Shown here piece by piece: positions 1 through 64,000 of a stretch of DNA of 64,000 nucleotides (position 1 is its first letter; each line of letters starts with the position of its first letter). Under the pieces are notes generated by a model. That model was not told the origin of the DNA. It searched no databases and was given only the letters and a program-made list of their open reading frames with translations. The stretch is from NCBI RefSeq assembly GCF_009914755.1, contig NC_060933.1; one strand, 5' to 3'. This DNA is from the human T2T-CHM13v2.0 reference genome, Homo sapiens. The translations under genes were made by a program, and so were the position numbers.

Positions 1-361
1 GCAATCACTTAAAAAGGATAAGACACATCTCAAAAACCACTGTTTTTTAAAGCCGTAACATATATACATATGAACATACACATGCATGCTTTGGTATATA
101 CATGGATAAAACTTTGGAAGCAAATTTACCAAACTATTATCAGTGATTATTAGGGTAGAGAGGGAGAATGAAGGGCACAGAGGACAGACAAGAGGACATT
201 TTTACTCTATTTTCTCTTTAGCACAAGTATGTACTACTTTTGTGCTAAAAACATCAATATGTAAATATGTACTGACACTGGAATATTTGTACTGACACTG
301 GAATGTTTCTTTATTGCTGAATGAAAAAAGCAGACATTAACCTTTTCTCTCCACCAGGAAT

Positions 362-470
362 ATAAATTTCAAAGACAGGGACTATGTCCTGCGTACTCTT
401 ATATCCTAAGACTTAGCAAAGTAGGTGCTCAGAAATACTGTTGAATGGGTATATGTATGAATGAATGAAT
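362..470 (+). mobile_element. L2 3' end
   Basis: gacagggactatgtc...gtaggtgctcagaaatactgttgaatg...(tgaa)n. Confidence 0.65.
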
Positions 471-699
471 GGCACCTATATGTTTGTCATATTAGAAATT
501 ATGACACTGGTTTCAGAGTTTCAAGATACTTCCCAGATGTCACACTTGCTAGATACCACTCTGATCAGAGGCAGGAGGTAGTAGAAAGAATATTAGATGA
601 GGAGTAAGAATTTAGTCTTAACTATAATATTACTGAAGGAGCCTTAGCAGAGTCATTTAACTCCTTTATCTAATTTCATAACTGCATTTTTACAGTAAC

Positions 700-1280
700 T
701 TTCCTACATGAGCTTGAACATCTCCAGTGATAAAGAGCTTACTTCCTTATTTGATGCTAAAATATAATTCCCTGCAATGAAGACATCCTGGTCTTAATAT
801 AATCTGTGAACACTGAGCAACCTGCCCAAGCCTGCTCCCTCCCGTTTTCCACCAAGAGTTTGACAACCTTTGGAGTTTAATACCCCTAGTCCCACAACTG
901 ATTTATATATCATTTCCCCATCACAGTGGGTGGCCATCTGCCTTTCCTCTGGACATATTCTTGCTTGGAAATGCCACATGAAAATATCATGCTCAGAATC
1001 TACTGTGGCTTGATGAGTACAGGAAAGAGAGGGAAATCATTCTTCCCACTCCCTTTTGGATACTACGTTTTAAATGAATGCAATAGAATTTATTACCTTT
1101 CGGGTATAAAGTATACACTCTACAACTGCATAAAAGATAATGGGTTAATATTATTGATCAGTCCTGAGTGTATAGTAACTCAAACCTCTCAGTCCTTTTT
1201 ATTTTCTACTGCTAAGCTGGCTGATTCACATCCTGTAATGGTAAGCTAGGTCTTTGCACGAAACACAGACTTGTTTATTG
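700..1280 (-). mobile_element. Probable L3/CR1 fragments
   Basis: cttgaacatctccagtgataaagagcttacttcc and ctttcctctggacat resemble L3. Confidence 0.4.
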
Positions 1281-1464
1281 CCTTGAGTCACTGTGATGTT
1301 CCTGCCTATTGAAATATGGGCTTTCCCTCTTAGCTCTGGGACATCAAAAGAAGCCTACCGCCTGTATTACACATCTGTACTCCCCACCTTCATACAAAAT
1401 TGGTGAGGATTAAGCTAGGCCTGTGATCTCAGGCTGGTCACTAATTTCTCTATCAAAACCTAGT

Positions 1465-2078
<614 letters not shown>

Positions 2079-2502
2079 GATATCATATTGTCACCACTTT
2101 GTCTCAGGATACCCATCAGTAAAATGAGGACCATTACTTTACCTAAAAAGCTCCTATGAGAACCAAATAGGAATGTATGAAGGAGCGCCCAGGAATTGTA
2201 AAGTGCAGGGTGCCTCCAAGCGATTCATCTGAGTGAGCTTCTAATTCTTGCATGCCTGGGGCGTACTGGGTTTGCCCACCTAGCAGGTACAGTCAGGTAG
2301 TGAAAAGCATCTTATCACAGCAGTGTCACCTATCTGGTTCTCCTCAGTAGCCTCACTGCTCCCCATTACATCTACCTGCAGTTCAGGATGACTGCCTGGA
2401 TTAGAGAACCAACATTTACTTACTGAGCTTTTACAGTAAGTTGTCCTTAAAGTTTTCTTTCCCCTTGTTTTATTTTTACTGTAACTATGAAGCCAAAAGT
2501 AA

Positions 2503-2824
<322 letters not shown>

Positions 2825-3009
2825 AAGCAACACAAGCTTTGTATCCCAGTTAGTCATTATTTTAGCTGTGTGACTTAATGTCTCCGAGCTTTGGTTTCCT
2901 AATCTATAAACCTATCTACTTTACTGGATTTTTGTGAGAATTAAGAGATTAGAATAGGTAAAAGACTTGTAGAGTGCTGGTAAATGGAGATGTGAATCAA
3001 TAACTTTAG

Positions 3010-3310
<301 letters not shown>

Positions 3311-4259
3311 ACCAAATGTAATTGTATTTTATTATGACTATGCTTATTTCTCCAGCCAGGGGCCGTAGTTCTTTCTGGAAATATCTTCCATAAATTTGAG
3401 TTTTAATTTATAGGCCTCTATTAGAGAGGTGAAAATACACTCAGTGCAATTATACCAAACAGCTAAACCAGAGTAGCCATAACATCCTTTAGGAAAGTGT
3501 ATGCACACTTTTTCCCACACAAAAAAATTCTTTGAGTCTCTTCCAAAGAAAATCCCAGAACTTTCACTGGCATGATTTCCAACTGTCAAAATCCTGAGAT
3601 TCCATCACCAGATACTGAATTAGTAGTTGATTTGGCTACTGAGGTTTTTCACTGATAAGAGTATTACTGACTCTGAGGGTTGGTGTTTGTTATATATCTC
3701 AGTCCTTTGTGACTTCTCTAATTACTTAGTTCTGGATTATGGAGCCATTAAATTTCAGAGCCAGAGGGGACTTTACAAATAAACTAGTTTGTCCTCCTCA
3801 CTTTACAGATGGAGAAACTGAGTCCAGAAAAGGAAAGTAATTTGTACATGTTTGTATAAGTAACCTCTATACTACAGCTGCCTCTGCATTTCATTTCGCC
3901 TTTAAATGACCTATGTATCTGTAACACTCAGTGGTTGCTATTCTGGACCACATGAATTTGACTACCAAACTTTCTATTCTCGTAAATTGATGGCTCATTG
4001 CAGAAATTGGGAAAACTGGTGATCATCATCAGTGTTTAAGGGCAGCTTCCTGAAATTTAAGGATAAATTAAAGCTGAAGATAGATGGGCTCTCAGAATTT
4101 CTATATAGCTTCACACTGAAATCCTTAAAACAGATATGTAAATTCTACGTGAACAGATATCTTCTCTGTCCTGATGACTGCTGGATCTATTCATGGAGTC
4201 TTACAAAGTGAAAGCACTAAGAACATTTGCTAAATGAATGGAAGAAACTGGACAAACAT

Positions 4260-5105
4260 CTGAATTCTCCCCTTTTTGAAGCACTTTTGTACCTTGATTT
4301 CCAAGACAATAGTCTTCTGCTTTTCCTCCTCTTTCTCAGATCAACAGTTTTTCAGTCTCTTTTACTGAGTACTCTTTGGGACTTCCAAACATTGGAATGT
4401 CTCCTGGGGTTAGTCCATGGACCTCTTTTCTACCAATATTCTCTCTTTAGGTGACTTTAGACTGCCATATAGTAGTAATGCCTAAAAGTGGATCCTTAAA
4501 CCAAAACTCCCCCTTGAGCTCCAGAGGCCTGTATCTACACTGCCCATTTAACATCTCCATTTAGCTTTCTAATAGGTATCTCAAACTTAACAGCCAAACG
4601 GAACTCTAGATTCTATTCCTACCTCCCATATCAACATGTTTCTTGGGAAAAGTTGTATCTTAGTAAATAAAACCAAAATCCATTAGTTATTAAATACTAA
4701 AATCTAGGAGTCATTCCTAATTCCTTTACTTTCTTTTACATTTCATCATCCAAACCATAAGGAAACCCTATCAATTCTCCCTCCAAAACAGATCTAAAAT
4801 CTATTCTCAATCTCCACTACTAAAAGCCCTGGCTTATGCCACCATCATCTCTCATTTCATGACCATTTAGTCTACTAAGTAGTCTCCTTCCTTCTCTTAG
4901 ACTCCCTACAATTCATTTTCCAATCTATTCTATAATGTAGTCAAATGGATCCTTAAAAATTCTTCTGTTCAAAACACTCTACTTCCTCTAGAAGATGAAA
5001 TAAAACCTAGGGCCTACATATAGCCCTATATCATGAGGCTCTAGCCTAAATCTCTGGCCCAATTTAATCCTACCCTTCCCCCACTCACTATGCCACATAC
5101 TGGAA
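4260..5105 (+). mobile_element. L2 fragment
   Basis: ccttgatttccaagacaat...catctccatttagc...aggtatctcaaacttaac...aaaatctaggagtcattcct. Confidence 0.75.
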
Positions 5106-5237
5106 ATAATCCTTTCTCATTGCTAAAAGGGCAATTTATATCTAGGGAGAGGATTATAGGGGACTAGATCATAATATATCAATTCAATTGCTTACCATTC
5201 CTAAATCCCACAAGGTGCTATAGAATTGTGAGAAACT

Positions 5238-5805
5238 GCCAGGTGCCAGTGGCTCACACCTGTAATCCCGGCACTTTGGGAGTCTGAGACAGGTGGATTG
5301 CTTGAGCCCAGGAGTTCAAGACCAGCCTGGGCAACATAGGGAGACTCCATCTCTACTGATAATTCAAAAAGTTAGCCAGGCATGGTGGCATGCACCTGTG
5401 GTCCCAGCTACCTGGGAGGCTTAGGTGGAGGATTGCCTGAGCTCAAGAGTTTGAGACTAGCCCTGGCTACATAGCAAGATCCTGTCCCTACAAAAAATTT
5501 AAAACTTAGCCAAGTGTGGTGGCATGCACCTGTGGTCCCAGCTACATGGGAGGCTTAGGTGGAGGATTGCCTGAGCTCAAGAGTTTGAGACTAGCCCTGG
5601 CTACATAGCAAGATCCTGTCCCTACAAAAAATTTAAAACTTAGCCAAGTGTGGTGGCATGTGCCTGTAGTCCCAGCTACTCAGGAGGCTGAGTAGCTACT
5701 GGGAGGGTCACTTGAGCCTGGGAGGTTGAAGCTACAGTGAGTCATGGTAATGCCACTGCACTCCAGCCCTGGTGAGACCCCATTTCACAAAATAAAAAAT
5801 AATAA
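5238..5805 (+). mobile_element. Compound four-monomer AluJ with an internal 134-bp tandem duplication
   Basis: Units 5383-5516 and 5517-5650 differ at one position. Confidence 0.92.
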
Positions 5806-5966
5806 AACTACATGTTAGAATGGCTAAAATTAAAAAAAAAATGACAATATCAAGTGATGGTGAAAATGTGGAGCAACTAGAACTCTCATACATGTAGCAA
5901 GTGAGAATACAAAATAATATAATCACTATGGAAAACAGTCTGATAGGTTCTTATAAAATTAAACAT

Positions 5967-6277
<311 letters not shown>

Positions 6278-6775
6278 GATTTACCATATGACCTAGCAAT
6301 TCTACTCCTAGTTATTTAACACAGAAAAATGAAAAATTAGGTTCAAACACAAACTAGTACATGAATATTTATAGCACTTCTATTTATAATCATCCCAAAC
6401 TGTAAATAACCAAATATCCTTCAATGGGTGAATGGATCAACAAACATATAACAGAATACTACCCAGCAATTAAAAGAATAATAAACTATTAATACATATA
6501 ACAATATGCCAGTTTCAAAAGATTACATACTCTATTATTTCATTCATATGACAGTCTCCAGAAGATAAAATTACAGTAATAGGGAACAGGGAACAGATCT
6601 GTAGCTGCTGTGGGTTAGCAGTCAGCTGAGGGTATGACCACAAAATGACAGCATGAAAGAAGGTTTTTTTTTTGAGGTAAAGAAATGGTTCTGGCTAGAA
6701 AATACTATTTTAAAATTCATATGGAACCAAAAGCACAATAGCCAAGGCAATCCTAAGCAAAAAAGAACAAAGCTG

Positions 6776-7083
6776 GGCCAGGCGTGGTGGTTCACACCTG
6801 TAATCCCAGCACTCTGGGAGGCCTAGGTGGGTGGATCACTTGAGGTCAGGGGTTTAAGACCAGCTTGGTCAACATGGTGAATTCCCATCTCTACTAAAAA
6901 TATAAGAAGTAGCCAGCCATGGTGGCTCACGCCTGTAATCCCAGTTACTCAGGGGGCTAAGGCAGGAGAATCGCTTGAACCCAGGAGGCAGAGGTTGTTG
7001 TGAGCCAAGATCGCGCCACTGTACTCTAGCCTGGGCAACAGAGTGAGACTCCAACTCAAAAAATAATAATAATAATAATAATA
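6776..7083 (+). mobile_element. AluSx-like, inside the L1PA
   Basis: TSD aaagaa(c/t)aaagctgg, (AAT)n tail. Confidence 0.93.
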
Positions 7084-7550
7084 AAGAATAAAGCTGGATG
7101 CATCATGCTACCTGACTTCAGACTATACTACAGGGATACAGTAACCAAAATAGTATGGTACTGGTATGAGAACAGACACACAGACCAATTGAACAGGATA
7201 GAGAACCCAGAAATAAGACTGCATGCCTACAGCCATCTGATCTTTGACAAACCTGACAAAAACAAGAAATGGTGCTGGAAGAACTGGCTAGCCATATGCA
7301 GAAAATTGAAATTGGATCCCTTCCTTATACCATATACAAAAATCAACTCAAGATGGATTAAAGACTTAAATGTAAAACCCAAAACTATAAAAACCCTAGA
7401 AGAAAACCTAGGCAATACCATCAGTACATGGGAAGAGGCAAAGATTTCATGATGAAGATGCCAAAAACAATTGTAACAAAAGCAAAAATTGACAAATGGG
7501 ATTTAATTAAACTAAAGAGCTTCTGCACAGCAAAAGAAACTATCATCAGA

Positions 7551-8035
<485 letters not shown>

Positions 8036-8842
8036 TTATGAGCCGACAAACATGAAAAAAAGCTCAACATCAATGATCATTAGAGCAATGCAAATCAAAA
8101 CCACAGTGAGATACCATCTCACATCAGTCAGAATGGCAATTATTAAAGAGTGAAGAAACAACAGATGCTGGCGAGGCCGTGGAGAAATAGGAATGCTTTT
8201 ATACTTTTGGTGAGAGTGAATATTAGTTCAACCATTGTAGAAGATGTTGTGGTGATTTCTCAAAGACCAAGAACCAGAAATACCATTCGACCCAGCAATC
8301 CCATTACTGGGTATATAACCAAAGGAATATAAATCATTCTATTATAAAGACATATGTACATGTACATTCATTGCAGTACTATTCACAATAGCAAAGATAC
8401 AGAAACAAACTAAATGTCCATCAGTGATAGACTGGATAAAGAAAATGTGATACATATACACCATGGAATACTAGTCAGCCATAAAAAAGAACAAGATCTG
8501 CAAGGACACAGATGAAGCTGGGGGCCATTATCCTTAGCAAACTAACATGCGAACAGAAAACCAAATACCGCATGTTCCCACTTATAAGGAGGAGCTAAAT
8601 GATGAGAACACACGGACACATAGAGGGGAACAACACACACTGGGGCTTACCAGAGGGCAGAGGGTGGGAGGAGGGAGAGGATCAGGAAAAATAACTAATG
8701 GATGCTAGGCTTAATACCTGGGTGATGAAATGATCTGTACAACAAACCTCCATGACACACATTTACCTATGTAACAAACCAGCACATCCTGCACATGTAC
8801 CCCTGAACTTAAAAGTTAAAAAAAAAAAAAGAAATGGTTCTG

Positions 8843-9127
8843 GGCCAGGTGGAGTGGCCCATGCCTGTAATCCTAGCACTTTGGGAGGCCAAGGTGGAAG
8901 GACTGCTTGAGGCCAGGAATTTGAGACCAGCCAGGCCAATACAGTGAGACCTCATCTCTATTAAAAAGAAAACAAATTAGCTGGGCATGGTGGTGTGTGC
9001 CTGTAGTCCCAGCTACTCAGGAGGCTGAGGCAAAAGGATTGTTTGAGCATAAGAGTTCAAGGTTGCAGTGAGCTGAGATTGCATACTGCAAAAGAACAAG
9101 ACCCCATCTCTCTAAAGAAAAAAAGAA
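8843..9127 (+). mobile_element. AluJ
   Basis: Diverged dimer directly after the L1 TSD. Confidence 0.9.
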
Positions 9128-9369
9128 AGAAAATGGTTTTGTATCATCACTGTGGAGGTGGTTACAGAGATTACACAAATCTATATTCACAGAAGAGTAC
9201 GCCCTTCCCCCCCAAAGCACTCAATTTTTCTGTATGCTAATTGTACAATGAAGTTAAAAACAAAAGCACCCCAAATTATCTATCCAAAAACATTATAATG
9301 CTTTGGCCATTAGGTAATCAACATTTCACAAGATGTAAGTAAAAATACAATGATTGCTCAGCAAATCAC

Positions 9370-9400
9370 GCACCCACCCACCCACACCCACACCCACCCC
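9370..9400. repeat. (CACC)n simple repeat
   Basis: Visible directly. Confidence 0.85.
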
Positions 9401-9944
9401 TTGCTCTAGAAAACCAAAAGAAACCTTTCAATTAGTGGGAAAAGTTTGGATAAGATATTCAGACTCTATTTTTCCATTCATTAAGAAAATACAACAGACT
9501 CCCTTTCTGTTGGGAACACTCCCCTAGAGGACAGATGACTCCTTCACAGAGTATAACTTCTTACAACCACTTAACCGAGGCCTCTCCCTCTGTAGTACCT
9601 GGCAATTTGTAACAAGGTTAAGTAAGGCTATAGCATGCTCTCCCTAAATCCCAGGACAGTTTCTTGAAGTGTTAAACCTCCAGCATCTAGGCCTCTAGTT
9701 CTGAGGCAGAACTGTGCTTGTGCTCCTTTCTAGCAAGGTACATTAATCTCTTCAACATATTCAGAAGAAGACTGACAGGAATGTGAGGGGGGCTCTCTTC
9801 TGTTTAGGGGCAGGGGCATCCACTCACAGATCAAAGTTCTCTCTAGGGTTTCCCTTGTATCTAGAACCAAACAATACTTCTGTCCTATATGAGTCTTAGA
9901 ACTCACGGCATACTCGGTCAGGTTGTTTCACATTGTCAGGCATG

Positions 9945-10641
<697 letters not shown>

Positions 10642-11496
10642 ACTTTATTGCATTTTTTACAAATTGAAGGTTTGTGGCAACCCTGCATCAAGGAAGTCTC
10701 ATCAGTACCATTTTTTCCAAAAGCATGTGCTCACTTTGTGTCTCTGTGTCACATTTGGTAAGTCTTGTAATATTTCAAACTTGTTCATATTATTATATCT
10801 GTTATGGTCATCTGTAATCAGTGATCTTTGATGTTAGTAATTGTTTGGGGGTGCCACGAACCGCACCGAAATAAGATGGTGAACTTAATCGAAAAATGTT
10901 GTATGTGTTCTGACTGCTCCACTGACCAGCCATTCCCCCATCTCTCCTTCTCTCCCCTTGGGCCTCTCCATTCTCTGAAACCCAACAACATTGAAATTAG
11001 GCCAGTTAATAACCCTAGAAAGGCCTCTATGTGTTCAAGTGAAAGGAAGAGCCACGTCTCTCACTTTAAATCAAAAGCTAGAAATCGTTAAGCTTAATGA
11101 GGAAGGCACGTCAAAAGCAAAGATAAGCCGAAAGCTAGGCCTCTTGCTCCAAAGAGCCAAGCTGTGAATGCAAAGGAAAAGTTCTTGAAGGAAATTAAAA
11201 GTGCTACTCCAGTGAACACACAAATGATAAGAAAGAAAAACAGCCTTATTGCTAACATGGACAAAGTTTTAGTAGTCTGGATAGAAAGGCAAACCAATCA
11301 CAACATTCTGGAAAGGCAAACCAATCACAACATTCTGTTAAGCCAAAGCTAATGCAGAGCAAGGCCCTAACTCTCTTCAATTCTATGATGGTTGAGAGAG
11401 GTGAGGAAGCTGCAGAAGAAAGGTTTGAAGCTAGCAGAGGTTGGCTCACGAGGTTGAAGGAAATAAGCTGTCTCCATTACTTAAAAGTGCAAGGTG

Positions 11497-11918
<422 letters not shown>

Positions 11919-12683
11919 TTATATTGGAAGAAGACACCATCTACGGGCTTTCATAGCTAGAGAGAAGTCAATGCCTGGCTTCAAAAAATAGGCTGACTCT
12001 CTTGCTAGAAGCTAATGCAGCTGGTGACTTTAAGTTGATGCCAATGCTCACTGACCATTCAGAAAATCCTAGGACCCTTAAGAATTATGTTAAATCTACT
12101 CTACCTGTGTTCTATAAATGGAACAACAAAGCCTGGATGACAGCATGTATGTTTATAGAATGGTTTACTAAATATTTTGAGCTCACTGTTGAGACCTACT
12201 GCTCAGAAACAAAGATAACTTTAAAAATACTGCTGATTGACAATGCATCTGGTCACCCAAGAGCTCTGATGGAGATGTACAAGCAGATGAATGTTGTTTT
12301 CATGTCTGCTAACATAACATCCATTCTGTAGCCCAAGAATCATGGAGTAATTTTTGACTTTCAAGTCTTATTATTTAAGAAATACATATCATAAGGCTAT
12401 AGCTGCCATAGATAGTGATTCCTCTGATGGATCTAGGAAAAGTAATTTGAAAACCTTCTGGAAAGGATTCACTATTCTAGATGCCATTAAGGACATTTAT
12501 GACCTCATAGGAGGTCAAAATATCAGTATTAACAGGAGTTTGGAAGAAGTTGATTCTAACCCTCATGGATGACTTTGAGGGGCTTCAGTGGAGGAAGTAA
12601 ATGTAGAAGTGGGAACAACAGCTAGAAACTAGAATTAGAAGTGCATCCTAAAGATGTGGCTGAATTGCTGCAATTGCATGATA

Positions 12684-12987
12684 ATTTTTTTTTTTTTTTC
12701 AAGACAGGGTCTCACTCTGTCACCCAGGCTGGACTGCAGTGGTGTGCAATCACAGCTCACTGTAGCCTCCATCTCCTGGGCTCAAGCAATCCTCCTGCCT
12801 CAGTCTGCCAAGTAGCTGGGACTACAGGCATGCGCCACCATGCCCAGCTAATTTTTTTTAAAATTTCAGTAGAGACGAGGTCTCACTATGTTGCCCAGGC
12901 TGGTCCCCAAGTCCTGAGCTCAAGCAATCCTCCTTCATTGGCCTCCCAAAGTGCTGGGATTACAGGTGCAAGCCACCACACCCAGCC
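12684..12987 (-). mobile_element. AluJ, inside Tigger1
   Basis: TSD catgataa. Confidence 0.92.
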
Positions 12988-14127
12988 CATGATAAAACTT
13001 TAATGGATGAGGAGTTGCTTCTTATGGAGGAGCAAAGAAAGAGGTTTCTTTGTAGATGGAATCTACTCCTGGTGAACACTGTTAAAATGACAACAAAAGA
13101 TTTAGAATATTACATTAACTTCATTGATAAAGCAGCAGCAGGGTTTGAGAAGATTGACATGAATTTTGAAAGAGGTTCTACTGTGAATAAAATGCTATTA
13201 AACAGCATCGCATGCTACAGAGAAATTTTTCATGAAAGGAGGAGTCAATCAATAAAATCGGCTTCATTGCCTTATTTTAAGAAACGGCCATAGCCATCCC
13301 CCAACCTTCAGCAACCACCACCCTGATCAGTTAGCAGCCATCAACACTGCAGCAAGATCTCACAGCAGCAAAATGATTCACTGAAGCCTCAGATGGTCGT
13401 TTGCATTTTTTAGCAATAAAATATTTTTAAGTTAAGGTATGTAGGGTTTTTTTCTGACATAATGCTACTCCACACATAACAGACTATAGTATAAACACAA
13501 CTTTTATATGCACTGAGAAACCAAAAAATTCGAGTGACTTGCTTTATTGTAGTGGTCTGGAACCAAACTCGCAATATCTCTGAGGTATGCCTATCGCTTC
13601 TCTATTTGCAAATCAAAGCACAGTTTATAAAAACTCCAGATGACAAACTGGTGAGCCAGCCCAGAGACCTTGTGCCAATGCTCAAAGCTCAGTAATCAGC
13701 TCCCTAGGTCCCTTCACAGTTCTGAGGCCCTCGTGAAAGAAGGACCAATTAGTATGCTTTAAGTGAAACCGGATGTTCTAAAAGGGTAAAAAATGTAGTT
13801 GCCCACTACCTTGCCAAAGGCCACTTTTTCCAAAATTCTCACCAGATTCAGAATAATGGGCCCCAAACACAGACGTGTGCATTATTGGCCATTCCCATTC
13901 TTATTTGCCCAGAAAGTGCTTTTGTAACTTCTTCCACATGTAACAATGTTCAGAGAAAGTGCTGGAGTCTGCATTCATCACTAAGACCGCAAATTATGAA
14001 GCTTCAACAATGCGAATGAGCACTCTTTTACACATTACATTCACATGACTTTACTAACGCAGCCATCAGAACCAAAGGTTCTGCTTCCCTAAGGCGCTGG
14101 ATCAATAATTCCCCCCTCCCTACCAAC

Positions 14128-14235
14128 AGTCTCACTTGCTCTGTAGCCTAGGTTGGAGTGCAATGGCAAGATCATAATTCAATGCAGCCTTGAACTCCTG
14201 GGCTCAAGTGATCCTCCTGCCTCAGCCTTTCAAGT
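14128..14235 (-). mobile_element. Alu right-arm fragment
   Basis: ggttggagtgcaatggc...gaactcctgggctcaagtgatcctcctgcctcagcc. Confidence 0.8.
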
Positions 14236-14558
14236 CAACACTTTTACAAAACTAGAACTCCTCTCTCCTCAGCTCCTCACAAGACATTTATCATTCTCCA
14301 AAGTGCTCACTTTGGTAAGACTAATGGTTAGTGAAACTAACTAACTAATAAATCGAGTCTAAGTTCTTGTCAGCATATGATATATGATGGACTTTCCATA
14401 CTAAAACTATTCTATGATAGATGGTTTTTCTCTCGCATCAGATTGGTAACCTATGGCAAATGTTTTAGTGTATGATTCCAAATGGCATGTGGAGACAAGA
14501 GCAGGAGTGCTGAGAGAAAATTAATTTCTACATATCCTAAAGGAACCTAGATCTAGAA

Positions 14559-14842
<284 letters not shown>

Positions 14843-14876
14843 GGAACACGTCGTACTGTTAATATTCTAGGTTCCT

Positions 14877-15211
<335 letters not shown>

Positions 15212-15404
15212 TTAAGGTAACTGGTTCATGGTTCAAACAATGGTATGGCCAGACTATATCCAGTGACAGGAAAAGACACTCACTGTGGCACATCATCACC
15301 TCTCCCTCTTCCTGCTCCCAGTCGAATAAAAGAGTCGAGGATAGCAGATTTTCTTGTCAGCAGCAATTAACAACTACCTCATGGCAAAGTTAAAAACAAA
15401 AACA

Positions 15405-15761
<357 letters not shown>

Positions 15762-16023
15762 TTATAATAATGACCAAGGCCAAGACTTGATGGCTACCAC
15801 CTACTGGTTGCCAAGCCTTTCATTTGCATTGCTCTTCTTTCCACACTGACTTGTGCACATTTTGAGATTAAATGCTCACAGGAATGGTGTCTGCTTTTTT
15901 CTTTTTTCAAATATCTAAAACATACATTTTCTTGTGCAGTGGTTATTTAATATACCATAAATAAATATATCTGATACTTAATAAGTTATCCATAACTTAT
16001 TAGCTCCTTTAAAAAGCAAAGCT

Positions 16024-16341
<318 letters not shown>

Positions 16342-17489
16342 CTACTGTAGCCATCACACTGAAGCCACATGCTGAAACTTCATAGAAAGGAAAACATTTC
16401 GCTAATGGTAAATAGGATGCTAACAGAGAAACAGAAAAATGAGGTTTCGACTCTCTCTACATTTTTGCCAATTGTAATTCAGGCCTCTAATTTTACCATG
16501 TTAAGAAAAATATTAAAATATTCTATTTTGCAGCCATACATTTGGAAGAGCAAATAAGTCACAAGAAATACCTAGCAAAAGTAGTTAAAAAAAAAACCCA
16601 AAAAGCAAAAACCCTCAAAGAAATACAGGGCCCCAAAGTGAGAGCAAATCCCACTGCTAGCTCATCTTCTCCCCCAGTCACTCTCAAAAGCTCCACTTTT
16701 TAAGTGGTGAATATTCAACATCTGTTAAGCAACATTAAAACTATTTTTCCTTCTTTGTAGATCAAAAAGGAGATCTGTAGTTTAGGTGAGGAATTCTAAC
16801 TCACCTCTGTTCCTAGTGCTTAGAAAATAGTAAATACTTCATGAATGTTAGCTGCATAATAATTTTATATACAGAGATTAGAATAACAAGCCATTGATAT
16901 AACCCCTGAACCCAGAAGGCAGAGAGGTTGACAACTCCAAAGTTAGTAAGGCAATGATTAGCATGCTAACAACATTCCCAACTTCACTACTTCACAGTAA
17001 AGCTCCTGAGAAAGGGCTATCAAACATGGTCATGGCAACTGTCTTGGCATCTATTTATCTATCAAAACACAGGAAATTAAGACTAACTTTATTATCCTTC
17101 TTTTCCTGGTTATGATTTAACATCTCTGTTACCTTAAAGCCCATCCCCCTCTCCATTTTCTTCCAATCAACAGAACTGTAAAAGACTTTCTGTAGAGAAA
17201 AGGCCAGAAATTTTGCAGGGACCCATTCATGACTAATTATCACTACCACAGGAATAGCATATTAACACTGCAATTGGTTCTAGAAGGCTCAGCAGCTGGC
17301 CCCACTGGTTGTACAGCATTTTCAAGGCTAAATTTCCAAAGAGCCCCTCCCTTATTGTTGCTTACCGAATGGAGGCACTCCCTGGAGACCTTAGAGTATA
17401 AACACCACCAGCCATAGGCTCACCCAAGAATTCTCTTTTTCTTAATTTCCCTAAATTTGCTCCTCTTTGAAACTCATTTCAATTCAAGC

Positions 17490-17670
17490 CACATTAAGCA
17501 TGTTCTGGGCACTCTTGACAGTTTTCTTATTTAATTCCCATAGCGGTCCTGTGAGATAGGTATTACTATCCTCTGTTGCATATATAAGGAAATTGAGGTT
17601 CATAGAGGTCAAGTGACTTGGCCAAGTGACAGAGTCAAGCTGATGAGGTTCTTTCTCCAACACCAGGAAG
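17490..17670 (-). mobile_element. MIR
   Basis: cctgtgagataggtattactatc...ggaaattgaggttcatagaggtcaagtgacttggccaag. Confidence 0.7.
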
Positions 17671-20600
17671 CCTGTAGCAAAGCCATATACGTAGCCAAGT
17701 TTTTATGAGCCATCTGGGCAACAGGGGACGAGTCCTTGCCACACAGACCAAGGGATCCATCCAGAGGCAACAGAAGCAGCAGTAGTTTTTGTTTTTTTGT
17801 TTTAATGGTTTAAAAATCCTACAGGAATTCTGATTGGTCCCACTAACAATCCATCGAGGCTCACCAGCCGGTTGACTCCTGACCTTCCATGCTTCTCATC
17901 CTAATTAATGCAAGGTCCTTGGATCACAGTGTGAGCATCAAGACCCTGTTAGAGTTAGCAATGACCTTTACATCTATCAGGCTTTTCAAAATATGTAAAA
18001 CAGCTGTGCAGTGTGAACACCTCCCCCACCCCCCACCACACACCCTGACCAACTCTTAACCTTGAAATATGGGTAGATGCATTTTTCCTAATTATAGCGT
18101 TTTCCCCAAGTTTTTAGGAAATGACTTTTCACACAGCTAAAAACCATTTGAGATGTAGCTTTTCAATTGCCCAAGCAAACTACTGAGGCATGCAAAAAGA
18201 AGATTCTTGCAAATAGATTAATTTCCTCGGCTTAAAAAGAAACCCCAGTAGCAGGGGAACAGAAAAAAACGAATGATGTGAAAAAATTGGTGGTCGCGGG
18301 GTGGGAGATTGTTTGGTTGCCATATTTGTGCCTCTGATATCCTTTTGTTCTCCCACCTCATTGTATTAAGGATGCTAAATCAAACATGATTGCAGCGATG
18401 TTTGTGTGTGAAAATGACAAAAGCAATGGGCCAAAATCCCAACCTCATCTTGAACCCTGAGGACTTTTATGGCTTTTCCTTCACTAGGCCCTCCCCCTAA
18501 TACACATTAAAGACCACATTGTTCAAAAGGGTCATGGTAGGTTTCATACCCCATTTTAACACAACGGAAATGGTAACTGAATTTCCAAGTTTTGTTAGTA
18601 ATATTTGTATGTCCATGGAAAATGTCCATTAAAATAATCGATTCTTTGGTTTAAATATTAATGGAGAATTACAATATATCAGAGGGGCAGAATCAATTGT
18701 GTCAAGGAGGTACTGTTTGCGGTGATTAAATCAGATTTTCTTCCTGTACATCATTTTCCCCAGCAAAAGGGTACCGATTAGAGATGGGTTAAAAATATCC
18801 AGATGATGTGAGGCATCCAGATATTTTTCCTAGCCTCAAAATTGTCCAGATTATGTCAGTTTTCAACTCAAGAAGCCTAGAATAAACTAAACTTGCTAAT
18901 TTCAAGCGCAGGTCTCCCCGCCTCCCCTTATTCCATTTGTCTGTCTGCAAGCCACATTATGGACCCCCAGTTCATTTATGCATTTATTCCTGGAAGATTT
19001 CAAGTTGGGAGAAGACTATTTAAGGCTGTTTAGGATTCCATTTTTCTCAGCTGTTACCAGTCAGTTGTCACCAGTACTTTGGAAGTTTAGTAGAAGAAAG
19101 GTGGCAATGACTCCATTACTCTTTCCAAATGCCATAAAGAATTTGCATCAAGAAAGTACCTAATGAATTAATGCCTTAGTCCTCTGGAAAAGGATACAGT
19201 AAAACAGGAATGTTACAGGGTTTGGGAAAGGGGAATCTGAAAAATGAAAATCTGGGCTGGAGTAAAAGAATAACAAACTTGGTAGTGTTTTAAATATCAC
19301 AATTTCATTGGCGGAACTGCTCACTTTCCCAAGCTCAGGTGTTTTTGCTTAACACCCATATAACATGTATTAAGATGTGGCACGATATCACAACTTTAGT
19401 GCATTTAAAAATCAAATCTACAATTTTTGTAGAGTTCTTGACTATAAGTCTGGTTTAAATTATCTCAAAATAACACACTAGGAACATCTGTTTAGCTCAG
19501 TTGAAGTTTCGAGAGCCAATACCAGCTGTTCGGGGAGGGATTTCGCACATGTGTTACTCAAATCCTAACCAAATCTTAGTTTTTTCATTCCCTTAATGAT
19601 GCCTCCAAAACCAACAGGGTAAAGCAAACATTAGAATAAAAAAGAAGAGAAAAAGGGAGGGAGGAAGAGAGCAGAGAGGGGGAGAGAGAGAAGAAAAAAG
19701 ATTACTTACTCAATGCTTTGATGCATGTGACCAAGACCCAAATGATCACCCTCTCCAATTCAATACAGTATTAGCATGAGGACAAAAGGCATTTAAAAAT
19801 CAATTTGGAGTTATTTTTAGTGGGGGTTGCCTAATCTTTGCAAGTTGAGGAATGAGAATATTCCCCAACGTTGAAAGGGCACTCAAGTATTTTTCTCCTT
19901 TAAGCGGCAATCTAATTTTCACAGAGAATTCATTCGGTGTCATTGTTTTGGTTTTAGGTGTCTGTCCTGCCAGGCAGGGGCTGTGCACAAGGGCTGCATC
20001 TATCTTGAAGTGTGCACAATGGCCTCTCTTACGGCTCTCTCTCTCTCTCTGTTATTGATCCTTACAGATGCTCCAAAGCCCTTCCCCCACCTTTCTCCAA
20101 ATCCCAACCCCCATTCTGAAAGATAGCTTAAGAAATAAGACTTCCTGCCTAGCGACTGGCAGGGCTGAAAGACCAGATTGTATGACTCCACAGATCAGGC
20201 CTGCCACAGTGAAAGCTTGAATAGAGTTAACCCTCTGTGAACTAAAACAAAACATTTGTATGCCCAGCTGTGACAAAGGTTAATTTAAATGGACAAGGGC
20301 CCAATATCTAAAACCAGGCAATGCTTTTTTTACAGTAGCATTTTCACTGACCTCTTTTGTAAGCAGTTGATTTTGCCTCTTAAGATTCCAAAACCTCCTA
20401 CAACTGGGATCATTCATTTTGCTTTATTAGAATTTTCAATGAAAGATCTAGGTGAACAATTTTAAATTCATTTCCTTATTTTATGAAAGTTCTTGTTTTG
20501 GTACCGTAAGTTATTTTCTGCAGTTGAATGACTAAGAAGAACTGAAGTTTCAAAACTTAAATATGAACCAGGGGAGAACTTTCTGTGCAAACCTTTTTTC

Positions 20601-21988
20601 TCTTTCAGAGCTAGCAGACTACATATCACTAAGAGACTCAAGCTCGTCGAAAAAAAATCTAAATTCTCCAGAGTCATCCCTTCTAAACTCATGTAATTAC
20701 TGCTCTGGGACTCTGCCAGCTCCTAAACTCCTGTCCAACAGATCCAAAGCAAATCTTACTTCTTAAACTACTCCTTTCTGGAAAAGCTAGTATATCCAGG
20801 ATAGTTTAACAAAGAATTTCTATGCATACTGGGGGAGGAGGCTGTTCAAGATAAATAACAGGCCTTATATATAACTGGTATTTTCTACAAACTTTCTCTT
20901 GTTTCTGCTAACTTGCACTAAAAACCAATAATTCTGGCATGTAAGGTGCTGGGGTACAACATATAAGGGAGGAATGAAGCCAAGGTTACTAAAAAGAAGA
21001 ATGCTATTATCAGAGGGGGTCCCACTTCCCTGGTTTGTGCATCCCCAGAGTGAGAATGAAACTGCAAAGCTGCCTTTGGCAGATGTTAGCCACGCTGCAA
21101 GAGGCTGGGAAGCTTTCCCAGGACCAGCTATTTCGTAGGGTTAATGCCAGTCCTAGAAATTTATCAACTGCTTCAAAGAGTCGGGAACTCTTCTCAGTAG
21201 TGCTTGCCTTTAAGAAAACCAAACTCTTGCAAACTCTTAGCTTGTACTTCATAAACATGGCAAAACTTTAATACTAACATTCATCCATTTTATCTGTTCC
21301 TTCAGCTGTATGTGTCTTTCCTGGCCTAAATAATAAAGTTGTGGAAAAGTGGGGTTTCTCACATAACTAGGAGACTATCCCAAATAAACAAGTTATAACA
21401 CTAGTGACTATTCATTACATACACACACATGCAGAAAATGTACCCATTTAAAAAGCAACCCACTTAAAAAGAAATTAGCAATGGCTTAGTCTTATATCCC
21501 AAACTGTAAAGTATAGAAGCTCCCTACCAGAGGATGAGGTTGCCTTATCAATGGCCTCATGACCCCAATTCTATCTATAATTAACAGTAGTAAATAAGAC
21601 TTTGGCAGATAGCGAACTGGATTAAGGAATTTAAAATACAAACAACATCTGTCAAGAAATAAACAACAATTTTTAATGTAAATTTTATCTATGTACTGAC
21701 ACGTATATTTAATTTTTTTAAAATCACTATAAAATTTAAATTAATCCCCTTTCTTCTGCTCTTCATCAACCACAACAATGAATTCACTGCAGTTCTCTCT
21801 CACTTTTCTCCATTCCAAAACATTTACAGCCACTTGCTACATACATGAAAACTTTCTAGCTGAACTCTGCGAAGACACAAAAAAAACAGTTGCCTGTGGA
21901 CTGCCTCCCTTCTCCCTCAAGGCTATTTGCTCTAAACCTTCAAAGAAAATTTCTAACCCTTAGATTTGGGCCCCAGACTGTTCCTTAC

Positions 21989-22004
21989 CTTCCCATGTCT
22001 CCAT
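21989..22004 (-). CDS. NR6A1: Coding part of a putative alternative first (or cassette) exon, M-E-T-W-E plus 1 nt, phase 1
   Basis: Reverse complement reads catgaa ATG GAG ACA TGG GAA G|gtaagg. Strong AAG|GTAAGG donor, G at -3 and +4, in-frame TAG upstream, located in the Alu-free island. Resembles the short M(E/D)TWE N-termini I recall for non-mammalian GCNF. Confidence 0.65.
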
Positions 22005-22005
22005 T

Positions 22006-22047
22006 TCATGCTTCTTGTAGTCTGCTGAAAAGTTCTATTGCAGCCAT
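22006..22047 (-). other. uORF MAAIELFSRLQEA* in the leader of the METWE exon
   Basis: atg gct gca ata gaa ctt ttc agc aga cta caa gaa gca tga. The stop lies 1 nt before the main ATG and overlaps a second, out-of-frame ATG (22007-22009). Confidence 0.55.
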
Positions 22048-22089
22048 GAAGAAACAGAGATTACAGGACAAGTCCAGCTTGATGACTAC

Positions 22090-22250
22090 CCTTCCGACAC
22101 TTGGTCAATTCCTCTAAGCCGGGACTACGACAGTCATCCTCACAGGTCAGTTTACAAGCTGGTCATGTGATTGCAAAGTTCAGGCTCTAAGGTCACAACG
22201 TGTACGGAGTTCGTTTATTACCAAAGGTTATCTAAGTGGAACTGATAGAC
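22090..22250 (-). promoter_or_regulatory. Putative internal promoter of the METWE exon
   Basis: Local CpG cluster. Four co-oriented nuclear-receptor half-sites (AGGTCA 22144, TGGTCA 22160, AGTTCA 22177, AGGTCA 22190), a TCATGTGA E-box (22163) and a GTTTACA forkhead site (22150). Confidence 0.5.
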
Positions 22251-24079
22251 TTATTTTCTTTAGTTAACAATACTGCCTAGCACGTCTTTCTGAAAACTAT
22301 TATGGGAACCATTTCATGGGAAATTCTCCTCCAGTCTTCTTTAAGCTAAGATCCTAAAATTAAAAGGCAGCATTTTAAAAGAATTTATTTAAAAGGGTTC
22401 TGGTATGTGGGGCTTTTCTTCTTTTTTTTCAAGAACTATTCTATGCTATAGTCTTCCAGACTGGGTTAGAAAATTTAAAGCCAAAACCTTTCGGTCTAAG
22501 GAAAAGACAAAACGGAAACTCAATGTTAGGTATGTAGGGTTTTTCTGGGGGGTATGGGGGGCGTGCAGAAGTGGGATTCCCTGTTTTCTGTCATTACAAT
22601 AAACAATGACAAGGCAAATTCCTCTAAGAAAATTAATACACAGAGCTAAGAGTTGTTTGCAGGGCTTACTTTAACTCTAGCCCTTCATTTCCATGCTCTG
22701 GTTATCTATACTAGTTTGAAAGAATGCAAGAATGCTCTGGTTATACATATTAGTTTGGAGAAAGGAAACTAGGTCTGCAAAATCCTTTTACAAAGCAAAA
22801 GTTACTAATTTCACCACCCCCAATCCTTACCCTCAGCCAAAAGTTTACACCTTCAAACTAAGCTTCTTGCTTCATTCCCCTAAAACTCATAAGATCTTAA
22901 ACAATCATCATGCTATAGCTTCCCTGATTCATGAACCACACCAGCAGCACGCAGCAGAGTGTATAACACCGAGTGTGCACATACACACTCATACCTTACC
23001 ACAGTACCCCAAAGGCTGGCAAATTGGAGCCACGTGCTAATGGCACATGATGTCAAACATTCAGCTAAACATTCAAATATCAGGACACAATAAAAGGGCA
23101 AGCTCCACTAAGAAGGTGGAATGTCCCCAAGAGAAACTGATTTCTGAGGATAAATGCTTTTTAACTGTGTAAAATGTTTCATTCTATGAAATCTCCCCTG
23201 CCAATTTAGCTTTAGGAATAACTTAAAGGCTATGCACACTTTACAGCTGTATTCCAGAAAAAGGAGACCCTTCTTGGAGTAGGACTGGAATCTGTCACTT
23301 AGCAGCCATATAACTGAATGGCAAATATTGCTACTACCATTACTAGAGGGCTTTTCTAACCAACAGAGAGCATTAGGGTCATCTTACAAAGTAGAGCCTA
23401 AAGAGAAAGTGACCAATGATTTAGACGAGGAAAAAGGCTGTAATTTGTCTAAAAATAAATATTCTGCCACTGCCATGACACACTTTACCCCATCATAAAT
23501 ACACTGACCAGCTTTCCCACCCCCCACCCCAACCCCATAGATTAATATTTTCTTCTCAGTCCCTGTGGATTTAACGTAGTTCTTAAATGATTTTAGTAAA
23601 GTGACTACAAATAGAATGAGGGTGGAAAAAATGGAAGGGGAAGGTCCACTAGCAAAAAGCTACTCAACTGGAAACAAAGGGCAGCTCTCTGTCTCCCTTA
23701 AGGATATGGATTTATTAGAACTAAATATCTGCACACAACAGAGGTGTAGTAAGCCTCTGTGCTTTACTGCACCAACTTTTGGAGGAAAAGATGAATAAGG
23801 AGCTATTAGTCTAACTTCTGCTACCAAGACTGAAGCAGACGCCTTGATTTTCAAGGTGAGTCCAACTAACAATCCTTGATGCACCCATAAGCCTGAGAAC
23901 AAATCTTTAACATAGCTTAAGGAGACAATTAAGTTTCATCTTTGGATATAGAGCCACATTTCTTCAGCATTCTCAGTCCCACAAGTTTTTTGAGAGCACT
24001 TTATAGACTCTACTGGAAGAGGCGAGAGAAGATGAACAGACACCACACTGCCCATGTGAATGCAAAAGATGAACTCTAA

Positions 24080-24395
<316 letters not shown>

Positions 24396-24429
24396 TAATT
24401 TTTAACTACGCCTCCAAGTAAGATTGTTT

Positions 24430-24620
24430 AGCTGGGGATGGGTGTGCACACCAGTAGTCCCAGCTGTTCAGGAGGCTGAGGCAGGAGGATGGCTTGAAGC
24501 CAGGAGTTTGAGGCTGCAGTGCGCTATGATTGTGGCCTCTGAATAGTCACTGCACTCCAGCTTGGGCAACAGAGTGACCTCGTCCCTACTTAAAAAAAAA
24601 AAAAAGAAGAAGAAGAAAAA
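24430..24620 (+). mobile_element. Alu monomer (FRAM/FAM-like)
   Basis: Single arm with gcctctgaatagtcactgcactccag. Confidence 0.8.
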
Positions 24621-24798
24621 TCATTTAAGATTAACAGTACTGGAATTTATAAGTGGGAAGGAGAGAGAAAACAGGAAATCAACATTTTCTACTTGCTAAT
24701 ACTAGCTTTGAAATGTGGGAAAAAAGTAGATAAACAAAATTCTAAATCCAAACATACGTAGCATTTGCATACTGCAAATCTAATGGGGTCCAAATTAT

Positions 24799-25922
<1,124 letters not shown>

Positions 25923-26744
25923 GTCCAAATTATGAATGGCAGAACCTTAGTTAACCACCAAGAGATTGTTTCCACTTTCATTTTAAAGATGGACAAACTG
26001 AATGAAGCTCAAAGAAAGGAAGAGGCAGGAGTCATCAGACCAATAGAGAAGAAAATAAAATATCCTAGTCCTCCATTTCTTCCACTAAACCACGTATCTT
26101 GAGGACAGGAAAAGGCAAAGCCTCTTTTGAGATGTTCTTAACACCATTTCCCATATGTTTATTCAAATAGACGCTCTCAAAGATGACTGCAGATTTTGAG
26201 GCTGAAGGGGTAAGTTTAGTTCTTCAGTGTAAAACAAAAGACAGCAAATCTAGTGGCCACATGATCACTAGAATCATTTCTGCCTTATTTGTTTTTAAGA
26301 ACCTTTCAATGAATGTCTGATGCAAAGTGAAAGCCCGGTGACCATTCTCAAGGAGAGGGACTTGTATCCATTTTAGAAAATCAGGAGCATGCAGAAAATG
26401 TTTCAAATTCCTTTTTAAACTTACAGAGGTTAAAACAAAAAACAAGAGCCCAAGATCTCTGGTTCTCATCTGTCAGATCCTTGATACAGACATTCCCTAT
26501 GGCAAGGGAAAGAGTTTAATTCAACTAAATAGGAATAATGAAATCACAGTCAAATGAAGTCCATATTATCTGGGACTAAGAAGCAAAGTTCCTGAGAGTG
26601 GAGAAAGAATGAGAGCAACTAAGAACATCCTTGGATACAATTTCCAGTTATGCCTTCAACTCCTGGAGGTGGAAAGAATTCATAGTTCAGGAAAAAACTC
26701 AAGGATTGGAAACTAAAATAAAATATTCCAGAAACCAGGTTTTA

Positions 26745-28208
<1,464 letters not shown>

Positions 28209-29039
28209 TTAACAACCAAATGCAATATATGTACTTTTAGATCCTGATTTGAACCAAATAATTGTAAAAAGACATTTTTGGGACAATCCAGGAAATTTAA
28301 ATATGTGTAAGACATTTAATTAGGTAAGTTTCCTACCTGCGAACTGAGGAACCTGGAAAAGGTGAGCTTTTCCTCCATTTAAAATTTCTCACAATTCCCC
28401 AGTCAAGATTTTATCCATGAATTTTTAAAGTATCCCAATCAAGAACAGATTATAACATGAATAAATAAGTCCTTTTTGAATGAAAACAAAGGAATCAGAT
28501 ACAGAGCATATAAATATAAACGCAGTCAACTATTTTGTCTCCTGAGAGGTCTAAACAAGTTGGGACTTATTCATCACATTTGGCACCCGTGACTGTTTAC
28601 CTTCTTCTCAAGACCCAGATTGGCCCAGAGATTAATGCAAATAAATACTCTAGCCCTGAACACAGCAACAGCTCAAACTGCTGTTAAGCAACATGTGAAG
28701 CTGAAGTAAAAAAAGATCAAAGTTGTACAAAGCAAGTCTCAAACTTGGGGGCAGAGTAAAGTGACAGGCTTTCTCCTTTGGTGCTCCTATAAAGGTAGAC
28801 CACTTGAAGGTTAGTTTTTCCAAGCCAACTCTGGTTTCAGCCCTCACTTCTCTGGTTGTTTCATTTGTTCATACATCCATCTACCTGACCTAGAGACAAC
28901 GTCAGATGATATAGGAAAAGACTTCTATCTAAAAAGAACTCAGTTCTACGTGAGAATTCTGGGAAAAGGCAAGATAAAATGCCCCCATTAAGTGTGGCAT
29001 GATCTCATTGAGTCCCATCAGTGGTTCCCAGGAACCTAT

Positions 29040-29520
29040 GGTATAAAGGCCCACACTCCTAAGGCCCTCCCTCTATAACCCAGCTCTTCCTGACTTCTCC
29101 AGCTTCATTTCCCACCACTCCTCTTAAGTACCCATTACTCCAGCCATGCTGACCCACTTACTTATAGTGCAAATATTATACTAAGCTATTCCATTTGCCT
29201 GGAATAACTCTTTTCACTATTTCCTTATAGTTTCCACTCCCACTTACTAATCTTACTGGACTCAATTTAAAAATCACCTCCTCTGTAAAATATTTTAAGA
29301 CTCCATTCTCCCAGACTTAAACTCAAAGTCAAATCGCACCCTTCTTCCCTTCTGCCTGGATCCCTAAAATATACTACGACATTACTCATCACGTAGTATT
29401 TTTATTTTACAATTCTATCCTTTCTTATTAATCTCATGTACTCCAAAGAGTCAAGCCCAGGGCTGTCTTCAGTTTAGTATTTAAAAGGCTTTCATAATAC
29501 ATTAAAGCAATTAGATGGCT
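29040..29520 (+). mobile_element. L2 fragment
   Basis: ccagcttcatttcccaccactc...tgcctggaataactc...aatcacctcctctg. Confidence 0.6.
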
Positions 29521-30756
29521 CCTCGAGAGGTGTGTGTGTTGTGTGGGTGGGGTACAGTTCTTCTGTTGAATTTCTTAATAGTGCATTCATATTCTTCTTC
29601 ATTTTCACATTTTCTAACTCTTTCATCTTACCTCACGACAGGTTTTTTCCCCTAGACAAACTCTACTTCAGAGTCTCCCATGTTTCAGGCCCTGTGTTAA
29701 ATATACATTTTCTGATTTAGAAGCCTACCTGAGACTAAATCTTCCAACAATGAAGGGCTGGTACTGGTAGTCAAAGGTTCCTGATCAATATGTCATTTGC
29801 TGGGTTCCTGCATCAGTGTAGAACCACCTGTTGCTGACGATCTTTTGATTAACATATATAACATATGTATCCGTCACTGGATTCCGAAATATGAGACCAA
29901 GGACTGTGCCCCATATTTTTGCCAACCAGTGTATCTCCAGTGCTTGAATATTTGTTGACTGAAGAAAGGAAGGAAAGGAGCTGCTTCAGAAAGCAGCAAC
30001 ATAGGAAAGGGGGAAAAAAAACCTTCAGGAATACAAATAGACCACCTTAGGCCAGCCATTCCCGCAAAGCCAAAACCAGTTTTCCCAGTCCCAATTCCAA
30101 CTCCAGCAAATCTTACCCATACACAGAGCTCTCCTCTAATTGAGGGATTGGCTGTAATAAATCTGACAAGATCAGTTGCAAATCAGCAAGTGGCAATCCT
30201 ACCTGCACCAGTTCTATCCCTTTCCACTCTACTAAAAATTGAACTCTCTAAGGATAGGCATAGGTAAAAGAAAGGACAATGAGGGCTTACGCAGTCTTTC
30301 TTTAGGGTAGAACTTGGCTCCTGATGGCAAAGGAATCCATTTTTATCCAACAAGAAATAACGCACATAATCCCAATCTGAGTCAACTACACTCAGCAACT
30401 GAGCCTTATCCTAGGTCCTGGAGTCAGGAACTGCTCCCCTGAATCTCACATCCTGATATCCAACTGCCTCCTGGGCACCTCCACCTAGATGTATCCATCA
30501 TAAGCACCTCAGACAAGTCCAAACTTGTCTTCCTTTAAAACTCTGTTCCTCTCTCTGGCCCCCCTGTTCAGTGAAAGGCATCAACCACCCAAGCCAAAAA
30601 CCTGGCACTCTTTCCATGGCTCCTTCCTCCTCTTTGACTATACCCACATACAACCTGTCATAAATCCTGTCTTTTCTACCCCCTCAAAAGTAGCTGAATC
30701 AGCTACCCTGAAGAGGTATTTACTAAACAAAGATGGGATAATTTGAGCATCACTTA

Positions 30757-31065
<309 letters not shown>

Positions 31066-31560
31066 ATTTTTAAAATGAAAAAAATATTAAGGGGAAAAAT
31101 CAGTATTTATCTTGCCTTTCCTAGATGAATTATACCACAGGGTAATAAACAGCTATGGACAAATTTCTTTATAGAAGCATTCCAGAGGATAAACAAACAA
31201 GAAATACTGGAATTAGAATAACACCGTGAAATAATAGATCCTAGATACCAATCATCAAACGCTGCTAACCATTACAAAAAGAAAGAACAAGACAGTACAT
31301 ATCTTCTGATGGAAGAACTCAACACCCCCATGAAGTAGTCTTGCCAAAAATGTTGGATCTGAAGGCTTGAAGTTGACTAAGTCTCTATATCCATCTTCTA
31401 AAATAAAAGAACTACAAAGTTCAGAATAACACATTCATCTACATTACAAGGATGTAATCGGCAATATCTGGGTGTGGTAAATTCAGCAAGACAAACCACC
31501 AACGTCTCAACTTAGAGGGGGAAAAAAGATGGAGGAGAAAATCTACAGATTAGGAAAACT

Positions 31561-31860
31561 AACCTGGGCAACAAAGTGAGATCCATCTTTACAAAAAATT
31601 TGCCAGGTGTGGTGATGCATGTGCCTGTAGTCCTAGCTACTTGAGAGGCGTGAGTATCACTTGAGCCAGGAGTTCTAGGCTACACTGAGCTGTGATCATG
31701 CCACTGCATTCCAGCCACTCCAGCTTGGGTGACAGAGCAAGAGTGAGAGTCTGTCTCTTAAAAACAAAAAACCCTCGCATCACTGCACTCCAGCCTGGGC
31801 AACAGAGCACGACTCTGCCTCAAAAAACAAAAACAAAAGAACACCAAATAAACAAACAAA
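31561..31860 (+). mobile_element. Truncated AluJ plus a second Alu 3' end
   Basis: Two successive cactgcactccagc...aaaa ends. Confidence 0.8.
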
Positions 31861-32079
31861 CCCCACACTTTTAAAGGATAAGGATACATACTGGAATATT
31901 AACAAATGAAATAATGATACTTAAGATTTGCTTCAAAATAAAATGGAAAATGAATGGGTGGAACTATGAGTAGGACAGGGTTAGCCCTTCGATGATGGTT
32001 GTTGAGGCTGGGTACATGGCTTCATTATACTACTTTGTATTTCTATTTTTGTTTTATAAAAATTAAAGCACACAAACAA

Positions 32080-32695
32080 ATCTTGAATCCATCTATTTGT
32101 TTCTGTCATCACTCTCACAGTCTTGACCACCACTATCTCCCATCTGGCTTATTTTAGTAGCTTCCTTTATGGGTATGTCTTGCTTGCTCCTTGCTTTTTC
32201 CTTTCTCTTTTTCTGCATCACCTTCCTGCAATCCATTCTCCATCCTGGCTGCTAAGACTCAAAACCATGCCAGTTCTACTTAAAACCTTTCACGGCCTTC
32301 AGAATAAAGCACCTTCCCAACCTCATAAGAGCCTTCCTCTCCCTTCTCCCTTCTCATATTCCCAATGCTCTCAGCAAATAGTGCTATTTGCAGTTTCCCA
32401 AATGCGCCTTTGCATGTAGTGTTACTTCTGCCTAGCTAGTTTCCATGAATTATTTAATGATCAGCAAATTCAGGCATGACATCTTCTATGAAATATTCTC
32501 CTACTCTTCCCTGCCCTAAAGGTTCCAATTCTATGAATGTCCACCATTTCATCCCTTTGTGTGCCTGCCTCCATGTGTCTATGGGTCTGTGAATATTCCA
32601 AGAACAAGGGACCAGGGTTTGATTCATTTCTGTATTCCTGGAATCTATCACAGAACATAGCAAAAATGGGTACTTGATATATGTCTGATGGATTA
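32080..32695 (+). mobile_element. L2 fragment
   Basis: ttaaaacctttcacggcc...gattcatttctgtattcctggaatctatcacagaacatag. Confidence 0.6.
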
Positions 32696-33398
32696 AAAAA
32701 AAAAGGCCTAGGCTTCCAAGAAATCCATAATTCTATAGAAAGAGCTAAATAAAATAAGGGGCAGCCTGGAATTATATACTTTGGAGTCAGACAAACTTGG
32801 TATCAAATAGCAACTATACAACATGCATTAATTTTGTAAACTTGGGCAAGGCACTTCAATTCTCCTAAGTCTGTTAAATGGGAACAGTGATTCTTCAGGG
32901 TTATTGATTAAATAAGTATACAGTTCAAACTAACTAAAATTATCTTTAATAACACAACTCTATGTTCACGTGACAGTGAGGTAATTTAACAAACTCCAAG
33001 AACACAGGGTATGTGCCATCACCCGCTGGCAGCTTGTCTGACCCCAAAGGCCATGGGCACCTCCCTGTCAATAGGAACTTGATAAACTGAGGAAAGGGGA
33101 TATTGCTTCCCTGCTACTTTCTAAGTTCCTGCTCCCTTTCTGTGTATATTCACTCATCTTTCTCTTTGGTGAATCCTGAAATATTATTCAATCCTGGGCT
33201 TTGGAACTCAGGTTTTTGTTAGTTTAACCTTTAAATATGTTGAGTAAAGGGAACAGGTATCAGAGATTGGGATACATACTCCAGCACAAGGGACAATAAA
33301 ACTTGATGCTGCTCCTGGACATCCTGGAACTGCAACTCAGGCCCCATTCTCTCAAGCTCAGGACTTTTTATTTTTTCTTTTATAGAAAGATAGAATAA

Positions 33399-33700
33399 GC
33401 TGGGCATGGTGGCATATCCCTACGGTCCCAGCCACTCACGAGGCTGAGGCAGAAAGGTCACTTGAGCCTAGGAGTTCTGGGCTATAGTACACTACGCCAA
33501 TCCGGTGTTCCACACTAAGTTCAGCTTCAATATGGTGATCTCCCAGTAGCAGGGGACCACCAGGTTGCCTAAGGCGGGATGAACTGGCCTAGGTCAGAAA
33601 TGGAGCAGGTCAAAACTCCCATACTGATCAGAAGTGGGACTGTGCCTGTCCGTAGCCACTGGATTCCAGCCTGGGCAACACAGTGAGACCCCATCTCTTT
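33399..33700 (+). pseudogene. 7SL (SRP) RNA retropseudogene (RN7SL-P type)
   Basis: Alu-domain ends plus the S domain (ctaagttcagcttcaatatggtga...ggggaccaccaggttgcctaagg...ggagcaggtcaaaactccc), diverged from 7SL. TSD atagaaagatagaataa / ataggaagatagaataa (33382-33398, 33708-33724). Confidence 0.93.
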
Positions 33701-33744
33701 AAAATTAATAGGAAGATAGAATAAAAGAGAGGTTCAGCAAAGAA

Positions 33745-33970
33745 ATTCTAGGGTTAAATCGAGATTCAAATTTTGGATCCTGTAAATTTACTAGCTATGT
33801 GACTTTAGGTAAATTGCATAACTTGTCTCAATTTCCTCATCTATAAAATAGGTTGTTAGCATTACCTACCCCATGGAGTCTCTGTGAGAACTGAAAGAGA
33901 TAATCTTATGAAAAATGTTCAACACAATGCCTGGCAAACAGTAAATTTTCAATAAACTTAGTTAATATTA
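33745..33970 (+). mobile_element. MIR
   Basis: ctagctatgtgactttaggtaaattgc...tttcctcatctataaaatagg. Confidence 0.75.
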
Positions 33971-34001
33971 CTTAGAATAATGTTTTTCATGAAATAATAC
34001 C

Positions 34002-34320
34002 TGGGTGGGCACGGTGGCCAACACCTACAATCCCAGCACTTTGGCAGTCTAAGTTAGGATGATCGCTTGAGGCCAGGAGTTCAAGACCAACCTGGGCAAC
34101 ATAGCGTAACCCTGTCTCTACAAAAATAAACAAGTAAATAAATAAATAAGCAAGCAAGCAAGCCAGTCAGCCATGGTGGCAGACAACTGTAGTCCCAGTT
34201 ACTTGGGAGGCTGAAGCATGAGGATTGCTTGAGCCCAGGAGGTTGAGGCTACAGTGAGCCGTGATCACGCCATCGTACTCCAGCCTAGGAGACAGTCTCA
34301 AAAAAATAAATAAAAAAAAT
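34002..34320 (+). mobile_element. AluJ
   Basis: Expanded (TAAA)/(GCAA) linker. Confidence 0.9.
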
Positions 34321-34384
34321 AATTTCGTGCTTAGGAGGAAAAATGACAACCAGAAAACAAAATTTAAAAAAGAAAAAAGCACTT

Positions 34385-37140
<2,756 letters not shown>

Positions 37141-37693
37141 GTATTTTTCAAGAGTTCAATACACCAAGCTGAGCGGAGAGGTGCTTTTGACCCCAAATAA
37201 CTTTCCTTTCTGAATCTCAGGTTGGAGTGCTATTTGAGGATACTACCTGGAAGTATCCTTTTCCTGACCCATTCAGTAGTTTAGCCTTCTTCAAAACTTA
37301 CTGTGCGGAAGGAGGAGGCAGGTATAGTGGGCTTTGGAGTTAAACATGTTCAGTGTCCCACAGTAAGATACAATAACTTTCTTTTATCTCTGTGAGCCTT
37401 CACTTCCCTTACCAAAAAAAAAACAAAATTGGGATCAGGCCATTTTGGTTGAGAATGTATGTAAAATACTTCTCATTATCACTAAAGTACTTATCATAGG
37501 CCCAGCAAACCTAGCAGTAGTTATTATTTTCCTTACTTCCAGAACCATGAGTCACGTTCTCTACAAGAATCTCTGTTTTCAAGCCCATTAGTGAGACAGA
37601 GTGCTTGCTCAGACATCCGTAGGGAAGAGATCCCCCAGAGTAGCCACCAAAGACTACTCTCCAGTCTTTGCTCCAAAATTAGAGACAATTTAA

Positions 37694-37988
37694 GGCTGGG
37701 CACAGTGGTTCACACCTCTGATCCTAACACTTTGGGAGGCTAAGGCAAGAGGATTGCTTGAGGCCAGAAGTTTGAGACCAGCCTGGGCAATATAGTGAGA
37801 CACTCACTTCTACAAAATTAAAAATTAAAAGAAAAAAAATCAGCTGGGCATGGTGGCACATGCCTGTAATCCTAGCTATGTGGGGGGCTGAGGTGGGAGG
37901 ATCACTTGAGCCTAGGAGGTCGAGGCTCCAGTGAGCCGTGATTACACCACTGTGCTCCAGGCCTGCACAACAGAGTGAGACCCTGTCT

Positions 37989-38027
<39 letters not shown>

Positions 38028-38042
38028 AGAGAATGAGAGAGA
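37694..38042 (+). mobile_element. AluJ with a (GA)n microsatellite tail
   Basis: (GA)n at 37990-38042. Confidence 0.9.
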
Positions 38043-39017
38043 ATTCAGCATTCAGAGCAGGTCAACACTGAGCAATTCCCATTCTGTGCTAAGCTGGGGA
38101 TGGGTAGGTCAAGATGAATGAGTCAAGATCTTATCCTTGAAGAGCTCAAGCCAGCAAGCCAGTGTAAGGGATAATGATATCTATCTTAGAAGAGGGGCAA
38201 AATACAAGGTGTGCTCAGAGAAGAGGTGCTTGTCTTAGCTGGGGTGCCAGTAGCTCACCACTATTTTCTTGGAACCTAATATGTATCTGATGAATATCTG
38301 GAAGGGTTTCCCAGAGAAAGTGATAGCTGAGCTGTGCAGCTATACTGTTTAGCTCCTTGTGTCCCAGAACCTTGTGCTTTTTGATAAGGTTTCCAAACAA
38401 AACTAAACAAGGAATTTAAAGCAGATGTCAAGTAACAAAGGATAGGTTTCCACTGCTGACTTGAACCACTCTTCTCTTCTGCCCCTCACTCTCATAGTCC
38501 ACCCAGATTCCCAGGAGCAACCTTCATTTGGAACAAAAGACAAGACTTATGCAGACCCTCCATAGAACTGACCCCGGGCTCAGATGTGTAAGGACAAATC
38601 AGTGTGGAAAGCAGAGAAAAAAACAGTTCCAGGACTGAGAGGAGACCAATGACTTCTAGAAAATGCTTTCCTGGGACTTCTTCAAGCATCCCTTCTTGAC
38701 AAGCCTGCTTGGACAGATACCCCAGCATCTCTTCAGGACTTAAAATAGCACTGCACCTAAAGGGAAGAGTACCAGGAACATAAGCAGGGGGAGCTCACAT
38801 CTGAGCACTATGCAAAGGAACCTCATAGATACTCCCCTCTTCTCAGTTACTTAACTGGGTTAGCAGATGGGCCAGTTGCAAATCACACCAATCTAAGAAT
38901 TTGCCTGCCAAGGAATTATACCCTTAAAAATGATCCAATTTCAGTTACAACTCTTGTACTGTGGGTAAGGTAAACCCCCATATATCCTATCAATGTCAAT
39001 GCAAAGTAGTAGTTTGG

Positions 39018-39074
39018 GTTTTTCTTTCTTTCTTTTCTTTCTTTCTTTCTTTCTTTCTTTTCTTTCTTTCTTTC
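39018..39074. repeat. (TTTC)n microsatellite
   Basis: Visible directly. Confidence 0.9.
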
Positions 39075-39079
39075 ACATC

Positions 39080-40095
<1,016 letters not shown>

Positions 40096-40104
40096 TTTAC
40101 AGAT

Positions 40105-40630
40105 GGACTTCTGCCACCCTAGCCAAGATGGAGTAATGGGGACCAGATTTGGTCACCTGGCTGGGGCAACTACAGAGCTGGACAAACCATATAAAACAAT
40201 GATTTTCAGGTACTGGACCTCAGGCGGCCAAAGACAGTGACTCCAGAGAAAGAGGAAACAAATAAGGGAAGTCCTACAAATACCCACCGAAGCCCTGAGT
40301 TTCCAGCCTAGAGCACAGGAAGGGAGAACCCAGGTAGAGCTCAACAGTCCCAAGAGTTGAGGATTAGAAGCTGGGAGTCCAGGAGGCAGGGCAGCTGGAG
40401 TTCACAAAGAAGAGGGCTAGGAGGGAGAGGGCTATGCAGAGAGAGCACAGCTGAGATCTGCAGAGGGGTCCTCCAAGTCTTCAGCTGAGGACTGATCAGT
40501 GCACATATACGAGAAAAATTACCCAAAGCCAGGGAAAAAATCATCCCAAAGGAGTAGAGGGAACAATTCTGGGGCTCCATAGGGCCAAGAATAGTTTCTG
40601 TCTCCACCAGCCAGAATGAAAAACTTTCAA
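40105..40630 (+). mobile_element. Ancient L1ME-type 5' end fragment
   Basis: Starts ggacttctg...ccaagatggagtaa, followed by a GA-rich L1ME 5'-UTR-like stretch. Confidence 0.6.
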
Positions 40631-42062
40631 AGTTAGAGAATTTATTTCCTGAAAGTCCTAATTAGCATTTATATATCCCCCAACAACTGGCCCTCGGGTA
40701 TTCTAAGAGCACTGATTCACTTATCAGATTAGCTGTTTGTCCTATTCAATCTATAAATGATAGAATCTAAGACAGGTGGTGATGGCAGGTTTGTGGCATG
40801 AGAGATGGATAAGTCAGCAGGAGCCAGAGAGGCAACTCCAACGGGTTGAGAGAATAGATCCTAAAAATATACTCTGCCTTAGGCTCCTCTTGACATAGAC
40901 AAAAGTCCGCCACTATATGCAAAAATTCCCTTTGTAAATCAGCTTGGCACAAAAATGACTGTAAAGATAATATCATCATAACCCCTCCTCAATGAACTGG
41001 CTACCACACTGAAATTTTCTTTTTTTGTTGGTGCTTTTCAAGTCTCTGCAACTCTGCCCAAACAGACCTTCCCATTTACCATGTCCTTCTTCTTTGCAAG
41101 AGACACTCAAATGCATTAAAGACAATCCTTGCAAGCCTATTCCTGGAAAAATGGCTCTTCACAATCTTATTTGCCCTTGTGGTCCCAGTGATATAACTGG
41201 ATTCAAAGCCTGGTATTGCTCTTTTAATGGTGTTTACTCAGTCCTGGTGAGGTTCACTTTTCACACAAATAAGATAGTTGGATTCCACTGAATGTTTCTA
41301 TTCAGATCAAGTTAATACAAAGTTGGAGAGCTTAGATTCTTTATCATGTAACTTTGAGAATGCTCAGATGAATGCAGCATAAAAAGAAATTGCTGAACTT
41401 CCAGGCTAATGCATTAAAAACTGCATAGAATGTAATTCCATCATTACAATGCCCTAATTAGAAAGATAAATTAAGCAAAATGGGTAGGATGCTTTTTACA
41501 GTAAGTGTTTCACAACTAGTCATAATGATTTGAAAATCAACACTCAGCAAAATGATAATAGGCCTCTGAGAGGAAACTGGAGTAGGCACATATAGTTGGG
41601 GTTCCAGCGTGGGCACCAGGTACAAAACTGAGAAGTAAAATCCTGGTCTCTTAAAGGCCCATATAGCACCTTTAAAATCCTGCATGTGTATATGGTGAAT
41701 TCTATAGAGGTCAAACACTGGAAACTAGCAAAGGTTATTATAATCAGTAGCAACACAATATTTATTTCAACTATTTCGTAATCCTAATTATCCCAACCTT
41801 CCAACTTTCTCCATTCCCCCACAAAGCACCTAACAAATCCTTGTGAAATATAAGGGTTTTTGCCTTTTTTTTTTTCCCAGAATGATACAAAACTTGGTAA
41901 GCAGACACTGAGTCACAAGGCTTTTGTCAAAGAGCTGAACAAGAGAAGACTGATTATAGGTTAAAATTTACATGTTCCTGGAATTCAGACAATTAAAATG
42001 AGCAGTAGCTAGAATGTTTGGAGCCAGAAAAACTTTGCCACTTAGTACTTGTACAATCTTAG

Positions 42063-42263
42063 GTTTTATTTATTTATTTATTTATTTATTTTGAGACAGA
42101 GTCTCGCTCTGTAGCCCAGGCTGCAGTGCAGTGGCACAATCTCCGCTCACTGCAACCTCCATGACCATGTTGGTCAGGCTGGTCTTGAACTCCTGACCTC
42201 AGGTGATCTGCCTGCCTCAGCCTCACAAAGCTGGGATTACAGGCGTGAGTCACCACGCCCAGC
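42063..42263 (-). mobile_element. Internally deleted Alu
   Basis: Junction caacctcc|atg|accatgttgg, about 110 bp missing. Confidence 0.88.
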
Positions 42264-42355
42264 TCATTTCTGTTTTAAAACCAAGTTTTATTTGGCCATA
42301 AAACTTGTTGGCAGCTCATGAAACAGAAATTTCCTGAGATAGAAAAGAACTAATT

Positions 42356-42716
<361 letters not shown>

Positions 42717-42729
42717 TTATAATATACTG

Positions 42730-43320
42730 AGGGGGTGTCTTTCTAAGCATAACATGAAATCCAGATATCATTAAAGAAATGATGATCAGATCTGCATCTA
42801 TATAAAGGTCTAACTTCTAAAAGGCAAAGATCCCAAAATATATATACATACTTATACACACACATATATTAGTATTTACAAAACATAAAGAGTTCCTAAA
42901 AATCAGTAGGAAAAAGACAAGCAAACCACCCAATGGACAAAGAATATGACCAGGCAAAGATGCCCTAATATGATTAGAATGAGTAACAGTGAAAAGGTCA
43001 CTAATAAAAACTCAAAAGTAAAGCAACCATTATAAACCATTTCTCATCAGATTGGCAAAAAATTAAAAATAGTGGTATATTTCAGTGGTGAAGTTTTGAA
43101 GAAATGGGTATGCTCATACAATGCTGGTGGTTGATGTACAACTTGAAAACAGCTTACAGGATCTACCAACATTTAAACTACACACACCCTGTGACCCAAA
43201 AATACCACTTCTCTCCATCTTAGAGAAATACACATGTTCACAAAAATATACGTATAAGGCACATTTATTACAATTTTAAAAAGTCAGAAGAAACCTAAAT
43301 ACTGATCAGTAGAGGAAGAG
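42730..43320 (+). mobile_element. L1ME fragment
   Basis: catcagattggcaaaaaattaaaaa...ccctgtgacccaaaaataccactt. Confidence 0.6.
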
Positions 43321-44375
43321 CCAAGATGGAGAGATGGGTAAGGAGATTAGAAACCAGACTTTTAGACTTCACCCAGTCAATCTGCAAGTCACTCATTCTA
43401 GATTTCAGCCAGGCTGCCAATCATTCAGCTAATTCCTCCCTCCCGTTGTTTATTAGCACCACTAACATAAAAGGAAATCACTCCAGCTTTGAGAGCCAAT
43501 TTTGAAGATTCCCGGGTGGCCCTTATCCTACATAAGGCATTTCTTCAATGGCTGCAATTGGTATATTCTGCCTGGTTTTTGTTTTGTGGTAAATATTTTC
43601 ATTCTATTTTTGTCTTTTATATAGTCAATTTCAGCAGCTGTAAGCCAGTCAACTGAATGGAAACACAATTAGCTAGCGCAGGGCACCTAGGTGTTATTAT
43701 TTGGCCACTACAAATAATGCTACAGGGAAAGTTTCTGTACTTGTATCTTTTCTAGTGTCTGATGAGCTATTTTCAAAGGAAAAAGTCTTAGGGCTGGGTT
43801 ATGAAGTTGGAAACTATAGAAAGCTTTATGAGTGGCTCCCTACAGCTTTGTCAGTTCCCCTAGTGATTGGACCCATCCAAACCGCTGTGGGTGTCCTAGA
43901 GTCCACCAGCAGAGGGCAGCATCCCCCAGACCAACAAGGCCTCAGGATGCAGACATTAAGCCTGGGGAGTGAAGAAAAGTGATCAGAAGACAAAGGCAAA
44001 ATCCACAGAACATGCTAACCAGGGCTTCCAAAATTTGGGAGGTATGGCAGACCCTCGTACCTGCAAGATAACTGGGATTATCCACAACTAGCAACACCTA
44101 ACACTCAGTGTCCTTGATTCCTTAACTGGCACCAAGATAAAAAAAAGTCACCTCCTCTTAAACAGGTATATATACTGGCCATGCCAAACCTTTATCAACT
44201 AGAATCTTGCCAAGCAACAAAGATTACTGAAGCCCAACCCCTGGGGAGACTAAACAGGCGATGCATTATGCTGCTGGCCTCATTTTGGCAGTTTCTGTTG
44301 AAAGAAAGAATGGAAAGGGCAAACCTACATATCCATCACAAATGTCTGGTTTCTCATTCCCTTTACTTGGCTTCA

Positions 44376-44755
<380 letters not shown>

Positions 44756-45059
44756 AAGGTAACCACGAGCCCAGAGCAGTTAGGTTACAGGTCAAAGAAA
44801 ACAGAAATCACTATGGTTGAAATGTCTCCAACAGTGTTCACTTTAGATCATTAACCAAGTGAGTCATCCTAAATTAATCTGAACTAAAGTTTGGGCCACT
44901 CGATATTTCAGCTCTTGAAGGTCTAGGGAAATACCACATCCTTACCTATCAAGAGGCGAGACACAACAACTATTATTTGCCATTTGTTCACTGCCACTGA
45001 TATGCTAACTTCTCCCTGGAACATTTATATGATCTGTATCACAGCCCACACTACAGTCA

Positions 45060-45500
45060 TAATAAATAATACAGCATTGGTGAGAATAGGAAAGCAGGCT
45101 CTCTTACACCCTGATTGCAGAGTTGAGGTGGTAGGAGAGTAGGGGTGGGAGCAGTATTTACCACCATTTGGGGGAGGACGAATTTAGCAGCACCAAGATT
45201 CAAATGGATAAACTCTTTCACCTAGAAATTCCACTTCCAGGGTTTTACGCTACAAAAGTAATGCCATAAGTAAGCAAAGTATTATACAAGGATATTCACT
45301 GCAGCCCTATTCATAATAGAGAACAAATAAAAACAATCTAATTCCCACCAACAAAAGATGAATGAAATAAATCCTGGCATATCTATTAACGCAACCATTC
45401 GTTAAAACAATGAGACAGATCCATGAATCATATCATGGAACAATCTCTAACACAAATTAAGTGAAATAAAACAAGCTACACAATTAAGTATGTAATTTTA
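45060..45500 (+). mobile_element. L1ME fragment
   Basis: cacctagaaattccacttccagg...atacaaggatattcactgcagc. Confidence 0.55.
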
Positions 45501-45513
45501 ATTAAAAAAAAAA

Positions 45514-45801
45514 TTTTTTTTGAGACAGGGTCTCCCTCTGTCGCCCAGGCTGGAGTGCAGTGGCGCAATCTTGGCTCAATGCAACCTCCGCCTCCTGGGC
45601 TAAAGTGATCCTCCTGCCTTGGCCTACCAAGTAGTTGGGACTACAAGCGCCTGCCACCACACCTGACTAATTTTTGTATCTCTGTAGAGATAGTGTTTCA
45701 CCACGTTTCCCAGGCTGGTCTGAAACTCCTGAGCTCAAGCAATCTGCCTGCCTTGGCCTCCCAAAGCGCTGGGGTTACAGGCATGAGCCACCATACCTGG
45801 A
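45514..45801 (-). mobile_element. AluJ/S
   Basis: Dimer. Confidence 0.9.
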
Positions 45802-46012
45802 CTATAATTTTTACTTTTTTTAAAAAAACTGCATGTTTGGAAAGTCTAGAACCAGAGTATACATCAGACTGCCCAGGTTTCAGTTTTGGCCTGCTGCTTA
45901 CTAGAAGTGTGACTTTACACTTCATCCTCAAACTTCAGTTTCCTTATCTGTAAAATAGGGAGGGGGGCACATATTGCCTTCAAAGGATTATGATGAAAAT
46001 TCAATTCATTTA

Positions 46013-46320
<308 letters not shown>

Positions 46321-46589
46321 TTAATTTGTTTTATTGTTTTATATACATATATAAATATAACTGATTACACACAAATAAGGTAGCACAATATAAATGAATA
46401 TATATAAATAAGGTACCTGCCATATAGCAAATGCTCAGAAGATATAGAAGATGATAATGATTATTATTAACATCACTACCTCTGAGAAGTTGAATTAAGG
46501 AGGTAACTTTGATTTACCAAGTTTTATACTTCCGTAAATAAATAATTTTTCAGAATAGGCATGAAGTACTTTTATAATTAAAAGATATA

Positions 46590-47063
46590 CCCTTATTCCC
46601 AAGAGAAATGAAAACATATGTCCAAAGACTTGCATGTGAATGTTCATAGTAGCATTATTCACAAATGCTCATCAACTGGTGAATGGATAGATAAAATGTA
46701 TGGCATATCCATACACTGGAATATATTCAGCACAAAAAGGAACTGACTACTCAAGTGCTATGGCACGGACAAACTTCAAAACCACCATGCTACGTGAAAG
46801 CAGCAAGACACAGATAATACATATGGTATAATTCAATTTATATGACATGTCCAGAAAAGACAAATCTATAGAGACAGTAGGATTAAGGATTGCTGGGTTT
46901 AACAGTAAAAGGGCAGAAAGGTCCTTATTAAGATGATGAAAATGTTCTAAAACTGATTTGTGGTAATGGTTGCAAAACTTGGTAAATATACCAAACATCG
47001 CTCAACTGTACAGAGTAAATTATGATATGTGAAACATGTCTCATTGTTTAAAAAAAAAAAAAA
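46590..47063 (+). mobile_element. L1MB 3' end
   Basis: ccaagagaaatgaaaacatatgtcc...gatgatgaaaatgttctaaaactg...poly(A). Confidence 0.75.
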
Positions 47064-47608
47064 GGTTTAAAAAGATACATCCTTACAAAACCATGCCTAT
47101 TTTACACTTATATAATGCTCTGCCCTTGGGAGGGGCTTTAACTTGCATTTCTCTATTTCATCCTCCTAACTATCATGTGAGGCAGACAGAGTAGGGACCA
47201 TGCTCTTTGGAGAAAAAAGAAAAATGATGTTCAGATTAGGCCACAGCTACTGCTAGCAAATAAAGCACCCAGAGCCCAGATCGAAACACAACTAACTCAA
47301 TAGATACAGTGGTAAAAATGTACCAAGACTTCAAGATTCCAGGAGTAATAACCAAACAGTGATCACAAGTACAGTGATGACCAGGGGCTTTGCCTGCAAA
47401 GTATACTCCTTTTTAAAATTCTTTAACTTTTTGAATAAATGTGCACTTAAGAAATCTGACATAAAACATGCTTTTTGTTCCTTACACAGTCTGGCTAAAA
47501 GTCACATCATTATGGATATGCATAGATTCCCTGACACAAGAAGAAACTTCCTTTTCAGTAGCTCAAAAAATGCTTAGCATACATTGGGGATTCAAGAAAT
47601 GCTTATTA

Positions 47609-47918
47609 GGCTGGAAGTGGTGGCTCACACCTATAATCCCAGCACTTTGGGAGGCCGAGATGGATCACTTAAGTCCTTGAGTTTGAGACTAGCCTAGGAA
47701 ACACAGTGAGACCCAATATCTTTAAAAAAAAAAAAAAAAGAATGAGTGGGGTGTGGTGGTGGTGCAAGCCTGCAGTCCCAGTAACTTAGGAGGATACGGT
47801 GGGAGTATCACTTCAGCCAAGGAGGTTGAAGTTGCAGTGAGCTGTGACCATACCACTGCACTGGAGCCTGGGTGACAGAGTAAGACCTTGTCTCAAAAAA
47901 AAAGAAAAAGGAAAAAAA
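47609..47918 (+). mobile_element. AluJ
   Basis: Diverged dimer. Confidence 0.9.
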
Positions 47919-48102
47919 GGAAATGCTTCTTACTAATATGAAAAATAATAGCAAATTTTTTAAAAGTTTAATTTGAACATACTGTAAATGAATCTAGCAT
48001 TTCATTTTGTACAGAAAAACTGAAGAGAAATGACAAGAGATAAAACCTAAACCATAAGCCACACAGAAATGTTTTTGAGGGGGCAGGGGAGGAAGGTGGT
48101 TA

Positions 48103-48566
<464 letters not shown>

Positions 48567-49590
48567 TCACACTAAACTGGGTTGACAATGTCGGTGATCT
48601 CCCTAAGTCCCGTTTTCCAGATGGAAAACTAGGTTCAGACCGGCAAAACAGCAAAGTTTCTTTGACATTTTCTGTTGCTCACTGCTAAAAAGATTATGGC
48701 TTTTCAGCTGTTAATTGAAACACTGTGTGTCAAATCCTGATGCCTAGTTGAGATAACTTTACTTAATCACATTCTCTGAGGAGAAATGTCTTAGAAATAG
48801 CTGTTAAATAAAATAAAAGTTAAGCAAACTACAAATACTGAACCACTATAACGTATTTGGGACTTTTGTTTTGATACTTGATATATTTTTTCAGGATTTG
48901 GGCACCTACAGAGGATAAAGACTATCAGGAAAAGTCACAAGCCATAAAGAAACAGGTTTTGGGAATGGGGTAGAGCAACAAAAACACTGGAAAACCTTAA
49001 AAAAAAAAGAGTAGGAAATTGAGCTCAATTCTGGCTTCAATGGGGGTGGAGGAATGAACTTCTCACAGAGGTGTAGATCCTGCACAAGCAGGGCACAATG
49101 TCTGAACGGGTTCAATTTGAAAAAGGGATTTTGCAGAGAGAAATGGACCTTGGAAAATGGTCTATAAACCAATGGTTGTTGGGGTCCCTCAGAAGACTCA
49201 CAATGTAATAAAACTACAGAAGCATAACAAGGAGGCTATGATGAACTCAGGGCCAGGCAATACTACTAAAAATCCAGAAGTATATTTCCCTCCACAGTGT
49301 GCCAAATAAGAGGTCTATCCCTGTAGAGGTTGGCAGGATTGTCTCTGCCTCTCTTATCAGCCAGCCCTCTGCAGAGGTCATGGCAGGACAAGAAAGGGAA
49401 ACTGTCAAAATGAAGTGACTTGAAGGAAGGTAGGGATATGATGGCAAGGTGTCAAGACTTGATCTTTGGACAGTTCTGAGTTTTCAAAGAGTTTGGGGGA
49501 AAGGAGGCCATTCAGGCAAGCAAAGAGCTAGGAAGGAAAGGAGATTCCTTTCAGAGGACTGAGAGGATAGTGTATGTCTCATGAGTCCAA

Positions 49591-49896
49591 TTATTATTAT
49601 TATTATTTATTTATTTATTTGAGACAAGGTCTTGTTCTGTCACCCAGGCTGAAGTGTAGTGACATGATCACAGTTCACTGCAGCCTTGACCTCGCGGGCT
49701 CAAGATCCTCCCACCTCAGATTCCCAACTAGCTAGGACTACAGGCATGAGCTACCATGCCTGGCTAATTTTTTTTTTTTTTTTTAAGAGATGGGGTCTCA
49801 CTCTGTTTCCCAGGCTGGTCTTCTGGGCTCGTGTGATGCTCCTACCTAGGCCTCCCAAAGTGCTGGGATTACAGGCATGGGCCACCACACCCAGCC
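49591..49896 (-). mobile_element. AluJ
   Basis: TSD tgagtccaatta. Confidence 0.92.
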
Positions 49897-50149
49897 TGAG
49901 TCCAATTACTTAGAATCATAATATCCTGTCTTAATTTCTCCTCCCTACCCCCTGAATATTTAGTGAGGGAAGCCTGTTTTAGCTGTTCTAGCCCTACCTC
50001 AGCTGTACTATATGGGGTCTTGAAGGAAAAACTACTTATCTCTGCTTAGACCAGAAAGTTAAAGAAGAATGGATGTCTAACCACCCACTAACATCTGTTT
50101 GACAGACAACATAAGCCTCCTCCCCTTTCTCCACACTTTTTCTTCTACC

Positions 50150-50372
50150 TTTATTAAGCCCTTACTTTGTGCCTGGCACCAGTGTTAACTGTTTTACATG
50201 TATCACCTCACCAGAGTCTTTTAAGTCTGAATGTAAGTTTATTATTCCCATTTCAGAGATAAACTAAGGCTCAGAGGTTAAGTTGCCCAAAGTCAAACAG
50301 CTAGTAAAGGGCAGAGCTAGAATATGAACCCAGGAATGTCGGAGTACTACAAGCTCTTAACTACCATGCCAT
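50150..50372 (-). mobile_element. MIR
   Basis: ccatttcagagataaactaaggctcagaggttaagttgcccaaagtca. Confidence 0.75.
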
Positions 50373-51575
50373 ACTGGTGGCAACAATTAGTAATTACCAA
50401 GACTTCAAAGGTATGGTGACTCACAGGGGCAAGAGTTAATGTACTCTTCTCTTTGCAAAGATTTCCTTCCAGGCAAATGATGATAAGTTCTATCGTTCTT
50501 GAGGGCTGTGGCAGTTTCCCGGTACATGGTGGCAGCAGTGGGATCACAGCCGTGGGTAAGCTAGGCTAGCAAACCAAAGCATCCTGTCCTCAGACAGATG
50601 AGAATGTTACCATCTGAACTTCTTCAGGTCAATTTTCGAATACTAAGCTGAATACTGAAAAGACACCTTTTCTATTTCATTCTCCCTCTGAATGGGTAAT
50701 ATCCAGCCACTCCAATTAGTTTCATATTAGGTATCTTTTCTTAAAATCTCTGTTGGCATCATGTCCCTGCTTAGCCTGAGAATGTGCAGAGACAGAACGC
50801 TGGGACGGGAGTTATCCTAGGACACACTGACTACTTTCATAGGACCATGAGGCTATTTCCCAAAAGCTGAAATCAAGAAAATAGGTCCCCTAAAACAATT
50901 AGTGTTTCTAAAAAACATGAAACAGCTCTTTGAGATATCAAATATTATTCAGTCAGACTTTGTGATTTGAGCTTGCCATTGGTGGAGGCTCTGCAGCTTG
51001 CGCAGTGCTCTGGGTTTTGCTCCAGATCTGTCACATTGCATTAGTGCCCTTCCTCCTCACTGCCAACAAAAATAACAGCCTTGAACATGGCAGCACAATC
51101 CATTTGTCCTGCTCTAATTACTTTTTGACATTACTTTTTCTGTTGCTAGCTTGTTTTTTTTTTTTTTTTTCTACCAACCTCAGGGCATCATTAGAGTCAT
51201 CTGAAAACAAAATCTTTAGGTTCTGCCAATATATATTTGGATAACTTTCTAGCACAAAATGGTTCCAAAGAGCAGTATGATAGTAGTTATAAGAAAAGCC
51301 ACAAGGCACTCATAACTATTTCCAGAATTCCCCAGATGTCACAGAGAGTATAGCCAAGGACAAAATGCCAGGGTTTGAAGTTATAGGACCTGGGCAAGTT
51401 GTAGCTCTACCACTCACTAGCTGTGAGACCTTGGAGCAAGTCTCCGAATCTGTCTAGTTTTAGTTTCCTCTTTTGACAAATGGAGTCATCTCTTTACTCT
51501 GGTAACCTCACAAGAGCTGCTGTGAAGATCGGTTGAGATAATGCATGTGAAAATACTTTAGAAAGAGCAATAGTG

Positions 51576-51778
51576 TTATTATTATTGAGATAGTGTCTCG
51601 CTTTGCCACCCAGGCTGAAGTGCAGTGGCATGATCACAGCTCACGGCAGCCTCAACCTCACAGGCTCAAGCGAGCCTCCTGCTCATCCTCTCAAGTAGCT
51701 GGGACCAAAGGTATGCGCCACCATGTCTGGCTAATTCTTTTTTGTAGAGGTGGGGTCTCCTTATGCTGCCCAGGCTCA
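51576..51778 (-). mobile_element. Truncated AluJ
   Basis: Right arm plus part of the left arm. Confidence 0.85.
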
Positions 51779-51873
51779 TTTTATTAAGAGGCATAAAATG
51801 ATGACCAATATTGCAAGGCTCTCTAGGTTTTCTGTTCTTCATTAATTCTAGTGTGTTCTTCATTAATTCTAGA

Positions 51874-52682
<809 letters not shown>

Positions 52683-52894
52683 TAGGATCTAGTTTTGTTT
52701 AGAATTCAAATGATCATACTATGCACTAAAAATTAGGGGCAGAAATATCAGAGATAAATTAAATCCAGAAGTGTATCTTCCAGAGCCTCCAGCATGACAG
52801 ATACTGACTTACAAATTATATATATTTCCAAAAGTCACTTTTTGGCCTGCTGCCTGGAACTTAAAAGGCTATCCCTAATAATACTGGAGCTTCA

Positions 52895-53209
<315 letters not shown>

Positions 53210-53810
53210 CTACTGAGAAGCTACCATTACAGGAATTGACTGATACATATTTATTGGATAAGTACACAAATGAATGTTGTTCTATTTAGAAAATGCTTTT
53301 GGAAGAATACAACATTTCTTGAGCACTTCCAGAGTACTATGCACTGCACTAGATGTTTCACATATATTGTTTCATTCAACACTTAACATCTGTAAGACAA
53401 TGTTTCCTATTTCTTAAAATGACAAAACTGAGCTCTGAGAGATGTTTTGGCCTAGGTCATGTACCTAGAATGTAGTGTAACTGAGATCAGAACCCAGATG
53501 ATTCCAGTGCCTTGCCTCTAACTACAGGATAGCCATATTAAATAATCTAGCCCCGCCTTAAAAAACAAACAAACAGAAAAGTGGCAGTGATTAACTAAGA
53601 TGTACCTTTATTTCCATACCATTTTTTCCCTTCCTCCACTCACTCCTAAATGAAGGATGGCAAAAAACTCTAAGAAAACAAAAAGCACTGGACCACAGGA
53701 GATTATGGAAATCCACAGGCTGAGGGGTTTTCAGCAGGATGACAAAGTAAGCAACTTGATTCTAGCAAAAGTTTGGATGTAAAGAACATCTTAGCAAATG
53801 AGAGTGAGAA

Positions 53811-54113
53811 TTTCTTTTTTAAAAATTTTTTAGAGTTGCTGTCCCTTTGTCACCCAGGATGGAGCACAGTGATGCAATCACAGCTCACTGCAGTCTTGAA
53901 TTCCTGGACTCTGGCAATCCTCCTGCCTCAGCCTCCTAAGTAGCTCAGACTACAGGCATGTGCCACCACAACCTGCTAATTTTCAAATTTTTTTGTACAA
54001 ACGGGGCCTTGTCATCTTACCCAAGCTGGTCTCGAACTCCTGGACTCAAGCCATCTGCCTGCCTTGGCCTCCCAAAGTGCTAGGATTACAGGCATAAGCC
54101 ACCATGCCTGGTC
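53811..54113 (-). mobile_element. AluJ, followed by a separate T tract (54124-54151)
   Basis: Diverged dimer. Confidence 0.9.
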
Positions 54114-54233
54114 TGAGATTTTCTTTTTTTTTTTTTTTTTTTTTTTTTTTTCAAAACAAAGCAACAGAAAGTACAGTGGTCCCAAGGAACTATAAATGTA
54201 GATGGAAGAAAATACGGTGTGTGTAGAGAGTGA

Positions 54234-55200
<967 letters not shown>

Positions 55201-56451
55201 CTGGCCTTTGCTTTTAATGTCAACACATCCTCACCATGATGACCACCTAAGCTGCAAGTGACACGTCAAGCCAAAGACAGGCCAAAGAGGCCTCTGCCTC
55301 CTGCAATGCCTCCCTTTTACCATCTCAGATGGCTTTTTAGGATTCATCCTTAATTCACATTCTTCCTGCCACAAGTGAATGGAGTTAAAAAGGGAAACTT
55401 ATCCTGCATTTTCTACTGGTGTGCAGAGCCTAACAATCAAGGGCAGGAACCTACAGAACGATAAGTAATGAAACAAGAATTGTTTGTTATCAGGCCAATT
55501 AAATTCGATTTTAACTCATTAAAACAGGCCAAGTAGAAACCAGCTGTAAAGTGAGACTGTATTTTCCTGCAACAAAGTGTGACAGCAAGTTATTTAAATA
55601 TAATTATGACACTTGTAAAATGCTGCAATTGAATTAGTTTCAAAACACATTTCTTCTTCATCTTGATCACTTAATAGTAAATCCACTTATAATCATGACT
55701 TTAGAATAACTCTGTGAGAAAGTATCATCACCTCCATTTTACCAGTGAAGAAACTGAGGCTCCAGAAGATGGGAATCAAATATCCAAGTGGGCAGAGCTA
55801 GAACCTGACTCCAAGTTTTGAGTGTTTTTTCCTTTCTCGAGGCCATTTCCCAGAGCGTGCAAGGTCTTCCCTGTTAGGCCTCTCACTTTCTTGAGGTGTC
55901 CTGATTGTTTTACCTTCCTTTGCCTTCCTAGAAGAATACTGTTTCTTCCTGTCATCTTAGCACATCGTTCTATGTACAGTGTTGGATAGGCACTACTGTA
56001 GCTATAGCTTCTTAGTCATTTCAGTTTGAAGAACAACTATGCCTGCCAAGTTCTAAGTCACTCATGTGGTTTTTTTAAAATAGTCACCAGCACAAGGGAG
56101 GAACTGACTCCAGTGATACTGATTTTTTCCTCCAAATTTTAGGGCAACTTTATTTCATTAATTTTTCATTAAAGTGTAAACAGTCTGTGGCCAAAAGGCA
56201 AGAATCTTTTTGAAATGAACATTTTGAGATACTAAAGTAGTAATAAACCACGTTGCCCAAATTTTTTCATACATGTTATCAAGAGAGAAAGTAATAAAAC
56301 CTCAAAATGACAGTTCCAGATCAAAGCAAATACCTACAAATACAGAGCTATATGTGAATTATATTTTATCATACAATATCTAGAATTAAACTCCTAGAAA
56401 ATTATATTTAGAATGGCTACACCTTTCTGAACTCCAGTTCCTCCAAATCAG

Positions 56452-56776
<325 letters not shown>

Positions 56777-56804
56777 CCAACTCGGCTTAAAACCAGTGGA
56801 GGCT

Positions 56805-57360
<556 letters not shown>

Positions 57361-57896
57361 TAAGTACTCAATAGATGTTTGTTATGAACAGTTTTAAAAG
57401 CCCTATAAGGAATATGCGTGCTGTACCTCCCATGACCAGCGAGAGGGAAATGAAGATCAGTGATATGACATTAAGTAGTGAAGATTTATTTATACTTCTA
57501 GAATTTCTGCATTTTAGCGTTTGTTTCTCCCTGAATTACATAGAATATGGCCACAACTGGAAGATGACTTTAAGGTGAAATATTAAGATACAAGGATCAT
57601 TGGTAATTAAATAAAATGATTTTCTTTTTAATCTATATACAAAATGGTACCCAAATTGCTACAAAGAGAAAACATTTTCTACACAGCTTGCATTTCTGCA
57701 GCATAGCTTTAAATGAAACCACTCTGTAATCTCACAGATTATGTCTAAAAATAGAATGATAGGCCAGCTGTCAGACATATACATTGTAGGGAGAATGGGG
57801 CCAAGAATCTTTCCCCAAACACCACTGGAACTCTTCTGGCATTTGCTCCCACAAAGACAAAAAACTAAAATCTATTCAATTCCAGCAGCTACCTGC

Positions 57897-58816
57897 ATTT
57901 TTTTTTTAACTTTTAAGTTCAGGGGTACCTGTGCAGAATGTGCTGGTTTGTTACACAGGTAAACATGTCTCATGGAAGTTTGTTGTACAGATCATTTCAT
58001 CACCCAGGTATTAAGCCTAGTATCCATTAGTTATTTTTCCTGATCCTCTCCCTCCTCCCACCCTCTGCCCTCTGGTAAGCCCCAGTATGTGTTGTTCCCC
58101 TCTATGTGGCCGTGTGTTCTCATCATTTAGCTCCTACTTATAAGTGAGAACATGCGGTATTTGGCTTTCTGTTCCTGCACTAGTTTACTAAGGATAATGG
58201 CCTCCAGCTCCATGTATGTCCCTGCAAAAGACATGATCTTGTATTTTTTTCTTATGGCTGCATAGTATTCCATGATGTATATGTACATTTTCTTTACCTA
58301 GCCTATCATTGGTGGGCATTTAGATTGATTCTGTGTCTTTGCTATTGTGAATAGCGCTGTAATGAATGTACATGTGCATGTGTCTTTATAAATAGAATGA
58401 TTTATATTCCTTTGGAAATATGCCCAGTAATGGGATTTCTGGGTCGAATGGTGTTACTGTATCTAGGTCTTTGAGGAATTGCCACACTCTTCCACAATAG
58501 TTGAACTAACATACACTCCCACCAACAGTGTAAAAGCTTTCCTTTTTCTCGACAATCTTGCCAGCGTCTGTTATTTTTTGACTTTTTAATAACAGCCATT
58601 CTGACTGGTGTGAGATTGTATCTCATTGTGGTTTTGACTAACATTTCTCTAAGGATCAGTAATGTTGAGCTGTTTTTCATATGCTTCTTGGCCACATGTA
58701 TGTCTTTTCAGAAGGATCTGTTCCTGTCCTTTGTCCACTTTTTAACGGGGTTGTTTTGTTTCTTGTAAATTTGTTTAAGTTCTTACAGATGCTGGATATT
58801 AGACCTTTGTCAGATT
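57897..58816 (-). mobile_element. 5'-truncated L1PA (L1PA13-16-like) 3' end
   Basis: L1 3' UTR and ORF2 C-terminus (KTTMRYNLTPVRMAVIKKSKNNR). Confidence 0.9.
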
Positions 58817-59363
58817 ACTGCTTTCTTTTAGATTTAGGAGAAAGGATTGGAATGCCAAGATTTGTAAGGTTCTTGTGAAATCTCCCCAAATCTGCAATGT
58901 GCTGTTCCTAAAAGGCTTATAACAAAAGTATCATGCATGATCTGAAATTATTGGTTCAATACAACCCCATTTATAAAAATGTTTTGCTTTTTTGTGAACT
59001 CTCCCTTCCAAGTTATTTAACCTTTTAAAATAAAAAGATGCAATGTGATGGGGACTGTGTTCTAGTCCAGACCCTGCCATTAATATGCTACATAAACTTA
59101 GGTAAACTATAACCCCTCTATGGACCTCAGTTTTCCCATCTGGATAATGAGAAAGTTGTGGGAGACAGCCATGTAAGGATGTGTTTCAGCTACAATGCTC
59201 TAGATTATCTGAGCCTCAAAATTTCCACACAAGCTGAAAAGAAAAGAAACAACCTTTTACTTCTAAGCTATGTTTTGAGGTGCTTCAGTGCCAATTTCTT
59301 AGGTAATCTTTCCACCGAATCAAGGATGCAGTGCCCCTAAAAAGATGAATGGAAGACACTTCA

Positions 59364-59756
<393 letters not shown>

Positions 59757-60781
59757 TCAATGTGTCACAGAAAATTAAATCAAAAGTTGAATGTAATTCC
59801 TGGTCTCCTGAATAAAGATAAGCAGGGCCCCTGGTACTGTCACCAGCCACAGTGGAGCCATTCTAGGTCCTCAATGACATCCAATTCTAAGCCCCAGGAT
59901 CATCCTAAATTGTGGAGGCAAGGTCACTGCTCCATCGGGCCAAATTCTACAAAGCTCCAATTGCCCCAGACAGAAAAAAGAAGATGCCAACTGCTAAATC
60001 CATTTTGATAGCTAGAGGAGGATTAAAGAAACTGCACGCATGGTGATGTCCAAATCTGAGCAATGAGATTAACCTCCATGTGGACTGCCTATACCTCAGA
60101 GAGAGTTGGTTGTTTTTTAAACACTTCCAGAATTTATTTTCATTGCAGCCATATACAATTTAAGAATATTTGTTTTCACAATGTACTGTTAAAGGAACAG
60201 ACAATACAGTACTTTATAGATTCAGAATGTTTTTGGAATATGATGATAGCCTCTTGACTTAATATATGTTTTTGGAATGAATTAAGTTGATTATTCAGAG
60301 GATGATAATCCGAATTGTATTTGTATAGTCAGCCTGTCATGATAAATAATTATATAGTCACTGTAAACGCTACACAATATTTTTATAAGATAACAAAGGA
60401 AAAGAAAAAACAGATATAGATTTTTAATAAGGAAAAGCTGGCCTATAGAAAATACCCAAGGCAGGTTACAGTAGCAAAGTTTAAGCCAACTTTGTTAAAT
60501 GTCAGGTACATAACAAAAAAGTTTAACATTAGTCTTCTTTGGATAGTGAAACTATATGTGATTTAAGAAATGTTTTCTTTTAAATTTTTATTTTTCCACA
60601 ATTAACATGTGTGATCTTGCAATTTAAAAAGTCAATGCCCCTTTTAAAAACACAATTCCATATTCCCCAGCCTTCCATTTTCTGTCTCTTGTTTCTTCTC
60701 TGCCTACTTTTCCATCAAAGTTTTCCTTCATTAACTTCCTTAGTTTTCTTGCTTTTATTTTTTTTAAGAGACTTTATTTCT

Positions 60782-61086
<305 letters not shown>

Positions 61087-61502
61087 TTATTTCTCAGAGC
61101 AGTTTTACATTCACACCAAAATTAAAGGTTTAGAGATTTCCCATATTCCCCACCCCCACATATGCATGACCTCCCCTGCTATCAAAATCTCACACCAGAG
61201 GGGTATATTTGATACAAATGATGAAACTACATTGACACATCATTATCACCTAAGTCCGTAACTTACAATAGGGTTCACTCTTGGGTGTTGTATATTAAAT
61301 GGGTTTTAACAAATATATAATGACATGTATCCACTATTACAGTGGAATAGTATTACAAAGAATAGCTTTACTGTCCTAAAAATCCTCTGTGCTCTGACTA
61401 TCCTGTTCATCCCTCCCTCCCCATTAACCCTTGGAAACCACCGACTTTTTACTATCTCTAGTTTTTCCTTCTCCAGAATGTCATATAGTTGGACTCATAC
61501 AG

Positions 61503-61860
61503 TGATATGGTTTAGCTCTGTGTCCCCACCGAAATCTCACCTTGAATTGTAATAATCCCCAAGTGTCAAGGGCGGGACCAGGTAGAGATAACTGCATCAT
61601 GGTGTTGGTTTTCCCCATGCTGTTCTCGTGAGGGTGAATTAGTTTCTCACGAGATCTGATGATTCTATAAGGGGCTTCCCCTTTCACTCTGCATTCATTC
61701 TGTCTCCTGCCCCGCTGTGAAGAGATGCCTTCCACCATGACTGTAAGCTTCCTGTGGCCTCCCCACCTATGCAGAACTGTGAGTCAATTAAATCTCTTTT
61801 CTTTATAAATTACCCAGTCTCAGGTATTTCTTCACAGCAGGGTGAGAACAGACTCATATA
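61503..61860 (+). mobile_element. THE1-type (ERVL-MaLR) solo LTR
   Basis: Starts tgatatggtttagctctgtgtccccac, ends ctttataaattacccagtctcaggtatttcttc...gactcatata; about 360 bp. Confidence 0.88.
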
Positions 61861-62452
61861 GTATGTAGCCTTTTAAGACTGGCTTCTTTCACTTAGTAAT
61901 ATGCATCTAAGTCTCCTCTATGTCTCTTCGTGACATGACAGCATATTTCTTTTTAGAACTGAATGATTTTCCATTGTCAGGATATGCCACTGTTATCTAC
62001 TCTCCTACTGAAGGATATCTTGGTTGCTCCCATGTTTTGGCAATTATGAATAAAGCTGCTATAATCATCCATATGCAGGTTTCTGTGTAGACATTAGTTT
62101 TCAATTAACTTGGGTTAATCAAGGAGAAAACTGCTAGATCATATGGTAAGAGTATGTTTAATTTTGTAAGACAAACTGTCTTTCAAAGTAGCTGTATCAT
62201 TTTGCATTCCCACCAGCAATGAATAAAAGTTCTTGCCCTTCCACATCCTAACATTTGTTGTCGTCAGTATTCTGAATTTTGGCCATTCTAATAGTTGTGT
62301 AGTGGTTTCTGATTGTTGTTTTAATTTGCACTTCCCTGATGACATATGACATGGAGCATCTTTTCTTATGCTTTTTCACCACTTATATTATTGTCTTTGG
62401 TGAGGTATCTGTTAAGGCCTTTGGCCAATCTTTTAATCAAATTATGTCTTTA

Positions 62453-62571
62453 TTATTGAGTTTTAAAGGTTCTTTAGACATTTTTAAGTAACAGTCCTCC
62501 ATCAGGTATGTTTTATTGAGTTTTAAAGGTTCTTTAGACATTTTAAGTAACAGTACTCCATCAGGTATGTT
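62453..62571. repeat. Tandem duplication of about 60 bp inside L1M
   Basis: ttattgagttttaaaggttctttagacatttt(t)aagtaacagt(c/a)ctccatcaggtatgtt repeated twice. Confidence 0.9.
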
Positions 62572-63169
62572 TTTTTTCAGATGTTTTCCCCCAGTCTGTG
62601 GCTTGTTTTTTCATTCCATTGACAGTGTTTTTAACAGAAGAGAAGTTTTAATTTTGATGAAGTCCAGCTTATTAATTCATTGTTTCACAGATTGTGCCTT
62701 TGGTGTTGTATCTAAAACATCATGCCATCATACCCAAGGTCATCTATGTTTTCTCCTTTGTTATCTTTTAGGAGTTTTATAGTTTTTCATTTCACATTTA
62801 GGTCTGTGATCCATTTCAAGTTAATCTTTGTGACGGATATAAGGTCCCTGTCTTGATTCATTTTTTTGCATATTGATGTCTAGTTGTTCCAGCACCACCT
62901 GTTGAAAGAAAAGACTGTTTCCTGCATCTTACTGCCTTTTCTCCTATGTCAAAGATCAGTTGACGGCATTTACAAGGATCTAATTCTAGGCTGTCTATTC
63001 GGTCCTACTGATCTACTTGTCTGTTCTTTGGCCAATACCACACTGTCTTGATTATGGTACCCTCACAGAGATTTGTTTAACATGATGAGATCTGCCATTA
63101 CATTTTTCCATATGTACAACTCAAATTGAAAAGGATGCCCCAAATGAGATAAAGTAATGTACTCTGCTG

Positions 63170-63625
63170 ACACAGAATTACAAAAAAAACACTAAGACAG
63201 GGTCACTTTCCTCTAGAATCTGGAGGGAGACAGATCAGGAAATAAACTAATGTACTTACTACATTAGAGAAAAGCATCAACAAGGTGCTAATGGGAACCC
63301 GGAGGCAGGAGTGATACATCTCTCTAGGGGTATGATGAAAACTTCACAATCAAAAGTAGCATTTGAGCTCCGTTTTGAAGTGGTAGGCTACCGACAGGCA
63401 GAGAAAAGGCAGGAGTAGAAAGTGCATTCTAGACCGACACAGTAGCATGTACAAAGACATGGTAGCATAAAAGCATGGGTTTTCTAAAAACATTAGTAAT
63501 TGTGTGTAGCTAGAGTTTAAGTACATGACACTGAATGTCAGGAGGAGACAGGAATGTTGAAGAAGGCCAGATTGGGAAAGGTCTTATATACCAGGCTAAA
63601 AAGCTGGAATTCTTCCTATAGGTGG
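63170..63625 (-). mobile_element. L2 fragment
   Basis: atttgagctccgttttgaag...aggccagattgggaaaggtcttatataccaggctaaa. Confidence 0.6.
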
Positions 63626-63849
63626 GAATAACACATACTTACTGTAGCTACCATTTATTAAATATCTATTACATACTAGGCAAGGTGTTGTACATACTTT
63701 ACTGCACTTAACGCTCAAAACTCTGCCATATAGGTATTTTCTCCTCATTGTACATGCAAGAAAAAAAGACTCAAGAGAGGTTAGGTAACTTTCTCAAATC
63801 AAGTCTGACTCCAAACTCTACACCATCTCCCAGAAAAAGAACTCCAACT

Positions 63850-64000
63850 GGCCAGGTGCAGTGGCTTGTGCCTGTAATCCCAGCACTTTGGAAGGTCAAA
63901 GCGGGCAGATCACTTGAGTCCAGGAGTTCGACACCAGCCTAGCCAACATGGTGAAACCCCATCTCTATTAAAAGTATGAAAAATTAGCCGGGTGTGTTGG
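63850..64000 (+). mobile_element. AluS, cut by the window end
   Basis: Left arm and linker. Confidence 0.9.

What the first reader, a model, noticed from the sequence alone, without database searches (positions are those of the whole stretch)
21983..22250. Hidden minus-strand METWE exon: probable short-N-terminus alternative start of NR6A1/GCNF
Seen: ATG GAG ACA TGG GAA G|gtaagg with a consensus donor, good Kozak context and an upstream in-frame TAG, at the centre of a 7.7 kb Alu-free island and next to a small CpG cluster. Recalled, unverified: the human NR6A1 exon encoding ...SVSDDRAEQRTCLICG is entered in phase 1, and fish/frog GCNF proteins begin with a short M(D/E)TWE-like leader. Inference: an internal promoter yields METWEVSVSDDRAEQR..., skipping the Gly/Pro-rich N-terminus and most of the intron. 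That would give a quickly transcribed isoform of a regulator of pluripotency exit and axial patterning.
Basis: partly seen in the sequence, partly recalled or inferred. Interest (0 to 1): 0.85.

Follow-up and report, generated by a model that had tools for sequence, protein, structure and literature searches.

The report
Known alternative first exon of NR6A1
This is a real but already annotated alternative first exon of the human NR6A1 gene; it gives the receptor a five-residue start (METWE) in place of its usual N-terminus, a form found from fish to mammals whose specific role has not been tested.

Summary
On the minus strand, ATG GAG ACA TGG GAA G (22004-21989) is followed by GTAAGG. It has G at -3 and +4 and an in-frame TAG at 22037-22035.

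The reading is also essentially right. I found the NR6A1 DNA-binding-domain exon 41,180 nt downstream. The canonical exon 2 donor is also phase 1.

An M(D/E)(T/S)W(E/D) leader directly before the domain occurs in 10 of 147 vertebrate NR6A1 models examined: tree shrew, camel, hyena, a frog, a sturgeon and five teleosts.

The exon is not hidden. RefSeq transcripts already use exons 21989-22123 and 21989-25418 (hub table). Mouse "short and long isoforms" with alternative start sites are in print.

One is out of frame, 5 nt before the METWE ATG. The "CpG cluster" is 5 CpGs, not an island.

No expression or translation data could be examined here.

Verdict: already known, low interest.

The parts
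21989..22123 (-). Alternative first exon of NR6A1, short form: a 119-nt leader plus 16 coding nt.
   Evidence: The exon coordinates come from RefSeq 'other transcripts' (hub table). The sequence was read. The bases before 22123 are ...gtagt|C, so there is no AG directly in front. 22123 is therefore a 5' end, not a splice acceptor.
21989..22004 (-). Coding start ATG GAG ACA TGG GAA G (M E T W E plus the first base of a split codon). The exon ends in phase 1.
   Evidence: Phase 1 matches the acceptor of the domain exon and the canonical exon 2 donor.
21983..21988 (-). Splice donor GTAAGG (AAG|GTAAGG).
   Evidence: It is one of only 2 MAG|GTRAG sites on this strand of the window.
22035..22037 (-). 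In-frame TAG. It prevents the NR6A1 frame from starting upstream of 22004 in either exon form.
22006..22047 (-). Upstream ORF 1: ATG 22047 (T at -3, G at +4), 13 codons (MAAIELFSRLQEA), stop TGA at 22008-22006, one base before the METWE ATG.
22007..22009 (-). Out-of-frame ATG (AGC ATG A, A at -3), 5 nt upstream of the METWE ATG. It reads MKWRHGK to the donor in phase 0. After splicing to the canonical acceptor it would run 77 more codons and stop inside the domain exon, 84 codons in all.
   Evidence: A rodent gene model (P0003, Scotinomys teguina) starts MKWRHGK.
22124..22250 (-). Presumed core promoter: CpG-poor and without a TATA box.
   Evidence: Promoter function is inferred; no transcription-start data were available.
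21989..25418 (-). Long RefSeq form of the same exon. Its 3,414-nt leader holds 55 ATGs. Its 5' end lies inside an Alu (25399-25676) that interrupts the RANBP1 pseudogene.
   Evidence: Hub table.
16337..24082 (.). 7,746-nt stretch free of Alu-like multi-copy elements, containing the exon.
   Evidence: self-BLAST depth.

Best explanation
Window 21989-22123 (minus strand) is an alternative first exon of NR6A1 (GCNF). It lies in intron 2, 137.4 kb downstream of exon 2 and 41.2 kb upstream of the exon that encodes the DNA-binding domain.

Transcription would start at a CpG-poor internal promoter near 22123. The exon contributes ATG GAG ACA TGG GAA G and splices in phase 1 onto the domain exon. The product reads METWE-V-SVSDDRAEQRTCLICG. 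With the stronger acceptor 12 nt further on it reads METWE-D-DRAEQ, which is the fish and frog layout.

[quoted passage not shown] Its 47-residue Gly/Pro-rich N-terminal region is replaced by five residues.

The two first-exon choices are ancient, and the short leader is found in bony vertebrates from teleosts to mammals. The main difference between the isoforms is therefore likely to be regulatory: a separate promoter, a 78.6-kb rather than 254-kb transcription unit, and a leader with upstream ATGs.

Shown here: exon sequence, phase, in-frame join and the orthologous leaders. Taken from annotation: exon boundaries and usage. Inferred: promoter activity, translation from the METWE ATG, and any timing benefit.
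For: (1) The exon end 21989 and starts 22123 and 25418 are RefSeq exons of other NR6A1 transcripts (hub table).

(2) The sequence is as described.

(3) A PF00105 search of the window's own genome found the NR6A1 domain exon at C9:136752570-136752776, minus strand. Its acceptor ...tgatcag|TT TCT GTT TCA GAT GAT CGG is phase 1, and a second AG 12 nt further (TTTCAG|AT GAT) is also phase 1.

(4) Canonical exon 2 ends ...GGC ACT A|GTAAGT, also phase 1, so the two upstream exons are interchangeable.

(5) Among 147 NR6A1-type proteins retrieved (the best 120 of 966 hits, and the best 120 of 155, which added 27 new ones), 10 begin M[DE][TS]W[ED] directly before the domain:
- Tupaia P0010, METWEVSVSDD.
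- Camelus P0018 and Crocuta P0121, METWEVSVPDD.
- Frog P0056, MDTWEDDRVDQRA.
- Sturgeon P0120.
- Teleosts P0061, P0063, P0064, P0091 and P0124.
Variants occur in P0132 (MDGWDD), P0125 (internal MDAWED) and P0065. The non-mammalian ones align to canonical NR6A1 from their residue 6 onward.

(6) Rodent model P0003 begins MKWRHGK. That is the other reading frame of the same 21 nt, which is consistent with the exon being conserved in a rodent.

(7) For mouse, Chang et al. describe 'Nr6a1 short and long isoforms' with 'alternative start sites' that vary the N-terminus, and state that isoform sequences were confirmed by amplification from E10.5 tissue (passages and Fig. S1 legend of bioRxiv 10.1101/2022.03.21.485239; passages of PMC9755267). 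[quoted passage not shown]

(8) The TAG at 22037-22035 makes 22004 the only possible start of the NR6A1 frame in this exon.
Against: - No transcription-start, junction-read, ribosome-profiling or peptide data could be examined. Usage in human rests on the RefSeq exon table. I could not see whether RefSeq places the coding start at METWE.
- The leader has two upstream ATGs. The one at 22009 has A at -3, is out of frame, and would give an 84-codon ORF ending in the domain exon. That should compete with the METWE ATG.
- The long exon form has 55 upstream ATGs and begins inside an Alu. It is unlikely to be a productive mRNA.
- Mammalian protein support is three automatic gene models. One of them (P0121) is a chimera with the neighbouring NR5A1, only 33% identical to NR6A1.
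- None of the bird, reptile or shark models listed carries the leader. Callorhinchus P0138 and P0143 begin MGENEDD.
- The leader is only five residues, and the sequence pattern alone is not beyond chance.
- I did not see the mouse short isoform's sequence, because the figure is not held.
Confidence: 0.85

Rival explanations
1. The exon is transcribed and spliced, but it mainly serves as a non-productive or regulatory 5' exon. Ribosomes would start at the upstream ATGs (22047 or 22009). The 22009 frame gives an 84-codon out-of-frame ORF that ends in the domain exon, so the mRNA would be poorly translated or degraded and little METWE-NR6A1 protein would be made in human.
For: There are two ATGs before the METWE ATG in the 119-nt leader. 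The second has A at -3 and lies 5 nt upstream. Its frame stops at codon 77 of the domain exon, upstream of seven further exon junctions. A rodent gene model chose that ATG (P0003). The long exon form has 55 upstream ATGs.
Against: The M(D/E)TWE peptide together with the phase-1 donor recurs in 10 of 147 models from teleosts to mammals. That fits selection on the coding frame. The METWE ATG has the better context, G at -3 and G at +4. The uORF stop lies one base before it, so re-initiation or leaky scanning is plausible. Mouse authors treat the short form as protein-coding.
Confidence: 0.12
2. A chance ATG-plus-donor motif in intronic DNA, with no real exon.
For: The motif is short. With only 2 consensus donors on this strand of the window, one having an open phase-1 ATG is not statistically remarkable. 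The region is CpG-poor and lacks a TATA box.
Against: RefSeq transcripts end two exons exactly at 21989 (hub table). The encoded leader is found before the DNA-binding domain in many vertebrate models. The phase matches the next exon.
Confidence: 0.02

Closest known systems
Human NR6A1 RefSeq transcripts that use exon 21989-22123 or 21989-25418 (hub table). From memory, unverified, the curated one is transcript variant 3. NM_001278546 is listed as an NR6A1 accession in a table of PMC4342183.
   Same: Identical exon boundaries and donor. This is the same object.
   Different: Nothing differs in sequence. I could not see from the table where RefSeq places the coding start, or which accession carries which exon form.
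Mouse Nr6a1 'short isoform' (Chang et al. 2022: PMC9755267 and bioRxiv 10.1101/2022.03.21.485239; review PMC10909835).
   Same: It is a second sense transcript with an alternative start site. [quoted passage not shown] It was confirmed by amplification from E10.5 tissue.
   Different: I saw only text passages and the figure legend, not the figure. That the mouse form begins with the same leader is inferred, not seen. Its specific function is stated to be unclear.
Xenopus laevis GCNF isoforms. The database holds 'Isoform Oo' (P0066, 476 aa, long N-terminus). From memory, unverified, the other isoform is the 435-aa embryonic 'Em' form.
   Same: The frog model P0056 (Leptodactylus, 435 aa) begins MDTWE-DDRVDQRA, the same five-residue leader joined directly to the domain. 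Replacing the 46 N-terminal residues of P0066 with 5 gives 435.
   Different: Frog and fish join the leader directly to DD. The three mammalian models use an acceptor 12 nt upstream and read METWE-V-SV(S/P)DD. The link between the short form and embryonic expression is recalled, not tested here.
ES-cell-specific internal promoter of LRH-1/NR5A2 (review PMC2233893, passage seen).
   Same: A nuclear receptor active in early development uses an internal promoter to make a transcript whose first ATG lies further down the gene. This gives a different N-terminus with the same core domains.
   Different: It is a different gene and subfamily. This is an analogy of mechanism only.

Membership tests
Alternative first exon of NR6A1 (short N-terminal isoform) | Lies within NR6A1 on the sense strand, upstream of the DNA-binding-domain exon. 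| tested here: met
   The window is C9:136772001-136836000. NR6A1 exons are all on the minus strand: exon 1 at window 197376 and below, exon 2 ending at 159556, and the domain exon at -19192 to -19433.
Alternative first exon of NR6A1 (short N-terminal isoform) | The exon boundary is used by annotated transcripts, and the 5' end is not a splice acceptor. | tested here: met
   RefSeq exons 21989-22123 and 21989-25418 (hub table). There is no AG directly before 22123. The underlying transcript evidence was not seen.
Alternative first exon of NR6A1 (short N-terminal isoform) | The donor phase matches the acceptor of the next coding exon, so the ATG opens the NR6A1 frame. | tested here: met
   There are 16 nt from the ATG to the donor, which is phase 1. 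Both acceptors are phase 1. The canonical exon 2 donor is phase 1.
Alternative first exon of NR6A1 (short N-terminal isoform) | An orthologous leader is present in other vertebrates. | tested here: met
   10 of 147 retrieved NR6A1 models begin M[DE][TS]W[ED] directly before the domain, plus 3 variants. None of the bird, reptile or shark models listed does.
Alternative first exon of NR6A1 (short N-terminal isoform) | Transcription starts here and junction reads exist in human tissues. | not testable with these tools
   No CAGE or RNA-seq data were available.
Alternative first exon of NR6A1 (short N-terminal isoform) | Translation starts at the METWE ATG. | not testable with these tools
   Only sequence context is available. 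It has G at -3 and +4, but two upstream ATGs precede it.
CpG-island promoter | A stretch of several hundred nt with high GC and CpG observed/expected above about 0.6. | tested here: not met
   22000-22300 has 7 CpGs, GC 0.42 and o/e 0.53. 21700-22500 has o/e 0.35. By contrast, the canonical exon 1 region has GC 0.76 and o/e 0.88 over 601 nt.
uORF-controlled mRNA leader | Upstream ATGs in the leader whose presence is conserved. | tested here: inconclusive
   Two upstream ATGs are present in human. One rodent model starting MKWRHGK suggests the second is conserved there. No genome alignments were available.

The most novel reading that the evidence does not exclude
The METWE exon is the human counterpart of the ancestral 'embryonic' GCNF promoter, the short form of frogs and fish. 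Its compact 78.6-kb unit would take roughly a third of the transcription time of the 254-kb canonical unit. Its leader has an unusual layout: the uORF stop, an out-of-frame ATG and the METWE ATG all fall within 8 nt (GC-ATG-A-A-ATG-G). Together these could form a timing and translation gate that sets how fast NR6A1 protein appears during exit from pluripotency and trunk elongation. The CpG-island promoter 175 kb upstream would serve the germ line.
Probability: 0.15. Interest if true: 0.5.

Novelty: already known. Interest (0 to 1): 0.15.

Why it matters
NR6A1 represses OCT4 at exit from pluripotency and sets trunk vertebral number. Heterozygous human variants cause an oculo-vertebral-renal syndrome (abstract and passages of PMC12226721).

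Functional work seen here used only the long form: NM_033334.4 in PMC12226721 and the 'long isoform' transgene in PMC9755267. A 2024 review states that it is unclear whether protein function is controlled through alternative transcripts.

The short form is annotated and conserved from teleosts to mammals. It is therefore a legitimate but unexplored target for isoform-specific expression and knockout studies, and its exon and promoter should be included when interpreting variants in the large intron. As a genome-scan finding it adds nothing beyond existing annotation.

Tried and rejected
- Paper searches. The term 'METWE' gave 119 unrelated papers, of which the 20 listed were irrelevant. 'xEmGCNF' gave 0 papers. 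'Nr6a1' with 'short isoform' gave 2 papers; I read one (PMC3188798), which was irrelevant, and judged the other irrelevant from its listing. 'NR6A1 / isoform / alternative promoter' gave 10 papers; I opened two (PMC3923872 and PMC10049099) and neither describes this exon. Within the searchable library I found nothing on the function of the human short form.
- The two held supplementary files of PMC9755267 do not mention isoforms. Supplementary Fig. 1, which should show the mouse N-terminal sequences, is a figure and is not held.
- The sigma-70 promoter and terminator scan is a bacterial model. It found nothing and has no bearing here.
- The Rfam scan of the window gave only the 7SL pseudogene. 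The + strand ORFs around the exon are short and unremarkable.
- tblastn of the N-terminal parts of 15 mammalian models against the window: I printed only the first 6,000 characters. All rows seen were Alu-derived matches of the orangutan model P0012, and rows for the other 14 queries were not seen. No match to the NEETDSLTLGQGH segment appeared among the rows seen.
- AGGTCA half-sites are not enriched window-wide (46 found, 39.8 expected). I treat the pair upstream of 22123 as an aside only.
- I ran no further search on looking for the Xenopus laevis short isoform. At 90% clustering it is probably hidden inside another cluster.

Full report
**What is in the sequence.** On the minus strand the window reads ...GAAGC ATG AA ATG GAG ACA TGG GAA G|GTAAGG.
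- The ATG of interest is at 22004-22002. The last exon base is 21989. The donor is AAG|GTAAGG.
- The ATG has G at -3 and G at +4. The nearest upstream in-frame stop is TAG at 22037-22035.
- The exon end 21989 coincides with the end of two exons that RefSeq assigns to other NR6A1 transcripts, 21989-22123 and 21989-25418 (hub table).
- The bases before 22123 (...gtagt|C) are not a splice acceptor. 22123 is therefore a transcript 5' end, as expected for a first exon.

**Surroundings.**
- A self-BLAST of the window shows Alu-like multi-copy elements everywhere except 16337-24082. The exon sits about three quarters of the way along it, not at the centre.
- The 'CpG cluster' is 5 CpGs in 22100-22250, observed/expected 0.65. 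The figure is 0.19 for the island and 0.25 for the window. This is not a CpG island.
- The canonical exon 1 region, by contrast, has GC 0.76 and CpG observed/expected 0.88 over 601 nt.
- The sense strand of the window has only 2 matches to MAG|GTRAG. Only this one has an open phase-1 ATG within 90 nt.
- That makes it the single candidate in the window, but with so few sites the pattern alone is not beyond chance.

**Testing the reading frame.** The window holds no canonical NR6A1 exon, so I searched the window's own genome with the nuclear-receptor zinc-finger family PF00105.
- The NR6A1 domain exon lies at C9:136752570-136752776, minus strand.
- Its sequence reads ...tgatcag|TT TCT GTT TCA GAT GAT CGG GCT GAA CAA CGA ACC TGT... 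and ends ...CGG AAG|GTGAGT.
- The canonical acceptor is therefore entered in phase 1. The METWE exon's G plus TT gives Val, so the product reads METWE-V-SVSDDRAEQRTCLICG.
- A second acceptor 12 nt further on has a better pyrimidine tract (TTTCTGTTTCAG|AT GAT). It is also phase 1 and would give METWE-D-DRAEQ.

**The rest of the gene**.
- Exon 1 begins with ATG at window 197376 and encodes MERDE...PRNG.
- Exon 2 encodes FCQDELAELDPGT and ends ACT A|GTAAGT at window 159556, again phase 1.
- The domain exon is exon 3, at window -19192 to -19433.
- Exon 2 and the METWE exon are thus interchangeable in frame.
- Intron 2 is 178,747 nt. The METWE exon starts 137.4 kb into it and leaves an intron of 41,180 nt, so 77% of intron 2 is skipped.
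- The transcription unit shrinks from 254,060 nt to 78,615 nt (hub gene span and my arithmetic).

**Conservation.** I searched the translated domain exon against the large protein collection, asking for longer proteins.
- That search gave 966 hits, of which the best 120 were listed.
- A second search scored only the first 40 residues of the camel short form. It gave 155 hits among 167 candidates, the best 120 listed, of which 27 were new.
- Of the 147 distinct proteins, 10 begin M[DE][TS]W[ED] immediately before the domain:
  - Tupaia chinensis isoform X3: METWEVSVSDDRAEQRT.
  - Camelus bactrianus and Crocuta crocuta: METWEVSVPDDRAEQRT.
  - The frog Leptodactylus fuscus: MDTWEDDRVDQRA (435 aa).
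  - Acipenser ruthenus: MDTWEDDRADRT.
  - The teleosts Electrophorus, Paramormyrops, Brienomyrus, Clupea and Aplochiton.
- Three more carry variants. Chanos has MDGWDD. Labrus has an internal MDAWED. A Takifugu model starts MDTWE and then diverges.
- The non-mammalian short forms align to canonical NR6A1 from their residue 6 onward.
- A five-residue peptide followed by a phase-1 donor would not recur by chance in this many lineages. The exon is therefore old, at least as old as bony vertebrates.

**Results against a universal pattern.**
- None of the bird, reptile or shark models listed has the leader. Callorhinchus begins MGENEDD.
- The hyena model is a chimera with the neighbouring NR5A1, only 33% identical to NR6A1.
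- All of these are automatic gene models.
- A rodent model (Scotinomys teguina, P0003) begins MKWRHGK. That is the other frame of the same 21 nt in human. This is consistent with the exon sequence being conserved in that rodent, and it shows that a gene predictor preferred the upstream ATG.

The 119-nt leader of the short exon form has two earlier ATGs.
- ATG 22047 (T at -3) opens a 13-codon uORF. Its stop, TGA 22008-22006, lies one base before the METWE ATG.
- ATG 22009 (A at -3) lies 5 nt before the METWE ATG and is out of frame. Spliced to the canonical acceptor, it would run 84 codons and stop within the domain exon.
- Translation of the METWE form therefore needs leaky scanning or re-initiation. 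How efficient that is cannot be judged from sequence.
- The long exon form (to 25418) has a 3,414-nt leader with 55 ATGs. It begins 20 nt inside an Alu (25399-25676, + orientation, flanked by an AAAAAGTTCCTCTT duplication) that interrupts the RANBP1 pseudogene. I doubt that it is a productive mRNA.

**What is in print.**
- Chang et al. (passages of PMC9755267; passages and Fig. S1 legend of bioRxiv 10.1101/2022.03.21.485239) describe mouse 'Nr6a1 short and long isoforms'. [quoted passage not shown] The isoform sequences were confirmed by amplification from E10.5 tissue.
- I could not see the figure, so I infer rather than know that the mouse short form begins with this leader.
[quoted passage not shown] It adds that it is unclear whether protein function is controlled through alternative transcripts.
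- Functional studies seen here used only the long form.
- The database names a Xenopus laevis 'Isoform Oo' with the long N-terminus (P0066). That the other frog isoform is the 435-aa embryonic form is my recollection and was not verified. A search for 'xEmGCNF' found no paper.
- NM_001278546 appears as an NR6A1 accession in a table of PMC4342183. That it is the variant carrying this exon is also recalled only.

**Mechanism.** The best-supported picture is an internal, CpG-poor promoter driving a first exon that swaps the 47-residue N-terminal region for five residues.
- What differs is where and when the gene is switched on, how long the primary transcript takes to make, and how the leader is translated.
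- At a generally accepted 2-4 kb per minute, 254 kb needs roughly 1-2 hours and 78.6 kb roughly 20-40 minutes. This is inference, not shown.
- The main rival is that in human the exon mostly yields poorly translated or unstable mRNA because of the upstream ATGs. I give that rival about 0.12.

**Verdict.** The exon is already annotated in RefSeq, present in many vertebrate gene models, and described for mouse. It is already known and of low interest as a scan finding. The short isoform's specific role remains open.

Noticed in passing
window 24798-25916 (RANBP1 pseudogene) and 25399-25676: The RANBP1 processed pseudogene is CpG-rich (57 CpGs, observed/expected 0.83, GC 0.50). It is split by a + strand Alu flanked by an AAAAAGTTCCTCTT target duplication. 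The 5' end (25418) of the long RefSeq NR6A1 exon lies 20 nt inside that Alu. I do not know whether this CpG-rich pseudogene acts as a promoter or whether the model is a truncated intronic cDNA.
   Followed up: partly
window 22144-22149 and 22190-22195 (+ strand; TGACCT on the minus strand): Two AGGTCA nuclear-receptor half-sites lie 21 and 67 nt upstream of the exon start 22123. One is in the context CTAAGGTCA. AGGTCA is not enriched window-wide (46 found, 39.8 expected). This could hint at nuclear-receptor control of the internal promoter, or it could be chance.
   Followed up: partly
L003 (C9:136751070-136754276), minus strand; window about -19192 and -19204: The NR6A1 domain exon has two phase-1 acceptors 12 nt apart. 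The downstream one has the stronger pyrimidine tract. It would remove four residues from the long form and would give the fish and frog type join (leader directly before DD) with the METWE exon.
   Followed up: partly
proteins P0121 (Crocuta crocuta) and P0003 (Scotinomys teguina): Two public gene models look mis-built. P0121 is named 'steroidogenic factor 1' and joins the NR6A1 METWE start to an NR5A1-like body (33% identity to NR6A1). P0003 starts at the out-of-frame ATG (MKWRHGK) and regains the frame through an upstream extension of the domain exon.
   Followed up: partly
window 33399-33699 (+): A full-length match to metazoan SRP RNA (Rfam RF00017, 161 bits). This agrees with the annotated 7SL pseudogene RN7SL302P.
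   Followed up: yes
protein P0012 (Pongo abelii isoform X14); best window match 5990-6070 (-): This orangutan NR6A1 model contains an Alu-derived coding insert (…[24 protein letters not shown]…) before the domain. The window's Alus match it at no more than 78% identity, so the exonised copy was not identified here.
   Followed up: no
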